From positions 1 through 64,000 of IMG/VR virus record IMGVR_UViG_3300029288_000054: a stretch of 64,000 nt of DNA; one strand, given 5' to 3'. This document shows positions 1 to 64,000 of the stretch, piece after piece. This stretch comes from a virus (lineage: Duplodnaviria > Heunggongvirae > Uroviricota > Caudoviricetes). Each line of letters starts with the position of its first letter. Within the stretch, counting starts at the first letter, position 1. A program made the position numbers and the translations under genes. Below the pieces are notes generated by a model. That model had not been told where the DNA came from. It did not search any database and was given only the letters and a program-made list of their open reading frames with translations.

Positions 1-24
1 CTGAACTTGAAAACACATCGAAGG

Positions 25-53
25 ATTAATGACCTGTTTGTTCGTGCTATAAC
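25..53 (+). promoter_or_regulatory. putative promoter, RTTRAH-N17/18-TATAAY with GTGC extended -10
   Basis: ATTAAT-17nt-TATAAC with CGTGC immediately before the -10; same motif recurs 7 times upstream of gene starts. Confidence 0.6.
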
Positions 54-68
54 TATTCGGAGGTCCCT

Positions 69-410
69 ATGAGAATCGAGACGCCCGAAGATTTCTTAGA
101 ACGTCTGCTGAAAAACCTGATGCGTTTGCCGCGTTCAAGGCGACCGATAAAGGTTGAAATAGACTTAGATTTTCTGATTAAGCTCTTCGAACAGCAGAAC
201 GGTCGTTGTGCATTCACAAACGTGCCGATGACGACCTATTACGGCATCGAAGCTATCTGTATCGACCGTATCAGCTATAACGACGGTTACATTCCTGACA
301 ACGTACATCTCATCTGCCAGTGGGCGAGCCACGCCAGACACCACCGTTCGCTTGAGTCGTTCAAGCTCGCTCTCAACCACTTTCTTACCGCCAATCAGAA
401 AACAACGTGA
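69..410 (+). CDS. HNH/His-Me finger endonuclease-like phage protein
   Basis: QNGRCAFT...CIDRISYNDGYIPDNVHLIC matches the common phage SIDRIDxxxGYxxxNVxLVC family; GGAGG RBS. Confidence 0.6.
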   Translation: MRIETPEDFLERLLKNLMRLPRSRRPIKVEIDLDFLIKLFEQQNGRCAFTNVPMTTYYGIEAICIDRISYNDGYIPDNVHLICQWASHARHHRSLESFKLALNHFLTANQKTT

Positions 411-416
411 CAGATT

Positions 417-626
417 ATGGACAACTATTTCCTTACCAACTGTACTAAAGACCGTGCTCCATTGATGCTTGAAGTAGCAGCAGAACTCGGAATCAAGATG
501 CATACCGAACCGGCCTACGATGTTGACGATAACTTGCTCACAGAGCATATTGCTATTCACCTTGATGAAGGTCTTGGCAATATGACGGAATTTTGGGCCA
601 AGATGGCTGAGAGGCGGCAGAAATAA
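417..626 (+). CDS. hypothetical protein
   Basis: ORF tightly packed in co-oriented run. Confidence 0.6.
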   Translation: MDNYFLTNCTKDRAPLMLEVAAELGIKMHTEPAYDVDDNLLTEHIAIHLDEGLGNMTEFWAKMAERRQK

Positions 627-628
627 CA

Positions 629-874
629 GTGTATACTGGCGACCCTTATCCTCTGACAGATAGCAAACACCATTTATGGCGAGCTTGGTGTTCTGAATGT
701 GGGGAACCATTAAGAGTATCGGCCAACGTATTATTTAGGGATGACGGAAGTATCAGACCGCTCTTGTGTGATACATGTTTTCCGCATACTCCTCCGGCTG
801 GCCATAATATGTTTAAAGATGACATGAGTCCTTGGCAAGAGAACGCAGTTAGATATATGGAAGACGGATCATGA
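629..874 (+). CDS. hypothetical protein, two CxxC (Zn ribbon-like)
   Basis: CSECG...CDTC; stop overlaps next start (ATGA). Confidence 0.6.
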   Translation: MYTGDPYPLTDSKHHLWRAWCSECGEPLRVSANVLFRDDGSIRPLLCDTCFPHTPPAGHNMFKDDMSPWQENAVRYMEDGS

Positions 875-1056
875 GAGACATAGCACCCCGTGCACGTATT
901 GAAGATGATCGCAAAATAGTTGACGAGCTTTGTGTATGTGGCCATTTGAAATCGAACCACGACACAAGCGGCTGCAAACAATTCAACTGGGTTTCGTTCA
1001 AGCTAGAAGACGGCACATTCTGGCCAGATCCGTCGCCAATCGTGCCGAGAGGTTGA
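871..1056 (+). CDS. hypothetical small Cys/His protein
   Basis: CVCGH...H...C; coupled start. Confidence 0.55.
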   Translation: MRDIAPRARIEDDRKIVDELCVCGHLKSNHDTSGCKQFNWVSFKLEDGTFWPDPSPIVPRG

Positions 1057-1058
1057 CC

Positions 1059-1316
1059 ATGTTATATCTTGTCGTTTCTGTAGCAGTTGAAGACAAGTAT
1101 GTCACCATCAACCTCGCTGCTGGTGATACACACAGACAACTAAAGAACAAAATGGTTTACAGTGTGCGTTGCCGTCGCAGCTATGGTGCCGTGCAGTCTT
1201 TCGATTGCATAAAGCGTATCAAAGCTGGTGACCGAATATGGCTAGATCCAAAGACGATTGTTAATGCTGCCGAAGATGATGAAATAGACCAACTGCTCAG
1301 AGAACTCGATAAATGA
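1059..1316 (+). CDS. hypothetical protein
   Basis: ATG at 1059 after GAGG RBS (in frame with track ORF 930-1316); ATGA overlap with next gene. Confidence 0.6.
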   Translation: MLYLVVSVAVEDKYVTINLAAGDTHRQLKNKMVYSVRCRRSYGAVQSFDCIKRIKAGDRIWLDPKTIVNAAEDDEIDQLLRELDK

Positions 1317-2143
1317 ACCAACAAGTTATCAAACCTGCTGTCGATTATCTCAATTCACTCACACGTAAGCACGGAACCGGACAAGAACATAATCAAGTTC
1401 GATATGGTCTTGGCACAGGGAAACGACAGAAAGTTGAAGACAAAGACACTAACAGGTTGAACAGCAGATATGCTAAGAATCTGGGGCGAGAATTGCTGGA
1501 GGGCTGGTTAAACGCACAATTTACAACACAGATATACTTTGTGCCATTCCAAACGCCAGAATGGCCTCGCCCGCCGCTAGATTTTTGTGATCAATCCGGT
1601 AAGATTATCTGCTATGTAAAGTACACGAGCCATGAGTTGAGATCGCTCGACCTTTCGATCATGAAAGGTATCGCGTTCCCTGAATGGATACGCGAGAACA
1701 TGCACTTAGCACTTGGCCAAGATGGACTTCCAGGCGAAGACTTCTTCATATGTGCTCTTATGCTTTACGTAGATCAATTCGGCGATTGTATTTATACGAG
1801 TGTGCGAAGAGCAGATTTAGCAATCGCTGGTAATCTGTACCTAGAACAAACGACGTCAGCCTGTGTTCATTTTGGTAGAATCCAATCAGCAGAAGAACGT
1901 CTTCAAGGCATAGATTTTAATTTCGATGATGCACAATTTTTGCCCTACAACTATTGGCACTACATTGGTAGGATACCAAGAGAGAAAATGGTAAGTATTT
2001 CAACGTCGTGGGCAGCAAAAAACGGCACAATAGCTTATCCCGCTGAGAATTTGATAACGCCACCGATACACCAATTAGTACTACCTGGGCAGCCTTGGCA
2101 GATGGACGAAGATACTCCGGCCAGATACATTGGTCTAGATTAA
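1313..2143 (+). CDS. hypothetical protein
   Basis: 276-aa ORF, coupled start; no motif confidently recognised. Confidence 0.7.
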   Translation: MNQQVIKPAVDYLNSLTRKHGTGQEHNQVRYGLGTGKRQKVEDKDTNRLNSRYAKNLGRELLEGWLNAQFTTQIYFVPFQTPEWPRPPLDFCDQSGKIICYVKYTSHELRSLDLSIMKGIAFPEWIRENMHLALGQDGLPGEDFFICALMLYVDQFGDCIYTSVRRADLAIAGNLYLEQTTSACVHFGRIQSAEERLQGIDFNFDDAQFLPYNYWHYIGRIPREKMVSISTSWAAKNGTIAYPAENLITPPIHQLVLPGQPWQMDEDTPARYIGLD

Positions 2144-2168
2144 TAGTTCCCGCTCGCCGTGCTATAAT
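2139..2168 (+). promoter_or_regulatory. putative promoter (shared consensus)
   Basis: ATTAAT-18nt-TATAAT with CGTGC. Confidence 0.6.
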
Positions 2169-2173
2169 CACCT

Positions 2174-2419
2174 ATGAACCTGATGCAGCTACAGGCTTTG
2201 GTATCTTATCCATCGAATACCTCGAAGGGTGGGAATATCTACTACGAATACCACGACACGGCGATAGCCGACGAGTTGGTCGAAATGGGGTTGGTGGTCG
2301 GTAGCTATGCTCACGGCAGTGGCGACCACCAAGCCTATAAACGTTCAAAGAGGGGCGACCAGCTTGTAGCAGAATTGCTCGCCTTCTCTAACAGATTAAT
2401 GGAGGAAATTGTTCCGTGA
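2174..2419 (+). CDS. hypothetical protein
   Basis: ORF starts 5 nt after the -10 (possibly leaderless). Confidence 0.55.
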   Translation: MNLMQLQALVSYPSNTSKGGNIYYEYHDTAIADELVEMGLVVGSYAHGSGDHQAYKRSKRGDQLVAELLAFSNRLMEEIVP

Positions 2420-2724
2420 TGACCATTAAACCCGGCTACTGCGCTTGCGGCAAACCACTCCATTATGTCAATAAGGATGTGGAGAAAATCGTCAGGCGAT
2501 ATGCCGAAAAGCTTGGTGAGATGGTCGAAATCACGGCACCCTCTGGGACGTTTCTCGTGCAGCGCCACTACATCGCTTTGCATGGAGTTGAAGCGAAAGA
2601 CCTCAACAGGCTAGCTATCGACGGTGTGGTCGAGAGAACGTCGAAGAAGCCACTCCACGTTCTAACTCCGGAAGAGATAATTGAACTCGAAAATTGGTGC
2701 GGGCGAAAGAAGGAACCATCGTGA
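2416..2724 (+). CDS. hypothetical protein
   Basis: GGAGG RBS; CACG motif. Confidence 0.6.
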   Translation: MMTIKPGYCACGKPLHYVNKDVEKIVRRYAEKLGEMVEITAPSGTFLVQRHYIALHGVEAKDLNRLAIDGVVERTSKKPLHVLTPEEIIELENWCGRKKEPS

Positions 2725-3047
2725 TTGTCGCCATTCTTAAAGAAATCCACTTCGTCATCAACGACGAGAAACACAGCGTAGCCTACGCTAAACGTTCAAT
2801 GGCCTGTGCTGGCGTCCCGAGGAATCCTTCTTCGCATTGGAAGGCCGTGATCGGTCAAAACGAAGATGATGTCAAGACCAAGCTGCGGGCACAAGTTGTT
2901 GAATTCTTGCAACGGATGAACCTCGACCCCGCAGACTTCGAATTTAGTTATCGCCATACTGATGTAGACGAGTTTGGCCAGTTTTGGTTGCTTGGCGATG
3001 ACGGCGGCATATTTTCCGGTCGTCATAGCGTAGCCCCGAGAGGTTGA
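2721..3047 (+). CDS. hypothetical protein
   Basis: GTG start overlapping the previous stop, AAGGA RBS. Confidence 0.55.
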   Translation: MIVAILKEIHFVINDEKHSVAYAKRSMACAGVPRNPSSHWKAVIGQNEDDVKTKLRAQVVEFLQRMNLDPADFEFSYRHTDVDEFGQFWLLGDDGGIFSGRHSVAPRG

Positions 3048-3050
3048 GAA

Positions 3051-3320
3051 ATGAGTGTATTAGCTTGTGATCGACGTAGCTGCCCGAACGTCATGTGCGA
3101 CAGGCTTATCCTCAATGGTACGAGATATATCTGCAACGAGTGTTGGGAAGAACTGGTCGAATATAAGGAGACTTGGCAGCCACCAATGACTCCCTTGGAG
3201 ATTGAGAATAAAATCAGGGAGTTTATGGGTACCAGCCCCGGTGCCCATAAAATGGTCGAAACAGAATGCGATATCGACGTTGAATTTCAACGTCTGACCG
3301 GGAACCCGATAGAGGGGTAG
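3051..3320 (+). CDS. hypothetical Cys-rich (Zn-binding) protein
   Basis: CDRRSCPNVMC...ICNEC; GAGG RBS. Confidence 0.6.
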   Translation: MSVLACDRRSCPNVMCDRLILNGTRYICNECWEELVEYKETWQPPMTPLEIENKIREFMGTSPGAHKMVETECDIDVEFQRLTGNPIEG

Positions 3321-3330
3321 CCATGAGATA

Positions 3331-3360
3331 ATTGACGCACTTGCAGCAATGTGCTATAAT
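3331..3360 (+). promoter_or_regulatory. sigma70-type promoter
   Basis: TTGACG-17nt-TATAAT with GTGC extended -10. Confidence 0.7.
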
Positions 3361-3361
3361 A

Positions 3362-3391
3362 AAATGCACCGGGAACGTTCCCGGTGCATTT
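3362..3391. repeat. perfect 30-bp palindrome (operator or 5-prime hairpin)
   Basis: AAATGCACCGGGAAC|GTTCCCGGTGCATTT directly after the -10. Confidence 0.9.
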
Positions 3392-3412
3392 ACTATTTCA
3401 GGAGATATTATC

Positions 3413-4009
3413 ATGATCGAGCTAACTGATTACCAGAAAGATCTTCTCAAGCAGCTTGAAACGAGCGGACTAAAGCTCACAATCGAGCCAATTGAAACCG
3501 GCACCAGCAAGTCTGATCTCAAGCGGCGATTGCTTGAGTTGGCTGAAAGTGGAGCAGAGAGGCCAGGGACGTCGGAAGAGAAGAAACGACGGTTGCTTGA
3601 GTTGGCTGAAAGCGGAACAAAAAGACCAGAAAAATCGGATAAATTAGGCATAGCACTGACCAGATATTGCAGTGGCGGCTGCTACGACTATAGCTTCGAT
3701 AAGTTGATCCGTGGTTTGCGTCCAGACTGGTTTATTCCTACAGCTACATCAACTAAGGCCGAGCTATTGAAGTTAGCTGAGAGTGGCGCATCACGCCCGA
3801 GTAGCAGTGCATGGGCCAAGTATCAAGAGAATCCTTTACCTTCTGGGACTGTTGAGGAAGCAGAACACGTGGAGGACGTCTATGATGCCGCTATCAGAGA
3901 ACAGCGTCTTGGTCGTGCGTTGATTAACTACACAAACAAGAGTCGCAAGACGTACGATGCAGAATTTGACGCGAAGGTTCGTGCATTACGCCCAGATTGG
4001 TTCAATTGA
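3413..4009 (+). CDS. stand-alone protein made of ~2.5 copies of the repeat found in the adjacent helicase
   Basis: LLELAESG.KRP...LG..L..Y...YD..FD..IR.LRPDWF repeats; GGAG RBS before ATG 3413. Confidence 0.8.
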   Translation: MIELTDYQKDLLKQLETSGLKLTIEPIETGTSKSDLKRRLLELAESGAERPGTSEEKKRRLLELAESGTKRPEKSDKLGIALTRYCSGGCYDYSFDKLIRGLRPDWFIPTATSTKAELLKLAESGASRPSSSAWAKYQENPLPSGTVEEAEHVEDVYDAAIREQRLGRALINYTNKSRKTYDAEFDAKVRALRPDWFN

Positions 4010-7000
4010 TGCTAACTATAAATCCAACTATCACTGTTCGAAGCAATATTCTTGCTGGTAAGATTGTAACGCAATCTGTTATCTTGGATGAGAAGGCAGA
4101 CAGATCCAAGATAGTTCTGCGTCAATATCAATGTGGTATGATCAACCACATGAAGCAGAATCGACTTACATTAGTTGAATCGCCAACCGGTAGTGGCAAA
4201 ACCAACGTAATGCTTTCCTATACTGCTTTCGTCAGGCAGCACAAAAAAGTCGTCATTATCACGCCGCAACTCGGTATCAACCACAATTTCACCAAATACA
4301 CCAAAGGCTGTCACTGGTGTGCTATTGAAAAAGATGAAGAAGGAAGGGAAATAACACGATATACCTTATGCAAGAATAGTATCAGACAAGATGCAATGCA
4401 AAAATCTGAGTCTATGAAACTCTTCTTGAATAGTGTCAAGGGAACAATCCGTGTTTCGAGTTATAAAGCATTCGATCTAGCTCTTGATGATGAGACTATT
4501 GATTTATCTGATGTCGTCTTACTTGTCGATGAAGTCCATCATAGTGATGTGAAGGATGAGAACTTACTTGGTTCGATTATTAGAAGGTGTGTTGATAGAT
4601 GTGCTGAGGTCCACGCCTTCACAGCTACCGACTTTCGCAGTGATGGCGGTCAACCAACACCAGAAGAGTTTAGTCGATTTCGACGACTTCTGAAAGAGCA
4701 TTACCAAGAAGGTTGCTGCCCTGATTTCGATGTAGCTGTTCGATTTTATCACGCTGTGAATAAGTCTGACTTCGATCGATTGGCTGCAACTGAGGATATA
4801 TCAAATAAGCCTGATTTGTTGGATGCTATGAATTATCCTGAGTTGTTGAAGGCATACGTCGACGAATACAAAAGGAGCCCTTTGCCGACAATTATGTATG
4901 TTGATGGTGCTAAACAGGCATTCGATTTGCAAAAAATCCTATTTAATAAATGTAAAGGCGTCAGGATACTCAATTTTGGATCTGATGACGGAGAAACTCT
5001 CGTCTCTAATGTGAAGAAGATGCGTACAGCTAAGCTTGACGCACTCGCTGACGCGCCCAGGTGCTATGATGTTGTTATAGCGATTAAGTTATTTGACGAA
5101 GGCATGGATTGGGTTGAATGTGCTCAGACATTCAATCCACGGCTCACCGGGTCTCTACAGCGGTTTGTCCAGCGATGTATTGGTCGTGCTCTGCGACACA
5201 AAACAAACCCGAAGCATCTATCACCCAATCTCTCTAGGGTTGTAATCTTCGAAGTAAGTCTGGCTGATGAAGATCAAGATGTTGTTAAATATGCCACTCT
5301 ACAGGTGGTTATCAGAATTAAGGCTATTTGCAGTGGTTTGGACTTCACTGATACGTTTACATTGGTTTTACCGCAACGACATCGTGCTGAGGTCGATAAA
5401 GAAAGAGCACGATTTAGGCTGCAGATAAATTCGCTGCAGAATAATGAAATCATACAGCGAATTCTGCGTGCGTCTACTGTTCCTGGAACATCTTCTGATG
5501 AATTAATCAAAATGTTTCACCAACTCTGTGCCAAGCAGGGCTTCGCAATAACTCCGATTTTTGCCATCAGCTTATTGATGCAATGTGATGTCATTGATAA
5601 GAATGACCGCATTGCATTGGAAGAGATCATCCGTAAGCGCGATAGACGCCTTAGTAAATTATCGTTTAGCGAGTTCATGAATGACCCAGAAATCAAGGAA
5701 GCAATCAAGAAACTGAAAGTGATCGGCGTCACAGATTACTTTCAAGTCATTAATGGTATGGATGGTACTGATGAGGTCGAGAGATTATTGATCCGACTCA
5801 ACGCGAACTCAATGAGAGAGAACAAGAAGAAGTTTATAGAGTCGGCAAAGAACGGAGGAAAAAGACCAAAGAAGCGTTCAAAAGATCCCGAGGAGAAGCG
5901 TCTAGGTGGGGTATTCGATAGTTATACGAGGGAAAGCCAAAGAACATACGATCCAGAATTTACTGACGAGATCCGTAAAATAGCTCCACTCTGGCTTGAA
6001 AATCCGACAGCCATGAGAAAACAAAAGTTGTTGGAGATAGCAAAGGGCGGAGCCGAAAGACCGAGCAAACGTTCAAAAAACCTAGCGGAGAGATGTTTTG
6101 GCTTGGCGCTCTGTACTTATACAAATCGGAATGGTCGATCGTACGATCAGGTCTTTGATAAACAGATTCGTGCTCTTCGACCAGAGTGGTTTGTAGATAC
6201 GAAAGCACTGACCAAGGCAAAATTGCTGGCATTAGCTAGTAGTGGTGGTGAAAGACCTATACAACCGACAAAACTAGCGGACAGACTATCTTCATATACA
6301 CGTGAGAATAGTGGCTGCTACGATCAGGAATTCGTTGCTAAGATTCGTGCTATTCGCCCAGAATGGCTCATTCCCAATATAGATCTGAATAAGGATAAAC
6401 TACTAGAACTGGCAGCAAACGGTGCAAAGAAGCCTAGGACCACTAGCAAGCTTGGGGCCGCGTTTTTTAGATATACCAACAAGAATATCAACACATATGA
6501 TCCTGTTTTTGCTGAGAAGATTCGTGCTACCTGTCCTGATTGGCTCGTTAACAGTAAAGATCTAAAGAAAGACAAATTGCTAGAACTGGCAACAAACGGT
6601 GCGAATAGGCCCAACCAATGCTCGAAGAATCGAGAAGAAAAATTGTTGGGAAGCGCGTTGTCTGCCTATACCAACGCCAAAGGCTCTAAACGCGATCCAG
6701 TTTTCAATAAGGAAATTCGTACTCTTCGCCCAGATTGGTTTGAGCCGTTGGTGTCGAATAAAACTGAATTGCTTGATATGGCCAAGAATGGAGGGAAAAG
6801 ACCACGTGGTGAATCTAGAGACCCAAAAGAAAGATTATGGGCTGGAAGGCTATTCAAGTATTTGGTAGATGATCCGTCTTTCAGTGAGCAGATTCATGCT
6901 CTCCGTCCAGATTGGTTCTGCCGTACTATAGCCAGCACTACAGCAAACAAGCAAGTATTATTAGAGTTGGCAGAGAGTAGAGATAATAAGCCGTCTTTTG

Positions 7001-7953
7001 TGTTAAATGACTCAGCAGAAAAGCGATTGGCACGTCTTTTCTATTGTTATACTAACGAGAACTCTAAAGCATATGATCCGATTCTTGCTGAGAAAATCCG
7101 CACTCTTCGTCCGAAATGGTTCATCCATAATGCAGATCTAGACAGGTCTAAATTGTTAGAATTAGCAAAAAGTGGCGCAAAGAAGCCAAGTACCTTCTCA
7201 AAAGACCCAGAAGAGAAGCGATTGGGAAATACATTATATAGATGCACCACTAAAGGTGCTGACTATAATTCTGACTTTAATAAGGAGATTCGTGCCCTCC
7301 GTCCCGACTGGTTCGCATATAAGAAGAGAATCAGGCGTGGCAAATATGCTGGCCGTAATGAATATCGTGAATTCTTGGTCAAGGCTCTGAAATATTACGG
7401 TATTACTTCTTTCTCTGGCTGCGAATTCTGGACTCTCGGCGGCAGAGAATGGTATGAGTACAAGCACCTTGTCGATGCCGGTATCGAACTAAAATGCAAT
7501 TCTTACCACAATGTCGACAAGGGAACAATCGATAAGGCACCAGAAGGAGCCTGTGCTCACTCCAATCGCGAATTCTTGACTATCCACAAGTTATGGAAAC
7601 GATGGCAGAATCCACGTGTCATAAGCTACGACGCGACCATCGGGATGGTTGAATCAAGAACAGAATACTGGCAGGAGTTGTGTTATCTTGCTATCGCTGC
7701 CGCCAAGAAATCAGGATGCATACTGTTCTCATGGAACTTCTTGGAAGGCTACGCACATTCTTCATATGAGCCGATTGCAAAGGGCGTTTATAAGCAATGG
7801 CTGCAATCGTTGAAGGGATTTGCCGAATCGGAAGGACTACAGATCGATTTCTATGCTGATGGGCAGATTACTAAACGCCCAACATCCCAAACACCTATGC
7901 TCGCTGGATGCTGTAAGTTGGTTAAGGTTGGCTTGGCATTGAAAGTTGGTTGA
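4009..7953 (+). CDS. superfamily 2 (DExH) helicase/ATPase with 8 C-terminal ~60-aa repeats and an extra C-terminal domain
   Basis: LRQYQ Q-motif, SPTGSGKT Walker A, LVDEVHH Walker B, FTAT motif III, LFDEGMD motif V, QRCIGRALR motif VI; TGATG coupling to the upstream gene. Confidence 0.85.
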   Translation: MLTINPTITVRSNILAGKIVTQSVILDEKADRSKIVLRQYQCGMINHMKQNRLTLVESPTGSGKTNVMLSYTAFVRQHKKVVIITPQLGINHNFTKYTKGCHWCAIEKDEEGREITRYTLCKNSIRQDAMQKSESMKLFLNSVKGTIRVSSYKAFDLALDDETIDLSDVVLLVDEVHHSDVKDENLLGSIIRRCVDRCAEVHAFTATDFRSDGGQPTPEEFSRFRRLLKEHYQEGCCPDFDVAVRFYHAVNKSDFDRLAATEDISNKPDLLDAMNYPELLKAYVDEYKRSPLPTIMYVDGAKQAFDLQKILFNKCKGVRILNFGSDDGETLVSNVKKMRTAKLDALADAPRCYDVVIAIKLFDEGMDWVECAQTFNPRLTGSLQRFVQRCIGRALRHKTNPKHLSPNLSRVVIFEVSLADEDQDVVKYATLQVVIRIKAICSGLDFTDTFTLVLPQRHRAEVDKERARFRLQINSLQNNEIIQRILRASTVPGTSSDELIKMFHQLCAKQGFAITPIFAISLLMQCDVIDKNDRIALEEIIRKRDRRLSKLSFSEFMNDPEIKEAIKKLKVIGVTDYFQVINGMDGTDEVERLLIRLNANSMRENKKKFIESAKNGGKRPKKRSKDPEEKRLGGVFDSYTRESQRTYDPEFTDEIRKIAPLWLENPTAMRKQKLLEIAKGGAERPSKRSKNLAERCFGLALCTYTNRNGRSYDQVFDKQIRALRPEWFVDTKALTKAKLLALASSGGERPIQPTKLADRLSSYTRENSGCYDQEFVAKIRAIRPEWLIPNIDLNKDKLLELAANGAKKPRTTSKLGAAFFRYTNKNINTYDPVFAEKIRATCPDWLVNSKDLKKDKLLELATNGANRPNQCSKNREEKLLGSALSAYTNAKGSKRDPVFNKEIRTLRPDWFEPLVSNKTELLDMAKNGGKRPRGESRDPKERLWAGRLFKYLVDDPSFSEQIHALRPDWFCRTIASTTANKQVLLELAESRDNKPSFVLNDSAEKRLARLFYCYTNENSKAYDPILAEKIRTLRPKWFIHNADLDRSKLLELAKSGAKKPSTFSKDPEEKRLGNTLYRCTTKGADYNSDFNKEIRALRPDWFAYKKRIRRGKYAGRNEYREFLVKALKYYGITSFSGCEFWTLGGREWYEYKHLVDAGIELKCNSYHNVDKGTIDKAPEGACAHSNREFLTIHKLWKRWQNPRVISYDATIGMVESRTEYWQELCYLAIAAAKKSGCILFSWNFLEGYAHSSYEPIAKGVYKQWLQSLKGFAESEGLQIDFYADGQITKRPTSQTPMLAGCCKLVKVGLALKVG

Positions 7954-8143
7954 TGGTATCTGAATATTTTCCAGTAAACGACCAAGTGCACCTAAACAGG
8001 ATAATATAACAGCGATATTAAATTGACACGGTTGTATGGCATGTTCTAATGGAATATGCAAATATCCAGATACAGATATATTTCAGAAGCAATTGTAATA
8101 TCGGACGGCTCTCTTGGCAGATTCCGTGAATATTTACGGATCA

Positions 8144-8173
8144 GTTAACTGTGTTATTGAGTCGTGCTATAAC
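8144..8173 (+). promoter_or_regulatory. putative promoter of the RAMP-like gene
   Basis: GTTAAC-18nt-TATAAC with CGTGC; imperfect palindrome TCCGTGAAT/ATTTACGGA at 8123-8140 just upstream. Confidence 0.6.
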
Positions 8174-8223
8174 CGATTTGGCGAGTTTTGGTACTATCTC
8201 TTTAGCTATGAAAGGTTTGTGGT

Positions 8224-8904
8224 ATGGTTAAGCTTATCGAAGCTATTGTGTACGATTTCCGGCTTACTGGTGTCACACCGTTATTGATGCATGCTGACAG
8301 CATCGACGGATGCGATGAACTCGAAGCGTGGCGCAAAGAGCCACGTCATAAAGGTGTCAGCAAAGCTGGCGATGATCGGTCCCCCCCGTGGACCTGGATC
8401 GTGCATGTTTGCAACGACGGCACGAACATCGCATTGCCATGGGATTACCTCTCGAAGTGCTGCTGTGTTGCCGGCGCAAAACTGATTGTCAAGGGAAGGA
8501 CGACGTTCAAGTCGGCCACCCAAAGCGGCATTCGTTGGAACGACCAGTTCTACGACTTCCTTGTGGCTGGCAAGCAGGTGGCGATGGCGGATATCTGGAA
8601 GCTGCGGGAAGATGATCTGACGTTTGCGGAACAGAAGAAAGCTGTTCGTGAAATGGGCTTCGATCTGTTCGTGAAACGCGCTAGGGTCGGTCAGAGCAAG
8701 CACATCCGCGTTCGTGCCAAGTTCGACAAGTGGGAGGTTCGCGGCAAGTTCTGTGTTTCGATGCCAGAATTGACTGCAGATGTGCTGCAGCAGATCCTTT
8801 CCATTGCTGGTCAGAATGCCGGTCTCGGCGATTGGCGTCCTGGTGCACCTTCGTCGCCCGGACCCTACGGCATGTTTACTGCCGAGGTAGCCAAGGTGAA
8901 GTAG
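8224..8904 (+). CDS. stand-alone RAMP/Cas7-like RNA-binding protein (putative Vipr-like effector)
   Basis: N-terminal strand YDFRLTGVTPLLMH, IALPWDYLSKC helix motif and C-terminal glycine-rich loop AGLGDWRPGAPSSPGPYGMF follow the RAMP pattern; directly precedes the repeat array. Confidence 0.7.
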   Translation: MVKLIEAIVYDFRLTGVTPLLMHADSIDGCDELEAWRKEPRHKGVSKAGDDRSPPWTWIVHVCNDGTNIALPWDYLSKCCCVAGAKLIVKGRTTFKSATQSGIRWNDQFYDFLVAGKQVAMADIWKLREDDLTFAEQKKAVREMGFDLFVKRARVGQSKHIRVRAKFDKWEVRGKFCVSMPELTADVLQQILSIAGQNAGLGDWRPGAPSSPGPYGMFTAEVAKVK

Positions 8905-8914
8905 TTGACCTGTT

Positions 8915-8952
8915 TTGGCTGGGGCCATTGCTGGCCCCAGCCAATTGTTTTT
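8915..8952 (+). terminator. 13-bp stem-loop with T-rich tail between the RAMP gene and the array
   Basis: TTGGCTGGGGCCA-TTGC-TGGCCCCAGCCAA followed by TTGTTTTT. Confidence 0.7.
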
Positions 8953-10010
8953 GTGCGGTAGGCACGTTTACGAATCAAGAGAAATGTGGTCAGGCAGGGC
9001 TGGGCGAGGCACGGTACGGTGCGGCAGGCAAGGCTCGGCTCGGTTGGGTCAGGTAAGGTCTGGGTGCCAATGGCACATTTACAAATCAAAGAGTGATGAG
9101 GTCAGGTATGGTCGGGTTGTGTACGGTTAGGTCAGGTGTGACAGGGTGTGGTCGGGCAGGGTCTGGGTGCCAATGGCACATTTACAAATCAAGAGGAATG
9201 TTCGGCTGGGTAGGGTCTGGTCAGGTGTAGCTTGGTCGGGTCAGGCTCGGTAGCGTACGGTCAGGCTAGGTTTGGTGCGGTAAGGTTTGGGTGCCAATGG
9301 CACATTTACAAATCAAGAGTGACGTGGCAAGGTAAGGTTAGGTGCGGTAGCGTCCGGCAAGGTCTGGTGTTGTAAGGTTAGGATGGGTCAGGTAGGGGTG
9401 CCAATGGCACATTTACAAATCAAGAGTGACGGTTTGGCGGAGCAAGGTTCGGCGGGGCTCGGCGGGTACGGTGTGGTTGGGTTCGCTAGGGCTTGGTATG
9501 GCTAGGTACGGTAAGGTAGGGGTGCCAATGGCACATTTAAATCAAGAGGAATGTGGTGTGGTGCAGTACGGCGGTGCTCGGTTAGGTTCGGTAAGGTTCG
9601 GTCAGGTGAGGTGTAGTAGGGCTTGGTAAGGTAATGTGCGGCGGGGTTCGGCTGGGTCGGGTGAGGGTGCCAATGGCACATTTACAAATCAAGAGGAATG
9701 TTCGGCTGGGTATGGTGCGGTAGAGTAGGGCTTGGCAGGGTAAATGTGTGGCTGGGCTTGGTTGGGTCGGGTGAGGGTGCCAATGGCACATTTACAAATC
9801 AAGTGAAAGCGGTGAGGTCTGCCAAGGTCGGGTCTAGCGAGGTCAGGCCGGGTACGGTCGGGTACGGTGTGGTAAGGTTTGGGTGCCAATGGCACATTTA
9901 CAAATCAAGAGGAATGGTTGTGTCGGCCAGGGTCTGGTCGGGAGGGTGGCGTCGGGCAGGGCTAGGCCCGGTCGGGCAGGGTATGGTAGGGGTGCCAATG
10001 GCACTTTACA
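8953..10010 (+). ncRNA. array of nine putative guide-RNA units: (GGY-NN)13-22 tracts each closed by a ~31-nt hairpin repeat
   Basis: repeat GGGTGCCAATGGCACATTTACAAATCAAGAG at 9062, 9165, 9289, 9396, 9520, 9665, 9775, 9881, 9990 (last truncated) plus a degenerate copy at 8953; intervening tracts are 5-nt periodic GGYNN; RNA function is inferred. Confidence 0.8.
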
Positions 10011-10026
10011 TTCATTAACTGGAGAT

Positions 10027-10548
10027 ATGATGAGCTATATGTTTAAACCGAATCCAGAATCGCGTGCTGCAGTTGAACGATTGATGGCTCTGGCAGCAAA
10101 CAGAGATCGCGGCGAAGTCATGCAATGGCAGGAACTTGAGCGAGCCAGCGGTATTGGCCGTTATCAATTGATGCGCGAAAACGGGACTGCGAACGGTGCC
10201 TACATTATGAAACGCTTTCACGACAGGATGTTGGAAGAGCGTGGTATCGAGATTTGGCCTGAACGCGAAATCGGTGTTCGATTGCTTTCGGGCCACGAGC
10301 AGGCGACGTTGCCATTCAAGCATCGATGCAAACGGGCACGTAGGCAATTTAGGAAGTCTCTAAAGACAATGAATTTTCTGAATCGCGACCCGAAAGTCAG
10401 CCTTAGCATTATAGATGCTAGGCTGGTCGCTATGCAGCTTGAAATGGCAACGCAGAACATCGAGATTTTGAATCATCAATTGCGTGACGTTAACAAGAAT
10501 CCGCCCGGCTCCGAGAGTATCGACAGACCACCACCAGCCACAATGTAA
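10027..10548 (+). CDS. array-associated protein, predicted winged-helix N-terminus plus helical C-terminus
   Basis: GGAG RBS then ATG 10027 right after the last repeat; RGEVMQWQELERASG...RGIEIWPEREIGVRLL resembles a wHTH; the 9883 start in the track lies inside the array. Confidence 0.7.
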   Translation: MMSYMFKPNPESRAAVERLMALAANRDRGEVMQWQELERASGIGRYQLMRENGTANGAYIMKRFHDRMLEERGIEIWPEREIGVRLLSGHEQATLPFKHRCKRARRQFRKSLKTMNFLNRDPKVSLSIIDARLVAMQLEMATQNIEILNHQLRDVNKNPPGSESIDRPPPATM

Positions 10549-10571
10549 AGGAAGCTGATAAATAGGTATCA

Positions 10572-10601
10572 GTTAACTAGGCGGCTGAGTGATGCTATAA
10601 T
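10572..10601 (+). promoter_or_regulatory. putative promoter (shared consensus)
   Basis: GTTAAC-18nt-TATAAT; ATCAGTTAACT identical to the copy at 8140. Confidence 0.6.
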
Positions 10602-10635
10602 TAGTTGCTTGGCTCGTATCTATCTGGAGCTCTAT

Positions 10636-11901
10636 ATGGAAGATCAATACCTCTCGCGTCACGAATTAGCTGCATTTCTTGGTGTTTCGGTGCGGTCGGT
10701 TGACAGGAGGGCTTCCGATGGTGGCCTTCCAGAACCGATTTGGTTGGGCTCACCAAACGGAAAGAAATCTCGCAGGTGGCGAAAATCTGCTATTGTTGCT
10801 AAGTTGGAATCAACAAATAGCCCGGTGTCGGTACCGGTATCAATACAACAGCCGATGCAGCAAGTATCGGCACAGCCAGCGTTACCCACAACCAAAGGTC
10901 CTATCATGATTCAGACTTCCGACTTCACCACGATGATCCCAAACTCCAGATCGCTGCTACACAAGGGTGATAATGTTGGTCCGAAGTATCGCGAGATAGG
11001 AGGCAGTACCGATCTGTTGAAGAAAACAGAAGTTGTTCTCACAAGAGAGAAGGCTGCAGAATTTCTGAAGTTTAAGGAGTTCATTGCGGAACGGTCGCTC
11101 AAGACGCAGCATGTCGCTGATTTACAGAAGCAGATGGTTCGTGGTCTATTCAGACCGGAGCTCGTCATGTTGTCGACGGCATATTGTCAAGAGGACAAGC
11201 AAACCTATCGTTTGAATGGCCAACATTGTTGTTGGGCTGTCTTCAATCTTCCGTCTAATTTCAATCCGGAGTATAAGATCAATCTGCTGCATTACAGATG
11301 TAAAACGCTTGATGACGTCCGTATCTTGTATAGCACGATTGACCGAAACCTTGCTCGGTCACCTATGACGGTTGTCAACTCGATTCTTTTCGGTAGGCCG
11401 GGATATGAGAAATACAGCCAACAAGTATTAAGTTTGGTCGTCGCTGGATTCTCTACGTGGAAGTGGGAATCGTACAATGAACGGGTCAAGTTCGATACTG
11501 ATGCTAAGTGTCATATCATGGACACTGAGTATCACCAACTAACTCATCAAGTCATGGATTTCTGTCATGAACATGTCCTGAATAGACGACATTTAAAGCG
11601 AGCATCCGTGGCCGCTGCAATGTTTGAGACGTTTCAAAAATGCGCGGCTGATGCCAGTCGTTTTTGGGAATCTGTTGCAACTGGTGTCGGATTCGAAAGT
11701 CGAAAAGATCCTCGCCTAAAGTTGAAGGAATACCTCGACCAAAATTGGGTTTGTATGCGGGGCGGCAGCGATACATCGAAGAAAGCCGTAGGGCAAGAAG
11801 AGATGTATCGCAAGTGTATAAAGGCTTGGGATAAATTTCGTAGCGGTGAAGAATGTTCTTGCCTTGTATTGAAATCCAAAAGTCGGCAGAGGGCTAAGTG
11901 A
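10636..11901 (+). CDS. AlpA/excisionase-like HTH fused to a ParB/Srx-like domain
   Basis: YLSRHELAAFLGVSVRSVDRRASDGGLPEPI...RRWRKS is an AlpA-type HTH; ERSLKTQHVADLQKQM...RLNGQHCCWA...YSTID resembles the ParB-N DGQHR family; GGAG RBS. Confidence 0.7.
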   Translation: MEDQYLSRHELAAFLGVSVRSVDRRASDGGLPEPIWLGSPNGKKSRRWRKSAIVAKLESTNSPVSVPVSIQQPMQQVSAQPALPTTKGPIMIQTSDFTTMIPNSRSLLHKGDNVGPKYREIGGSTDLLKKTEVVLTREKAAEFLKFKEFIAERSLKTQHVADLQKQMVRGLFRPELVMLSTAYCQEDKQTYRLNGQHCCWAVFNLPSNFNPEYKINLLHYRCKTLDDVRILYSTIDRNLARSPMTVVNSILFGRPGYEKYSQQVLSLVVAGFSTWKWESYNERVKFDTDAKCHIMDTEYHQLTHQVMDFCHEHVLNRRHLKRASVAAAMFETFQKCAADASRFWESVATGVGFESRKDPRLKLKEYLDQNWVCMRGGSDTSKKAVGQEEMYRKCIKAWDKFRSGEECSCLVLKSKSRQRAK

Positions 11902-12530
11902 TTATGAGCCTTATTGAAGAGTTGCAGCCGTTTCCATATGAACAGTACAAAGGAATTGTACTTGATCCACTGGTCATCTATGCAATCAACGAGATCGCTG
12001 AGAGGGGTATTGATCCTTCATTCGAGAACATTGTAGCGGCTTCATATTTATTATTTCCGAGGAAGTTCTCGCTGCAGGGTTACCCTACATTTCCGGATGC
12101 CCTTAGAGTTGATCACGTATTGCGGCGCAGCATCTACAAGACACGCAGATGGCTTCGAGGAAAATCCAAACAAGGTTTTACGCTGACCGACGTTGGATAC
12201 AAAATCCTACGAGAGGTCAAGGAAGCTTTGTCGGTAGCACCCAAATCATCTAAAGAGTATTCACATACACGGCGATACGACAGACTTCTTGCTGAAGTTA
12301 GGCGGTCGTCGGCATTCGTCAAATATCAGCAAGGTGATCAAGAATCAATTACAGCATCTGATTGTTGCTATGCTTTGCAGTGTACTCTTGACTCTGATTC
12401 GCACATTCGTATTACTAATTTGCGGCAACTTCGCACAATCGCAGCAGATCTCGAACAGAATGATATTATAATATTCTTGGATTGGCTTGGTGATCGATTT
12501 GATCATATCATCAAAGGATACGCTCGATGA
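11898..12530 (+). CDS. winged-helix-like hypothetical protein
   Basis: SFENIVAASYLLFPRKFSLQGYPTFPD...GFTLTDVG wHTH-like pattern; coupled to both neighbours. Confidence 0.6.
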   Translation: MIMSLIEELQPFPYEQYKGIVLDPLVIYAINEIAERGIDPSFENIVAASYLLFPRKFSLQGYPTFPDALRVDHVLRRSIYKTRRWLRGKSKQGFTLTDVGYKILREVKEALSVAPKSSKEYSHTRRYDRLLAEVRRSSAFVKYQQGDQESITASDCCYALQCTLDSDSHIRITNLRQLRTIAADLEQNDIIIFLDWLGDRFDHIIKGYAR

Positions 12531-14761
12531 GAACATTCACTATTACTGCGGACCCACGTTTGGTGGCTCGTCGCGTTAAGACCGCCATCCAGGGGGACGT
12601 TATAAAAGCCTTAGCCGAACTTATCACCAACTGCGATGATAGCTATCGGATTCTGGAAGGCGATAACGTTCCCGTGAACGGTAATATCGATGTCGTCTAC
12701 CACAAACAAGGGCGGTTTGCTTGTCGGTTCGCTGTGAGAGATAATGCTGCTGGTATGTCGTACGATGAATTATCTCGTAGCTTTGAATTTTATGGCTCTT
12801 CGACCAGCGGTTTCAAGAGCGGCAAATCTGTGACAGGGTTCTTCGGTACCGGTGCCAAGAACGCACTTGCAGCAATGATTGGTGGCCGTATGTGCACTTT
12901 TAAAGACGGCATCTTCACCGAATGCCGTATCTTTTTTAAGGATGATGTTCTATCTGGTGAGATTGACGATGCGCGACCAGCAACAGCCGCGCTTCGATTA
13001 GAACACGGCATAGATGGAAACGGAACAATAGCCTATTTCATGGCTGATCCTGATAAGGGCTTGAAGGTGCCGCAGTTCGATACCGTCTTCTCGTCTCTTG
13101 CAAATAGCTGGCGGTTGCGTAAGATAATGTCTAATCGCAAGAGGCGTGTAACTCTCGTTAATGCTGGTGATAAGAATCGAAAGCGTCATTTGAGTTATGG
13201 TATATTAAGGGGTATTGAGGTAGCAAACTTACCTATCACAACCGCTGTTGACGGATATGGCGAATTCAATGCTCACGTGATTCTATATCGTGCTGGCGAT
13301 GAACTTTCACAAAGTGGGGAGGAGCGGCAAGGTGGCCTGCTTATTGTCGACGACGCCCAATCTGTTCTGGATATTTCATTATTCAAGTACGACAACGAGC
13401 CATTGGCATCACATTTATTCGGCGAACTAGTCATTCACGGTTTCCGTGAATTGATGGAACGTGAAGAGCCCATTCTTAAAGAAGAACGCGATGGTATAAA
13501 TCATAGCCATCCTGTGTGTGCTGCAATCATTGATGAAGTTGAGCAGCGCATTGGCCGTGCAGTCAGAGAAGAGGAACAACGTCGTCGGCAATCGCAGGTA
13601 AAGCCAGATTCTGCGGAAACCAAGCGTTATATGGCCGGAATAAACGTATTAAATGCGATTGCAGAGGCAGAGATCGAAGATATTGTCGATTTAGGGCAGA
13701 AATTGAATAGAAAGGACGAGACTAGACCAGAAAGTATGGACTTGTTGCCGTCATCAGCACATGTTTCTATCGGGAAGCAATGCGTACTTTATGTCTTCAT
13801 CAATACAAAAGTCATCCCACCCGGAACACGTGTAGCCATAACGTGTACAAACAAACTACAAATTGTAGGCAAGGAGGCTTTCGTAGTTTCGAAACCAAGA
13901 AGTGACACAAAAGTAAAAAATCTTTCCATATGCCACGTGACAGTTAAGGCGTTTGAACTTGGTGAAGCCGTTTTGACCGTGGAATGCGGCGATTACTCTT
14001 CGAGCTCTACTATTTATATCGATCCAGAGAAAGAAGAAAAGGAGTTGTTATATAGTGAAGGTCTCATCTTTCGACCGCAGCATCTATCAGTACGGCTGAA
14101 CAAGGTGAGAGAATCATCTTTGCTTATTTATACTCCAGTAGTCACTGATGGCATCAAAGTACGTATCAGAGTTGAAGGCGACGATAGCGAAAACGTCTTC
14201 GTATCGCCAGAAGAGATTGAGGTAATAGCAAGCGATGCCAAGAAGGACGTTATCGAGCACAAGGTTGAAGTCTGGGGCGACAGTATTGGTGCCAAAGCAC
14301 TTATCGTTGCTGAGACGGAATTCGAGCAAGTTGCCTTACTTGAAGTTTGTGTTCGCGAATCTGTAGAGGATGAAAAGAATCGAGGGAAAGGGATGTTCAA
14401 CAAACCTTCCTTCGACTTGTCTGAGCAGGACCCAAGCCAAAGGACGTCCTACAGCAAAGAGACTGGGCAAGTGATTATATATGGTAACTTTCCGTCTGTT
14501 CGGCATTATCTCGGTAAAGATTGCCGATTCAATAAAACGCTTGCCGGGCAGGTGTTGATTGCTGATATGGTTGCTGAACGATGTTTCTTTGAGATCGCAA
14601 GGGCCAAGGTTGATCGCGGCGTTGCACTGGGTAGTGGAGAACAGAGGGTTGAGAAGATTAGAGGTATTGCTGAGATGTTATCTAAGAAATACGGCCACAC
14701 AATTCACGCGCAGATGGTTGACAACGATCTGATCGATGCCGACCGTTCGCAAACCGATTAA
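12527..14761 (+). CDS. GHKL-family (HATPase_c, MORC/Hsp90-like) ATPase with beta-rich C-terminal domains
   Basis: Bergerat motifs ELITNCDDS, VRDNAAGMS, GFFGTGAK, GNGT. Confidence 0.8.
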   Translation: MRTFTITADPRLVARRVKTAIQGDVIKALAELITNCDDSYRILEGDNVPVNGNIDVVYHKQGRFACRFAVRDNAAGMSYDELSRSFEFYGSSTSGFKSGKSVTGFFGTGAKNALAAMIGGRMCTFKDGIFTECRIFFKDDVLSGEIDDARPATAALRLEHGIDGNGTIAYFMADPDKGLKVPQFDTVFSSLANSWRLRKIMSNRKRRVTLVNAGDKNRKRHLSYGILRGIEVANLPITTAVDGYGEFNAHVILYRAGDELSQSGEERQGGLLIVDDAQSVLDISLFKYDNEPLASHLFGELVIHGFRELMEREEPILKEERDGINHSHPVCAAIIDEVEQRIGRAVREEEQRRRQSQVKPDSAETKRYMAGINVLNAIAEAEIEDIVDLGQKLNRKDETRPESMDLLPSSAHVSIGKQCVLYVFINTKVIPPGTRVAITCTNKLQIVGKEAFVVSKPRSDTKVKNLSICHVTVKAFELGEAVLTVECGDYSSSSTIYIDPEKEEKELLYSEGLIFRPQHLSVRLNKVRESSLLIYTPVVTDGIKVRIRVEGDDSENVFVSPEEIEVIASDAKKDVIEHKVEVWGDSIGAKALIVAETEFEQVALLEVCVRESVEDEKNRGKGMFNKPSFDLSEQDPSQRTSYSKETGQVIIYGNFPSVRHYLGKDCRFNKTLAGQVLIADMVAERCFFEIARAKVDRGVALGSGEQRVEKIRGIAEMLSKKYGHTIHAQMVDNDLIDADRSQTD

Positions 14762-14800
14762 TAGGTATTTTAGTACTAACCATCACTACAGGAGAATGTC

Positions 14801-15403
14801 ATGAAGGGTTGTCTTTGGGCTGCGTTGGGCCTTGTGGGTGTTGTACTACTGGTCGTCGTCATCGCCGGATTGTCATGGTGGGGCTGCTATAGCACCCTCA
14901 ACGTCGGGAACCATACGGCGGAAGAGAAACTCGCCAATGTCGGGTCCGCTCTCCAGCGACGGCTCGATCTCATCCCCAACCTCGTCAGTGTTGTGAAGGG
15001 ATATGCGAAGCACGAGCATGATACGTTCGCAGACGTTACTAATGCTCGTGCGAAAGTCGGACAAATCAATATTAACGCGGCTTCCGCTGATCCTGCTCAG
15101 ATGAAGAAGTTCGCAGAAGCCCAAGGCGATTTATCTTCGGCCTTATCTCGCTTGATGGTGGTGCAGGAGAAGTATCCGGAATTGAAGGCTAACGAGAACT
15201 TCAAAGATCTCCAATCACAGCTTGAAGGAACCGAGAATCGTATCAAGGAAGAGCGGGACCGCTATAATAAAGCAGTCAAAGAACAGAATATCGCCATCGA
15301 CGGTCTGTTCTCCGGTATAGTTGCCAATTGCCACGGCTTCAAGAAATGGGCTAGCTTCGAAGCGGTCGAAGCTGCGAAGACAGCACCGAAAGTGGAGTTC
15401 TAA
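14801..15403 (+). CDS. lemA: LemA family protein
   Basis: N-terminal TM; LQRRLDLIPNLVSVVKGYAKHE, EKYPELKANENFKDLQSQLEGTENRI signatures. Confidence 0.95.
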   Translation: MKGCLWAALGLVGVVLLVVVIAGLSWWGCYSTLNVGNHTAEEKLANVGSALQRRLDLIPNLVSVVKGYAKHEHDTFADVTNARAKVGQININAASADPAQMKKFAEAQGDLSSALSRLMVVQEKYPELKANENFKDLQSQLEGTENRIKEERDRYNKAVKEQNIAIDGLFSGIVANCHGFKKWASFEAVEAAKTAPKVEF

Positions 15404-15408
15404 CGAAC

Positions 15409-16230
15409 ATGAAACGCAAACAGGGTTTTACGCTCGTTGAATTGCTTGTAGTCGTCGCCATCATCGGTATTCTCGTTGCGATGGTGATTCCGGCGATTCA
15501 GAAAGCGCGTGCCGCTGCATCTACACCGACGCTGCGCGGGCCGGTGAATGATGATGCCAAAATCCTCACAGCCACGCAAGTAGAGAATCTAAGCGACATT
15601 CTGTTGAAGTTCGAAAAGGCAACAACGAATCAAGTTGTTGTTCTCACGATACCGACTTTGAATGGTCGTGATATCAGCGAGTTTGCTGTCGAGACGGCAA
15701 AAAGTTGGAAACTTGGTCAAAAGGACAAGGACAACGGCGTATTGTTCGTCGTAGCCTTCAAAGAACACAAAACCTGGATCACTACAGGTCGCGGCATAGG
15801 CGATAAGCTTACTGATGTCGATTGCCGTCGTATTCTTGCTGACAAGGTGAAGCCAGCGTTCAAAGCTGGTGATTATGCCGCTGGTATCTATGCCGCGATT
15901 ACCGCCATTGAAGTTAAGCTGTCCGGGAAAGCCGAAGCAGTCGACGCCAAGGCACTTGGAGCAGCAGGAGTTGCTGCGGCTGGAGCAGGGGCCGTAGCAG
16001 TCAGTTTTTGGCTTACTGGCTGGGGCATTGCTACGATCATACTTATAGTGATCGTCGTCTTAATTCTCGTCGCCATAATGGCGTCCAACAGCGGCAGCGG
16101 TGTTGGCGGCGGTATTTGTAGTGTGATCGGCGATATTGCTGATAGTGGAGGCAGTAGTAGCAGTGATAGTAGCAGTTACTCTGGCGGCGGTGGCGATTTT
16201 GGTGGCGGTGGGGCTGGTGGTGATTGGTAA
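15409..16230 (+). CDS. TPM-domain (YgcG-like) membrane protein with a prepilin-type N-terminal cleavage/methylation motif
   Basis: MKRKQG|FTLVELLVVVAIIGILVAM; VNDDAKILT...WKLGQKDKDNGVLF...FKAGDYAAGI; TM helix; SGGGGDFGGGGAGGDW tail. Confidence 0.9.
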   Translation: MKRKQGFTLVELLVVVAIIGILVAMVIPAIQKARAAASTPTLRGPVNDDAKILTATQVENLSDILLKFEKATTNQVVVLTIPTLNGRDISEFAVETAKSWKLGQKDKDNGVLFVVAFKEHKTWITTGRGIGDKLTDVDCRRILADKVKPAFKAGDYAAGIYAAITAIEVKLSGKAEAVDAKALGAAGVAAAGAGAVAVSFWLTGWGIATIILIVIVVLILVAIMASNSGSGVGGGICSVIGDIADSGGSSSSDSSSYSGGGGDFGGGGAGGDW

Positions 16231-16246
16231 TTCATAAGGAGGAGCC

Positions 16247-16627
16247 ATGGATCGAGCGCAAGTTTTACAGGTGAAGCCTGGAAGTGATGCAGCCAGTTTG
16301 CATCTTGGAAAGTGGTACTGCACCGGCAAAGATTACGGCAGGACTCGCTACTTGCAACGTAATGGCGATTGGGGCGATGCCGCATTCTACTTCAATTCGG
16401 AGAGCGAAGTCAAGTCGACGCTGACCCGGAACCACCCAAGCGCGACGGTCAGCCACGAGGAGCCGCAAGAATCTTTTACGCCGAGTCGCCATGAATCGCA
16501 TGATGATGACGATTCTTCGAATTCTTTCGGCTTAGGCTCAATCGGTGGCTTGCTCGACACTGGTGGAAGTTTATTTAGTGGCGGTGGTGGGGACTTCGGT
16601 GGAGGCGGTGCTGGCGGAGATTGGTAG
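16247..16627 (+). CDS. hypothetical protein with the same Gly-rich C-terminal tail as the TPM protein
   Basis: ends SGGGGDFGGGGAGGDW; strong AGGAGGAG RBS. Confidence 0.75.
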   Translation: MDRAQVLQVKPGSDAASLHLGKWYCTGKDYGRTRYLQRNGDWGDAAFYFNSESEVKSTLTRNHPSATVSHEEPQESFTPSRHESHDDDDSSNSFGLGSIGGLLDTGGSLFSGGGGDFGGGGAGGDW

Positions 16628-16679
16628 ATAGGAATAGGTGGTTGCAGGGAGATTGGTGACGTCGCCATTTACCAAGACT

Positions 16680-16720
16680 ACAAGGCCGGATGAAGGGAAC
16701 TTCATCCGGCCTTGTTCATT
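16680..16720 (+). terminator. 16-bp stem-loop, probable intrinsic terminator
   Basis: ACAAGGCCGGATGAAG-GGAA-CTTCATCCGGCCTTGT then TCATTT. Confidence 0.75.
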
Positions 16721-16731
16721 TAGGATATCAT

Positions 16732-16938
16732 ATGTCTTGCAATATCCAAACCAAACACGCTTTCGAGGTTCGAGTACTATTGCCAGAAGGCGTCACGATT
16801 GGTCAAATGGAATCTTACATCCGCGAATCCGTGCAGTCTATGTGCGGGTGCCTATCGCCGGACGATCCACTTTTCGATCTAAATAAGAAGAAGGTCAAAG
16901 TGGTTTATAAGGGGCAGGTTCCTAATGGAGCTATTTGA
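16732..16938 (+). CDS. hypothetical protein
   Basis: AGGA RBS, ATG 16732. Confidence 0.55.
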   Translation: MSCNIQTKHAFEVRVLLPEGVTIGQMESYIRESVQSMCGCLSPDDPLFDLNKKKVKVVYKGQVPNGAI

Positions 16939-17081
16939 TGCATAAGCTTCTTCTGATGTTTTTAATTCTTGTCGTTGGTTGTGGCAAACCAGATTTCGTG
17001 CATAAGCCGCCACAACAGGATAAGAAAGATAAGCAGAAGAAAGAAGAAAATCGAACATGGTATTGGTACTATTTCCTATAG
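16938..17081 (+). CDS. small predicted lipoprotein (47 aa, not in the ORF track)
   Basis: MHKLLLMFLILVVG|CGKPDF...WYWYYFL; GGAG RBS, TGATG coupling. Confidence 0.6.
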   Translation: MHKLLLMFLILVVGCGKPDFVHKPPQQDKKDKQKKEENRTWYWYYFL

Positions 17082-17088
17082 GTGAGTT

Positions 17089-17568
17089 ATGGATGACAAG
17101 TGTAGTGAAAGACGTCTGCATGTTATGATGGCTGACCTGCTAGCAGGTCAGCGCAAAAACCTCAAGCAAGACAAACAAATTATAGCGGAATTTCGTGCCA
17201 ACGCTACGCCAACAAATGTCGTAGCTTTCAATGGTAGAGCGACTGGTAGATTCTGTTCGATTGTTGGTTGTCTCGTAGATGTGGTCCACTTTATCGATGA
17301 CCACTTGGCTAGATATCGTGAAGATCTGGTAGCAAGAAAAGAATTACACAAGCTACAGGCTGAGCACGAGGAGTTGAAGAAGGGTTATGCACTAGCAAAG
17401 AAAATCAATAAGAGGCAGGCGGAAGAGTTAACGAAGTTACAGGCGGTAGCGAAGAGCAGGAAGAGCAAGATCGAGAGAGATATTATGGTGATGCGTATTT
17501 TGAGCGACAGAGTGGGTGTCCTCAAAAAGAAAGAGAAAATCCGCAAATGGCAGAACCAATCGAAATAG
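17089..17568 (+). CDS. hypothetical coiled-coil protein
   Basis: basic, heptad-rich C-terminal half. Confidence 0.6.
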   Translation: MDDKCSERRLHVMMADLLAGQRKNLKQDKQIIAEFRANATPTNVVAFNGRATGRFCSIVGCLVDVVHFIDDHLARYREDLVARKELHKLQAEHEELKKGYALAKKINKRQAEELTKLQAVAKSRKSKIERDIMVMRILSDRVGVLKKKEKIRKWQNQSK

Positions 17569-17825
17569 CCGATATCGCCGAACCGAAAGACCCAATGATG
17601 GATTGGGGTAACGATCAGCTATTTTTTACGCATAGCTGGTGGGATGAAACGAGTCAGTTCGATGACCATCCAAACAAACGATGGTGTGGTGGTCTTGAAT
17701 GCTATGAGCGTCAGTTCAAGGTGCGAGTGCCAATAGCTTTCAAGGATTGTGATAATGCGATAGAATGGTTTACTATATGGATGCAAGATAATCATCCGGA
17801 TGAGGAAGGTTTCTGGGTAGAATAG
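17547..17825 (+). CDS. hypothetical protein
   Basis: ORF in co-oriented run. Confidence 0.55.
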   Translation: MAEPIEIADIAEPKDPMMDWGNDQLFFTHSWWDETSQFDDHPNKRWCGGLECYERQFKVRVPIAFKDCDNAIEWFTIWMQDNHPDEEGFWVE

Positions 17826-17859
17826 GGTTCCAGTAGAATATAGGTTTTAGGAGCCTTTA

Positions 17860-18462
17860 ATGTCAGAACAGAAGAAGATGCAAGATTTGGTTAACCTGAT
17901 TAAGCAGGTTGCCGCCGATTACGACATGGGTGTCAAAGTCGAAGGTCCAGATACACTTCGATCATATAAAATAAATATCGGCGACGGTAGTATGCAGATT
18001 TGGGTTACTTTCGATGATGAGCAGCCCGATAGCGACCAAATTATCAACTGCATTAGCTTCGCCCAGTATGATTTCGGACCTTCTGAAATTGATGACCTAC
18101 TTGAATATCCCTGGGACGATTTCTTAGCCGATACCGAGGACCTAGGTGTTAAACCACCTGAGAAAGATTATGGCGTAGGATTCCTCAACATCATCGCTTG
18201 GCATCTTGGTGCTTACGGCCAGAGAACAACCGACCTCGGAAACCGGTTTGACGCGGGCTGGTACAAAGTCAGAGGAACGATTCTGACGCCAGATGGTCTC
18301 GAAGCCCGAGTTGGCTATTGGGTTGAAGCAACGAGCTCGGAAGACGCCAAAAAGCAGTTTTTAGACCGCAGTAACGATACCGGTAGAGATCTTAAGATAG
18401 AGCAATTCGCTCCTGAAAAGCCGGACTTCGGCCCTGGTGATGTGGCTGAAGAGCTACCATAA
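17860..18462 (+). CDS. hypothetical acidic protein
   Basis: AGGAG RBS, 200 aa. Confidence 0.7.
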   Translation: MSEQKKMQDLVNLIKQVAADYDMGVKVEGPDTLRSYKINIGDGSMQIWVTFDDEQPDSDQIINCISFAQYDFGPSEIDDLLEYPWDDFLADTEDLGVKPPEKDYGVGFLNIIAWHLGAYGQRTTDLGNRFDAGWYKVRGTILTPDGLEARVGYWVEATSSEDAKKQFLDRSNDTGRDLKIEQFAPEKPDFGPGDVAEELP

Positions 18463-18477
18463 CGGTATTTCATCGTT

Positions 18478-18687
18478 ATGAAGCTTCAAGACGGCTGGTT
18501 CGAAGAGAATGAAGACGGTACTAGGGACTATATAGCTGTTCTTGAGAATGGCGAGGTATGGCGTCTCAAGAATACTTATCCTACCGCTATTCACTTCGAT
18601 GGCCTTGAAATGCACGACAACGAAAGCGTAGAAATAATAGCTAACTATAGCAAGGTGGAGAGCGAGAATGGATCGGCCCAAGGTTAG
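18478..18687 (+). CDS. hypothetical protein
   Basis: ORF in co-oriented run. Confidence 0.5.
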   Translation: MKLQDGWFEENEDGTRDYIAVLENGEVWRLKNTYPTAIHFDGLEMHDNESVEIIANYSKVESENGSAQG

Positions 18688-19084
18688 CGTTGTCACCATC
18701 ATACGCAATAATAATGAAGTTTTGTTTGGACTCAGAAATGGCGATGGTGCTGCTGGCTGTGGCATGTGGGGTTTCACTGGCGGTCATCTTGAAGGCGGCG
18801 AATCATTCGAACAATGTGCTATTCGGGAAGTAGCTGAAGAGATAGGGATCAAGCTCAAACGAGTTACGTATCTCACGGTTGAGAATGTCATTTTCGAAGC
18901 TGAACAGAAGCATTTTGTTACGATTTTTATGGTTGCCGATATGCCATCTGAGCAAGAAATAATCAACATGGAACCCACGAAATGTGCAGAATGGCGATGG
19001 TTTTCTTGGGATAGCTTACCAAGCCCTATTATGCCTGGGATAACTCAACTCATCAAGCGAGGACAAAATCCTCTAAGTATTTGA
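18668..19084 (+). CDS. Nudix hydrolase (MutT/NUDT15-like)
   Basis: Nudix box GGHLEGGESFEQCAIREVAEEIG; NMEPTKCAEWRWFSWDSLP. Confidence 0.92.
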   Translation: MDRPKVSVVTIIRNNNEVLFGLRNGDGAAGCGMWGFTGGHLEGGESFEQCAIREVAEEIGIKLKRVTYLTVENVIFEAEQKHFVTIFMVADMPSEQEIINMEPTKCAEWRWFSWDSLPSPIMPGITQLIKRGQNPLSI

Positions 19085-19111
19085 TAGATATTAACCCCAA
19101 GGAGACATGTT

Positions 19112-19345
19112 ATGTCGAAGCCAGTTCTAGGTGATCCGCAAGTTGATGTTGAGTGGTCTAAGTTCTTGCTCGAAGCCAAGGGATGGAGTGCGAAGCTCAA
19201 GAACATCTCTTTGAAGGATTGTCGCAAGGGCACAAAGATCTTGCAGCAATTGTCAACGGCCACGAACGATGCTGCTATCGAGCGTCTGCAACAAAGTCAG
19301 GGTGGCCAAAAGGGAGACCGAATTAAGAAGGAATCAAAGATTTAG
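19112..19345 (+). CDS. hypothetical protein
   Basis: AAGGAG RBS. Confidence 0.6.
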   Translation: MSKPVLGDPQVDVEWSKFLLEAKGWSAKLKNISLKDCRKGTKILQQLSTATNDAAIERLQQSQGGQKGDRIKKESKI

Positions 19346-19356
19346 GTCTTCCTTAG

Positions 19357-20133
19357 ATGAAGTCGATACTGTATCAGCTTGAGAAATATAATCCGGCATC
19401 GGATAACATAAAGGTTACGGTGCCGGAATCTTTACCTGAACATGGCTGCGAAGATGCGTTATGGGAGTTGGCTTGCAAAATCGTCAACCCACAACATTCT
19501 AATCGCGATCAAGTTTGGCGATTTGCTGTGCAGCGTGTTGCACATATGTTAGCAGATATGCCTTCTAGCCCATTTGCTAATATCTTATTCTCAAAAGAGA
19601 TACTTGGTATTTATCATTGCTATTATAATCACCAGACGCAGGTTGCTAGTGAAGACTGCACAGATCAGTTTTTCATGTCGTTCTTGCGGCAAACTGACCC
19701 AAGAGAATACCAGAAGAAATTTGAAGAATCAGTCGATAGTACAGCAAAGCGACTTTCTATTATACGTGTTGCTTTGGCGACGTCAGAACAGCATAGTTTG
19801 AATATTTTCTGGAGTAATCCAAACTCGACAAACAGCTATGGCGAGACTTATACTCACAAGAAGCAAGATGAGCTACCGCTCGAATTCAGAGAATCTGCCT
19901 TCGAGTATTTAGGTATTAGCTCGATTTCTGCTGCTGCCGATCTGCAGGAGAGGCTGACGAAACATGCAACTCTAGACCAAATCATTTTAGGCCGAATGGG
20001 CTACATGATGTTCTGGAGTTGGAATAATCGCGGCGAGAGATCGAACATACCGCTTTTGTCTGCACCGCGTAAAGCACTATTACCACCACGAGTTATTTGT
20101 CTACCAGCGCCATGTCATTCAAGGAAAATCTGA
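19357..20133 (+). CDS. hypothetical protein
   Basis: 258-aa ORF. Confidence 0.7.
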   Translation: MKSILYQLEKYNPASDNIKVTVPESLPEHGCEDALWELACKIVNPQHSNRDQVWRFAVQRVAHMLADMPSSPFANILFSKEILGIYHCYYNHQTQVASEDCTDQFFMSFLRQTDPREYQKKFEESVDSTAKRLSIIRVALATSEQHSLNIFWSNPNSTNSYGETYTHKKQDELPLEFRESAFEYLGISSISAAADLQERLTKHATLDQIILGRMGYMMFWSWNNRGERSNIPLLSAPRKALLPPRVICLPAPCHSRKI

Positions 20134-20771
20134 TGCTATCTAAATTATCCCATAAGTTTATGAAACCACATAACAAATGCTTCTTTGGAGTCGGATTCAA
20201 GGAAGAAGACCTGAGTGGGACTGTAGAGGACATTCACTGCAAGGTCGACTATAATGCCATAAACACTATTTATGGTAAGAATAGGATTAAGGTTCAAGAA
20301 AAGACGTGTACTTCTCCTTGGCTTGGCTATTTGACCGTTGTTTGCAACATACCAGATTTTCTTTATTCCAAGGCAAAAATTCTGTCTTGCGGATATCTCA
20401 ACGACGAGAAGACGGCGATGGATGCTGTGATGTACTGCGGAATGGATGAATATCGTGAATTCTGCAGAAGATGTCGTGATTCGTTTGTTATCAAGTCAGG
20501 CCCGAATAAGGGGCAAGTACGTGCATATAACGGCTTTATTCAAACGAAGAAAATGAGAACATCTCGTGGCGAAATAGCTGTTGATTTTATAGCTGTCGCA
20601 TTAGCGTTCTTGTTAGATAGCGACTTAGGTAAGGAGCTTGGGGTAGTGCGAAGCTATGCCCTTAATAGTGCAAGAGCTCAATGGGTCTTAGACAGACAAC
20701 GCGATTATTACGACTTATATAAGCCGGACTGCCAAGATATGATAGTTAAATTCGGAGATCCAAATGGCTAA
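20133..20771 (+). CDS. hypothetical protein
   Basis: TGATG coupling, AAGGA RBS. Confidence 0.7.
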   Translation: MLSKLSHKFMKPHNKCFFGVGFKEEDLSGTVEDIHCKVDYNAINTIYGKNRIKVQEKTCTSPWLGYLTVVCNIPDFLYSKAKILSCGYLNDEKTAMDAVMYCGMDEYREFCRRCRDSFVIKSGPNKGQVRAYNGFIQTKKMRTSRGEIAVDFIAVALAFLLDSDLGKELGVVRSYALNSARAQWVLDRQRDYYDLYKPDCQDMIVKFGDPNG

Positions 20772-21003
20772 GATGCTATTTATACAACTGCATGGCCCAG
20801 ATGGTGAGACTGTCGACGGTGCCGCGTCGATTTATTCTGATGGTAAAGAATTGCCAGAAGGCCAGCTATCAGTACGTAGGTCGCATTCTGACTTTGATAC
20901 TGTGATGGCGGTTTCAGAGATGCCGCAGCACTGGCAGGACGAGATCAAGAGATGGAACTTGTGGTCAGATAAGCACTTACCATGTAGTGAGACGATGGAC
21001 TAA
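20764..21003 (+). CDS. hypothetical protein
   Basis: GGAG RBS. Confidence 0.6.
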   Translation: MAKMLFIQLHGPDGETVDGAASIYSDGKELPEGQLSVRRSHSDFDTVMAVSEMPQHWQDEIKRWNLWSDKHLPCSETMD

Positions 21004-21203
21004 TGGCTAAGAAAAAATTGCGAAAATTCGTATCTAATGACGCAATCGTCGAAATGCATAACGATACAGCAGAACGCAAGCGAAGAGCTAACGAACATAT
21101 AAGCCAGGTTACTTGTCCAGATTGTGGTGCTTGGTTGAACGTAACCAGTCAACATCCACTACCTGACGACATCAAAATAGAGTTTGTCAAGCATCGAATC
21201 TAG
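21003..21203 (+). CDS. hypothetical Zn-ribbon protein
   Basis: CPDCG; TAATG coupling. Confidence 0.55.
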   Translation: MAKKKLRKFVSNDAIVEMHNDTAERKRRANEHISQVTCPDCGAWLNVTSQHPLPDDIKIEFVKHRI

Positions 21204-21204
21204 A

Positions 21205-21459
21205 TTAGTTTACCCAAGTACTATTAGCTTTCAGCATTCGCTTTTTGAATTGTGGAAATTGTAGTAGCCTCTTGAGTTCTTCTCCTAGAAATCTCTGATA
21301 CGGATCTAAATCTTTTGCCATCTGAAGCAATAATCTATCTGTCTTAGATGTTCGACGCGCTCGTGCTGGCTTTTTTGGCATCCACTGACCCCTCCAATAT
21401 GTATAGCCTTCTTGACCTTTCCAATAGTCTGCTGCCTCTGATAGCATTGACAATTTCAT
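21205..21459 (-). CDS. hypothetical basic protein with MKLxxLxE N-terminus
   Basis: MKLSMLSEA. Confidence 0.6.
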   Translation of the reverse strand: MKLSMLSEAADYWKGQEGYTYWRGQWMPKKPARARRTSKTDRLLLQMAKDLDPYQRFLGEELKRLLQFPQFKKRMLKANSTWVN

Positions 21460-21460
21460 A

Positions 21461-21676
21461 TTAGTGCCCTACCGGTAAAATGTGCTCTTCATAACCGTCG
21501 CCCGACATTGGTTTTCCAGTTCCCCACCTATACGGCTTTGCTTCTGGTCCGACAGACTTGGCAGCGTTACACTTCTTCCCTTGATGTGTATCGGCCTGCC
21601 AAACCTTCGTCTTTGGCTGAGATGTTTGTTTGCGTTCTTTGGTTACGCCATCTTCTGATAATTTTTGTAGTTTCAT
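21461..21676 (-). CDS. hypothetical basic protein with MKLxxLxE N-terminus
   Basis: MKLQKLSED; GAGG RBS. Confidence 0.6.
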   Translation of the reverse strand: MKLQKLSEDGVTKERKQTSQPKTKVWQADTHQGKKCNAAKSVGPEAKPYRWGTGKPMSGDGYEEHILPVGH

Positions 21677-22098
21677 TAATTATCCTCGTAGCTCATCTTC
21701 TTGTCTATGGCGTTGAACAGCCGCTTGATTGCTTTTCCATCGCCTCCGTATTTCTTTGTGGCTAGGTGTGCTAAAGCGTCGTTGTTATCGATGTTGTCGA
21801 AGTTTTTATCCCCCCACATGTGGGACCCTATTGATGAATTGTGGATGAAGTACTTTATCAAGTCATCATCAACGGAAAATACGTAAGTATTCCCTATTAC
21901 CGGCTTATGTATTCTTGGCTGTATTCCAAAAGGTAAGAGCCACGCTTCCACATACTTCTGCGTGTTCGGTGGCAGATCGCGTATGTTGACATCTGAAAAC
22001 GCCCAACCATTTGCTTGTGCGATTTCATTATACTGATTTAGCTCGTCATCTACGCGGCTTGCTCTACTCATTATTATATTCCTGTTTGATAGCTCCAA
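21676..22098 (-). CDS. hypothetical protein
   Basis: ORF coupled to the downstream gene; true start may be the internal ATG (MSRASR). Confidence 0.6.
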   Translation of the reverse strand: MELSNRNIIMSRASRVDDELNQYNEIAQANGWAFSDVNIRDLPPNTQKYVEAWLLPFGIQPRIHKPVIGNTYVFSVDDDLIKYFIHNSSIGSHMWGDKNFDNIDNNDALAHLATKKYGGDGKAIKRLFNAIDKKMSYEDN

Positions 22099-22123
22099 CT
22101 ATATATTTGGATAGCGTATTTGA

Positions 22124-22152
22124 ATTAAACTTGGCATTTTTCGTGCTATAAT
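22124..22152 (+). promoter_or_regulatory. putative promoter (shared consensus)
   Basis: ATTAAA-17nt-TATAAT with CGTGC. Confidence 0.6.
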
Positions 22153-22185
22153 TATCTGGGAAGAATTACTTTTGGAGCGAAAAAC

Positions 22186-22722
22186 ATGGGTGGAATGGCT
22201 TGGGCTACTAGTGCGCAACCGTTTGTGGAACCTGTCGAGAAACTGACCGGTCAAGACAATGCACTTACAGCAATTACGAAACTGGCAGGCGGTAATCCTG
22301 GTGCTCTTCGGGTTTGTACCGAGATAGTAAAATGGGGTACCGAGATCGACCCTAACGGGTTATCGTATTTCGGAGCGTTGCTGAATCTTGACTCGTTGCA
22401 TATCTACGGGTCTCGAATTTGGCTGTTATATAAGGATATCTGTCGCGAAAGTCTCGTTACGATGCTGGCATGCTTGCGAGGATGGCAGCTTGGGATCGTC
22501 AGCCAAAAAGACTTGATCAGGGCTATCGATAACGCTGAGAGTGGAAATCGAGCCCACAATCTCGATCTTCTAGGAATCCTGGCTGCCGTGCGAGAGAAGC
22601 TTGGTAATTTTGGCAACATAACTGAATCGCAGCCATTCGTCGCACCTACGACGACATTGCCACCAGAGCAACCAAAGCCGTCTCCTGACCCCGAAATAAA
22701 TCGTGTCATCAATCTTGATTAG
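22186..22722 (+). CDS. conserved phage hypothetical protein
   Basis: GGNPGALRV...LDSLHIYGSRIWLLYKDIC pattern I recognise from phage ORFans; GGAG RBS. Confidence 0.7.
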   Translation: MGGMAWATSAQPFVEPVEKLTGQDNALTAITKLAGGNPGALRVCTEIVKWGTEIDPNGLSYFGALLNLDSLHIYGSRIWLLYKDICRESLVTMLACLRGWQLGIVSQKDLIRAIDNAESGNRAHNLDLLGILAAVREKLGNFGNITESQPFVAPTTTLPPEQPKPSPDPEINRVINLD

Positions 22723-22845
22723 CGGTCTACAAAGATAGGTGATGAGTAAACCAAGACCGACCGTGGAACGCTGCCCGTGTTGTGGCCAGTGTGCTGGTTA
22801 CTTACACAAACAATCACCGCGTAGGCAAGAATACAAATGTTGTAA

Positions 22846-23154
22846 TTGCCTGCATGTTTGGACGTTTTGGAAGCGAAGAAAATGGTAGTGATTAGCACGA
22901 TTAGTAGCATTTTTTGCTTTCTTTGTGCTGGGATGTCGATTTGTATGAGTATCAAACTCATACACCGATCCAGAGAGTTGAAGAAAGTCACAAAGAGGTT
23001 GGAGAAGCTTGAGCATTACTACATGGGTATGGCTCAAGAGCTACAAAATATGACCGACGCTGTTATGCTTGGTGACGGACCAGGGCTGGTGATATTCTAT
23101 CAGAAGCTGACCGATCTGCATGAGCAGTTCATGTCGGTCGGAGTTGATGACTAG
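22846..23154 (+). CDS. hypothetical membrane-anchored protein
   Basis: hydrophobic N-terminal segment then coiled coil; start uncertain. Confidence 0.55.
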   Translation: MPACLDVLEAKKMVVISTISSIFCFLCAGMSICMSIKLIHRSRELKKVTKRLEKLEHYYMGMAQELQNMTDAVMLGDGPGLVIFYQKLTDLHEQFMSVGVDD

Positions 23155-23162
23155 GAGATATC

Positions 23163-23630
23163 ATGCACGTGTTAATTCTCATTACGGCCTTATCGCTTGC
23201 ACAAGTGCCTTCGCCGACAAAGCCAGACGCTACACAGTCTCCAGGTGTCATCGCGCAGCACAAAGCGATCGATTATATGAGCACAGAACAGCAAAAACAA
23301 TGGCTGTTGGCTCATTTGATGGTTGATTTGCACTTCAATGACAAGAAAGTCGCCGAATGGGAGAAGAAGCTGAACGGCATGACGCCGACGATGATAGCAG
23401 TGACGGCGAAGGCGTACGTTCTGCAGCAGGAAAAGAAGCAATTGCAAGATGACAGAAACTACGCCATACGAGTAGCCAAAATGCAACTAAAAGCAAATAC
23501 TTATTGGTATCGGTCGTATTATAAATACAAATATTACAACTATACCAATTATCCGTGCTACGGTCCCGGTTATGGCTATGGCTGGGGCTATCCATTACGT
23601 CCGATTTACGTTGGACGCTTCTATCGCTAA
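23163..23630 (+). CDS. secreted hypothetical protein with Tyr/Gly-rich tail
   Basis: signal peptide MHVLILITALSLAQ; AGGAG RBS. Confidence 0.7.
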   Translation: MHVLILITALSLAQVPSPTKPDATQSPGVIAQHKAIDYMSTEQQKQWLLAHLMVDLHFNDKKVAEWEKKLNGMTPTMIAVTAKAYVLQQEKKQLQDDRNYAIRVAKMQLKANTYWYRSYYKYKYYNYTNYPCYGPGYGYGWGYPLRPIYVGRFYR

Positions 23631-23639
23631 GGTACGTCC

Positions 23640-23876
23640 TTATCTTCGCATCCCCAGCACGTGCTTTTCGGTATAGTCAACTGCACGTCGGATGTTGTTG
23701 AGGAAAAATCGTGCTTCCTTCATGAAAGCTTCGACGGCTTCTTGGGGGTCATCGAAATGGCCGCCGTCTGGCCAGAAGCTATCACCGCACGGCACGTTTT
23801 CGGGCTTGATGGAAAACAAAGCGAAGAACTTGCCGTGGGCGGCACCTTTGGTCCTCGCTTCAACTTCGGTCATCAT
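23640..23876 (-). CDS. hypothetical protein
   Basis: downstream of the minus-strand promoter; AGGGG RBS. Confidence 0.55.
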   Translation of the reverse strand: MMTEVEARTKGAAHGKFFALFSIKPENVPCGDSFWPDGGHFDDPQEAVEAFMKEARFFLNNIRRAVDYTEKHVLGMRR

Positions 23877-23922
23877 AGCAAATCCCCTAGATGGCGTTAT
23901 ATAGAATCCGAAACTACGAATT

Positions 23923-23952
23923 GTTATAGCACGGGAGAATATGAAGATTAAC
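23923..23952 (-). promoter_or_regulatory. putative promoter (shared consensus)
   Basis: on the minus strand GTTAAT-18nt-TATAAC with CGTGC. Confidence 0.6.
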
Positions 23953-24880
23953 CGATACCGAGCCGTTCTAATTTAGCAGCAAGATCTTTTCTTTCTCTTT
24001 TGCCCATCGGCTTGCATCCAGTTGGCTTATCGGGATGTAGTAGCCCGTAGATCTCCCATATTTCAGGTTGGCTTAGCGTCATAGCGTTAAGCTGATAGTC
24101 TTCGAAAGCCTCCCAAGCGAACGGAACAATGCCTTGGATAAGTTTTGCGATAGCATTTGCATATGTTCTGATTTCAAGCTGGGCGTGGCTATCCATACGT
24201 AAACCCAAGAAGTGAAACAGATTATTACCGTCGATCTTCCAATATGCTTCGGTATAGGTGCTTAATGGCAGATCTTTTCTAGCCTGCTCTCTAGCGATAC
24301 CAGCGTCAATCCTTTCAAGATATACGCGGTTCGCAAGCTCATGTAGCTCCATTTCTTTTTTCGAGAGGTACTCGCCGGTATATTCATAAACGCCTATTTG
24401 CTCTGGTGGCAGAAAATCACCGGAACCCTGTTTGCGATCATCAGCTTGAAGCCGCCATTGGTCGGCGTTTGTAATGCTGCGGCTGTCGATAGCCTCGCTA
24501 TATCGCGTTGAATATTCATTCACGCTTGCGGTACGATGTCGTATCCATTGACGCCAGCAATCCATCGGAACACGAACATGGAACTTGAATTCAACCATCT
24601 CCAATGGCGATGTATGCCGATGGCTTATTAAATAACGTATGAGTGATCTGTCATCGCTAACCGCTTTTGTACCGGCACCATAACTCACTCTGGCAGCTTG
24701 AACGATAGCTGCATCGTCGCCCATGTGGTCGACTAAACGCACGAAACCGTCATCGAGGCATTCAATTAAGCGACCAGTGTTCCTGGCACCCAGAAGACTA
24801 CGAAGCTTTTCGCCAGTTGATAGTCTGGTTTCTAAATCTTCGATATTTGGTAATGCATTAATACGCGATTGGATACTCAT
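23948..24880 (-). CDS. thyX: FAD-dependent thymidylate synthase
   Basis: AARVSY, HTSPLE, RQWIRHRTASVNEYSTRY ThyX motif, AREQARKDLP, HAQLEIR. Confidence 0.97.
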   Translation of the reverse strand: MSIQSRINALPNIEDLETRLSTGEKLRSLLGARNTGRLIECLDDGFVRLVDHMGDDAAIVQAARVSYGAGTKAVSDDRSLIRYLISHRHTSPLEMVEFKFHVRVPMDCWRQWIRHRTASVNEYSTRYSEAIDSRSITNADQWRLQADDRKQGSGDFLPPEQIGVYEYTGEYLSKKEMELHELANRVYLERIDAGIAREQARKDLPLSTYTEAYWKIDGNNLFHFLGLRMDSHAQLEIRTYANAIAKLIQGIVPFAWEAFEDYQLNAMTLSQPEIWEIYGLLHPDKPTGCKPMGKRERKDLAAKLERLGIG

Positions 24881-25506
24881 TATGCAGACAGTTCCTCATT
24901 AGATGGTCCAACTACTTCTCCAATCTTGCGAAATTCGACAAGATCATCAAACCAATATCCGTAGCGTCTTACATTTTGTGCTAAGACGCCAAGATCGATC
25001 GGTAGAATCCGCCACTTTGGCTCGCCGTTCTTGTCGAGCTTCTGCTGTTCCGTAAGGATAATTCTGCCAAAATCGTCCTTACAAATTATACGTTTCTTGT
25101 TCTCAACGATGACCTGTGGTTCGCACACCGGTTCGATCCTCGTTAAATGGAGATCGATAAGGGCGTCACGCTGATCTCCCTGCAATATCTCTTGCCAGAC
25201 CTCTCCGACGATAGTGATGCAGAAATCAAAATCGCCCTTCTGCCAAATCTTGTTGGCGGTTGAGAACTTGCGGAGATTACCCAAGTTCAACCTATTGACC
25301 TTGAAAGGTTTGGCATCCGACAACTCGATGACGATTGATACGCTTTCGAGTTGTGAATGGTATTTGTCTTTGACTTCTTGTAATCTCTCGGTGATCTCAT
25401 CGGGTGCTGGCCAAACTAACGCCATAATTGTTCTCCTTCTCGCTATCCTGACGTTTCTTTGATAGGAGTCAAATACGTTGGTATTTAATATAGGAACGTA
25501 GGACAC
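24880..25506 (-). CDS. phage metallopeptidase-like protein with a degenerate active site
   Basis: FDFCITIVGEVWQ...QRDALIDLHLTRI...VRRYG resembles the phage putative metallopeptidase family (ALxDHELxH); start may be MALVWP. Confidence 0.5.
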   Translation of the reverse strand: MSYVPILNTNVFDSYQRNVRIARRRTIMALVWPAPDEITERLQEVKDKYHSQLESVSIVIELSDAKPFKVNRLNLGNLRKFSTANKIWQKGDFDFCITIVGEVWQEILQGDQRDALIDLHLTRIEPVCEPQVIVENKKRIICKDDFGRIILTEQQKLDKNGEPKWRILPIDLGVLAQNVRRYGYWFDDLVEFRKIGEVVGPSNEELSA

Positions 25507-25509
25507 ATC

Positions 25510-25719
25510 ATGAATGCAGACAGAGTGCGTAAGAAACTAGTTCGTAGAATACTACGATATGATACTAAGATTCATACGTTAGTAGAACTGTTCGAGGCTA
25601 TGGGAACTGAGGAGAAAGAAATGCGGCGTGAAATCGCAGAGACTATAGCTGAGATATTATACCCAGATGGCATCGCTAGGATTGCAGAGGTTATTCATCC
25701 TAATGGAATGATTTCTTAG
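25510..25719 (+). CDS. hypothetical protein
   Basis: AGGA RBS. Confidence 0.5.
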   Translation: MNADRVRKKLVRRILRYDTKIHTLVELFEAMGTEEKEMRREIAETIAEILYPDGIARIAEVIHPNGMIS

Positions 25720-25806
25720 ATTACAGCTATGCAAATGTACATAATCGATATTGAACATATTAAATTGATGCGATTTTGTTGCAATGCGATACGTATTTAA
25801 TTTGCG

Positions 25807-26061
25807 TTATCTTAATTGGTTAGCTTGTCGTCGGGCAGCGACTAAGATTATGTCTAGTTTGCGATGTAAGGTCTTTGATACAGGTTGTCCAGCAATTAGC
25901 TCACGTATCATGGATCTTAGGCTGTCTGCTTGGTATGTCATGCCATTCTCAATAATTTCTCGTATGTCTTCTTTGGTGAAAGACAGAGCATAGTCCAGCC
26001 AGTGTTGGTATAATGTATTACCCGCTTTAACGAGTTCTAGTTCTTCGAAGAATGATTCCAT
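25807..26061 (-). CDS. hypothetical protein
   Basis: protein-like composition, fills the gap. Confidence 0.5.
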   Translation of the reverse strand: MESFFEELELVKAGNTLYQHWLDYALSFTKEDIREIIENGMTYQADSLRSMIRELIAGQPVSKTLHRKLDIILVAARRQANQLR

Positions 26062-26137
26062 ACACTATTTTTGAGCGTTTGACTCTCTGTAGGTCGTAAT
26101 CATAGTAGCACTCTCTTTGATGAAAGGTTAGCAAGCG

Positions 26138-26530
26138 ATGGACGAGGCAACAGATCAATTGGTTTGTAGGTTTTGTGGTAAACCAGCGAAGAGTAGGTCT
26201 GGTTTGACCAACCACGAGAAGACCTGCAAAAAGGCCCCGAAAGACCACGAGGAAGTTAATGTGAGCGAAGTAAATCCTTATGATCGGAATCCAAGGGCAG
26301 AAGACGACGGTCAAGACCGCGATCAAGAGTGCAGCCGTCGCGATAGGTCGAAGCAGCCTAAATCAGGCCAATTCCAAATCGGTGCATTCTTTATATTGGG
26401 AGATCATATTCCGATGCTACTCGATATCGATTTCTGCTCTGCGTTGAGTGCGCATATCTTGGAGCACGGTAGCTCAAACAGTGCCATTATGGCTTTCGCA
26501 CACCAACTCAATAAGGTTACTGGAGACTGA
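26138..26530 (+). CDS. C2H2/C2HC zinc-finger protein
   Basis: CRFCGKPAKSRSGLTNHEKTC. Confidence 0.7.
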   Translation: MDEATDQLVCRFCGKPAKSRSGLTNHEKTCKKAPKDHEEVNVSEVNPYDRNPRAEDDGQDRDQECSRRDRSKQPKSGQFQIGAFFILGDHIPMLLDIDFCSALSAHILEHGSSNSAIMAFAHQLNKVTGD

Positions 26531-26706
26531 TGCGGTTCTCAAAGGTAGCGATATTCGCGACAGTAGCACTGATAATTTTTGCATTTTTCGGTGCCCAGAG
26601 TTTAGCTGAACGCTTCCTTGCAGCGGATGCCCGGTCATACTTCATCGCAGCTATTGTATGGCTACTATGCCTTGTGCTTGTGCGGAATCGACCGCACCAA
26701 TCATAG
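26530..26706 (+). CDS. small two-TM membrane protein (58 aa, not in the ORF track)
   Basis: MRFSKVAIFATVALIIFAFFGAQ...YFIAAIVWLLCLVLVRNRPHQS; GGAG RBS and TGATG coupling. Confidence 0.6.
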   Translation: MRFSKVAIFATVALIIFAFFGAQSLAERFLAADARSYFIAAIVWLLCLVLVRNRPHQS

Positions 26707-26750
26707 TAGATATGTGATGAAATATATTGAAAACGGTCCGGGGTCATCCT

Positions 26751-29700
26751 ATGGCTATACAGAATAATGGTTCTATACCAGTCCAGTTGCCAACCAATCC
26801 GGTCGATGGCCAGATATGGATAGATGGGAATTTGGTTAGATGGCGTTGGTCATCTGAGTATGATGTTTGGGTCAATATCGGCTCAGCAACGACTTACCCA
26901 TTAGCCGACGTAAACACAACCGGCTTAATGAGCCCCCAAGATAAAAGATTTCTTGACTCAATTCCTGTTATCGCTGGTGCCTTTGGAATTATTACTGACC
27001 AGAGTGCGATTATAAGGTCGCCGGATAATCGCGTCGGATTAGTTAGTGGCGCTGTAAAACTGCACAGCGATAGCTTGCAGATCGAATGCGTCGATGCTAG
27101 CGGATCACCTTATCTAGGACAGCCACTTCCGGATGATCCTACCGGCGTTAATTTAGCTGGCTTGAAATTTTCACTTAACACTACATTCCTAGACACACTA
27201 TGCCTTGAGGTGGTTGGTCCAACAGGCAAAAAGGGTGAGAAAGGGCCTGATGGGCTACCAGGTGAGGATGGTTTTAATGATGGTCCTGCTGGAGAAAAGG
27301 GCGATCCTGGCACAGATGCTACTGTCGCTTATACCTTTAGCGGTATCAAAGTAGTCGATACTTCTGATATCGTCGATACGGCAGTTGTTGCGTTGCAAAT
27401 GGATGGTGCTGGCGGTCGGCTCTCTTATACTACCGCTAAGATGAATGTGCCATCGAATACGGCACCAGCAGATCAGCTAGCAGCACAGCCTATTCAACGC
27501 TCGCTTATCTATCCGACCGTTGCAGAGAATGGTAAGGATTACGTCACATTAGATGATTGGAAGCTGTCGATCCCCAATGGCGATCCATTGCCAGACGATC
27601 CAGAAGTTTTGCTAGTGAAGATGTCACCAGATTTAGAAGTAGGTCAGGCGTTACCAATTGAATTAACGAAATTGACAGACTTGATTACGGTTGTAGTTGA
27701 TTCCTATAAATCTAAGCTTGAGACCTTCCAGGACACATGGATGGCTCAAATGAAGAGCTATATTGAGAGCAAGGACTCGGCTGCTCGTACTGTGTTATCA
27801 TCAATCGCACAGCAGGTTGCCCAATGCGAATTTCAACGACCGCTTGAATTCTGCTTGGGGATTGCTCCGTCCGACTGTTCGCAAGGAACAGCCAATACAC
27901 TGCTGATGGCGGACATTGATGAAGTTGCTACGACGATTGGCGTAGATTCACCGGCTAGCTTTCCGACAACTGGCCCATATACAATTATCGTCGGCACCGA
28001 GCATATGCTGGTTACTGGTGGCTATGGAACTACAATTTGGACCGTTACTAGAGGTGCGGACAGTACAACGCCAACGACACATACTGCAGACACGGCAGTT
28101 GTGCTCAAGATTGAAGTTGTTGTTCCGATTATTGAGGCTGGCGAAAGTCCTCAACCAGCACCTGGTGCAACTGGTGTGACAACTTTAGCGGTAGCGTCAG
28201 GTGATAGTACGACCGCTGATACGACAACGCTTATGCGTACAAAGTATTCCACGTCAGCGCCCTTTGATCCAACAGATCCAGCTAAGTGCTTGCTACCTTA
28301 TCGTATGATGCAAGTAATCATCACAGATGAGGCAAATCCGGTTTATGTCACCGGTATTCCTGATGCGAACCTTGCGATAGTCAATTATTACAACAACGAT
28401 AAGGCTGCTTGGGAACGCTTTATCAATGGACTAACCGCAAACCAGATCGTGGCACTGGGATTGTTGCAAATTCCAAACACTGATGGTGCTTATTATGGAG
28501 ATGAGCGTGATATGGAATGTGCTGACTGCACGTTCCCATATGACTCGATGAGAAGTGAAACTTTTTATCATCTATTACCTGTACAGACGCCGAAAATAAC
28601 ATCAGATAATATTGTTACTTTTGTGGAGAGGATGCTAACAAGAGTAGAATATGACTACGAAGATCAAATTAAGTTATGCGGTAGTAATTTCGAGCCAAAT
28701 CAAATCAATATCCTCTATAAGTCTAAGGCACTGAGTGCCGATGCGCAATATGCTTTAGAAGAGCAAGCAGCACTTAACGATGCCGTCGCCGAACTACAAA
28801 CGAGACACCCCAATATATGCTTCGTTTCCAGCATTAGTTCGTCGTCTCAAGACCACAATCAGGATGACCGTTGGCTTCTAGACGCTACGGCTACAGTTAG
28901 CAGGTACATGTGTTATCAATGCCCGTCAGCGACGGTTCCGGGTAATGATCGTGTTGTGATTATGTGCATCGCTGATGAAGCTAGCCCGATTTATAGCTAT
29001 AATGGTTACAAAGGTCCCGATGGTGTTACTGGTCCTGCTGGAATACCACAAGGTATGACGGCTTGGAACTATGATATAGCTAAGTGGAAAGATTCACTAG
29101 CAGTACTACATGGTAGCGACAACAAGGTCCGGCTTGGTATCTTGCAGCCTCAAGGATATGGTGGTGCTCCACCTCGTGGTGGCGCTTTGAAGCCCAGTAA
29201 CTCTGCGTGGCCTGGTGATACTGATAGAAATAGAATAACAATAATTCAAACGAACACGCCATCATTCACATCAGACGACATGATGACGACGTTTAAGGCT
29301 ATCACAAATAGTGGCCAGTACGCTGCTACGATTTTATATGTCGTCGTTGACACATCCGGTTCACTCGGTAGCCCAACCGATGTCGATAAAATCGTGGCTG
29401 CTGGTATTTCTGTTATTCAGAAAACTTATCCGAATCTACATATAATGACCGATACTGTTGATATCGGAACGAATAAAGTTGGTGAACTAGCGATACCGCC
29501 ATCGATTGATGGTTATGTAGTACAAGCAGCGGGCGATCAATATTTATGGGGTTGGGAATATGTGTCGCCAGCAAAACAGATTATCTTGTTCCCGACGTTA
29601 TATGTTCGGTCAACAATTGATGCCGCAGAGCGATGGCTCGGGCGTGCTGTTGGTATAGTTGAGCAGCTGCTGTATTACTGGATGCCGCGACCGACATATA

Positions 29701-30728
29701 TTCCGACAGCAGCATATCAAATGCTCATAATGGTAATAACCGATGAGTCAAATTGCAGTGCTACGCGCACTACAAATGACGGCTATCATAGTTATGAAGG
29801 TGCAGGATTCAACACTGGCTATGATAATTACAAACGAGACAAGGAACAGTGGAATACTTGGCTTGGATCGTTATGCCCTGGACAGTATGCGACTGTGGGA
29901 ATATTGCAGCTTGCCAATCCAGGTCCATCAGCTTATCCAGAGCAGACAGATCGTGGCCCAGATCAATACACCCTAGCTGACGGTTCCAAGACTAGTGGCT
30001 GGATTGTCGATGAAGCTCATCCCTTTACACAAGATGAACAAGATATACTACCAGATACTTCATGGGGAACCAACATCGATATTCCTACTGAAGACGGCAG
30101 TCTTCCGAAGGACAGCAAGGGCACCATTACTCACAAGGTCATACCATGGCGTGGCTTCGGAATCCAACGTGTCACTGCAACCGATATAATGGAATTTTAC
30201 AATGAGATTACGAACTTTGGTGCTGCTTGCCCTGATATGGTTGTAGTATTGCTCGATACAACCGAATCTATGAAGCCCAATCTACGATATTGGATAAACA
30301 GCATCGTAACAGAGCACAATAATACTACCCATGGTGTCAATGTTGATTCATCATCACCGCTATCCTATTATGATGAGACTTTAGGAAGATGGATAGGCCC
30401 CAGAACATCCGGCACGATTGATACGATTGAGACCGACGTTGGATTCGTCATGAATGATGAAATAACCAGTGCAGTCCTTGCCTTGCAATGCATTGTACCC
30501 GCTGCTGGCTATACGACCTATGGTTATAAGCATCCCCTGGTTGCTGAGATTCCATTCAATGGCAGATGGCTACAGGCGGTTAGTGAGGCTACGACATTCT
30601 TCTTAAATCAAGAGAATGACATTACTTTCCATGTTGGTGACGAAGCTTGGTGGAGTAGCTATAGAAACGGCGTTTGCCAGCAGGTCATTAGCACCACAAT
30701 TCCGTGCTCTGACTGCGGCAGCCCGTAA
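26751..30728 (+). CDS. large virion/tail-fibre-like protein with collagen segment and three vWA-like repeats
   Basis: LPTNPVDGQ N-terminus, GLMSPQDKRFLD fibre motif, G-x-y run GKKGEKGPDGLPGEDG, DTSGS and DTTES MIDAS-like motifs. Confidence 0.7.
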   Translation: MAIQNNGSIPVQLPTNPVDGQIWIDGNLVRWRWSSEYDVWVNIGSATTYPLADVNTTGLMSPQDKRFLDSIPVIAGAFGIITDQSAIIRSPDNRVGLVSGAVKLHSDSLQIECVDASGSPYLGQPLPDDPTGVNLAGLKFSLNTTFLDTLCLEVVGPTGKKGEKGPDGLPGEDGFNDGPAGEKGDPGTDATVAYTFSGIKVVDTSDIVDTAVVALQMDGAGGRLSYTTAKMNVPSNTAPADQLAAQPIQRSLIYPTVAENGKDYVTLDDWKLSIPNGDPLPDDPEVLLVKMSPDLEVGQALPIELTKLTDLITVVVDSYKSKLETFQDTWMAQMKSYIESKDSAARTVLSSIAQQVAQCEFQRPLEFCLGIAPSDCSQGTANTLLMADIDEVATTIGVDSPASFPTTGPYTIIVGTEHMLVTGGYGTTIWTVTRGADSTTPTTHTADTAVVLKIEVVVPIIEAGESPQPAPGATGVTTLAVASGDSTTADTTTLMRTKYSTSAPFDPTDPAKCLLPYRMMQVIITDEANPVYVTGIPDANLAIVNYYNNDKAAWERFINGLTANQIVALGLLQIPNTDGAYYGDERDMECADCTFPYDSMRSETFYHLLPVQTPKITSDNIVTFVERMLTRVEYDYEDQIKLCGSNFEPNQINILYKSKALSADAQYALEEQAALNDAVAELQTRHPNICFVSSISSSSQDHNQDDRWLLDATATVSRYMCYQCPSATVPGNDRVVIMCIADEASPIYSYNGYKGPDGVTGPAGIPQGMTAWNYDIAKWKDSLAVLHGSDNKVRLGILQPQGYGGAPPRGGALKPSNSAWPGDTDRNRITIIQTNTPSFTSDDMMTTFKAITNSGQYAATILYVVVDTSGSLGSPTDVDKIVAAGISVIQKTYPNLHIMTDTVDIGTNKVGELAIPPSIDGYVVQAAGDQYLWGWEYVSPAKQIILFPTLYVRSTIDAAERWLGRAVGIVEQLLYYWMPRPTYIPTAAYQMLIMVITDESNCSATRTTNDGYHSYEGAGFNTGYDNYKRDKEQWNTWLGSLCPGQYATVGILQLANPGPSAYPEQTDRGPDQYTLADGSKTSGWIVDEAHPFTQDEQDILPDTSWGTNIDIPTEDGSLPKDSKGTITHKVIPWRGFGIQRVTATDIMEFYNEITNFGAACPDMVVVLLDTTESMKPNLRYWINSIVTEHNNTTHGVNVDSSSPLSYYDETLGRWIGPRTSGTIDTIETDVGFVMNDEITSAVLALQCIVPAAGYTTYGYKHPLVAEIPFNGRWLQAVSEATTFFLNQENDITFHVGDEAWWSSYRNGVCQQVISTTIPCSDCGSP

Positions 30729-30742
30729 TCTAGGGTACTCTG

Positions 30743-31237
30743 ATGTCTATTGCAGCTAGTGTATTCGGGCCAGAATATATCGAGGCCACATCAGTCGATT
30801 TTGGAATATTAGACCTCCAAGGTAATCCAACGAGCACTGTTAGATCGACGGATGTTCGTAGTAGAACTTCTCCTGATTTAGAATCATTATTGCTTCCACC
30901 GGGCGGATACATAGTTAAATATATAAGTGGTGCGTTCCTGTTGTTGAACGGAGATCCCGCTGTTTTTGTCGTTGGCGGCAAACGTGGGATACGGATTGAA
31001 TGGAAAAGCAGTATTGGTCGAAGCTGGACTTCTGTAGGGTATCCGATAGAATTGGAGGCCCCGAGCGTTGAAGCATTTCGATCAGTCGACACAGCAAGCT
31101 TGAATAATTGCTTTTACATGGAATTCACTGTGCCACATAGATTAAGATTGACGCCGCCTTGCAACTCAGTCGGTAATGTCCGCGTTAGAATTTGGAGACA
31201 TATACCGCCAGTGCTTATTGGACAGCGAGAACAATAA
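30743..31237 (+). CDS. hypothetical virion-associated protein
   Basis: LPPGGYIVKYISG resembles LPKGKYVADII in the next protein; lies between structural genes. Confidence 0.6.
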   Translation: MSIAASVFGPEYIEATSVDFGILDLQGNPTSTVRSTDVRSRTSPDLESLLLPPGGYIVKYISGAFLLLNGDPAVFVVGGKRGIRIEWKSSIGRSWTSVGYPIELEAPSVEAFRSVDTASLNNCFYMEFTVPHRLRLTPPCNSVGNVRVRIWRHIPPVLIGQREQ

Positions 31238-31238
31238 T

Positions 31239-34200
31239 ATGCCTTTCCCTAAAAATCCGAAGACTGGTGACACGGTAGTTGTCGAGGACGGCCTTACTTA
31301 CGTTTACGATGGCACGCTGCATATCTGGCATCAACAAGAGGGAGGCACAATCTCTTTAGCCACTCCGTTGATATCTGGCTTGATGTCGTCCGCCGATCTA
31401 AAGAAGTTAAATGGGCTTGTTGTCCCGCCGCCGCAAGCAACAATTAGCATTGCAGACTATGATTACGCCTTTACAAGCGGAACAATAGCACTGATGGAAG
31501 GCGACGAATTCGTTCAGATCGACAGTGACGCTAAGATCAGCAATATATCGAGCATTAGTCGCCAGATACACCAGAATACTTATGCATTTAATTTTACTGT
31601 TAATACGAATGCATTCTTCCAATATATGATCGATAGCGGTCGTTTTGTCGTTCGCTCACCACGCGGACCTCAGGGCGATAAAGGTAATACGGGAGTCAGA
31701 GGTCAAGATGATTTGCCATATGGTCCGGACGGGCCGATTGGCGACGACGGCGCTAATGCCCCTTCAAGCATCACAGTCCAGCCGGAACCGGCATCGCTGG
31801 AAAGAGTGAACCAAAGCGTTACCCGCGCCGTAACAGCAATCGCGACAGAAGAAATTAGCGAGACTGAAAATTACTTGGTTGTTACACGGTCGATCATAGG
31901 CAATCCTGAGGCTTGCCCTTCGCAGTTAAAGCTCTCTTCGACTGCAAACAGTAATTGGCTAATAGCACTACCAAATTCAGTATCGCAAGCTATCATTACT
32001 TGGTTACCTGAGACATGCTATAGTAATTCACAGCAGGTCTATTATATCGATGTTTCAGGAATTTTAGGCGCGATCGAAGCCGAATTCAATCGAGAAGTAG
32101 TCGCCATTAAGAGCGATTGCGAAAATATCGTCCAATTCTGGCTCTCAATAATGGCTGGGTTGTTTGACGAGCAAAAGGCGGCTCTGTGTTGTGCACTTGA
32201 ATATTGCCAGTCTCAATCTAGGAATGCAGAGACTAGGAAGTATATCGAGGAGCAGCGGATTCAAGCAGCACAAGCAATAACGTTGAAGGGAAGCTCATCG
32301 ACATCGGTTTCTTTCACTGATCCAGCTACCGGGCATTTAACCACGGTATCAAATGAAGCTATTCAATCCACTGCTCAAAGCATAGTTATTGACGGCAATC
32401 CGCGACAGAGCGGCAAATCGGTTGTCAACACTACTATCATGGATCAAGCTTGTGGAACAGGCTTTGGTGCCAAAAACATCCATAACCTACCAAACAATCA
32501 AGATCCTGTTGGTGGCTCGCCGTGTATACCCGGTATTATCCTGTCATCAGACGGTAAAGCGTTGAAATATGATGAATGCCCGCCTGGCTTCATACCGAGA
32601 TATGTTGAACGCGATGCCGTCTTGACATCATCCGCTGCAGCAGTGCCGGTGCACGATTATCCGGCTGATTATAACGTAGCACTTGACATTCCCGAGACTG
32701 GTAGTGGCACGTCGCAAGTTTCGCAAGGAACGATCTACGGGAAAGTGACGCCGGGTGTTAATCTTTATTTGCCGCCTGGAGTATCATTAGCACGTAAATT
32801 GGCTGTTAATGCGTTCCGATCTAACAACCCAGCTACAAGTTCTGAGCTACGGGTGACGGTAACTGGTAGCCCATTGTCGTTATGCAAGTCGGTGACCGTG
32901 TATGTCAAATCGACGGGTGGTACGATTTTAGCATATGGTCAGACAAATAGCGATGGTGATATTTATTTCAAGAACTTGTCGAGTTTGGAGCAATATGATA
33001 TCTCATTAGAAAAGAGTGGATGCCTGTTTGCTCCTCCTAACTGGTCGTTGGTCCAACCAGTAACACTGCAAATTACACAACTGCAATCGACTGTTACGAC
33101 AGGCGTTACGACTACTCCGATACAACAAATAGTCAAGTGCTCATCTGGCTCGAACGTTCTCGTCGTTACTGTTCGCGGCGATTCAGAAGGCATTAACAGT
33201 ACATGGGTTTCGATACGATACTATACAACAGGTTATACGTTGTGTGCAGCATATGCTGGTACATCAACAACGAATCAAGGTGAGATCGTATTTACTGGTA
33301 TTCCTGATGGTTTGTGGGTCGTATATGCCGGGACAGATGAAACATCTGAGACTGATCCGAACTACTATGAAGTAGATCAGCCGTGCCATCCTGTTGCGAA
33401 TCCTGTGTCGCAGCAGGCTATGGAGTTGCGTAGCTGCAGAACAGTGCAGTTCGTCCATAGAACTGACGGTAGCCAGAATTTAGCTAGAATGTCATTTGAC
33501 GTTTTGACGAAAGCGAAGCCGACTTCAAGCTGGGTATTGTCATCTAGCATACCTGCAGAATTGATTATGCCTGGCGATGCTAGATTTGAGACGTTAGTAA
33601 AACAGCAAATATTAGCAGATCCGAACGCTGACATATCGCTTTCAGAGGCGATGTCAGCGTTCGAAATCAGTGAGCCGGTTGTGTTGAAAATTGAATCTGA
33701 TGGTGACTTTGATATTTTCTATACAGATAGGTTCGGCACCGACTATCATGACAACTTAGGTATGATGGCGTCGAAGGATGGTACGTTCTTCGATAAGCTC
33801 TTCAACGGTGTTTACAATATCTGTGTAGTTAATAAATCGCGGAAGCTGTCTAAATTCGATTTATCTGTAGCTACACAGAACGTGAAGTTTTTACAAGGTG
33901 CTGGCGATGGGTGGTCTAGCACCTTGATACAATCAGATAATAGTATCAAAGCAATACAGGGTCCGGCTGAGGCTTGGTGGCTGCAGATGCGTATCGAACA
34001 TCCTCAGCGATTACAACAGCCTTATTCTACTAGTTGTGGTGCTATTGGTCCCAGATCATCAAAGACTGATAGAAGATTTTGCCGAGAACTACCGAACGGC
34101 AGTGGTAGCGTTCTAACGCGAGATTTCGCTGTTGGAGATGGGTCACTCTCAACATGGTATACAAGCCGATGCGGAACAAATCCGGTTCCTGATGCTGTGT

Positions 34201-35267
34201 CGATAACGGTCGATAATCCTTTTGCTATTAACGATTTAATTCTATGTCGTGTTGCGCCGAATGCTTACTCTGGTGGCTTCAATCTCGGGCAAGAAAAACG
34301 CAGTGTGCAAATAATCATCGAGCAGTTGGAACCAGTAGAGGTTGCACCAGACCAAACGACCGATGCGGTTGGTGGTAATAGCTACCGATGTACCATATTG
34401 GGTTGGAGCACTAACGATTGCATAGGTGATGTATCGAATTTTGGATCGGTTGTCATTACAGCTAATTGCAACGATTGGTCGTTGAACGGTGCGTGGGTTA
34501 TGGCTGGTATAGAGGTCAAATTCAGCATCAGGGCTATAGAAAATCTGACAAAAGATGCTGCCGTCGAATTAACACTTGATGTCGACGAAAGCAATCCGGG
34601 CTTCTTCAAGTTGGCGTCCGCAGAATTGCCGAAAGGTAAGTATGTGGCCGATATCATTGATTGTTGTTTTCGATCCGGCGAGCAACACACTGGCCATGTT
34701 GAAATAGAATATCAATCTATCAATGGTAGAGTCGTGAAACGCTTCCCGAATTTGGGAGCCTACGCCGATGAGGATGTCGCTAGATCGAATTATCGTGGCT
34801 TGACTATTGAAATAGATCATCAAGGCGGAGCGGTTAATGCAAAGCTTGTTTCGCCGGTTTTGTTAGATGGCAGCGGCAAGGTAAGTGTCAGATTTACTGA
34901 AAAAGATTCATTTGTTCAAAATGAATCTCAGGCGCACCAATTAGAAGACACATGTGCAATAAGCTACGCACAAGTTAAGATGCTAGAGGGGTGGCATTTA
35001 TCTGAGCATAATGGCATACTTGTCGATCTTGCTGGCCAAGATTACATCATAATGCAACAATATATAGATGGTATGCAGGCTTGCGTTGAGAAGTACAGCC
35101 ATCCCAGTTTCGCCTGGCCAACGCTTGACGGCATGCATTTTACAAGTATTCCTGAGAGTGGGATTGTTTTGTTTAAACGTGTGCCGCAGCTTGAAGCAAT
35201 TGCTAAATCGGTAGTTAAAGATGTAGATATTGGCATAATCTTGTTCCCGGTCATAGTCGCGTCTTAG
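31239..35267 (+). CDS. large virion/tail-fibre-like protein, N-terminally paralogous to 26751-30728
   Basis: MPFPKNPKTGD, GLMSSADLKKLNG motif, collagen-like GPQGDKGNTGVRGQD, beta-rich C-terminal domains. Confidence 0.7.
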   Translation: MPFPKNPKTGDTVVVEDGLTYVYDGTLHIWHQQEGGTISLATPLISGLMSSADLKKLNGLVVPPPQATISIADYDYAFTSGTIALMEGDEFVQIDSDAKISNISSISRQIHQNTYAFNFTVNTNAFFQYMIDSGRFVVRSPRGPQGDKGNTGVRGQDDLPYGPDGPIGDDGANAPSSITVQPEPASLERVNQSVTRAVTAIATEEISETENYLVVTRSIIGNPEACPSQLKLSSTANSNWLIALPNSVSQAIITWLPETCYSNSQQVYYIDVSGILGAIEAEFNREVVAIKSDCENIVQFWLSIMAGLFDEQKAALCCALEYCQSQSRNAETRKYIEEQRIQAAQAITLKGSSSTSVSFTDPATGHLTTVSNEAIQSTAQSIVIDGNPRQSGKSVVNTTIMDQACGTGFGAKNIHNLPNNQDPVGGSPCIPGIILSSDGKALKYDECPPGFIPRYVERDAVLTSSAAAVPVHDYPADYNVALDIPETGSGTSQVSQGTIYGKVTPGVNLYLPPGVSLARKLAVNAFRSNNPATSSELRVTVTGSPLSLCKSVTVYVKSTGGTILAYGQTNSDGDIYFKNLSSLEQYDISLEKSGCLFAPPNWSLVQPVTLQITQLQSTVTTGVTTTPIQQIVKCSSGSNVLVVTVRGDSEGINSTWVSIRYYTTGYTLCAAYAGTSTTNQGEIVFTGIPDGLWVVYAGTDETSETDPNYYEVDQPCHPVANPVSQQAMELRSCRTVQFVHRTDGSQNLARMSFDVLTKAKPTSSWVLSSSIPAELIMPGDARFETLVKQQILADPNADISLSEAMSAFEISEPVVLKIESDGDFDIFYTDRFGTDYHDNLGMMASKDGTFFDKLFNGVYNICVVNKSRKLSKFDLSVATQNVKFLQGAGDGWSSTLIQSDNSIKAIQGPAEAWWLQMRIEHPQRLQQPYSTSCGAIGPRSSKTDRRFCRELPNGSGSVLTRDFAVGDGSLSTWYTSRCGTNPVPDAVSITVDNPFAINDLILCRVAPNAYSGGFNLGQEKRSVQIIIEQLEPVEVAPDQTTDAVGGNSYRCTILGWSTNDCIGDVSNFGSVVITANCNDWSLNGAWVMAGIEVKFSIRAIENLTKDAAVELTLDVDESNPGFFKLASAELPKGKYVADIIDCCFRSGEQHTGHVEIEYQSINGRVVKRFPNLGAYADEDVARSNYRGLTIEIDHQGGAVNAKLVSPVLLDGSGKVSVRFTEKDSFVQNESQAHQLEDTCAISYAQVKMLEGWHLSEHNGILVDLAGQDYIIMQQYIDGMQACVEKYSHPSFAWPTLDGMHFTSIPESGIVLFKRVPQLEAIAKSVVKDVDIGIILFPVIVAS

Positions 35268-35268
35268 T

Positions 35269-35508
35269 ATGAAAATGCATCTTGGGATTGTGTGGAAGAA
35301 CGGCCAAATAATCAACCATCGCAGCCTATTAAAAGTGCTGTGTAACCCATTGTTAAGATGCTTCGGCTGGCAGATAGCTAGTTTATTCAATGAAGATAAG
35401 TTTATTAGATATACTATGATGCCAACTTGCAGAACGTGGCCGATCAAGTGGAGTTTCCGCTATGATGCGGACAACTGCGTTATTGATAGTCAGAGAGCGA
35501 TAATATGA
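35269..35508 (+). CDS. hypothetical protein
   Basis: tight packing. Confidence 0.5.
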   Translation: MKMHLGIVWKNGQIINHRSLLKVLCNPLLRCFGWQIASLFNEDKFIRYTMMPTCRTWPIKWSFRYDADNCVIDSQRAII

Positions 35509-36041
35509 AGAAAATAAATTCGAATGAATTTTGTTATTTGGCTAAATCAGAATTATTTCTTACGTGGCTGAAAAGCCTCGACTCTACAATACACACAGAT
35601 TTGATCAATTTCTTGATGAGCGGACAAGGATGTACTGAAAACAGAGCTAAGATGTACGACTTATTGCAAGCCATTATCAAGAATAGGCAATGGGCTTTGG
35701 CATTAGAATCATTCTTAATGCAAAATTTCCCCGCCATGCTTGTTGATGATTCTAAGGCATCACAGACGACACAGAAAAACAAGGAAGTAGATAACAAACA
35801 TAGCGTCTTTGCTTATTATGATCCGTCCCTAGCAACATTCCCCAGGAGAATAATATTCTCCAGTGACGATCTTCAGAAACAAGTACGCGACTTCTGCGCT
35901 AGACAATTCTACTGTGAGTGGATTATAGTAGAAGACCGCGCCTACGTCGAATACATCTCACACGACGTAGCGGCACACAAATCGGAGATACCTGAGAAGA
36001 ATTGGCAAATTAGAGCCTTCAAAAAGAATTCTAGTATATGA
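35505..36041 (+). CDS. hypothetical protein
   Basis: ATGA coupling. Confidence 0.65.
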   Translation: MKKINSNEFCYLAKSELFLTWLKSLDSTIHTDLINFLMSGQGCTENRAKMYDLLQAIIKNRQWALALESFLMQNFPAMLVDDSKASQTTQKNKEVDNKHSVFAYYDPSLATFPRRIIFSSDDLQKQVRDFCARQFYCEWIIVEDRAYVEYISHDVAAHKSEIPEKNWQIRAFKKNSSI

Positions 36042-36057
36042 CGCTCAAAAATATCTT

Positions 36058-38544
36058 ATGATCGATAAGCCCCGCAACGTTCAAAACGCTGCCGATGTAG
36101 ACAAAGATGAAACGGATGACATCAATGTTATGGGTCATCCGGAGCGAATCGTCAAACAACCCGGCAAGCCGGTCAAGAGGGTCCTTAACGAGCTTGATCC
36201 AGAGTGCCGCGATGATATTGAGGCACCAATTCGATTACAGGAGCTAGCAATGGCACAATCACGTCTATCCGAAGCTGTCCAAGACTACAAGGGAGTCAAA
36301 GGCGACTTCATGACCAGTATGGGTGGTAAGACCGATAAGCTCGGTGGAAAACAAAAGAATACCGGTGCCGGTATCGAGAAGTTTGGCGAAAGCACTTCTG
36401 GTGAAGCTGCCGATGGCATCACTACCAAGCTCAAAGATCTCAACCTAAAGACCAAGCAGAAGAATACGGGTGGGACATTCGAGACGCAGAACATTTCTGC
36501 CGGTAGTGCCGACGACGGCATCACGACTGCTATCAAGACGATGGGTGCTGAGCTTGGCCAGAACTCGATGCAGAAGAATAAGGGTGGTCAATTCGAGCCT
36601 CTGAAGGGCAGCCGGGACACGATGGGCAACAGCGTGGCCGAGGAATGGTCGCTTGATAATATCGCTACTATCATGGAAGGCGATAGCATCAACCTCCAGG
36701 ACCTATTTGACTCCTTCAGCAAGAATTCATCTTACGTCTGTCTGGAAGACTTCCAGCAGCTCTGCAATGCCCACGGCGTTCAAACCATTCTTTCTGAGCA
36801 GAACTTGAAAGCCCTTATGGCCGCTAGCCGCAAGTTCATGTTCTACGAAGGGAATGATGCCAGTGGTAGATTCTGGCAGCCACGTCCGCTATCCGAGATG
36901 GTCGGCACTGGTGCTGTCGCTGCTGCTCCAGTAGCCGAAGAAGACGAAGTGCCTCCAGAAGTGGTCGATGAACCAGTTCCCGAAGTCGCTGAAGTCCCCG
37001 AGATTCCGGGTGGAGAAGGCGAAATCGAAGCCGGTATGGAAGTCGAAGAGCAACCGGACGATCTGGCTGATGTGTTCCAGCAAATCGGCGTCGATTTCGA
37101 GAGAGCCGCCAACATGATGGCTGGGCACGACGAGTCAGCCGAGACACCGGAAGACGAGGCTGCCGAAGGCGACCGCCCTTTTGACGAGATCGAAGGCGGT
37201 GAAGAGGAAACGGCTGAATGCACCGAGGAGGTCTGTGAAGAGGCCCCTGGCGAGGAAGTCGGTGATTCGGCTGAATCCGGTGGTCTGATCAACAAGATTG
37301 CTTCTGGCGTCAAAGGCAAAGCGGCTTCTGTCGCTATGAAGGGTCGTGAAGAGGACGAGCAGAACGCTGTCGACCCATCGAAGGAAGTTGTGAAGATGAA
37401 GGTCGAATCTCGTAAGTGTGCCAAATGCGGCACGACCTTGGACGAAAGCGGCTGCGTCATGTGCGATTTCTTGCGTGAGAGCAGCGACATCGGCGAAATG
37501 AATGGCGAAGACGCCAAGGCCGATAAGAATGGCCATTATACGTCTGACAAGACGAAGAAGGGCCAAGGCGAACTCGGCAAAAAGGTTCCTCCACAAGAGA
37601 CATGCGAAAGCACGTCTGGTGCGGCATCTGACGGCATAACAAGCGAAATCCCCGGCAAGCAGACTCCGCTGAAGCCCAAGATGAAGAATACGGGCGGGCA
37701 AGCTGCTTTCAAGGGTGGCTCCGGGACGATGAAGGAGAATATTCTCCGTCTGTCGCACGTAGTCAAGGAAGCCATCACCCGTGGTGCTAGAAAGATCGGA
37801 AGGGCTGGCAAGTATACGGTTCGATTCGGTGTGACAGCCGAAGGATCAAAGGCCATTTTCCCGACGCTCACCGATGCACTGGCTGTTGTCGAAGAATTGC
37901 TGCAGGTGTGCGACAACAAGGCTGTTGTACTTGAAGCCCTGTACTCCATTCCTCATCAGAAGGAAGTTATCCACCGGCATCGCCTGCCGCTTACCAGAAT
38001 TAAGCGGCGTGATCCAATTGCCTGTGAAGGCAAGATTTTGTTCAAGACCGGCAAGGTTGCGAACGCCTTCGCAGACCGAGTTGTTTCAGAGGGTGTTGCC
38101 TGTCGCGTGAAGAACCATAATTGGGGTGCTGCTGTGGTTGGCACCTTCAGCTGGCCAATCGCGCAGCGAGCTTTCCAAACGATGTCTGAAGCCTGGGGAA
38201 CCCAAATTCACACGCCAGAGCGAGAAGCATTCCATCGTGGTTATGAGGACCAATGGGGTGACAACATCGGTGGTGAAGTTGAACCAGGGCTTGACGATGA
38301 GCCAGAATACAGTGCTGGTGCACCCGGCAACATCGATCCAGAAGGTAATATGTGCCCGAATTGTGGATCGGTTGAAGCGCCAGACGAGCACGGCATATGC
38401 TACGGCTGCGGCGAGCGAAGAGCTGCAGCAGAGCCAGAACTCGAACTCGGCGCACGACCAGACGAAAATCTCGCCGGATCGGACGATTACCTTGATTTCG
38501 ACCAAGGCTTTCAGCCACGGAGACCGATGCCGCGACGGGTGTGA
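36058..38544 (+). CDS. large acidic low-complexity protein, candidate prohead core/internal head protein
   Basis: E/D-rich centre, repeated KQKNTG and ESTSG.A.DGIT motifs, CxxC pairs, many (L/I/M/V)xE sites. Confidence 0.6.
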   Translation: MIDKPRNVQNAADVDKDETDDINVMGHPERIVKQPGKPVKRVLNELDPECRDDIEAPIRLQELAMAQSRLSEAVQDYKGVKGDFMTSMGGKTDKLGGKQKNTGAGIEKFGESTSGEAADGITTKLKDLNLKTKQKNTGGTFETQNISAGSADDGITTAIKTMGAELGQNSMQKNKGGQFEPLKGSRDTMGNSVAEEWSLDNIATIMEGDSINLQDLFDSFSKNSSYVCLEDFQQLCNAHGVQTILSEQNLKALMAASRKFMFYEGNDASGRFWQPRPLSEMVGTGAVAAAPVAEEDEVPPEVVDEPVPEVAEVPEIPGGEGEIEAGMEVEEQPDDLADVFQQIGVDFERAANMMAGHDESAETPEDEAAEGDRPFDEIEGGEEETAECTEEVCEEAPGEEVGDSAESGGLINKIASGVKGKAASVAMKGREEDEQNAVDPSKEVVKMKVESRKCAKCGTTLDESGCVMCDFLRESSDIGEMNGEDAKADKNGHYTSDKTKKGQGELGKKVPPQETCESTSGAASDGITSEIPGKQTPLKPKMKNTGGQAAFKGGSGTMKENILRLSHVVKEAITRGARKIGRAGKYTVRFGVTAEGSKAIFPTLTDALAVVEELLQVCDNKAVVLEALYSIPHQKEVIHRHRLPLTRIKRRDPIACEGKILFKTGKVANAFADRVVSEGVACRVKNHNWGAAVVGTFSWPIAQRAFQTMSEAWGTQIHTPEREAFHRGYEDQWGDNIGGEVEPGLDDEPEYSAGAPGNIDPEGNMCPNCGSVEAPDEHGICYGCGERRAAAEPELELGARPDENLAGSDDYLDFDQGFQPRRPMPRRV

Positions 38545-38555
38545 TTTCGACCTCT

Positions 38556-38608
38556 CGACAAAGGCGACAGATAGCGGCTGACGCACCGCATGACTGTCGC
38601 CTTTGTCG
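38556..38608. terminator. long stem-loop after the 828-aa gene
   Basis: CGACAAAGGCGACAG ... CTGTCGCCTTTGTCG 15-bp inverted repeat with inner GCGG/CCGC. Confidence 0.65.
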
Positions 38609-38625
38609 TATCTGGTAGATATATT

Positions 38626-38916
38626 ATGCGTACTATTAGGATTCCTATCATCGAAAGCAAGCAAAGCAATCAAGCTAAATTGTTTCGTAAGTTGCCACCA
38701 GTTGCGAAGGAATTATTCGTAGTTATAGCTAAGTTATCGCAATCGAAAGGAACCATAGCGATCGATGATATCAGAAATCTGAATATGTTCGGAGCCACAC
38801 GAGATATCGAGAATCTTCTGTACACCTTGGAATCGCGTGGCTTTGGCGAAGTTACGATAAATGGTGCTGAGACTCACTTCATACCTAATAAGATATTGGT
38901 ACAATCAGTTCTATGA
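38626..38916 (+). CDS. small winged-helix-like protein
   Basis: LPPVAKELFVVI...DIENLLYTLESRGFGEV. Confidence 0.55.
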   Translation: MRTIRIPIIESKQSNQAKLFRKLPPVAKELFVVIAKLSQSKGTIAIDDIRNLNMFGATRDIENLLYTLESRGFGEVTINGAETHFIPNKILVQSVL

Positions 38917-40112
38917 AATTATTAGCAGAGAAAAGTCTCAGAGATACTGGCAGTCGCCGTCTTGGTAAGCATAAATATCCCAGGTCGTCGTTCAAGTATC
39001 TATCATATAATACCGACCCCAAGCCTGACATTCTCGTCCTTGGAGATTGGAAACATCCGAGAACTAAGAATAATTTAGTTGCCGGAATAAACTTGAATTA
39101 TTTATCTAGCGGCCAGCTAGAAAAACTCCGTAAGGTAGCTGATAAAGTTTTCCGAAGAGATTCGTTACGTTCAAGATATAGATTCCTAAAGTCAGTGTTA
39201 CCAGATGTCGCGATGTACTATCGGACGTATGATTCCAAGTACATCAAGAGTATAGAACGTAGCGCACTCGATTCATATGTCAAGGCTAAGCCGACATCGA
39301 GGGACGAGAAAGCACAGACGACATCGGATACTGGAAGAGCAGCACATGTTAAAGAACCAGAAAAGGATATAGACCAACGCTCTGACGAGCTAGATCGTGA
39401 GACGTGGCAGACGAAGCGAAGGCTTTACGAGCCGGAAAAACAGAGACGCAGAACATCACCGGAACGCATCGGTATCGCTGGCAGCGAGCTAGCGAAGAAA
39501 GCCAAGGATGCAAGATATAAGCGTGATAGACGGAAACTTAAGGAATTAGAACGTCAGTTAGCTATAGATAGAGAACTACGCAGGCAGGCTGAATTATCCA
39601 GGAAACCAGAAGAGCCGGAGGAGCCAGAAGCACCGGAAGATAGACGTCGACGCAGAACTGGTGATTATGGCCCTGAATACCATCTAGATGATTTGGGATA
39701 TGAATCCTATATCAGAAGCCATAAGCCTGGCTCCAAGTTAATCACAGAGGCGAAGCATAAGAGTTTGTTCGCTGTTTTCGACGTGCTATCAGAGCAATTT
39801 GTTGTTGATTCTGTTATAAACCACGCAGAAATGCTCTTCGATGCCGGATGGGACTACGATCATACTGTATTATTCGAAGTAACTGATAATGAATTAATTG
39901 TCAGATCAGATTGTTCCGATACCGCCATGAAGCGTGCTATTGAGTGTTTCAAAAATAGCACTGTAAAAAATATATTGCTTGAATCTAGGTTTAAAGATCC
40001 AAGCTACGATCCAGAACATCCAGAAGAGTGCTGCCCGCACTGCGGAGCCAGACTAGAACGCGGTGATGATGGTATCTGTAATCGTTGTGGGAAGCCTTGG
40101 CCTGAAGAGTAA
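38913..40112 (+). CDS. putative DNA end-protector (T4 gp2-like) N-terminal domain with charged extension and C-terminal Zn ribbon
   Basis: DPKPDILVL...AGINLNYL...YRTY resembles the gp2 GLNLHYL pattern; CPHCG...CNRCG. Confidence 0.4.
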   Translation: MKLLAEKSLRDTGSRRLGKHKYPRSSFKYLSYNTDPKPDILVLGDWKHPRTKNNLVAGINLNYLSSGQLEKLRKVADKVFRRDSLRSRYRFLKSVLPDVAMYYRTYDSKYIKSIERSALDSYVKAKPTSRDEKAQTTSDTGRAAHVKEPEKDIDQRSDELDRETWQTKRRLYEPEKQRRRTSPERIGIAGSELAKKAKDARYKRDRRKLKELERQLAIDRELRRQAELSRKPEEPEEPEAPEDRRRRRTGDYGPEYHLDDLGYESYIRSHKPGSKLITEAKHKSLFAVFDVLSEQFVVDSVINHAEMLFDAGWDYDHTVLFEVTDNELIVRSDCSDTAMKRAIECFKNSTVKNILLESRFKDPSYDPEHPEECCPHCGARLERGDDGICNRCGKPWPEE

Positions 40113-40156
40113 TTATCACCGCCCAAAGATATAAATGACTTTTTGGAGAAACAAGC

Positions 40157-42574
40157 ATGCCACTGACCAAAATACCATTACACACATCGTTGGTTGATAA
40201 GCAGTGGATTCAGGTTAGCGGGCCTGATGACATTATCAGCGGATTTGCCTATGACGCTGAGACCAGATCTTTGTGGGGTCGTGACAGTCAAATCAGCCAA
40301 ATTGGTATTCACGGTACCAGCCATATATCATCTGACCCCATTCCAACCGCAACTTGCGATACTATGGGGTTGATGGCGGCAGACGATAAGTGTAAGCTCG
40401 ACGCACTTACACAGATGAGACTTGGTATCGTCGGCTTCCAGGGTGCTGGCTTTCCTGACGATGGTGGTTGGTTACAGGGCGACGTTATACTTGCGGCTGG
40501 TAGCGAGTTTGTCTCTATCGAGCGATTCGGTAACGTCATTAGATGGACGGTTGATTCACCTATTCCGCTGAGTTGCAATGTGGAGACATGTGCATCGATA
40601 TTCTGGGTCCAAGATGAAACAGAGGTTGCATCTATTCGCCCGCCCTCTTGTGCTGGTAAGCTACCTGGGACGAGCTCGTACGGCGAGATGAAGGTCTATC
40701 TGCTCCCGGAATCGATGATTATCGATCCAGCAGATCCGGCCACCTCACTCAATAAGAAGACGAACTATCCGTCGTTGATTTTCAAGCGATACGACGACTC
40801 TGTAGCCCCTGGAGTTGCTGAATTCGAGATGGTGTTGAAGCGAACTGCTTCGAATAACACCCAAACGAATGTCGGCTGGGCTTTCACGCCTGGTGCCGGT
40901 GCTACTCCTGAATGTGTGTGGTTCATGGGTAGCAATAGTAATGGCGATCAAGTTCGCTTCGACTTGAATATGGAATCAGCCCCCGGTATTCTTGGTGGGT
41001 TACTCTATAACGGCAACTTGCTAACGAAGCGTTCAGCGGTCATCACCGACTACACAACACAAATCCTGGCCACTAATCAGTACGTCTGCAAATGGTGGGA
41101 TGTTCATGGGGCTACGGTCGCAGATAATGCGTCGTTTATAGCAACGAACGTATGGCAATATAGCTATCCAGAAGGCGGCATCAATAGCAAACAACTGATT
41201 CTCGATAAGACAATCGGCATTCTGCCAATCGGAACCATTGTTGATATGTGGTTCTTCCAGGTCGGATCTGTTAATGATGTGCCGATTCGGCAATACGTCT
41301 TCAACTGCAAACCGACTCTCGATGCGCAGAATGTCTGGTCAGAGGTTGGTGGTGTCGAATTCGGCACACAACTTACAGCGAGAACTGAACCAGCGACACC
41401 GACAGCCACATTCGACTACGAGTTAGTCAATGACGTCCGTAATCTTGAGCACAAGATTTGGGGTATGACCGGTATTGATCCGCCATATCTGCTCACCGAG
41501 GTTACTGGTGGGACTGGCGGATCACAGATCATGATTTTCGATGTCAACGACCAGTATATCGCACATATCGATACGTCATTGCCGGGCCTGCGGGTTGATA
41601 GACAATCAACGACAGAAACATACCGGCAACGACCTGTTTGTTTGTGGAATAGACATATCGGTTCCTCAAGCCTTGTGAATATTCATCTTGGCAGGCCGAA
41701 TGAAACCGGTGTCTATCCGCCGTATGACATTCTTCTTAACGCACCAATCGACAGTAACGAAGAATACTTCCTGAACGTTGTCGAGACAGGTCCGTTAGCG
41801 AACGATACTGGTTATTATGCTCTATTCCGTGGTGCTACGTTCGAGGACTTACCACAGAGCGGATATATTCGGCTTCTGACTGGTTTGAATGCCGGAACCA
41901 CTTGGAGATACGACTACAAGGCTATATGTTCGCTGCATGCCGAGGATGTTGTAGCTCTGATAGGATCGACACCATTCACTGGTCTGATTACCGAGGTTGC
42001 ACAGGTTTTACATCAGGAATATAATAGCCCCTGTGTCAGATTAAATTTCACATTGACAGCCGCGAACAAGGTTGAGTTATACTTCAAAGTTGGTACGCTC
42101 GACATGGGCAGGGACTACGAAGATGACACTATCAGTGTCGCCGACGACTTTGTGCGAGGTCTTGCACCTGGATATGCTGTGAGCGGCACCTATATCCAAG
42201 ATGCACCTTACAACGGCAGCGGAGCAGCACCAGGAGTTAATGTACCTGGCTTCATCGTCTATGATGGTGGCTACGGCTTGTCTCCAAGTACCACAGGAAA
42301 TGTGGAATATTGGAACGAATTAGAAATTATGCAACGTGGTAGTCAAGTCTGGATATGGTGGAATGGATTGCTTATTCCGCCTAGTACGGATGCTAGCGGG
42401 ATTCTTCCGACACCAGTAGCAGTCTCTACCCCATACTTCCCAATCATCCGTGAGACTCCAATGGGCAAGTTTGGTATGAGAATGTTCCCTGGATGCAAAC
42501 TACGCCGTATCGTAGTGCGTGGATATGATCGAGCATTCTCCGAATATGTTCATGGCCAGTTAGAACTAGCATAG
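40157..42574 (+). CDS. virion structural protein
   Basis: GLMAADDKCKLD fibre motif shared with the 26751 and 31239 proteins; beta-rich; GGAG RBS. Confidence 0.65.
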   Translation: MPLTKIPLHTSLVDKQWIQVSGPDDIISGFAYDAETRSLWGRDSQISQIGIHGTSHISSDPIPTATCDTMGLMAADDKCKLDALTQMRLGIVGFQGAGFPDDGGWLQGDVILAAGSEFVSIERFGNVIRWTVDSPIPLSCNVETCASIFWVQDETEVASIRPPSCAGKLPGTSSYGEMKVYLLPESMIIDPADPATSLNKKTNYPSLIFKRYDDSVAPGVAEFEMVLKRTASNNTQTNVGWAFTPGAGATPECVWFMGSNSNGDQVRFDLNMESAPGILGGLLYNGNLLTKRSAVITDYTTQILATNQYVCKWWDVHGATVADNASFIATNVWQYSYPEGGINSKQLILDKTIGILPIGTIVDMWFFQVGSVNDVPIRQYVFNCKPTLDAQNVWSEVGGVEFGTQLTARTEPATPTATFDYELVNDVRNLEHKIWGMTGIDPPYLLTEVTGGTGGSQIMIFDVNDQYIAHIDTSLPGLRVDRQSTTETYRQRPVCLWNRHIGSSSLVNIHLGRPNETGVYPPYDILLNAPIDSNEEYFLNVVETGPLANDTGYYALFRGATFEDLPQSGYIRLLTGLNAGTTWRYDYKAICSLHAEDVVALIGSTPFTGLITEVAQVLHQEYNSPCVRLNFTLTAANKVELYFKVGTLDMGRDYEDDTISVADDFVRGLAPGYAVSGTYIQDAPYNGSGAAPGVNVPGFIVYDGGYGLSPSTTGNVEYWNELEIMQRGSQVWIWWNGLLIPPSTDASGILPTPVAVSTPYFPIIRETPMGKFGMRMFPGCKLRRIVVRGYDRAFSEYVHGQLELA

Positions 42575-42682
42575 ACGCCGTGGCCTTTGGAAGCCTTCTT
42601 TGAGGTCTTCTTTTTCGGACCTCCCAGAAGGCACAGAGACAGCAAACGTGCAAAAGAAGTAGCAGAGAAGAGCTTGGGCGGT

Positions 42683-42979
42683 CTATTTCTTGTTTTTACA
42701 TCGCTGCTGATTCGCTAATAAGATGGCTTCCGTTTCCATCATTTCCCTTTCAATCTTGTCGAATCGCGTTTTGGCTTCTTTGAATATCTGATGCAGGTTC
42801 TTATCGCCAATAGGTATTATCTTCGGTATCGCCGTGCCTCCGACTGTACAATTTACAGCGACTCTGGCTAGTCGATCAGCTTCCTCCTGATCTTCCGCGA
42901 CACCACCGAAGAAAACGCCCTCGATGTATATCCCTATTTCTTTATCATCGATTGCCTTACCATATATCACTACTAGCAT
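42683..42979 (-). CDS. hypothetical protein
   Basis: GAGGA RBS. Confidence 0.6.
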   Translation of the reverse strand: MLVVIYGKAIDDKEIGIYIEGVFFGGVAEDQEEADRLARVAVNCTVGGTAIPKIIPIGDKNLHQIFKEAKTRFDKIEREMMETEAILLANQQRCKNKK

Positions 42980-43021
42980 TTACGTTCCTCGCCAAAGTTA
43001 ACTGCCTTGCTCACCCTGTAG

Positions 43022-43513
43022 TCACCTACCAGACGAACCGAAACCAGCTTCTCCTCTTTGATTGTATTCAGTGCTGAATTCATCTACTTCAATAAACGCA
43101 GCACTGTACGTCTTGTGTAAGATGATTTGCGCAATCCTGTCGAATTTCTTGACATGATATTCGACATCCGAAATATTCATCAAACGAACAAACAACAAGC
43201 CTGTGTATGTCGCGTCAATTATGCCGTGGAATGGCGCAACACCAGCGATCCACATGCTTGATCGTCCTTCGACGGTGTAATAATATCCCTTAGGACAAGC
43301 AACGATTATTCCCGTCCTGATATTCTCGGTACTATGTGGCTTGATCGTTACGTCTTCAATCGAGAAGATGTCGTAGCCAGCATCCGTCTCGCGTTTGCGG
43401 TATGGGACTCGTGCTTCTGGATCGACGAGCTTATATTCAAGACGTACGTAATCGATAGGCCATTGACGTAATATTGCTTTGTCGGCGAGAGGAAATACCA
43501 GCGTTGGATTCAT
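43022..43513 (-). CDS. dut: trimeric dUTPase
   Basis: DAGYDI, GRSS, GIIDATYTG, DRIAQ, RGEAGFGSSG motifs. Confidence 0.97.
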   Translation of the reverse strand: MNPTLVFPLADKAILRQWPIDYVRLEYKLVDPEARVPYRKRETDAGYDIFSIEDVTIKPHSTENIRTGIIVACPKGYYYTVEGRSSMWIAGVAPFHGIIDATYTGLLFVRLMNISDVEYHVKKFDRIAQIILHKTYSAAFIEVDEFSTEYNQRGEAGFGSSGR

Positions 43514-43529
43514 TTGTATTTCAGCTTGT

Positions 43530-43895
43530 ATGGATGATATAAATGATTTTGATGTTTCTCAACTGCGATGGTGGCGATGTGTCGCTGCTGATACTGAGGA
43601 TAAAATACAGACCTTCACTGCAGAGATCGACCCGGATCGCGTCTACGCAGAATTCAATAAAATACGACGAGATTTGCAGCAGAAGGGCTGGTGTTTTATC
43701 GAAGCCAAGCCAATCCCAGAAGAAGAGCTTCTAGCAGCAGCAAAATTGTCGAGATTCAAGGCACGCAAACGTGAGCAACTGCGTGGCCTTACTGGGCGGC
43801 ATTACTCTCCGATTTCTCTTTGGCGAGTCGCACTATTTGCTGTGCTATTTGCTTTGCTAGTTCTATGGCTGGCGTATCACCATTTAAGTACTTGA
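43530..43895 (+). CDS. hypothetical membrane-anchored protein, weakly PilC/GspF N-domain-like
   Basis: WRCVAADTEDKIQTFTAE...IRRDLQQKGW; C-terminal TM overlaps the tmk 3-prime end. Confidence 0.45.
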   Translation: MDDINDFDVSQLRWWRCVAADTEDKIQTFTAEIDPDRVYAEFNKIRRDLQQKGWCFIEAKPIPEEELLAAAKLSRFKARKREQLRGLTGRHYSPISLWRVALFAVLFALLVLWLAYHHLST

Positions 43896-44502
43896 TGTGT
43901 TCGAGAGGCACATATCTCGATAGCATCATTAGTGCTTCTGGGCTCAACTTGAGCAGATTATCATACAGGTCGCCGACTCTTTTCAGTAGATCGACGTTGT
44001 GATCATATCTATCAGATTTCGAACGATCAGTCGATTTGTTCATACGCTCGACGATCGTCTCCCATCGATTTGATATGATGAAGACCCTATCTGGTGCAGG
44101 CGATTGCACAAGACCGAGTAATTTGTTAATTGCGGTCAGTTTCAAACCTTCAGACACACCATAGACAATGCAACTGATATAATTCGATCTATCGGCAAGC
44201 ATGACACCGCCTTGCTCAAGGTGCGGTATTAACTGGGTGTTGACGAAACAACTATGGTCCACCATCATCATCATTTGGACCGACATACTATCGATTTCGA
44301 TTGGTGGTCCGCTTGGTGTAGAGAATAGTTCCGGTTGTTTGACGAGCTTACGTAGGTGTTTGCCGAGCGGCGTAGCTCCAGGATGATGAGTGAGAATGCA
44401 ATTTAGCTCTGTGTTTTTCAGTTCCTCAACAACCATATGGGCCAGAGTCGATTTTCCTGAATAATCCATCCCCTCGAATACGATATACAATCCTTGATGC
44501 AT
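43789..44502 (-). CDS. tmk: thymidylate (dTMP) kinase
   Basis: IVFEGMDYSGKST P-loop, HPG, LADRSNYIS..YG, PDRVF. Confidence 0.92.
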   Translation of the reverse strand: MHQGLYIVFEGMDYSGKSTLAHMVVEELKNTELNCILTHHPGATPLGKHLRKLVKQPELFSTPSGPPIEIDSMSVQMMMMVDHSCFVNTQLIPHLEQGGVMLADRSNYISCIVYGVSEGLKLTAINKLLGLVQSPAPDRVFIISNRWETIVERMNKSTDRSKSDRYDHNVDLLKRVGDLYDNLLKLSPEALMMLSRYVPLEHIKYLNGDTPAIELAKQIAQQIVRLAKEKSESNAAQ

Positions 44503-44554
44503 TTTTCTCTTCTACTTGTATGGTTAGCGGTGCCGTTTCTTTTCCAATACGCGG

Positions 44555-44980
44555 CTAGATCTCAGGATTCTTTACCTTAGGTCTTGGATTCTTGGCGACT
44601 GCGATTACTCGGCGGTCACGCCATTCAGTTTCCAAGAAAATCGCATCACCCCTAGCAACTTTTAGTTTATTAATTAGGACTTGTGATCTAGCTGCACACC
44701 GATATAAGACTTTCAAATATGCCGCCAGTTCTTTTGGCGGCTTCTTACCAGCAAGCTTCTGGATTTGACCAACTAATATCCATAGATCCTTTTGGAGCTG
44801 TTGCGTCTTACAGATGGCGTCACCGCTGGTGACATAGTACATCTCTGGATTGAGTGTAGGTACATTAGATAACCCGAATTCAGCCGGGTCAATATGATCG
44901 AGATGGTCGTATATCTTTATTTCAAAGACAGTGCATGATTCGTCATAATCACCACCAATCGGCACTGGCTCTATATACAT
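44555..44980 (-). CDS. hypothetical protein
   Basis: 141-aa ORF in minus-strand run. Confidence 0.6.
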   Translation of the reverse strand: MYIEPVPIGGDYDESCTVFEIKIYDHLDHIDPAEFGLSNVPTLNPEMYYVTSGDAICKTQQLQKDLWILVGQIQKLAGKKPPKELAAYLKVLYRCAARSQVLINKLKVARGDAIFLETEWRDRRVIAVAKNPRPKVKNPEI

Positions 44981-44982
44981 AA

Positions 44983-45216
44983 TTACTGTTGTCTCGCTAC
45001 GTATTCTTCTAGATATTCAGGAGTCAGGCCATTGCGTTCCATTAGCGTAGGATGTGCTAGATAGAATTGAGCAGTACACAAGCCCGGATGTACGCGATAG
45101 AACTGACCGTCAAGTAAGACGACCATACAATTTGCAGCATCTTTACCGCATTGAGAACATGCTGTTGGAATAACGTCAGCAACCGGTGCCGGATCAGTTT
45201 TATCATTTATATCCAT
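44983..45216 (-). CDS. hypothetical protein
   Basis: GAGGA RBS; CSQC. Confidence 0.55.
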   Translation of the reverse strand: MDINDKTDPAPVADVIPTACSQCGKDAANCMVVLLDGQFYRVHPGLCTAQFYLAHPTLMERNGLTPEYLEEYVARQQ

Positions 45217-45271
45217 ATAATCCTCGCTAGATCGCCAATGTATTATTTACTATTCAGAACTAGACAGAGTA

Positions 45272-46237
45272 TTACCGATTACCCTGTCTAAAGGTTTCGT
45301 TCCGACCGCCACCGCTACCACTTGTTGGTCTGCGCTTGGTCGGAGGCTCGACATTACCGAACATCGCTTCGATATTGGAACCTGTTGCATCTGCTAATTT
45401 TAACGCTGCACCAAGACTAGGAACACGCCCACCTTTCTTATTAGTGGCATGTTTATAGCGACTGATTGTAGATGGATGTACGCCGACTTCATCGGCAACT
45501 TCTTCTTGTGTCTTCCCGGCTCTTTCCAAGGCAGATACAACTTCCGGCACGTTCTTATATTTTGATCTAGCCTTCTGTTCTATCTCTTTGTGCCCATAAC
45601 GTCGTGGCGGAGCACCATCGTCTTCTGTAATAGTCCCCTCGATTTTATTCCAGCAACCAAGCAATTTGCTGGTATGGACTTCAAATGCTTTAGGCGCTTT
45701 GCTGAAGTCTGTTTCTTGGACCGTTATATCGGACGTTGGCACAAGCATCGCCTTTTCGTTGGTGATGCTATACAGGACATACTCGCCTTGTGGAATTCCG
45801 ATGCCTTGTGAGACTAATCTGTTAACATTCAGGACGACGCCTTCCGTCAGATATTGCGAGAACTGATTCTTGTCGTCAAAACGGCAGGGAGATGACGTAA
45901 TGCGCATCATCTCCTCTAGAGCCAACTGTGTGTTGTCGTCATTGAATCTGGCATGAGCCGTGACTGGCTCCAAGGCTCGATTCAATTTCTTTTCTAGAGT
46001 TGTTGATAGCATCGCTTTGTCCTCTCGCATGTGGCCCCAGGATAATTCCTTAGGCAGAGTAGATGTCTTTTTGATACTGTGAATTCCTGGGAGACCGGGC
46101 TCATTCACATCACCAAGACCTGTTGGATCTTTCTTCGGTGTGCGATATTCTGGTTCCCACGGAGTCGCCTTCTTAGACTTACGCTTCTTGCCGTCTGGTT
46201 GTCTTACTAGACTTAGCATACGATAGACCGTCTCCAC
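45272..46237 (-). CDS. protein with C-terminal XRE/Cro-type HTH
   Basis: GKTQEEVADEVGVHPSTISRYK...PSLGAALKLADATG. Confidence 0.8.
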   Translation of the reverse strand: METVYRMLSLVRQPDGKKRKSKKATPWEPEYRTPKKDPTGLGDVNEPGLPGIHSIKKTSTLPKELSWGHMREDKAMLSTTLEKKLNRALEPVTAHARFNDDNTQLALEEMMRITSSPCRFDDKNQFSQYLTEGVVLNVNRLVSQGIGIPQGEYVLYSITNEKAMLVPTSDITVQETDFSKAPKAFEVHTSKLLGCWNKIEGTITEDDGAPPRRYGHKEIEQKARSKYKNVPEVVSALERAGKTQEEVADEVGVHPSTISRYKHATNKKGGRVPSLGAALKLADATGSNIEAMFGNVEPPTKRRPTSGSGGGRNETFRQGNR

Positions 46238-46252
46238 ATATAATTTTGACCA

Positions 46253-46633
46253 TTGGTTAAAATCGGATTAACAAATATACGTATGGAACTGTGCCTTGTG
46301 ATACCCACAAATTCATTGGAGACGATGATGAATGGAACCATCGACCTTGTAGTAGTTATTCCCGACGTACTCAAGACATCTAATATAATTACTCGTGAAT
46401 TACAGGTGCTAGCAGATGGTGTACCGGTCGCAACGCTTGATGCTTCTGATAAGGGTCAAGTCGAAATTAATAATTTGCAGGTGTATGATAGCACAACTAT
46501 AACTATAGAAATGCGTGGTATCTATGATACTGGTGCGATGTCGGCACCATTGGTCCATGAATTCATTATTCTTGATGGAATTCCAGAGCCTCGATCAGAA
46601 TTATTTAACACCATAATCTTGAAGAGACCATAA
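46253..46633 (+). CDS. hypothetical beta-rich protein
   Basis: Ig/FN3-like alternating pattern; start uncertain. Confidence 0.5.
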
Positions 46634-46634
46634 C

Positions 46635-47048
46635 ATGCGACTAAGTTTACTTACTGAAGGTATAGACGATTTTACTGCTGCTGTAGGTATAGTGCGATGC
46701 CATAACAAATGGCTGTTGGGGCTGTCGAAATCGGAAGACGATAGAGGCGGAAAATGGTGTTTTCCGGGTGGCGGCATCAAGCCAGGTGAGACACCAGAGA
46801 AAGCGGCTGTTAGAGAGACTAGAGAAGAAACTGGCGTAAAATGTCACTATGTCTCTGGTCCTATTAAGGACAAACGCAAGGGTTTCGTCGCTTTTGTACC
46901 TTGCAGCACCAATACTACTGATTTTAAGACACTTAAGCCCAACCACGAATTTGCATCGTTGGGATTCTTCACCATTAAAGAGATGAAGGGCTTGAAGCTA
47001 TACGGCAATGTGCTGGACCTGATAGAAAGAGCTAAACGCCGATACTAG
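46635..47048 (+). CDS. Nudix hydrolase with MRLSLLTE N-terminal extension
   Basis: Nudix box [23 protein letters not shown]. Confidence 0.92.
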
Positions 47049-47257
47049 TCCCTTGGCGGGAACCACGGCGGTAGTAAGTAATGCCATAGTTTGACTTTGA
47101 AGTACCCTATATGCAAACTCCAATGCCATAATGATGGTTTGATATAACTAGTCCAAGTACCGTTTAGCTTTCTGCCTTCCGATGAGATTATATCAGTTCT
47201 GAAAGCCTCTTCAGGGATTTTGAGCTTGCCGCAGAATTTTTCTTGGTCAGTACTCAT
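47045..47257 (-). CDS. hypothetical protein
   Basis: coupled to upstream gene. Confidence 0.45.
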
Positions 47258-47481
47258 ATTGGGTCGAAGTCCGTGAAATCCCGTTCTTCTTCATATTCTT
47301 CGTCATCGCCGTTTAGCTTATCAACATAAAAGCTGACGTTTTCGCATGTTTCTTTTGTGACCCCTTCACTACTGCCAAATACCAACGAGAAATCTTCACG
47401 TTGATTATGTGCTATTACTGATACTTCAGCTTCTTGGTTATATTGGCGCAATTGTTCTATTAAGTCTTTGAGCTTTCTCAT
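47254..47481 (-). CDS. hypothetical phage protein
   Basis: MRKLKDLIEQLRQYNQEAEV, a common phage ORFan start. Confidence 0.6.
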   Translation of the reverse strand: MRKLKDLIEQLRQYNQEAEVSVIAHNQREDFSLVFGSSEGVTKETCENVSFYVDKLNGDDEEYEEERDFTDFDPI

Positions 47482-48455
47482 AGTATTCTCGATTCCATCG
47501 CTGTTTGATGTAATATGTCTTTATTGATGCCCATTGCTTCGGCTAGGGCATATTCCGTCTGTATAGTGCAATTAAACTGTATTGGGTCGTCTGCACCAAG
47601 AGTAATCTTGCAACCGGACGCCTGCATTTTCTTTGCTGGATGCTTCATCAGCGCTATAGTATGTGTGCAGATATTGCTATGGATGGACATATCGAATACA
47701 ATACCTAGTCGCATAGCTTCTTTCTGCTGGTCCTCTGTGGCATAGATGCCATGGGCTATCCTGTTTATCCCCATCTCATGTATAGCTTTACTTATATTGG
47801 CTGCTGTGCCCGGTCTTTCGCCAACATGAGCACGAATTGTTTTACCTTTTTTCCGCCACGGTTCAAGTGGCTCCATATAATTAGACCAATTAGCGACAGA
47901 CTCATCACCAACAAAGTCGATCCCTACCATGAATCTGTCGAGCGTCTTTATGAGGCCGATAGCCCGCATCTGCAGTTCTATTGGCCAGCCGTAGCTAACA
48001 GATAACAGATAATTGATATCAACACCAATCTCTTGGGCTGCTATGTTGAATATGCTGAAGAAACGATCACCAGCAGCAGACAATTTGCCCGACCTAGCGA
48101 ATTTATTCAGAGATACGGTAAGTGTGGCGTGCTCAATTTGCTCTGCTTTTATATCTGAACAGACTTGATGAGCTACAAGGTTAAGAGCCCAATCATCCCA
48201 CCGGAGCTTATTAAGAATGTCGAACCTAGTGCAGAAATATTCGAAGTCGCCGTCATCACGCATCAGACGTACTTGTTGCTGGACGTCAAAGAGTGAGTCG
48301 GCAACCCCAAATCCATCCGAGTTCCTAATAATCTCCCAAATAGTTTCTGGGCTGATAGAACCTGCTAAGTGACGATGTGACTCTACAAACATTATCGATG
48401 TTTTGGCTAAGGTTAGACATTGTATGTAATTATAAGATACTGCCGATAGTTTCAC
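47478..48455 (-). CDS. add: adenosine/AMP deaminase family protein
   Basis: ESHRHLAGSI, GIDFVGDE, HVGE, RIAHG, SN, GADDP metal-binding motifs; start may be 48392 (MFVESH). Confidence 0.9.
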   Translation of the reverse strand: MKLSAVSYNYIQCLTLAKTSIMFVESHRHLAGSISPETIWEIIRNSDGFGVADSLFDVQQQVRLMRDDGDFEYFCTRFDILNKLRWDDWALNLVAHQVCSDIKAEQIEHATLTVSLNKFARSGKLSAAGDRFFSIFNIAAQEIGVDINYLLSVSYGWPIELQMRAIGLIKTLDRFMVGIDFVGDESVANWSNYMEPLEPWRKKGKTIRAHVGERPGTAANISKAIHEMGINRIAHGIYATEDQQKEAMRLGIVFDMSIHSNICTHTIALMKHPAKKMQASGCKITLGADDPIQFNCTIQTEYALAEAMGINKDILHQTAMESRIL

Positions 48456-48504
48456 CCATAGCGGCCAAATATAATGGGGTGGCTACCTGCCTATCAGATA
48501 GGAA

Positions 48505-50997
48505 ATGATTATGAATATTTTGGAGCGCATCGATTCCGCATTCAATAAAAAACTTATTAACGAAGCTGGCCCTATGAAAGAAAAGGGCCAGCCTGGTGAG
48601 GTCATTGATATGACTGACCAAACAGCTAGAATGTACGGGCTATCAAATTGCAGAGGTCCGAATATTGGCTGGGATGATTATGCTGCTGGAAGAGATTATC
48701 AACCTCCAATGCACTTCGAGGCTGGGTCGAACGTTGAGATAGGCCCGAAAGACACAGGAAAGGATGGGGTACTGGTCCCCGGTGATTATAATGAGGTAAA
48801 ATTCATCGGACCAAATCCGTACAGCGTCAACCATGGTGGTATTAGGCCGTGGTCGAAGGGCGAAATAATAGCCACTCTTATATATGACGGAGACGATGAA
48901 GAAGGAGAGGGTGGACCGAACGGTTTATTGCGTATGCTTGCCAAACAAAAAGGCAGAATAACAAAAGCCTCAGAGGCAATGGCTGGTAAGGAAGAGCGCG
49001 ACGAAAACGATGTCAGAGATTCTGTGATGCTCGGTGCCATGGCGGTTCTGCAGATGTTACCAAAAGACGAGAATCGACCAGGAACAAGATTTACCGCATT
49101 TGTCGGAAATTGGATTGAGCAGGCCATGTTTGCTGGAACTCCTCCTGGATACTCTGACGAATACAGACGAACCAGGGGACTGAGAAGCAGAGTTGAACCG
49201 GCTGTGAAGAACGCTATATTAGCCGCTCGACAGGGCAAACCGATGGATGAAGCGCTTCGTGATGTGCAGGATAAGTTCGACGAATTATATAGATGTCCAG
49301 CTTGTAAGGGGACCGGGACCATAACGGGCTTGAAGAAGGAACCAGTTCTCGACGCCAGCGGGAACGACACAGGTTTTAAAAAGGTTGTCAAGACAAAGAA
49401 TGGAAAAACTATTCCCGAAAACCAGCCATGCGAAAAATGTGGTGGCAAAGGGACTACTAAGCATATAGAAAAAGGCCCCAATCACCCATTTGGTAAGCTA
49501 TTGCCCAAATTAGAAGAGGTAAGAAATTACGTTATTCGTGCTATAACATCTGGGAGCCCAAAAGCTATCGAGGACGCTTATAAGAAAATGGAGACCAAAT
49601 TTGAAGAGATTAAAGAAGAAGGGGAAATATTTTCATCTGGAGGCATTACTACTACAGGCTCTGTTGGCAAGAAAGCCCGTGAACACGGGGCCTTGAATAC
49701 TTATAAGAGAGCATCGAAACTCTTGAATAAGCAGAGGGAGTTAGCCGAGAAAGCGATTAGAGAACTACAAGAAGGTAATGCCGAAGAGTTGGACAAGCTT
49801 GCAAACGAGGCCGGTAGACAGTGGAAAGCCTTCAAAACACCGAAACATAAAAAATGGATTCCAGACCCCAATATCGCTCCAGAAGATCAAAAAGAGCCAG
49901 TATACGTTTCGCCGTACGAAAAACCACAAAAAGCACTGCGTGGCGTTAGGGGTTCGATAGGGTTGGCAGCTATCACTACAGAGCTAATTAGGGCACTACA
50001 GAGCAAAAACGAAGAACAAATAAGAAAATTCATTACCATGAGCCAAGACGAAGAGCGACTGATTCGCGACAGAGAACAGGTGAAGTTACAATCATCAAAA
50101 GCCACTCAACTTGATGTTGGTGGTGGTGACGATGACGATGAGGAAGAGCGGTCTGATTTTGCCGATGTCGGCCAGGCGACTAGTGCAATCACTCAGAAAT
50201 ACCGCGAAATCATCACCATGGCCATGGCAAGACTATCGCCGTATCGTGACGATTCGCTCGAACGCAAGGAGCGTGCTTCGATAGCGAATAAGACGCTGGA
50301 CGGTATTAAATCTGCTATTGACGTCTACTTGAAAACGAAAGCAGGCGGGCAGGATACGTCCAATGCAGTCATGGCTATCGAGAATTTGCCGAAAAATCTG
50401 AATCCAAGCCTCGGCGACGAATGGAAAGAAGAAATCGCCGAAGTATTGCGCAACCTAAATGGTGCCATCGAAATGGGCGATGGCTTTAAAGAGATCAAAC
50501 GCGACATTGCCGATCTACAGAAGGTAGCGAAAGAAGATACAAGACTCGTTGCACCAGAGGGTTCTCTTACTCCACAAGAATACCGAATAGCGCTTCGATT
50601 GTACGGTATTAGTGATTACCCTGAAAAAGGCACACCACAGGACCCAGAAATCGACGAACAAGGAAGGAAGTCGAAGTGGGCTGAAGCTGGATATCCACTA
50701 GTCGGTCAAAAGCAGATAGGTAAAGAACAGAACGTATATCTATGGACCGACGTTTTTGAAACGACTGATGAAAATGGTGATCCGGTTCCGTCAGTGTCTA
50801 GTGCTCGGATCTCAAAAGTGAGAGGCAGCGCTGAATTCAAGATTGGCGATCTTGCCCGTCAATTGAAGCAGCAAATAGGAGAAGAATTCGGATATGATTC
50901 AGTCGACTACCAAATCATATCCGAATTTTACATATCCTATTGCCGCATGATAGTTGAAGAAGCTGTTCCTGGTAGCTTAAAGCTGATCTACGGCTAA
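48505..50997 (+). CDS. very large sigma-70-like protein with inserted DnaJ-type zinc finger
   Basis: region-2-like DVRDSVMLGAMAVLQML...PGTRFTAFVGNWIEQAM; region-4-like LTPQEYRIALRLYGI...VSSARISKV; CPACKGTG and CEKCGGKG. Confidence 0.55.
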   Translation: MIMNILERIDSAFNKKLINEAGPMKEKGQPGEVIDMTDQTARMYGLSNCRGPNIGWDDYAAGRDYQPPMHFEAGSNVEIGPKDTGKDGVLVPGDYNEVKFIGPNPYSVNHGGIRPWSKGEIIATLIYDGDDEEGEGGPNGLLRMLAKQKGRITKASEAMAGKEERDENDVRDSVMLGAMAVLQMLPKDENRPGTRFTAFVGNWIEQAMFAGTPPGYSDEYRRTRGLRSRVEPAVKNAILAARQGKPMDEALRDVQDKFDELYRCPACKGTGTITGLKKEPVLDASGNDTGFKKVVKTKNGKTIPENQPCEKCGGKGTTKHIEKGPNHPFGKLLPKLEEVRNYVIRAITSGSPKAIEDAYKKMETKFEEIKEEGEIFSSGGITTTGSVGKKAREHGALNTYKRASKLLNKQRELAEKAIRELQEGNAEELDKLANEAGRQWKAFKTPKHKKWIPDPNIAPEDQKEPVYVSPYEKPQKALRGVRGSIGLAAITTELIRALQSKNEEQIRKFITMSQDEERLIRDREQVKLQSSKATQLDVGGGDDDDEEERSDFADVGQATSAITQKYREIITMAMARLSPYRDDSLERKERASIANKTLDGIKSAIDVYLKTKAGGQDTSNAVMAIENLPKNLNPSLGDEWKEEIAEVLRNLNGAIEMGDGFKEIKRDIADLQKVAKEDTRLVAPEGSLTPQEYRIALRLYGISDYPEKGTPQDPEIDEQGRKSKWAEAGYPLVGQKQIGKEQNVYLWTDVFETTDENGDPVPSVSSARISKVRGSAEFKIGDLARQLKQQIGEEFGYDSVDYQIISEFYISYCRMIVEEAVPGSLKLIYG

Positions 50998-52118
50998 TTG
51001 CCGACGTTCAACCCAGCCAAGGCACCTTCCTTCTTCACTTGACGCTGCCCGGCCTTTAATATCTGTCTGAACATTACATCATCGACGTAGTTACAGTAGA
51101 TTAGGCCAATTGGCTCAGCTTGCCAGTAGTCAATCGGATTTGGGTCAACCCCGATCTCCTGGTCGATTCTGGCACCTGCCCCGATTTCAAGCATCTTCTG
51201 CTGCGTCATCGGGGCTGGCGTAGTGCGAGGAGCCATCATCGACTGAGCACGAATGATACCGCCACCAGTCTTAAGGCTGCGATGCATGCCGCCTTTTGAG
51301 CAGGAGCAAGAATTGACATGCTGTGTGCTCGCCATATTGAATGAAAGAGACTTGCTTCCATCGCCATAAGGACCATATGCTCCAACTGCACCACACGGTC
51401 CTGTTGGTCCAGATGGCCCACTGACACAGCTATCGTAATCAAGACTGGCCATATCGGCACCATACTCACCAGAGTCAGCCATCGATAATGAACTCATGCC
51501 CCAGTGCGGATTTCCCAAATGAGCAGGTCCTTTGCGTGACTCTTTGCTCAAATAGAAAGCGAATCCGATGGCCCAGACGCGATCATCACCGATCACTTGC
51601 GCTGCAACGCCACGTGTGATGTCTTCGGTGATGATGTATTGTCTGACTTCGCCCTTTTCATTGCGGAAGCCGTCAATCCACAACATTTGGCCGGTTGTTG
51701 TGGAGATATAGTTCTGTGCTGGCCAGGCATAATTACACTCTGGACAAAAACGATCTTGCAGGAATGCGACGTTATGTACTGGACACTTTTCGCGATACTG
51801 TTCCAGGTTAAGTTGTGTCACTTTTTTGCCGGTGACGGGATTGATGCCTTGGACGCTCACTACAATTGCCAAATCGTAGCTGAGTCCCGAGTTCATGGTG
51901 AAGTCGAACCACATACCTCTATTGACGGTAGCTGGGACGAAATACGAACTTGCCTTACCCGACCCGTGCATCCAGTTTTCTGGGCAGGCAGGGAACTCAT
52001 CGACGGGATATGCCTGGACTTTGCAATGCGGCGGTAAAGAGTGCAGCCCGTCACCAGCTAATGCCGGAGGCATATTGATTTCTGCGAATAAGCCGTTAAT
52101 TTCCATTCTTGTGCTCAT
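50994..52118 (-). CDS. conserved uncharacterised protein
   Basis: LPP...FVP....GMWFDF...WIDGF...GEVRQY...GAGARIDQEI pattern; GGAG RBS before ATG 52118. Confidence 0.7.
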   Translation of the reverse strand: MSTRMEINGLFAEINMPPALAGDGLHSLPPHCKVQAYPVDEFPACPENWMHGSGKASSYFVPATVNRGMWFDFTMNSGLSYDLAIVVSVQGINPVTGKKVTQLNLEQYREKCPVHNVAFLQDRFCPECNYAWPAQNYISTTTGQMLWIDGFRNEKGEVRQYIITEDITRGVAAQVIGDDRVWAIGFAFYLSKESRKGPAHLGNPHWGMSSLSMADSGEYGADMASLDYDSCVSGPSGPTGPCGAVGAYGPYGDGSKSLSFNMASTQHVNSCSCSKGGMHRSLKTGGGIIRAQSMMAPRTTPAPMTQQKMLEIGAGARIDQEIGVDPNPIDYWQAEPIGLIYCNYVDDVMFRQILKAGQRQVKKEGALAGLNVGN

Positions 52119-52139
52119 AACGATCTCCGATAGAAGAAG

Positions 52140-52171
52140 GCATGGCGAACCTCCTTTGAGGTTCGCCATGC
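52140..52171 (-). terminator. 14-bp stem-loop after 52181-53056
   Basis: GCATGGCGAACCTC-CTTT-GAGGTTCGCCATGC; CTTCTTCT follows on the minus strand. Confidence 0.7.
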
Positions 52172-52180
52172 AGTTGATGA

Positions 52181-53056
52181 TTAGAGACTACGATTCTTAC
52201 CGAGGTTGAAAGGATTATTACCCTTCTTCTCGGTCACTTTAGCAGAGCCAAGCTTCGCGCGTAGGCTTGGAAGATTCCCAAGTGCTTCGCGTTCTTTATA
52301 TAACTTAGCCGCTTCAATGCAACGCCTGCCGACCGTGCCAGTAGTAGCAAGACCATAGACATCGAGTTCGTGCATCTTGCTCATGTCTATTTCAAGCGTC
52401 TCGGTAACAGCGAGATATAAAGTCTTCTTGGTCTTCCAATCGACCTTATCCCAATCGCATCCGATGGTGGATACACCATTTCGTAGTGCGACACCAGGGA
52501 ATAGAGGATGCTCATTCGCTACCTGATCTGGACGTTCTCCAACAGCGTAGGTTGGTCTAACGTCGCCATCGGGGGTCACGAATGTCGGCATCTCGCCGTG
52601 GTCGTCGAGTTCGCTCAGAAGCTTCAATGAAACTTCCTTGTTGATAGTACCATCGTCATTGAAAACGATGAACTTCTTACCCTCTGAATGGAATTTCAGA
52701 CGCTCGGCAACTGGAGTTTTCAATTGCTTCGGATCATAAACATCGAGCAATTGAGCCGGCGTCATTGCCTTCGCCAGCTTTTCCGGATCATTGTCTTCTA
52801 AAATGACCTTCTGGACGCCCTGCCCCGCTTGTGGTCTGTCTCCACGAAAGAATGCAGCGATTTTGCGTGCTAGGATTCTTGGAGCACCACAATTCTCCAA
52901 ATCCTCCCATGTCGCTTCATCAAGTGCATCCTCTGTTGATCCGCCCATTTCGTCTAGATTACGAAAGAACGTGTCAACATCCACGGGTTTGGTGCTTTGA
53001 GAATTATGCGCCTCAAGAATGGCGCGAGCACCGGCTAGCTTAGAACTTAGTGCCAT
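52181..53056 (-). CDS. hypothetical protein, possible SAM-like N-terminal helical domain
   Basis: LDEATWEDLENCGAPRILARKI; AGGAGG RBS. Confidence 0.7.
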   Translation of the reverse strand: MALSSKLAGARAILEAHNSQSTKPVDVDTFFRNLDEMGGSTEDALDEATWEDLENCGAPRILARKIAAFFRGDRPQAGQGVQKVILEDNDPEKLAKAMTPAQLLDVYDPKQLKTPVAERLKFHSEGKKFIVFNDDGTINKEVSLKLLSELDDHGEMPTFVTPDGDVRPTYAVGERPDQVANEHPLFPGVALRNGVSTIGCDWDKVDWKTKKTLYLAVTETLEIDMSKMHELDVYGLATTGTVGRRCIEAAKLYKEREALGNLPSLRAKLGSAKVTEKKGNNPFNLGKNRSL

Positions 53057-53162
53057 AAGACACCTCCTACGACTACGACTACTACGACGACTACCACACG
53101 GATTTCATCGCCACAAGCGATATCGTATCCGCAACGATAACTTATCTACTGCATGAAATACA

Positions 53163-53399
53163 TCACCAAACGTCTTTGGCGATTTCTTCTACCATTGAAT
53201 CCATACCCATTTCTTTGGCCTCTATTTCTAGAGCAAGTTCTTTCGGTATATAAGCCTTCAGCTCATCGACTATTTCATTTATATCGGTAAGGCTTGCTTC
53301 TACGACGGCATCGTCGCCACCTTCAAGAGCTTCGAGGGCATCATTTACGTGGTGTGATATCAGAATCAAATCGTTCTGTAGAATATCTGCTGGTATCAT
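53163..53399 (-). CDS. hypothetical acidic protein
   Basis: AGGTG RBS. Confidence 0.55.
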   Translation of the reverse strand: MIPADILQNDLILISHHVNDALEALEGGDDAVVEASLTDINEIVDELKAYIPKELALEIEAKEMGMDSMVEEIAKDVW

Positions 53400-53422
53400 A
53401 GCGCACCTATCGATAATCCGTA

Positions 53423-54562
53423 CTAAAATTTGTTGAAGTGCCGCGATAACAGTAGATCTATTGGGATATCGATGGCTGATGTGCCTATTTTTAGAAAACT
53501 AGCATTCCAAAAAGGTGCGCAATATATTATGCCGTTAGGGGCTACGACACCAGTTGTATACTTGTAATTTGCTGCGCCAAGTGCACCAAAGGTGGTTGCG
53601 GTGTCTGTTGTGGTATCTATCCTTAATACGGTCGCACTTATGAAAGGTACGCCATAAATATAACCGTTTGGTGCAAGTGCTCCACCAACCCATTTTCCAG
53701 ATCCTGTTAAGCTACCAAATGTTGTAGCTGTGTCTGTTGTTGGATCGATTTTCAGAACTGTTGTGCTTGTGAAAGGTATCCCGTAAATCATACCATTTAA
53801 CGCTAACACCCCACCCTGCCATTTATCGGCACCAGCTAAGCTACCGAATGTTGTGACTGTATCTGTTGTTGGATCAATCTTTAAAACGACTGTACTCGTA
53901 TACGGTATGCAGTAAATGGACCCGTTTGGAGCAAGGACTCCACCCTGCCATTTTGTTGAGCCAGCTATGCTGCCGAAGGTTGTTACTACATCTGTTGTCG
54001 GATCTATCTTAAGAACGGTTGTACTGCTGTGTGGTATACAGTAAATGGCTCCGCTTGGGGCAATAACACCGCCCATCCATTTATCTGACCCGGCAGCAAG
54101 AGTACCAAAAGTTGTAATAGTATCGGTAGCGGGGTCTACTTTCATGACTTCTGTACTACTACGAGGCATGCCATAAATCATGCCATTGGCGGCTAATACT
54201 CCTCCTTGACACTTTGATGTGCCTGAGATATCACCAAACACAATAGCGGTGTCGTCTATAGGATTAATTTTTAAAACCGTCGTAGAGTCTTTTGGCATAC
54301 AATAGATGCATCCATTTGGAGCCAGAACCGCGCCGACCCATTTCTCTGTTGCCGCCGTTATATTCCCATTTGTAATTGTTGTAGCAACTGTCTGTGTGCA
54401 TGCCATATTAATGGCGGCACGCATAGACCATGCCTGTCTCGTCTGTATCCACGCGAGGCTATTTATGCTCCAAACCGGTGGATCACCATGATTAACAATA
54501 TCATTGCTAGGCAATGTTTGTATTTTGTTATCAGATGATATTAATGGTTTCTGGTACGCCAT
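53423..54562 (-). CDS. beta-propeller repeat protein, paralog 5
   Basis: ~8 repeats of KWxGGVLAPNGxIYxIPxxSTxVLKIDPTTDTxTTFG; C-terminal SRHFNKF. Confidence 0.85.
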   Translation of the reverse strand: MAYQKPLISSDNKIQTLPSNDIVNHGDPPVWSINSLAWIQTRQAWSMRAAINMACTQTVATTITNGNITAATEKWVGAVLAPNGCIYCMPKDSTTVLKINPIDDTAIVFGDISGTSKCQGGVLAANGMIYGMPRSSTEVMKVDPATDTITTFGTLAAGSDKWMGGVIAPSGAIYCIPHSSTTVLKIDPTTDVVTTFGSIAGSTKWQGGVLAPNGSIYCIPYTSTVVLKIDPTTDTVTTFGSLAGADKWQGGVLALNGMIYGIPFTSTTVLKIDPTTDTATTFGSLTGSGKWVGGALAPNGYIYGVPFISATVLRIDTTTDTATTFGALGAANYKYTTGVVAPNGIIYCAPFWNASFLKIGTSAIDIPIDLLLSRHFNKF

Positions 54563-54565
54563 ATC

Positions 54566-55711
54566 TTAGAATTTGTTGAAATGTCGTGAGAGTGGAAAAT
54601 CAACTGGGATGTCAACGCCTGGTGCACCAAGTTTTAAAATGTAATTGTAATTCGCTGGTATACCATATATCACACCGTTCGCAGCCAAAACGCCACCATG
54701 CCATTTATAGCTAGCAGAGAAAGTTCCTAGTGTCAATGCTGTAGCTGCGTCTGTTGTTGGATCGATCTTCAAAATTGTTCCGATATTCCATGGCATACCA
54801 TAAATCATCCCATTTGGTGCAAGTACGCCGCCGGCCCATTTAGCTGAACCTGCAAAATTGCCGAATGTTGTGGCTGTGTCTGTCGTTGGGTCAATCTTTA
54901 ACACAGCCGTGTTTTCTTGCGGTATGCCATAAATCATGCCATTTGGAGCTAAGACACCGCCAGTCCATTTATAATTTCCAGATAAACTACCAAACGTTGT
55001 AACTGTATCTGTGGTTGGATCGATTTTCAATACTGTTGTGGCATTGAACGGTATTCCATAGATGCATCCATTCGGAGCCAACACACCGCCGTTCCACTTG
55101 AAATATGTAGCACCTAGATCGCCAAAAGTCGTAATGGCATCTGTGGTTGGATCAATCTTGAGCACGGTAGCACCAGTATCCGGCATTCCATAAATCATGC
55201 CGTTTGGAGCTAAGACGCCACTTAGCCATTTTGCAGCGCCCTGTAGATTCCCGAATGTTGTGACTGTATCTGTTGCGGTATCGATTTTCAATACAACAGT
55301 GCTGTCACATGGAATACCATAAATTACGCCATTTGACGCCATAACTCCGCCATACCATTTAGCAGTATCAGATCCTAAATTGCCGAATGTGATCGCACTA
55401 TCGGTAGATGGATCTATCCTTAGTATTGTTGCGCTGCTGTACGGTATCCCATAAATCAAACCACTCGGTGCTAAGATGCCACCCATCCATTTATCTGCAT
55501 CAGTCAACAGACTACTATTTGTAAATATGGTGGCGACTTGCTGCGAGCATGCTGCATTAATCGATGCTCGCATAGAGAAAGCTTGCCGCGTTTGTGCCCA
55601 AGAAAGACTGTTTATCGTCCACAGCGGAAAATTGCCATGATTAACAATATCATTGCTAGGCAATGTTTGTATTTTGTTGTCTGACGATATTAATGGTTTC
55701 TGGTATGCCAT
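54566..55711 (-). CDS. beta-propeller repeat protein, paralog 4
   Basis: same repeat; first 27 aa identical to paralog 5. Confidence 0.85.
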   Translation of the reverse strand: MAYQKPLISSDNKIQTLPSNDIVNHGNFPLWTINSLSWAQTRQAFSMRASINAACSQQVATIFTNSSLLTDADKWMGGILAPSGLIYGIPYSSATILRIDPSTDSAITFGNLGSDTAKWYGGVMASNGVIYGIPCDSTVVLKIDTATDTVTTFGNLQGAAKWLSGVLAPNGMIYGMPDTGATVLKIDPTTDAITTFGDLGATYFKWNGGVLAPNGCIYGIPFNATTVLKIDPTTDTVTTFGSLSGNYKWTGGVLAPNGMIYGIPQENTAVLKIDPTTDTATTFGNFAGSAKWAGGVLAPNGMIYGMPWNIGTILKIDPTTDAATALTLGTFSASYKWHGGVLAANGVIYGIPANYNYILKLGAPGVDIPVDFPLSRHFNKF

Positions 55712-55714
55712 GTC

Positions 55715-56830
55715 TTAGAATTTGTTGAAGTATCTAGACAAGCAGAAATCGATCGGAACGTCGTCCAAAGCGGTGCCTATTTTCAAGATCGAAGTTGCAC
55801 CATTCGGTATCCCATAAATTATGCCGCTTGGAGTGACAACACAGCCAGCCGAGCTTCCACCAATAGACACAGTTCCGAATGTAGTTGCTGTATCTGTAGT
55901 TGGATCAATTTTTAAAATTGCTGTACTATTATGTGCTATTCCGTAAATCATGCCGTCTGGAGATAAAGCCCCACCAACCCATTTTCCTGTCCCAGTCAAG
56001 CTACCAAACGTAGTAACAGTATCAGTCGAAGGGTCAATTTTTATTCCTGTTGTTGCATTATACGGAATGCCATAGATGCAGCCATTCAGAGCTAAGACGC
56101 CACCATTCCATTTATATGTCGTTGCACCGAGGCTTCCAAACGTCGTGACAGTATCGGTGGTTGGATCGATTTTGAGAACGGACGGGCTTGTGCTAGGCAT
56201 CCCATAAATCATACCGTTTGGAGCCAAGACGCCGCCCCACGATATATATGTATATGCTGTTAAACTACCAAATGTTGTGAGCGTATCGGTATTTGTGTCG
56301 ATTTTCAAAATAGGTCCTGCTGCAGCCGGGATACAATAAATGCAGCCATTTGGAGCCACTACGCCACCTAAATATGCAATTGCAGTACCAAATGTTGTAT
56401 ATGTGTCTGTCGCAGGATCGATTTTAAGTACTGTTGTTGATCCTCCTGGGATACCATAAATATAACCATTCGGAGCTAAGACGCCACCAAACCATTTATT
56501 GCCGCTTGCGAAAGATCCGAATGTTGTAGATGTGTCGGTGGCTGGGTCTATTTTTAATATCTCGATCCCTGACTCTGGTATGCCATAGATGTATCCATTT
56601 GGAGCAAGTACCCCACCACGACAATGCGATGCTGCTGTAGCAAATGAAGATAAAGATTGATTAAAAGCAGCACGATTTAAACCAACTCTAGTACAGATAG
56701 CTTTTTGTATTTGCTGCCACGTCATCTTGTTGCTATCCCAAGCCGGAAAATCACCATGGCTTAGCATATCACCACTGGCTAGTGATCCGATTGAGCTCGA
56801 TTTCTCCACCAACGGCTTTTGATATGGCAT
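55715..56830 (-). CDS. beta-propeller repeat protein, paralog 3
   Basis: start at MPYQKPLV by homology to the MAYQKPLI paralogs. Confidence 0.85.
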   Translation of the reverse strand: MPYQKPLVEKSSSIGSLASGDMLSHGDFPAWDSNKMTWQQIQKAICTRVGLNRAAFNQSLSSFATAASHCRGGVLAPNGYIYGIPESGIEILKIDPATDTSTTFGSFASGNKWFGGVLAPNGYIYGIPGGSTTVLKIDPATDTYTTFGTAIAYLGGVVAPNGCIYCIPAAAGPILKIDTNTDTLTTFGSLTAYTYISWGGVLAPNGMIYGMPSTSPSVLKIDPTTDTVTTFGSLGATTYKWNGGVLALNGCIYGIPYNATTGIKIDPSTDTVTTFGSLTGTGKWVGGALSPDGMIYGIAHNSTAILKIDPTTDTATTFGTVSIGGSSAGCVVTPSGIIYGIPNGATSILKIGTALDDVPIDFCLSRYFNKF

Positions 56831-56832
56831 AA

Positions 56833-58431
56833 TTACACATAAATCGAGTATGTTATTTGAAGTTGGTCTGTTACTTCCAAGACTATACCAGTGCCAGTGA
56901 ATACGGCTGTAGCCCAGAGAATGTTGCTTGCTGATTTGTCTGCCTTTGTTTGTGCTGTAGGTCCGGCAGCCACAAATAGTCCGTTGATTGTACAATCAGC
57001 GGTGATAGTATAAAGAGACTTGACAACGTTCGTAATTGTTTGCGCCAATGCAGCATTTTTATTCCACATCGGCCTCGTATAAGTACTATTACTGGTGGTG
57101 TCAATATATGATGTGCACTCTAACCAATTATTACCTTGCAACGCCGTCAATTCGGCTTGCGGATACCATGTTAGCTCATTTGTGGCCGATGTGATATTGA
57201 TATATTCGAAATTAATCAAATCGGCCGTCTTAACGGCGGACGACACGCGTACCTCGTCCATCGACCCGGTGAAGAAAAGACTCGTCGTATAACCGCCAAT
57301 CGCATTACCAGTTCCGGTTGAATGCGTTATCGGATAGTTGCCAGCATAGTTAATTGTTGAATACCACTGACCATTGACGTATAACATCGCATCGCCGGTG
57401 GCACTATTATATGTCATTACCAGCCACGTCCAAGTTGATAGGCTGATCGGATATTGAAAATCAAATGCCCTCCAACCGGCGTTGAGATAAATATAACCTC
57501 CAATTTTGCTATCAGTATTGCGACCAACTTCTAGGACATAACCATTATCGAAACCGACTAAATTCGCGTCTGTATTGTAGGTCGGATTGACCCATGCTTC
57601 TACTGTAACATCTGCCACGGTCAGTGATGCGTTGTTTGGGATCGTGATACTTTTATTACTGTCGAAATATTCACCATATCCTAATACGCCAGTATTTCTT
57701 TCTGGTTGTCTGGTGGTGCTTGTGCTATTATTCGCGTTAATGGTGGAGTCATGATAGTCGCCAGCTACACCAGTCCCTATTTCATCGAGATGCCATGCCC
57801 CTTTATAATCTGTGCTCCAGGTACTAGCTGCCGCTTCTCCATCTGGTGCATTTGGATTACCGTAGTAAATGTAAAAGTCCGTTGGCTCTGTGTGGCTGAT
57901 GAGCGGGATCTGTACCCAAAAGACAGCAGTGACGGCTGAGCCATTCCCACCAGACCAATATTCACGTTCGTAATTCAACAAAGTAACGCCGTCAACTGCA
58001 CTGAATCTGATGTCGTACCCAGTAGCCAGCGCCGTTGTCATATCAACATCAGCGTTTATTTTGACACAGAGTGGAAAATTGACCAGATCATCAGCGCCGA
58101 CGTTTGTGTTGTCGATGGTGATTCGTTTGCGGTATTTCCAGTAATATCTCCAAACTGGTAGGCCAGAAAACGAGCTGGAATATAAATTCAACGCTTGGTA
58201 TGTGTCGATATCTGAGAGTGTGGAATAGCCGACACTATCGATCAGGCCAACAAACCATTTGGAATATTGTGCTCCATCATGAAAATTGGCATCGAGGATA
58301 CTGTCTTTACCAGCATTTAGAACGCCGTTTGGGATTCGGTAGGAATTAATTACCTTCCCGTGGCGTAAATGCTCGACGAAGAATTCACCTCTCGGCCTAA
58401 CGGAATTTTCAGCACTCGACTGTGTTTTCAT
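56833..58431 (-). CDS. virion protein with DUF2341-like and LamG/concanavalin-like domains
   Basis: WKYRKRITIDNT...GYDIRF...FWVQIP...YIYYGN; VEAWVNP...LYVNG...FTGSMDEVRVS. Confidence 0.8.
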   Translation of the reverse strand: MKTQSSAENSVRPRGEFFVEHLRHGKVINSYRIPNGVLNAGKDSILDANFHDGAQYSKWFVGLIDSVGYSTLSDIDTYQALNLYSSSFSGLPVWRYYWKYRKRITIDNTNVGADDLVNFPLCVKINADVDMTTALATGYDIRFSAVDGVTLLNYEREYWSGGNGSAVTAVFWVQIPLISHTEPTDFYIYYGNPNAPDGEAAASTWSTDYKGAWHLDEIGTGVAGDYHDSTINANNSTSTTRQPERNTGVLGYGEYFDSNKSITIPNNASLTVADVTVEAWVNPTYNTDANLVGFDNGYVLEVGRNTDSKIGGYIYLNAGWRAFDFQYPISLSTWTWLVMTYNSATGDAMLYVNGQWYSTINYAGNYPITHSTGTGNAIGGYTTSLFFTGSMDEVRVSSAVKTADLINFEYINITSATNELTWYPQAELTALQGNNWLECTSYIDTTSNSTYTRPMWNKNAALAQTITNVVKSLYTITADCTINGLFVAAGPTAQTKADKSASNILWATAVFTGTGIVLEVTDQLQITYSIYV

Positions 58432-58447
58432 AATATAAATTTGTCAT

Positions 58448-59872
58448 TTAGAGCTTGTTGTAATGCCTTGACAGGCAGAAATCAACCGGCACGTCATCCA
58501 GTGCGTAACCAATTTTCACGATCGTTGTGGCGGTGAATGGTATTCCATAGAGAATACCGCTCGGAGCCAAGATTACGCCAGCCCATTTTGTGGCACCAGA
58601 ACCAAGAGCTCCGAAAGTTGCAGCTGTATCGTTTGTTGGGTCGATTCTCAGTACTGTGGCTATACCTGTGCTATGTGGTGGAGCATAAATCATACCGTTC
58701 GGAGCCAATGCCCCAGCCATCCATTTATATGTTGTAGCACCAAGAGCACCGAAATAAGTGGCTGTATCTGTTGTTGTATCGATCTTCAAGAATGTTGCGG
58801 CGCTACACGGTATTCCGTAAATCATTCCATTTGGTGCTAGAACTCCATTATTCCATTTTGCTGCACTAGCACCAAGACTACCAAATGTCGTAGCCGTATC
58901 TGTATCTGGATCGATCTTTAGGACTGTTGCACTTGTATAAGGTGTACCATAAATGCATCCATTTGGAGCGAGACAACCGCCGACCCATTTTAATCCGGCA
59001 CCGAGACTACCAAATGTTGTAGCTGTGTCTGTAGTCGGATCGATCTTCAAGACTGTTGTGCTGTTGCACGGAATGCCATAAATCATACCATTCGCAGCCA
59101 AAACCGCACCCGCCCAATCGCTAGCACCAGCGCCGATCCCATCGGCAAATGTCGTTGATGTGTCCGTGGCCGGATCGATCTTCAAAATTGCGGTGCTGTC
59201 AGTAAAAGGGACGGCATAGATGTAACCGTTAGGAGCGAGCACACCACCATACCATTTTGCATTACCGGCATAGGTATCAAACGTCGTTGCCGTATCTGTG
59301 GTTGGATCGATCTTTAAGATCGAGTTTGATGCGTACGGAATACCATAAATGTAACCATTCGTTGCTAGTACACCTCCAAACCATTTATTTCCACCTGCTA
59401 ATGACCCAAATACTGTGGCAACTTGATTAAAGCATGCCGCATTTGCTTCAGCTCTAATATTGATAGCTTGTCGTGTTTGAGTCCAAGCTAGGCTATTAGT
59501 ATCCCATAGTGGAAAGTCGCCGTGGTTTACAACATCAACGTCAGTCAATTTTTGTATTGTACCGGACTTCACAACCATTGGCTTTTCATATTCTGGTGCA
59601 GCCGCATCTACGAGAGGGCTGGCGATTTGACCTAACACTAACGTATTCGATCCATCTAAGTCGTAATATGGCTCTGCTGTCAATATTTCAATGACTTGTC
59701 TGGTAGCTCGTGTCGTCCCATAAAGATATGGCGGTAAAGCATTGCCACCGCTTATCAGAACTTCTGTGATTTGTCTCGTGGCTCGCGTCGTCCCATACGT
59801 AAACGATGGCAAAACGTTGCCAGAGACCAAAACTTCCATTATTTGACGTGTGACTCGTGCTGTGCCAGCCAT
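58448..59872 (-). CDS. beta-propeller repeat protein, paralog 2, with three N-terminal RxTRQxxEVL repeats
   Basis: same propeller repeat; N-terminal extension. Confidence 0.85.
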   Translation of the reverse strand: MAGTARVTRQIMEVLVSGNVLPSFTYGTTRATRQITEVLISGGNALPPYLYGTTRATRQVIEILTAEPYYDLDGSNTLVLGQIASPLVDAAAPEYEKPMVVKSGTIQKLTDVDVVNHGDFPLWDTNSLAWTQTRQAINIRAEANAACFNQVATVFGSLAGGNKWFGGVLATNGYIYGIPYASNSILKIDPTTDTATTFDTYAGNAKWYGGVLAPNGYIYAVPFTDSTAILKIDPATDTSTTFADGIGAGASDWAGAVLAANGMIYGIPCNSTTVLKIDPTTDTATTFGSLGAGLKWVGGCLAPNGCIYGTPYTSATVLKIDPDTDTATTFGSLGASAAKWNNGVLAPNGMIYGIPCSAATFLKIDTTTDTATYFGALGATTYKWMAGALAPNGMIYAPPHSTGIATVLRIDPTNDTAATFGALGSGATKWAGVILAPSGILYGIPFTATTIVKIGYALDDVPVDFCLSRHYNKL

Positions 59873-59874
59873 GA

Positions 59875-61296
59875 TTAAAACCTATTGAAATGCCGAGATA
59901 AACAGAAATCTAAAGGAACGTCATCGAGATCGCTACCAAGCTTCAATATTGTTGTGGCTCCAAAAGGGATACCATATATAATGCCGCTTGGTGCTAATAT
60001 CATACCGGTAAATTTGTAATCTTCAGCGGCAAGCGCTCCGAAAGTGGTAACAATATCAGTCGTTGGATCGATCTTCAATACCTGCAATATTGAAGAGTAG
60101 TATGGAGCGCAGTAGATCATTCCGTTTGGCGCTAGAGCACCAGTCCTCCATTTATATGTTGTTGTACCGAGACTGCCAAATGTCGTTGCCGTGTCTGTCG
60201 AAGGATCGACTTTTAGAACCGTCGCACTTGAATATGGAACTCCGTAGATACAGCCACTTGTGGCCGACATACCACCAAACCATTTGAATGTCCCAGTTAA
60301 TGATCCGAAAGTCGTTGCCGTGTCTGTCGAAGGATCGACTTTTAGAACCGTTGTGCTTGAATATGGAATTCCGTAGATGCAACCGTTTGGAGCGAGACAA
60401 CAACCCACCCATTTTGAACCAGCACCAAGACTACCAAAGGTTGTGGCCGTGTTGGTTGTTGGGTCGATCTTTAAAATAGACGTGTTGTTACATGGGACAC
60501 CATAAATCATGCCGTTGGCCGCTAGTACCGCACCGGACCAGTCGCTAGCACCGGTACCGATCCCATCAGCAAATGTTGTTGACGTATCGGTGGACGGATC
60601 GATCCTTAGAATAGCAGTGCTAGTAAATGGCACTGCATATATGTAACCATTAGGAGCTAGTACACCGCCACGCCATTTCGCACTACCAGCATAGTCGTCG
60701 AAGGTAGTCGCTGTATCTGTGGTCGGATCGATTTTCAATATTGAAGTACTGGTATATGGTATGCCATAAATCATACCGTTTGGTGCTATTACACCGCCCG
60801 CCCATTTATTGCCACCAGTGCTAAAACTTCCGAATGTTGTTGCGATTTGATTAAAGCAAGCTGCATTTGCTTCCGCTCTGACATCGATTGCCTGCCGTGT
60901 CTGTGTCCAGGCTAGGCTATCCGTCGACCAAAGCGGGAAGTCGCCGTGATTTACAACGTCTGTATTAGGTAGTGTTTGTATTCTGCCAGATCCAGATACA
61001 AGTGGTGCTTGATATTCTGCTGTAGTAGCGACCGACAATGGGCCAGCCAATTGACTAAGCACTATCGTGCTTGATCCATTGAGGTCATAATATGGGTCTG
61101 CGGTCAGGACTTCTATTATCTGTCTGCAAGCTGATGATGAGCCATAAGTATATGGAGGCAACGCATTGCCGCCGCTGACTAGAATTTCAACGATCTGTCT
61201 GGTCGTTCTCGATGTTCCGTAAGTATATGGCGGTAGTATATTGCCAGTCACCAAAACTTCAATTATTTGTCTCGTAGCACGTGCTGTTCCAGCCAT
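59875..61296 (-). CDS. beta-propeller repeat protein, paralog 1, with N-terminal RxTRQxxEVL repeats
   Basis: start MAGTARATRQ at 61296 by homology and TAATG coupling. Confidence 0.85.
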   Translation of the reverse strand: MAGTARATRQIIEVLVTGNILPPYTYGTSRTTRQIVEILVSGGNALPPYTYGSSSACRQIIEVLTADPYYDLNGSSTIVLSQLAGPLSVATTAEYQAPLVSGSGRIQTLPNTDVVNHGDFPLWSTDSLAWTQTRQAIDVRAEANAACFNQIATTFGSFSTGGNKWAGGVIAPNGMIYGIPYTSTSILKIDPTTDTATTFDDYAGSAKWRGGVLAPNGYIYAVPFTSTAILRIDPSTDTSTTFADGIGTGASDWSGAVLAANGMIYGVPCNNTSILKIDPTTNTATTFGSLGAGSKWVGCCLAPNGCIYGIPYSSTTVLKVDPSTDTATTFGSLTGTFKWFGGMSATSGCIYGVPYSSATVLKVDPSTDTATTFGSLGTTTYKWRTGALAPNGMIYCAPYYSSILQVLKIDPTTDIVTTFGALAAEDYKFTGMILAPSGIIYGIPFGATTILKLGSDLDDVPLDFCLSRHFNRF

Positions 61297-62312
61297 TACA
61301 TCACCCTCACTCCAATCAATGCCGATCCTAAACCAGCTATCGTCCAAGGTTGTCCGGTGTTTGGATCTATCGTACTGATATGTCGCACGTCGCCATAAGA
61401 CGAGCTACTTAGTACTGTATCAGGCCCTAATTCAGTGACGCCGTTTGATACGATAGGTGCTTCGAACACAATCGATACGCCTGCAGACAAAGCAACAGTA
61501 GAATTAACCTGTAATCCTAAAATAGTACCAGAACCAACTAGTGTTGGATATTCATATAGATCTGTGTTTGCTTGTGTGCTAGTTGAGACGTAATCTGTAG
61601 CAGCATTTGGCGGGTTTTCATCCACAAGATTATAGTGTGTTGAGCCGGTACTGGGTGCCCATTGTACTGTCGCCGTATCGGCCTTAGGAAAAATCCCGAC
61701 GACATTGCAGACACCTTGAAAGTTATTCAAGCTGGTGCCGGTACCATCACATATATAATAATCATCAATATAACCATATTCAAGATAGATTCTAACTCGA
61801 TCACAAAAAGCGTCAGCACCATTCTTCGTATCTATGCCGGATATCGACACGACTGTTGCGCCATTAATGCGTACTTCTACAGCTCCGCTTGTGTCGTGAC
61901 AGAACGACTTGACTTCAACATAATACCACGTATTGGTTAATAAAGTTGACGCTAATGTTGTTGTACTTAATGTAGTAGAACCGCGTTTAAGGACGACGGT
62001 TGATGGTACTGTTGGGTTAAATGTTACGTTTATACCTGCAGTCGCATTATCGACAAACGAAATAGCTCCAAAAGCATTTGTCTGTAGAAAGTAAAACGCA
62101 CAGCCAACAATGAGTGTTGGATCAATTGTCAAGGCTGGCGTAATAAAGCTCCAATTTATGTAGGCCGAATTCCAGCAATAACCAGAGACTCGGCCAGCAG
62201 CAATATATAAGTTACTAGCGGAAGAATCGGGATATCTATATTGTAATGACGCATTTGCAACACTGCCACTTGTCCCGTATCCTTCGAATCCATCTATCCA
62301 GATCAATGCCAT
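61296..62312 (-). CDS. phage structural protein, MALxWIDGFE family, paralog C
   Basis: MALIWIDGFE; WYYVEVK...VEVRING...DDYYICD; DPNTGQPWT. Confidence 0.75.
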   Translation of the reverse strand: MALIWIDGFEGYGTSGSVANASLQYRYPDSSASNLYIAAGRVSGYCWNSAYINWSFITPALTIDPTLIVGCAFYFLQTNAFGAISFVDNATAGINVTFNPTVPSTVVLKRGSTTLSTTTLASTLLTNTWYYVEVKSFCHDTSGAVEVRINGATVVSISGIDTKNGADAFCDRVRIYLEYGYIDDYYICDGTGTSLNNFQGVCNVVGIFPKADTATVQWAPSTGSTHYNLVDENPPNAATDYVSTSTQANTDLYEYPTLVGSGTILGLQVNSTVALSAGVSIVFEAPIVSNGVTELGPDTVLSSSSYGDVRHISTIDPNTGQPWTIAGLGSALIGVRVM

Positions 62313-62322
62313 TTTAACCTCA

Positions 62323-63339
62323 CTACATAACTTTTAGACCGATTTGTGCTTCTGCAAGATTTGCTGCTGTCCAACCTGCTCCTGTATTCGGGTCTGTTTC
62401 ACTTATTCGGCGTATTTCTCCAAAAGTAGTACTTGTTAATGTCGTATCGACACCAAGGTCTATTACGCTATTTGATGAAATTGGTGCTTCGATAATTATT
62501 CCTATTCCAGATGCAAGTTTGCAGATGGTCGAAATTTGAATCCCGATTATAGTGTTCGCTATGCTCAGCATCTGATAATTATATAAGTCTATCTGTGCTT
62601 GTGTGCCGCTAGAGACGTAATCTGTCGTACTGTATGGATTTTCGTCGACTAGATTATAGTGCGTTAAACCAGTGCTTGGAGTCCATTGGACGGTTGCGGT
62701 GTCAGCTTTTGGTAATAATGGAAGTATCTTACAGACGCCCTGAAAATCGTTTGTAGTTGTACCAGAACTGTCGCAGATGTAAAAATCATCGTACCAGCAC
62801 CAATTAGATGATGAGAGTCTGACCTTATTATGGCACAGGTTTGTTCCAGCTTGTGTATTGATATCTGTAAGTGATATAATTGAAGTACCATTTATTCTTA
62901 TTTCCACAGTCCCAGCAGTAGGATGACAGAACACCTTAAGCTCGAAGTAGTACCAAGCGCCAGTCTGTAATGCTGGAACGATGTTAGTAGTATTAATGAC
63001 TGTACCACCTAGCTTCACTACTATAGTCGATGTAGGAGCAGTCGCACTAATAACTATATTCAAGCCGATGACTGCAGTATCTAGAAACGTTAGCGTTGCT
63101 GTGGTAGTGGTACCTTCGAAGTATAATGCTATGCCCGTAATCAGTGTTTGGTCGCCTGTTAATACGGGCGTCGTAAATGAGTTGGTATAGGATTGCATAC
63201 TGTAGCCAGTTGATCGACCGGCTTTTAAATAGCAATTGCTAGTACTAGAGCCAGGATATCTGAAAGTTAAACTAGAAGACGGCGTACCACCTACTGTCAC
63301 GCCATAACTCTCAAATCCGTCTATCCAAAGCAGTGCCAT
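62323..63339 (-). CDS. phage structural protein, MALxWIDGFE family, paralog B
   Basis: same motifs, same length (338 aa). Confidence 0.75.
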   Translation of the reverse strand: MALLWIDGFESYGVTVGGTPSSSLTFRYPGSSTSNCYLKAGRSTGYSMQSYTNSFTTPVLTGDQTLITGIALYFEGTTTTATLTFLDTAVIGLNIVISATAPTSTIVVKLGGTVINTTNIVPALQTGAWYYFELKVFCHPTAGTVEIRINGTSIISLTDINTQAGTNLCHNKVRLSSSNWCWYDDFYICDSSGTTTNDFQGVCKILPLLPKADTATVQWTPSTGLTHYNLVDENPYSTTDYVSSGTQAQIDLYNYQMLSIANTIIGIQISTICKLASGIGIIIEAPISSNSVIDLGVDTTLTSTTFGEIRRISETDPNTGAGWTAANLAEAQIGLKVM

Positions 63340-64000
63340 TTACATCACCCTCACGCCTATCTGTGCTGCGTTCAATCCAGCCGCCGTCCATGGTTGATTT
63401 GTGTTCGGATCGAATTCACTTATATGTTGATATTCATAATAGCTGCTACTGGTTAGAGTGTAATCGGGGCCGAGATCAGTCGCCCCATTTGATACAATAG
63501 GCGACTCAAGAATAATAGAATCACCGGCAGATAACGATGCCTCTGTGTTAAGCTGAATACCAAGAATTTCACCATTACCATCGTAATTAATCAAGCTTGG
63601 GTAAGTAAAAAGATCTGTATCAGTTTGTGTACTGCTAGAAATATAAGTAGTATTGCCATCTGCTGGATTTTCATCTACTCTGTTATAATGAGTGGTGCCT
63701 GAATTTGGTGTCCAATCTACAATCTCAGTGTCTGCACTTGGAAATAAACCTATTATTCTGCATATACCTTGAAACCCATTTACTCCAGAGCCAGTGGCAT
63801 CACAGATATAGAAGTCATCTAAAAATTGTTTCAGATATAATGATATTCTGACCTTATCGTGATATGTATTTGCACCAGCTTGAGTATTAATACCGGCTAG
63901 CAGTATAATTGTTTTACCATCTATCCGTACCTCTACTGTACCGCTTGTTGGATGACAAAACACTTTCATTTCCAAATAGTACCAAGTATCAAGCAGCAAC
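63340..64000 (-). CDS. phage structural protein, same family, paralog A (5-prime end outside the window)
   Basis: WYYLEMKVFCHPTSGTVEVRIDG...DPNTNQPWT. Confidence 0.75.
   Translation of the reverse strand, partial: LLLDTWYYLEMKVFCHPTSGTVEVRIDGKTIILLAGINTQAGANTYHDKVRISLYLKQFLDDFYICDATGSGVNGFQGICRIIGLFPSADTEIVDWTPNSGTTHYNRVDENPADGNTTYISSSTQTDTDLFTYPSLINYDGNGEILGIQLNTEASLSAGDSIILESPIVSNGATDLGPDYTLTSSSYYEYQHISEFDPNTNQPWTAAGLNAAQIGVRVM

What the first reader, a model, noticed from the sequence alone, without database searches (positions are those of the whole stretch)
8224..10548. Candidate minimal RNA-guided system: lone RAMP/Cas7-like gene, GGY-NN repeat array and wHTH-like gene
Seen: a 226-aa gene with its own promoter is followed by a ~1.06-kb G-rich non-coding array of nine units, then a 173-aa gene whose RBS directly follows the last repeat. 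No cas1/2/3/5/6/8/10 gene or nuclease is recognisable in the window. Established: the beta1 TPL-x-H motif and C-terminal G-rich loop (GLGDWRP...GPYG-x-F) are hallmarks of RAMP proteins, and Cas7-type RAMPs polymerise along a guide RNA with fixed periodicity. Inference: one subunit binds each 5-nt GGY-NN unit, GGY is the scaffold, and the NN bases are displayed to read a target. Lacking a nuclease, the complex would likely act by binding or transcriptional repression, for example against competing phages or host genes. From memory this matches the recently reported viral VIPR-type architecture, which I cannot verify here. Standard CRISPR finders would probably miss or misread it.
Basis: partly seen in the sequence, partly recalled or inferred. 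Interest (0 to 1): 0.97.

Follow-up and report, generated by a model that had tools for sequence, protein, structure and literature searches.

The report
VIPR guide-RNA system in a jumbo phage
This 388-kb phage carries a complete VIPR system: one small Cas7-like protein, nine guide RNAs built from five-base GGY-NN repeats, and a small accessory gene. VIPR is an RNA-guided DNA-silencing system first described in 2026 preprints, so this is a clear new example of a known kind, not a new kind.

Summary
Window 8224-8904 encodes a Vipr protein. It matches the solved 'SUSP1 Vipr protein' by sequence (profile E 4.5e-15), folds as a RAMP closest to Csm3/Cas7, and keeps all five residues that read the GG of each repeat.

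The 1.1-kb spacer holds nine guide RNAs (vrRNAs). Each has 14-23 YNNGG pentamers followed by an invariant tail of about 30 nt that starts with a 5-bp hairpin. 103 of 150 pentamers fit YNNGG, against 13 +/- 3.4 in shuffles. Gene 10030-10548 is a homologue of vap1, the SUSP1-clade accessory gene (hhalign 96.5%).

In 78 of 80 viral contigs with a homologue, same-strand YNNGG tracts flank the gene, and none lies on the other strand. 73 of the 80 also carry the vap-like gene.

Features particular to this locus:
- the host genome is a jumbo phage;
- there are 12 guides, nine here plus an orphan three-guide array at 218 kb with its own promoter;
- the tail is a plain hairpin rather than the published pseudoknot;
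- several guides have register slips;
- a terminator-like hairpin lies between vipr and the array.

No natural target was found. The kind is in print (bioRxiv 10.64898/2026.04.26.720920, .720927, 2026.10.15.759431), and this scan has already noted VIPR loci in at least 73 other genomes.

The parts
8145..8173 (+). Putative promoter of vipr: -35-like TTAACT, a 17-nt spacer, and an extended -10 TGCTATAAC
   Evidence: Motif TGCTATAAY occurs 65 times in the 388-kb genome against about 7 expected, usually with TTAA about 17 nt upstream. The same class precedes the gene after vap (10593) and the orphan array at 218,241. Consensus match only; not shown to fire.
8224..8904 (+). vipr: 226-aa Vipr protein, a minimal Cas7-like RAMP
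   Evidence: PDB sequence hit to 36pp 'SUSP1 Vipr protein': E 3.3e-6 for the single sequence and 4.5e-15 for the family profile. AF2 pLDDT 95.2, pTM 0.89. Foldseek top hits are Csm3/Cas7. H23, R164, D203, W204 and R205 align with SUSP1 H17, R138, D177, W178 and R179. 534 representative homologues. It is the only copy in the genome.
8915..8954 (+). Terminator-like hairpin (13-bp stem, 9 G-C pairs) plus a T-run, between vipr and the array
   Evidence: In many relatives the first tract starts within a few bases of the vipr stop codon, so this element is particular to this locus. Its effect on array transcription is unknown.
8947..8983 (+). Degenerate leader copy of the tail/linker block, ending in ...ACGAATCAAGAG
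   Evidence: 22 of 30 positions match the tail block; family D6.
8984..9093 (+). vrRNA A1: 16 pentamers, the 7 next to the tail in register and a -1 slip upstream, plus the tail
9097..9196 (+). vrRNA A2: 14 pentamers plus the tail
9201..9320 (+). vrRNA A3: 18 pentamers plus the tail
9323..9427 (+). vrRNA A4: 15 pentamers plus the tail
9432..9549 (+). vrRNA A5: 18 pentamers with a -1 slip 11 units from the tail, plus a tail that has a 2-nt deletion
9552..9696 (+). vrRNA A6: 23 pentamers plus the tail
9697..9806 (+). vrRNA A7: 16 pentamers with a +1 slip 6 units from the tail, plus the tail
9808..9912 (+). vrRNA A8: 15 pentamers plus the tail
9917..10019 (+). vrRNA A9: 15 pentamers with slips in the 5' part, plus a variant last tail (same hairpin, different 3' extension) that runs into the RBS of the next gene
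10030..10548 (+). vap1-family accessory gene (172 aa, or 173 aa from ATG 10027), with no promoter of its own
   Evidence: Profile of 42 homologues against the gene next to vipr in Escherichia phage tootiki (SUSP1 clade): hhalign probability 96.5%, E 8.3e-10; pairwise BLASTP E 0.005. Found beside vipr in 73 of 80 related viral loci. Single copy in the genome. No Pfam, PADLOC or PDB family.

Best explanation
The locus is a complete VIPR (Viral Interference Programmable Repeat) system of a 388-kb jumbo phage, most like the published type II (vipr plus vap1).

Proposed working, with shown and inferred steps marked:
1. vipr is transcribed from a phage promoter (inferred from a consensus match). Some transcription reads through the terminator-like hairpin into the array and vap, which have no promoter of their own (inferred).
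2. The primary transcript is cut in the conserved linker after each tail into nine vrRNAs of about 100-145 nt (inferred; the nuclease is unknown).
3. Vipr protomers coat each vrRNA, one per pentamer. H23, R164, D203 and W204 hold the two flipped-out guanines and R205 helps hold the pyrimidine, which leaves the NN bases exposed. Conservation of these residues is shown here; their function is taken from the SUSP1 cryo-EM work.
4. The 3' hairpin tail caps the filament. DNA pairing starts at the tail-proximal units and spreads 3' to 5' (by analogy).
5. The NN dinucleotides pair with double-stranded DNA and skip every third target base. The bound filament blocks transcription of the target (by analogy; no nuclease is encoded in the locus).
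6. The targets are most likely genes of competing mobile elements in the same host, such as satellites, prophages or rival phages (by analogy; no target was found here).
7. A second array of three guides with the same tail, at genome 217.9-218.2 kb and with its own promoter, feeds the same single Vipr protein.
For: Protein. Sequence homology to the solved SUSP1 Vipr and 21.5% identity over 98% of the length to the Vipr of phage tootiki. RAMP fold with a G-rich loop between the last helix and last strand. The five GG/Y-reading residues are present and kept in 61-69 of 70 family members, matching the roles given in 10.64898/2026.04.26.720927.

RNA. Nine tandem units of YNNGG tracts plus an invariant tail, about 27 sd above shuffles. 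The period of 5 is incompatible with coding. The hairpin tail is supported by covariation in relatives: 32 of 32 distinct CCAAYGG cores that follow a tract have all three outer stem pairs intact, using 12 different stems.

Linkage. 78 of 80 homologue loci from IMG/VR carry same-strand tracts directly flanking the gene and none carries one on the opposite strand. 73 of 80 carry the vap-like gene, which is homologous to SUSP1-clade vap1.

Context. The record is a virus genome, 99% complete, with no Cas1. No guide matches the phage's own genome above shuffled-guide controls under the 1-nt skip rule, as the paper reports for other VIPRs.
Against: Nothing here shows transcription, processing, RNA binding or silencing. 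All mechanistic steps are carried over from a Vipr that is only about 21% identical.

A strong terminator-like hairpin lies between vipr and the array, and no promoter was recognised for the array.

Seven of the twelve guides carry slips of -1 or +1 nt in the pentamer register (12 slips among 160 unit steps). A slip would break a strict filament of one protomer per 5 nt.

The tail is a plain 5-bp hairpin with a 3-nt loop. It cannot form the pseudoknot described for SUSP1.

The paper's type (I-VII) could not be assigned, because its tree and tables are not held.
Confidence: 0.9

Rival explanations
1. The system is a decaying or partly silenced VIPR. The genes are intact, but the main array is insulated from the vipr promoter by an acquired terminator and is accumulating register slips. 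Only the orphan array at 218 kb, which has its own promoter, would then be expressed.
For: Terminator-like hairpin with 13 pairs plus a T-run at 8915-8954, and no recognisable promoter before the array. Relatives lack this gap. There are 12 register slips in the 12 guides.
Against: All nine tails are identical or nearly so, and the GGY scaffold is kept in 69% of units while NN is free. This pattern indicates ongoing selection. vap has only an RBS directly after the last tail, so it must be transcribed through the array. The orphan array also has slips. [quoted passage not shown]
Confidence: 0.08
2. The guides serve the phage's own gene regulation or act on the host chromosome, for example host shut-off or decoy sites, rather than on competing mobile elements.
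For: No competitor target was found in any collection. The 2026 follow-up paper shows that some solo vrRNAs point to host repetitive elements. The host genome is unknown, so host sites could not be searched.
Against: Self-regulation is unlikely, because the best self-matches equal the shuffled-guide controls at 60-70% of NN. For the two characterised clades, most targets are satellites or prophages. The failure to find targets is weak evidence, because only exact sub-patterns could be searched.
Confidence: 0.1
3. The region is not a guide array at all. It would be a CRISPR-like array with odd spacers, a G-quadruplex or simple-sequence region, or a coding repeat.
For: A conserved repeat of about 36 nt with a palindrome, spaced 103-145 nt apart, looks superficially like a CRISPR array. 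The tract is G-rich at 41%.
Against: The 'spacers' are themselves strictly 5-nt periodic, with fixed GGY and free NN. No Cas1 or cas gene is present. A period of 5 cannot encode protein, and only short ORFs cross the region. The same arrangement travels with the Vipr gene in 78 of 80 unrelated contigs, always on its strand. No Rfam family matches, ribozymes included.
Confidence: 0.01

Closest known systems
Type II VIPR of Escherichia phage SUSP1 and relatives such as phage tootiki (bioRxiv 10.64898/2026.04.26.720920, 10.64898/2026.04.26.720927, 10.64898/2026.10.15.759431; PDB 36pp)
   Same: A small lone RAMP protein with the same GG-reading residues. A vap1-family accessory gene. vrRNAs made of YNNGG pentamers capped by an invariant structured 3' tail. 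Phage-encoded, with no nuclease and no cas genes. No self-targets.
   Different: The Vipr is only about 21% identical. The gene order is vipr, array, vap, rather than vipr, vap with guides outside. There are nine plus three guides against four. Tracts reach 23 units, against 9-16 published. The tail is a simple 5-bp hairpin with a 3-nt loop, not a pseudoknot. The host genome is a 388-kb jumbo phage, not an 88-kb Felixounavirus. Targets are unknown.
The uncultivated-virus clade of Vipr homologues in IMG/VR (loci L002-L081; up to 52% identical)
   Same: The same protein subfamily, the same vap-like gene, and the same hairpin tail class G-NNN-CC-AAY-GG-NNN-C with covarying stems. Tracts are on the vipr strand.
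   Different: Most relatives are contigs of 5-118 kb with 1-6 guides split before vipr, after vipr and after vap, and with the first tract abutting the vipr stop codon. Here all nine guides lie between vipr and vap, behind a terminator-like hairpin, and a second array lies 208 kb away.
Cas7-family RAMPs of class 1 CRISPR effectors (Csm3 of type III-A; Cas7 of type VII)
   Same: RRM-based RAMP fold with a G-rich loop (Foldseek probability 1.0, E 1e-4 to 1e-3, TM 0.4-0.54). In the published Vipr structures, subunits polymerise along a guide RNA and flip out bases at a fixed period.
   Different: Sequence identity is 7-16%. There is no CRISPR array, no Cas1, and no large or small subunit. The period is 5 nt with three guide bases sequestered, instead of 6 nt with one. 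The target is read with a gap at every third base.

Membership tests
VIPR system | Vipr protein homologous to characterised Vipr proteins | tested here: met
   phmmer against PDB: the only hit is 36pp 'SUSP1 Vipr protein', E 3.3e-6. The family profile gives E 4.5e-15. BLASTP to tootiki Vipr gives E 2e-11 over nearly the full length.
VIPR system | Minimal RAMP fold: single RRM core, glycine-rich loop, thumb | tested here: met
   AF2 model pLDDT 95.2. Best PDB matches are Csm3/Cas7 chains. The G-rich loop at 200-216 lies between helix 185-199 and strand 218-224. A beta-hairpin at 147-178 carries R164 at the thumb position. The thumb was identified by alignment, not by superposition on 36pp.
VIPR system | Residues that read G1, G2 and Y3 of the repeat (SUSP1 H17, R138, D177, W178, R179) | tested here: met
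   H23, R164, D203, W204 and R205 align with them and are kept in 61, 69, 62, 63 and 66 of 70 family members.
VIPR system | vrRNA genes: at least 4 tandem YNNGG units with conserved GGY and hypervariable NN, on the vipr strand beside the gene | tested here: met
   Nine tracts of 14-23 units. 103 of 150 units fit YNNGG against 13 +/- 3.4 in shuffles, and NN composition is near-uniform. The only other such tract in 388 kb is the orphan array.
VIPR system | Invariable, structured 3' tail capping each repeat tract | tested here: met
   The same block of about 30 nt follows all nine tracts. It has a 5-bp hairpin. Covariation in relatives: 32 of 32 tails are fully paired, with 12 different stems. 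It is not the SUSP1 pseudoknot.
VIPR system | Minimal locus: vipr plus a vap gene, no CRISPR array, no cas genes | tested here: met
   The vap1 homologue is at 10030-10548. No Cas1 in the genome. No PADLOC or Pfam cas hit in the locus. The neighbouring helicase and HTH genes are not conserved beside vipr in relatives.
VIPR system | No self-targeting by its own guides under the 1-nt skip rule | tested here: met
   The best self-matches reach 20-28 of 28-46 NN bases, the same as shuffled guides.
VIPR system | Natural DNA targets that fit the NNx (1-nt skip) code | tested here: inconclusive
   Twelve collection scans were made, 11 of them pattern scans, plus local scans. They gave one weak candidate for guide A2 and otherwise only chance-level hits.
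VIPR system | vrRNAs are expressed, processed and bound by Vipr, and the complex silences matching DNA | not testable with these tools
   Needs small-RNA sequencing, pull-down and reporter assays.
VIPR type II (paper's classification) | Placement in the type II clade of the paper's Vipr tree, with a vap1 accessory gene | tested here: inconclusive
   vap1 homology is met. The tree and type tables are not held, and identity to SUSP1 Vipr is only about 21%.
CRISPR-Cas class 1 | CRISPR array with contiguous unique spacers, plus an adaptation module (Cas1/Cas2) and a multi-protein effector | tested here: not met
   The 'spacers' are pentamer repeats. No Cas1. Only one RAMP gene in 388 kb.

The most novel reading that the evidence does not exclude
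This clade may use a distinct guide format. It has a plain hairpin cap instead of a pseudoknot. Its transcript units are long, up to 23 pentamers, and in seven of twelve cases are split by a 1-nt register slip into two in-phase blocks. Each unit might therefore yield two guides or one composite bipartite guide; this may be what the paper calls staggered arrays. A jumbo phage would distribute twelve such guides over two loci under separate promoter control, against competitors that have not yet been sequenced.
Probability: 0.15. Interest if true: 0.45.

Novelty: new member of a known kind. Interest (0 to 1): 0.3.

Why it matters
VIPR is a newly described route to programmable DNA recognition and a proposed ancestor of CRISPR effectors. 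All mechanistic work so far rests on two closely related systems. This locus adds a well-defined, distant example (about 21% identity) that still keeps every repeat-reading residue, which supports the generality of the GGY-NN code.

It also documents a large uncultivated-virus subfamily: 534 cluster representatives and 80 loci examined. The subfamily has a hairpin-capped guide, a vipr-array-vap gene order and frequent register slips, and here it sits in a jumbo phage with twelve guides. This material is useful for comparative work and for choosing new systems to test. It does not change the picture of what VIPR is.

Tried and rejected
1. Single-sequence AF2 fold of the protein: pLDDT 38.6, unusable. 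It was replaced by the alignment-based model.

2. DNA similarity to GenBank phages: no match for the locus or for 20 kb of neighbouring sequence. The phage has no close cultured relative, and the host could not be inferred.

3. Target search with the published 1-nt skip rule.
- Own genome at skips 0-3: nothing above shuffled guides, apart from the trivial self-hit at skip 3.
- 600 kb of related VIPR loci, to test whether the guides attack rival VIPRs: nothing.
- Exact sub-patterns of 9-11 tail-proximal units were scanned. Guides A2, A3 (twice), A4, A5, A6 and A8 went against IMG/VR, A3 and B1 against GTDB genomes, and B2 and A6 against JGI metagenomes.
- The A5 hits (AT-rich phages) and B1 hits (six unrelated MAGs) did not extend beyond the seeded units and are chance.
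- The A2 hit in IMGVR_UViG_3300024520_000289 has 11 consecutive perfect units (23 of 28 overall) inside a 1308-aa ORF. However, the skipped base falls on codon position 1 rather than the wobble position, no other guide matches that 34-kb contig, and I estimate that a chance seed hit would extend this far with probability of roughly 0.03-0.08. I do not claim it as a target.

4. Reading the guides as codons in both orientations, following a lead from earlier notes of this scan: I recognised no catalytic or family motif.

5. Rfam, including hammerhead ribozymes between guides: nothing.

6. The gene after the orphan array is not a vap homologue.

7. Pfam, PDB profile and ESM Atlas searches gave no fold or family name for vap.

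8. The paper's supplementary tables for type assignment are not held.

Full report
**What is there.** The window is the first 64 kb of a single-contig, 388,105-bp virus genome with 47% G+C, rated 99% complete by CheckV. An identical copy exists in an ENA metagenome assembly.

At 8224-8904 lies a 226-aa ORF. Before it are an AAAGG ribosome-binding site and a promoter-like site: TTAACT, 17 nt, then the extended -10 TGCTATAAC at 8165-8173. That -10 motif occurs 65 times in the genome against about 7 expected, usually with TTAA at -35, so it is probably a phage promoter class.

After the stop codon come a 13-bp G+C-rich hairpin with a T-run (8915-8954) and a degenerate copy of the repeat block (8947-8983). 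Nine units follow, reaching to about 10019. A second ORF starts at 10027 or 10030, directly behind a GGAG, and ends at 10548. A fresh promoter of the same class (10573-10601) then serves the next gene.

**The array.** Each unit ends in an invariant block that begins with the hairpin GTGCC-AAT-GGCAC and continues ATTTACAAATCAAGAG. There are nine copies, at 9064 to 9992. The fifth has a 2-nt deletion and the last has a different 3' extension.

Between the blocks lie 73-115 nt made of five-base units. Chunked backwards from the hairpin, 103 of 150 units fit YNNGG, against 13.0 +/- 3.4 in 2000 shuffles (maximum 24). Position 1 is a pyrimidine in 80% of units and positions 4 and 5 are G in 85% and 91%. 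Positions 2 and 3 use all four bases about equally. The G autocorrelation peaks at lags 5, 10, 15 and 20.

A period of five rules out coding. Tandem Repeats Finder sees only fragments, and no Rfam family, ribozymes included, matches. The one correction is that the nine 'units' are nine composite RNAs of 14-23 pentamers plus a tail.

**The protein.** Pfam and PADLOC are silent, and PHROGs gives only an unnamed family (phrog_4652, E 3e-13). Against PDB sequences the only hit is 36pp, 'SUSP1 Vipr protein' (E 3.3e-6). A profile of 70 family members raises this to E 4.5e-15.

An exhaustive search of 1.84 billion cluster representatives finds 534 relatives, the best at 51% identity. With that alignment AlphaFold2 gives pLDDT 95.2 and pTM 0.89. 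Without it the model was useless.

Foldseek against a PDB copy that ends before the Vipr structures were released returns Csm3 and other Cas7-type subunits of type III and type VII effectors (probability 1.0, E 1e-4 to 1e-3, TM up to 0.54).

The cryo-EM preprint assigns reading of the repeat as follows: G1 to H17 and D177, G2 to R138 and W178, and the pyrimidine partly to R179. In the alignments these correspond to H23, D203, R164, W204 and R205 of the window protein. They are kept in 61, 62, 69, 63 and 66 of 70 family members.

**Linkage in relatives.** A scan of IMG/VR with the family alignment returned 195 confirmed loci, of which 80 were kept. In 78 of the 80, tracts with at least 6 of 8 in-phase YNNGG units lie directly beside the gene, always on its strand and never on the other.

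The usual layout is guide(s), vipr, guide(s), a gene of about 170 aa, then guide(s). An iterated profile started from the window's second gene finds that gene in 73 of the 80 loci. It also finds the gene next to vipr in Escherichia phage tootiki, a Felixounavirus of the SUSP1 clade. A direct profile-to-sequence comparison gives hhalign probability 96.5%, E 8.3e-10, and the pairwise BLASTP E is 0.005.

The follow-up paper states that vipr and vap1 are adjacent in SUSP1-family phages. I therefore read 10030-10548 as a vap1-family gene. Its 'winged helix' nature is not shown here.

**The tail.** In relatives the tract is followed at once by a short hairpin, most often G-NNN-CC-AAY-GG-NNN-C. I took every distinct CCAAYGG core that follows a tract, without regard to pairing. 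All three outer stem pairs are intact in 32 of 32, using 12 different stems. Among the same cores that did not directly follow a well-formed tract, only 10 of 24 are fully paired. This is good covariation support for a conserved cap.

The 3-nt loop cannot make the pseudoknot seen in the SUSP1 tail, whose loop pairs with a downstream CUACC.

**Comparison with print.** Three bioRxiv papers of 2026 describe exactly this kind of system. The first reports a lone ancestral RAMP (Vipr), vrRNAs of 9-16 YNNGG repeats with a conserved 3' tail, an accessory vap gene and mostly viral genomes. It shows recognition of double-stranded DNA by the NN bases with one target base skipped per unit, transcriptional repression, and natural targets on satellites and prophages. 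The second reports the filament and R-loop-triplex structures, with assembly proceeding 3' to 5' from the tail. The third covers phage-satellite competition and orphan guides.

Every defining feature that can be checked from sequence is met here (see the membership table). What the locus does is therefore inferred by homology, as set out under the best explanation. Expression, processing, binding and silencing are untested.

**What is particular here.**
- The carrier is a jumbo phage.
- All nine guides lie between vipr and vap, behind a terminator-like hairpin. In many relatives the first tract starts within a few bases of the vipr stop codon.
- vap has only a ribosome-binding site after the last tail, so it must be transcribed through the array.
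- A genome-wide scan found exactly one further tract, at 217,892-218,225 on the minus strand. It holds three guides with the same tail, the last a variant. It starts 9 nt after a TGCTATAAC promoter, just downstream of tRNA-Met and tRNA-Thr, and is followed by an unrelated 101-aa gene.
- The genome has only one vipr and one vap, so both arrays must use the same protein.
- Seven of the twelve guides contain slips in the pentamer register: eight of -1 and four of +1 among 160 unit steps. One slip context, TCGGCGGGTACGG, is shared by A5 and B1, so it survived a duplication. The discovery paper mentions 'internal degeneracy' and 'staggered arrays with 1-nt overlaps'. Without the figures I cannot tell whether these are the same thing.
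- Tracts reach 23 units, longer than the published 9-16.

**Targets.** Using the published NNx rule, I found no match in the phage's own genome above shuffled-guide controls. This agrees with the reported absence of self-targeting. There was also no match in 600 kb of related VIPR loci.

The public collections can only be searched with exact patterns, so I used the 9-11 tail-proximal units of nine guides. Hits for A5 and B1 did not extend and are chance.

Guide A2 matches an IMG/VR contig with 60% G+C over 11 consecutive units (23 of 28 NN bases), inside a 1308-aa ORF. Three things count against it. The skipped base is codon position 1, not the wobble position. No other guide matches that 34-kb contig. 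A chance seed hit extending this far is not very rare, about 0.03-0.08 by my estimate. I record it as a lead only.

Reading the guides as codons gave no motif I could recognise. The biological target, and the host, remain unknown.

**Verdict.** This is a new and rather distant member of a kind that is already in print, and this scan has already noted it in at least 73 other genomes. It is a well-formed example with some clade-specific and locus-specific features worth recording, but it is not a new principle.

Noticed in passing
L001:2370-2745 (minus strand) = genome 217,870-218,245, outside the window: Orphan array of three vrRNAs (15, 22 and 17 pentamers). The first two have the same tail as the main array and the third has a variant hairpin, GTGTC-TAT-GACAC. 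The array starts 9 nt after a TGCTATAAC promoter, directly downstream of tRNA-Met and tRNA-Thr. An unrelated 101-aa gene follows it. There is no second vipr or vap in the genome.
   Followed up: partly
whole genome; in the window at 45, 2160, 3352, 8165, 10593, 22144, 49539 (+) and 23931 (-): Extended -10 motif TGCTATAAY, usually with TTAA about 17 nt upstream. It occurs 65 times against about 7 expected and clusters at 148-196 kb. It is probably a phage promoter class that uses the host sigma-70 holoenzyme.
   Followed up: partly
window 8915-8954: Strong terminator-like hairpin between vipr and the guide array. In many relatives the first tract starts within a few bases of the vipr stop codon. 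It may set the protein-to-guide ratio or mark an RNA 3' end.
   Followed up: no
window 8984-9991 and L001 array: Register slips of -1 (8) and +1 (4) nt inside seven of the twelve guides. They leave tail-proximal in-phase runs of 4-11 units in the slipped guides. One slip context (TCGGCGGGTACGG) is shared by guides A5 and B1. How a filament with one protomer per 5 nt copes with a slip is unexplained.
   Followed up: partly
L084:8665-8706 (minus), IMGVR_UViG_3300024520_000289: Guide A2 matches 11 consecutive NNx units (23 of 28 overall) inside a 1308-aa ORF of a 34-kb viral contig with 60% G+C. The skip base is on codon position 1 and no other guide matches. This is probably chance, but it is the only candidate target found.
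   Followed up: yes
window 3997-7953: 1318-aa protein with an N-terminal ResIII/DEAD helicase domain. By eye, about ten tandem repeats of about 65 aa follow it (recurring ...RP...YT...YD..F...IR..RP.WF). It lies just upstream of vipr but is not conserved beside vipr in relatives.
   Followed up: no
window 10609-16230: Genes downstream of the locus: a 430-aa protein with an HTH_17-like N-terminus (weak Pfam match, below the gathering cut-off) that also matches phrog_5931; a 744-aa protein with a weak GHKL-ATPase N-terminus; then LemA and a TPM-domain protein that carries a prepilin-type N-terminal methylation motif. The last two are unusual cargo for a phage.
   Followed up: no

What the first reader, a model, noticed from the sequence alone, without database searches (positions are those of the whole stretch)
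8953..10010. Conserved 31-nt repeat with a GTGCC-AAT-GGCAC hairpin delimits each unit: candidate processing or handle signal
Seen: nine copies, with the hairpin invariant and small changes only in the A-rich tail (extra A in the 9062 copy, 2-nt deletion in the 9520 copy, truncated last copy). A leading degenerate copy at 8953 (GTGC-GGTAG-GCAC GTTTACGAATCAAGAG) changes the loop but keeps the outer GTGC/GCAC stem, which points to selection on RNA structure. Unit periods are 103-145 nt. Inference: a long precursor is cut at or near the hairpin into individual ~100-145 nt guides, by the RAMP itself (Cas6-like) or by a host RNase acting on the unprotected AU-rich tail.
Basis: partly seen in the sequence, partly recalled or inferred. 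Interest (0 to 1): 0.7.

Follow-up and report, generated by a model that had tools for sequence, protein, structure and literature searches.

The report
Phage VIPR guide-RNA array tails
The 31-nt hairpin repeat is real and is the conserved 3' "tail" ending each of nine guide RNAs of a VIPR system, a CRISPR-like RNA-guided DNA-silencing system of phages first described in 2026 preprints, so it is a new example of a known kind.

Summary
Observation confirmed. Nine exact copies of GTGCC-AAT-GGCAC, each followed by ATTTACAAATCAAGAG, lie at 9064-10004, with a degenerate leader copy at 8953. Between them are 5-nt-periodic YNNGG tracts of 14-23 pentamers.

The locus is a VIPR system (bioRxiv 10.64898/2026.04.26.720920 and .720927):
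- The 226-aa gene at 8224-8904 is a Vipr protein. It matches PDB 36pp "SUSP1 Vipr protein" and has a Cas7-like fold.
- The tracts are vrRNA guide regions.
- The repeat is the vrRNA 3' tail.
- The gene at 10027-10548 is the accessory vap.

About 110 related loci carry the same tracts, always on the vipr strand. The tail hairpin covaries strongly across them (GTGCC/GGCAC, GCACC/GGTGC, GAGCC/GGCTC and others; 97.8% paired).

In this clade the tail is a plain 5-bp triloop hairpin plus a short A-rich linker, not the SUSP1 pseudoknot. The linkers carry no promoter of the phage's own type, so a co-transcribed precursor is likely. What cuts it is untested here and not addressed in the passages I read of the preprints.

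No targets were found. A second 3-unit array lies at 218 kb in the same 388-kb phage genome. This scan has met VIPR loci in at least eight other genomes.

The parts
8145..8172 (+). promoter-like site upstream of vipr (TTAACT-N17-TGCTATAA, extended -10)
   Evidence: TGCTATAA occurs 83 times in the genome against about 15 expected. This copy lies 52 nt before the vipr start. Function as a promoter is inferred.
8224..8904 (+). vipr gene (226-aa Vipr RAMP protein)
   Evidence: A profile of 58 homologues hits PDB 36pp 'SUSP1 Vipr protein' at E 4.4e-13; the single sequence hits it at E 3.3e-6. The AF2 model has pLDDT 92, and its top Foldseek hits are Cas7, Csm3 and type VII Cas7. The LLMH-AD and GLGDWRP motifs align with SUSP1 FLSH-AD and GVGDWRP.
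8915..8954 (+). intrinsic-terminator-like hairpin plus T-run between vipr and the array
   Evidence: 13-bp stem with 9 GC pairs.
8953..8981 (+). degenerate leader copy of the tail (GTGC-GGTAG-GCAC plus GTTTACGAATCAAGAG), with no pentamer tract before it
   Evidence: Its GGTAG loop resembles the GGTAGT loop of the SUSP1-type tail in phage tootiki.
8985..9076 (+). vrRNA A1: about 16 YNNGG pentamers plus tail hairpin 9064-9076 (5' boundary approximate)
9097..9179 (+). vrRNA A2: about 14 pentamers plus hairpin 9167-9179
9201..9303 (+). vrRNA A3: 18 pentamers plus hairpin 9291-9303
9323..9410 (+). vrRNA A4: about 15 pentamers plus hairpin 9398-9410
9428..9534 (+). vrRNA A5: about 19 pentamers (one 4-nt unit) plus hairpin 9522-9534
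9552..9679 (+). vrRNA A6: 23 pentamers plus hairpin 9667-9679
9701..9789 (+). vrRNA A7: about 15 pentamers (one 6-nt unit) plus hairpin 9777-9789
9808..9895 (+). vrRNA A8: 15 pentamers plus hairpin 9883-9895
9918..10004 (+). vrRNA A9: about 15 pentamers plus hairpin 9992-10004. The linker is replaced here by the RBS region of vap.
10027..10548 (+). vap accessory gene (172-173 aa; reported by another reader as winged-helix-like)
   Evidence: It is homologous to the gene that follows the array in related VIPR loci (L003, E 2e-9). It is weakly similar to the gene after vipr in the SUSP1-like phage tootiki (E 0.005). It matches phrog_5926. The same gene order is seen in L001, L003 and L004.

Best explanation
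The region is the guide-RNA (vrRNA) array of a phage VIPR system.

Each unit is one vrRNA. It consists of a tract of 14-23 YNNGG pentamers followed by a conserved tail. By homology with the SUSP1 system, one Vipr protomer binds each pentamer. The protomers hold the GGY bases and expose the NN dinucleotides, which read double-stranded DNA with a one-base skip.

The hairpin is the 3' cap or handle that ends each Vipr filament and marks the unit boundary. Shown here: sequence, covariation and homology. Known from the literature for SUSP1 only: the capping role.

The nine units are most likely transcribed as one precursor, from the vipr promoter through a leaky terminator or from a promoter I could not recognise, and then separated within the unprotected linker. 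My best guess is that a host endo- or exoribonuclease does this while Vipr protects the tract and hairpin. This step is inferred and was not tested.
For: 1. Vipr membership: the profile and the single sequence both hit PDB 36pp 'SUSP1 Vipr protein', and the fold is Cas7-like.

2. Pentamer tracts: the lag-5 GG signal is 112 against 30 +/- 5.6 in shuffles, and each unit parses into 14-23 YNNGG units.

3. Conservation: about 110 of 120 related loci carry such tracts beside vipr. All are on the vipr strand except one 7-unit call on the other strand.

4. Tail hairpin covariation over 55 tails from 30 loci: 97.8% of cells paired against 75.9% in shuffles. There were 56 double-sided changes against 12.3, a level reached by 0 of 500 shuffles. 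Slid controls gave 29-40% paired. Pair 2 is CG 22, UA 13, AU 10, GC 8. Pair 3 is GC 33, AU 11, CG 8, UA 2. Within this genome the third unit of array B has the compensatory variant GTGTC-TAT-GACAC.

5. Literature: vrRNAs are YNNGG tracts followed by an invariant structured 3' tail, likened to the crRNA handle. [quoted passage not shown] Discrete vrRNAs of about 100 nt were seen by sRNA-seq and co-purify with Vipr.

6. Precursor: the internal linkers are about 21 nt here and as short as 16 nt in related loci. They lack the phage's over-represented TGCTATAA extended -10 motif, which does precede vipr, the gene after vap, and array B.

7. The base after the stem is A in 87% of internal tails and 73% of terminal tails, and is never C.
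Against: - No RNA data exist for this phage. Expression, ends and processing are inferred from homologues that share about 21% protein identity with the characterised SUSP1 type.
- The hairpin is too small to stand out thermodynamically.
- The tails used for covariation were chosen by a CC-NAY-GG pattern. The two inner pairs are therefore fixed by selection, and only the three outer pairs are informative.
- No DNA target of any of the 12 guides was found under the published 1-nt-skip rule. The guide function is therefore not independently confirmed for this locus.
- An intrinsic terminator lies between vipr and the array, and no promoter was recognised for the array.
Confidence: 0.85

Rival explanations
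1. Same VIPR array, but Vipr itself cuts the precursor at the hairpin, as Cas6 does for crRNA.
For: Vipr is a RAMP with conserved His and Asp residues after the first strands (H23, D25, D31 invariant or nearly so). The hairpin-plus-A junction is conserved. The leader copy and, in L002, a terminator hairpin followed by ATTTTACGA both precede the first unit.
Against: The fold matches Cas7, Csm3 and Cmr4, not Cas6. The conserved His and the G-loop residues are described as GGY-binding contacts in the SUSP1 structure. Other VIPR types place hammerhead ribozymes between units, which would be unnecessary if Vipr cleaved. Array B starts from a promoter-like site with no upstream hairpin or linker.
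Confidence: 0.12
2. Each unit is its own transcription unit. The A-rich part (TTTACA...) would be a promoter element, and no processing is needed.
For: TTTACA resembles a -35 hexamer. In the SUSP1-like phage tootiki, each vrRNA is preceded by a conserved sequence of about 30 nt that could be a promoter.
Against: The scan finds no sigma-70-like site in the array. The linkers are about 21 nt here, as short as 16 nt in related loci and not conserved between loci. The phage's own TGCTATAA motif is absent from all nine linkers.
Confidence: 0.08
3. The repeat array is not a guide array. It could be a CRISPR array, a ToxI-like type III antitoxin RNA, or a DNA-level element such as iterons, an origin or an R-loop-prone G-rich tract.
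For: It has a repeat-spacer layout beside a RAMP gene. The tandem repeats sit before a small gene, as in toxIN. The tracts show strong G-skew.
Against: The 'spacers' are 5-nt-periodic low-complexity tracts, not captured DNA. No Cas family other than weak helicase hits is present. The units differ in length and sequence, unlike ToxI. L004 keeps both genes with no array. The tracts are strictly co-oriented with vipr in about 110 loci, and the hairpin covaries, which points to a transcript. There is no Rfam match.
Confidence: 0.03

Closest known systems
Type II VIPR systems of Escherichia phage SUSP1 (and the Felixounavirus tootiki) and of the Pseudomonas fulva prophage (bioRxiv 10.64898/2026.04.26.720920, .720927, 10.64898/2026.10.15.759431; PDB 36pp)
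   Same: A lone Cas7-like Vipr protein. YNNGG pentamer guide tracts on the vipr strand. A conserved structured 3' tail directly after the last GG. A small accessory gene after vipr. Phage-borne. The tail sequence is itself similar: window GGCAC-ATTTACAAATCAAGAG against tootiki ATCCAC-GTTAAAAATCTACCAAG. Distant extra arrays correspond to the 'solo' vrRNAs of the October preprint.
   Different: Only about 21% protein identity to the SUSP1 type. The tail is a 5-bp triloop hairpin with no CTACC partner for a pseudoknot. Units carry 14-23 pentamers, against 9-16 (or 10-12) reported. Nine units are packed head to tail with 21-nt linkers between vipr and vap, whereas tootiki has single units each with its own upstream conserved sequence. 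The host phage is a 388-kb uncultivated jumbo phage. I could not determine which of the seven published types this clade belongs to, because the supplementary tables are not held.
Class 1 CRISPR crRNA repeats with a Cas6-bound 3' hairpin (types I-E, I-F and III precursors)
   Same: A conserved hairpin-forming repeat separates variable guide segments. RAMP (Cas7-fold) protomers polymerise along the guide. The hairpin stays at the 3' end of the unit.
   Different: There is no Cas6, Cas5, Cas1 or Cas2. The guide is a gapped pentamer code, not contiguous captured DNA. Units appear to arise by duplication and recombination rather than by acquisition: A1 and B1 share their last four pentamers, and A3 and A7 share their first ones. 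The processing nuclease is unknown.
VIPR arrays with hammerhead ribozymes or staggered 1-nt-overlapping units (figs S18-S19 of 10.64898/2026.04.26.720920)
   Same: Multi-guide arrays that must be resolved into single vrRNAs.
   Different: This array has neither a ribozyme (no Rfam hit) nor staggered overlap. Its units are separated by a hairpin plus a linker. Staggered-looking arrays, with 6-nt gaps between tracts, do occur among the related loci (for example L074, L076, L086 and L104).

Membership tests
VIPR system | Vipr protein: a single-RRM RAMP homologous to SUSP1 Vipr, with G-loop and thumb | tested here: met
   The profile hits PDB 36pp at E 4.4e-13 and the single sequence at E 3.3e-6, with the GDWRP G-loop and the H-A-D motif aligned. 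The AF2 model has pLDDT 92, and its best fold matches are Cas7-family subunits.
VIPR system | vrRNA guide region of tandem YNNGG (GGY/NN) pentamers on the vipr strand | tested here: met
   The lag-5 GG count is 112 against 30 +/- 5.6. There are nine units of 14-23 pentamers. The same tracts flank vipr in about 110 related loci, on the + strand only.
VIPR system | Conserved, structured 3' tail directly after the last pentamer | tested here: met
   The hairpin is invariant in nine copies. The outer three pairs covary across loci. It is a plain hairpin, not the pseudoknot of the SUSP1 clade.
VIPR system | Accessory vap gene next to vipr | tested here: met
   The gene at 10027-10548 is homologous to the gene in the same position in L003 (E 2e-9). 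It is weakly similar to the gene following vipr in tootiki (E 0.005). Its identity with published vap1 was not checked directly.
VIPR system | Discrete vrRNAs expressed and bound by Vipr as a helical RNP | not testable with these tools
   This needs sRNA-seq or pull-down. It is known only for the SUSP1, P. fulva, type III and type V representatives.
VIPR system | NN dinucleotides match natural DNA targets under the 1-nt-skip rule | tested here: inconclusive
   No match above shuffled guides was found in the phage's own genome, as expected, or in 713 kb of related loci. Six exact sub-pattern scans of viral and metagenome contigs gave nothing. Mismatch-tolerant searches of large collections were not possible.
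CRISPR-Cas array | Unique spacers of captured foreign DNA between identical repeats, with a cas1/cas2 adaptation module or other cas genes | tested here: not met
   The inter-repeat segments are pentamer-periodic. No Cas families appear in the neighbouring genes beyond weak helicase similarities.
Type III toxin-antitoxin (ToxIN-like) | Near-identical short tandem RNA repeats preceding an endoribonuclease toxin that they neutralise | tested here: not met
   The units differ in length (103-145 nt) and content. The related locus L004 has both flanking genes without any array. The downstream protein has no toxin family match.

The most novel reading that the evidence does not exclude
In this large Vipr clade, the triloop hairpin, the invariant unpaired A and the AC(R)AAWC-type linker may form a dedicated maturation signal. 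It could be read by Vipr itself or by a specific host RNase, and would let one transcript deliver up to nine guides of 14-23 pentamers, longer filaments than any solved. The remote array B, placed directly behind tRNA-Met and tRNA-Thr, may instead be matured by tRNA-processing enzymes. How vrRNA arrays mature is not addressed in the passages I read of the preprints.
Probability: 0.15. Interest if true: 0.45.

Novelty: new member of a known kind. Interest (0 to 1): 0.25.

Why it matters
It assigns a clear function to an odd-looking 1-kb non-coding block in an uncultivated 388-kb phage: twelve programmable guides for silencing rival DNA.

It also adds comparative detail to a months-old field. 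A very large Vipr clade (888 or more proteins at E <= 0.001) uses a simple covarying triloop hairpin as the vrRNA tail, not the SUSP1 pseudoknot. That clade packs up to nine guides into a promoter-less array and uses guides of up to 23 pentamers.

The open question it sharpens is how such arrays are cut into single guides. That matters for engineering multiplexed VIPR tools. The kind of system itself is already published, and this scan has met it in at least eight other genomes.

Tried and rejected
- Rfam scan of 8000-11000 at E <= 1: no family, hence no hammerhead or other known ribozyme.
- Pfam, NCBIfam and PADLOC on the 226-aa protein: no hit. Only phrog_4652, of unknown function, matched.
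- Self-targeting: the 12 guides were scanned against the 388-kb genome with 0-3 skipped bases. The best matches equal those of shuffled guides.
- Guides against 713 kb of related VIPR loci: same result.
- Exact gapped sub-patterns of 10-11 dinucleotides from guides A6, A3 and A8: no hits in viral contigs or in metagenome contigs. Exact matching is far less sensitive than the published threshold of >=80% NN match, so this is not evidence that targets are absent.
- Thermodynamic support for the hairpin: not significant. An outer helix GGUUUG/CAAAUC appears in some units but depends on variable pentamers and is not conserved.
- Generic search for any 4-bp hairpin after tracts: uninformative (82% of tracts against 69% of random positions). 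It was replaced by the specific GNNCC-WAY-GGNNC alignment.
- The idea that the linker is a required 5' handle: weakened, because array B's first unit starts from a promoter-like site without it.
- The 1318-aa SF2 helicase upstream was considered as a vap-like partner and rejected. It is separated from vipr by a promoter-like site, and the closest related locus, L002, has no gene of that size upstream of vipr.
- VIPR type (I-VII) assignment: not possible, because no supplementary files are held.

Full report
**What is in the sequence.** Between 8953 and 10010 the + strand carries nine exact copies of the 13-nt palindrome-like element GTGCC-AAT-GGCAC. They start at 9064, 9167, 9291, 9398, 9522, 9667, 9777, 9883 and 9992. 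None lies on the other strand of the window. The ninth keeps only TTTACA before running into the ribosome-binding site of the next gene.

A degenerate copy, GTGC-GGTAG-GCAC GTTTACGAATCAAGAG, sits at 8953-8981, directly after an intrinsic-terminator-like hairpin at 8915-8944.

The segments between the copies are not CRISPR-like spacers. They are 5-nt-periodic YNNGG tracts. GG pairs at lag 5 number 112, against 29.9 +/- 5.6 in shuffles. The tracts parse into 14-23 pentamers per unit with occasional 4- or 6-nt units.

**What it is.** The gene upstream (8224-8904, 226 aa) has no Pfam, NCBIfam or PADLOC match, only phrog_4652 of unknown function. It has at least 888 metagenomic homologues.

- A profile of 58 of these homologues matches the PDB chain 36pp_D, "SUSP1 Vipr protein", at E 4.4e-13.
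- The single sequence matches the same chain at E 3.3e-6. The motif LLMH-AD aligns with FLSH-AD, and GLGDWRP with GVGDWRP.
- An AlphaFold model (pLDDT 92.1) finds Cas7-family subunits (type VII Cas7, Csm3, Cmr4) as its best solved relatives.

[quoted passage not shown] It defines VIPR systems by four parts:

- a lone RAMP protein (Vipr);
- vrRNAs made of YNNGG repeats, whose NN dinucleotides read double-stranded DNA with a one-base skip;
- an invariant, structured 3' tail after the repeat tract, likened to the crRNA repeat handle;
- an accessory gene (vap).

The companion structure preprint (10.64898/2026.04.26.720927) shows one protomer per pentamer in a helical filament, with the tail pseudoknot capping the 3' end. 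It names a beta-sheet His and G-loop Asp, aromatic and Arg residues as the GGY contacts. These match the motifs conserved here.

The gene after the array (10027-10548) is homologous to the gene in the same position in related loci. It is weakly similar to the gene after vipr in the SUSP1-like phage tootiki. It is therefore the vap.

The window is the first 64 kb of a single 388,105-bp virus contig.

**Comparative evidence for the hairpin.** I fetched 114 loci encoding relatives of this Vipr from viral contigs and from bacterial and archaeal genomes, in addition to five found earlier. About 110 of them carry pentamer tracts immediately upstream of vipr, between vipr and vap, or after vap. All are on the vipr strand. 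Only one short call was made on the opposite strand in the whole set.

In a large subset, the tract ends in the same kind of element as here: G-N-N-C-C, a W-A-Y triloop, then G-G-N'-N'-C. I aligned 55 such tails from 30 loci. In the 5-bp helix, 97.8% of cells are paired, against 75.9% in shuffles and 29-40% when the partner is slid by 1-3 columns. There are 56 double-sided changes, against 12.3 expected, a level reached by 0 of 500 shuffles. The second pair is CG 22, UA 13, AU 10 and GC 8. The third pair is GC 33, AU 11, CG 8 and UA 2.

The two inner C-G pairs were fixed by my selection pattern, so only the outer three pairs carry the evidence. Within this genome, the third unit of a second array has the compensatory variant GTGTC-TAT-GACAC. 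The base after the stem is A in 87% of internal tails and 73% of terminal tails, and is never C. Free energy alone does not distinguish the hairpin.

**How this tail differs from the characterised one.** In tootiki the tail is GTGGAT-GGTAGT-ATCCAC GTTAAAAATCTACCAAG. Its loop GGTAG can pair with the downstream CTACC to form the published pseudoknot.

The window's tail is recognisably related in sequence (CAC-RTTWA-AAATC-AAG). It has a 3-nt loop and no CTACC, so it is a plain hairpin followed by a single-stranded A-rich stretch. The degenerate leader copy keeps a GGTAG loop, but it too lacks CTACC.

**One precursor or many transcripts.** The phage has an over-represented extended -10 motif, TGCTATAA, with 83 copies against about 15 expected. 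It precedes vipr (8165), the gene after vap (10593) and the second array (218,241, - strand). It is absent from 8905-10030. The generic promoter scan also finds nothing in the array.

The linkers are about 21 nt here and as short as 16 nt in related loci. They are conserved within a locus but not between loci. That leaves no room for a promoter per unit. The nine units are therefore most likely co-transcribed, by read-through of the terminator at 8915-8944 or from a promoter I cannot recognise, and then separated.

What does the cutting is not shown here, and the passages I read of the preprints do not address it. Two indirect points argue against Vipr itself. Its fold is Cas7-like, not Cas6-like. 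Other VIPR types insert hammerhead ribozymes between units.

The second array starts a few bases after a promoter-like TGCTATAAC with no hairpin or linker upstream. The linker is thus not a required 5' handle. I therefore favour trimming of the unprotected linker by host RNases, at about 55% of the probability among the processing models. This remains an inference.

**Targets.** Under the published rule I scanned the 12 guides against the phage's own genome and against 713 kb of related loci, using 0-3 skipped bases. Nothing exceeded shuffled guides. That agrees with the reported absence of self-targeting.

Six exact gapped sub-patterns found nothing in the viral or metagenome collections. These scans tolerate no mismatch, so they say little. 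The host and the targets remain unknown.

**Comparison and novelty.** All testable defining features of VIPR are met: Vipr homology, pentamer tracts, a structured tail, a vap gene and a phage location. The expression and target features could not be tested or were inconclusive. CRISPR and ToxIN-like readings fail their defining features.

Relative to the published type II examples, this locus differs in five ways:

- about 21% protein identity;
- a hairpin tail, not a pseudoknot;
- 14-23 pentamers per guide, against 9-16;
- a nine-unit, promoter-less array, the largest among the 62 arrays of this tail class in my sample;
- a second remote array.

Remote "solo" vrRNAs are already described, as is a range of array architectures. 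This scan has followed up VIPR loci in at least eight other genomes. I rate it a new member of a known kind, with modest interest centred on the unresolved maturation step.

Noticed in passing
L121:2393-2751 (- strand), equal to genome 217,892-218,250, outside the window: A second vrRNA array of three units has the same tail: two exact GTGCCAATGGCAC copies and one compensatory GTGTC-TAT-GACAC. It lies about 208 kb from vipr, directly downstream of tRNA-Met and tRNA-Thr and of a TGCTATAAC promoter-like site. A 101-aa ORF with no family match follows it. Its first guide shares its last four pentamers with guide A1.
   Followed up: partly
window 8165, 10593 and 81 other sites in the genome: The extended -10-like motif TGCTATAA is about 5-fold over-represented (83 copies against about 15 expected) and often sits before genes. 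It is probably the main promoter element used by this phage. The copies before vipr and after vap share a longer 43-nt similarity (8130-8172 and 10558-10600).
   Followed up: partly
window 9201-9215 with 9701-9715; 9657-9666 with 9767-9776; 9044-9063 with array B unit 1: Guides share blocks of pentamers at their ends: A3 and A7 at the 5' end, A6 and A7 at the 3' end, and A1 and B1 at the 3' end. This fits growth of the arrays by duplication and recombination rather than by acquisition.
   Followed up: no
L004:5001-6507 (NCBI GCA_040384425.1 contig): A related locus keeps vipr (256 aa) and the vap-like gene but has no pentamer tract anywhere in the 10.8 kb fetched, only a terminator between the two genes. 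Either its guides lie elsewhere (solo vrRNAs) or the system is guide-less.
   Followed up: no
L074, L076, L086, L104 and others: Some relatives have tracts separated by only 6 nt, which looks like the published 'staggered' array architecture. Others (L009, L011, L013, L014, L087) have a two-hairpin tail: the GNNCC-WAY-GGNNC hairpin followed by CCGCG-ATT-TGCGG. Tail architecture varies within this one Vipr clade.
   Followed up: no
window 3332-7953: A 1318-aa SF2 helicase (ResIII/DEAD N-terminus, weak PbeA and DinG similarities) and a 225-aa gene lie just upstream of the VIPR cassette. The closest related VIPR locus, L002, has no gene of that size upstream of vipr, so they are probably independent.
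   Followed up: partly
window 10609-14761: After vap come three overlapping genes: an HTH-containing 430-aa protein, a 210-aa protein and a 744-aa GHKL-type ATPase (weak HATPase_c hits). This is possibly another conflict or defence cassette.
   Followed up: no
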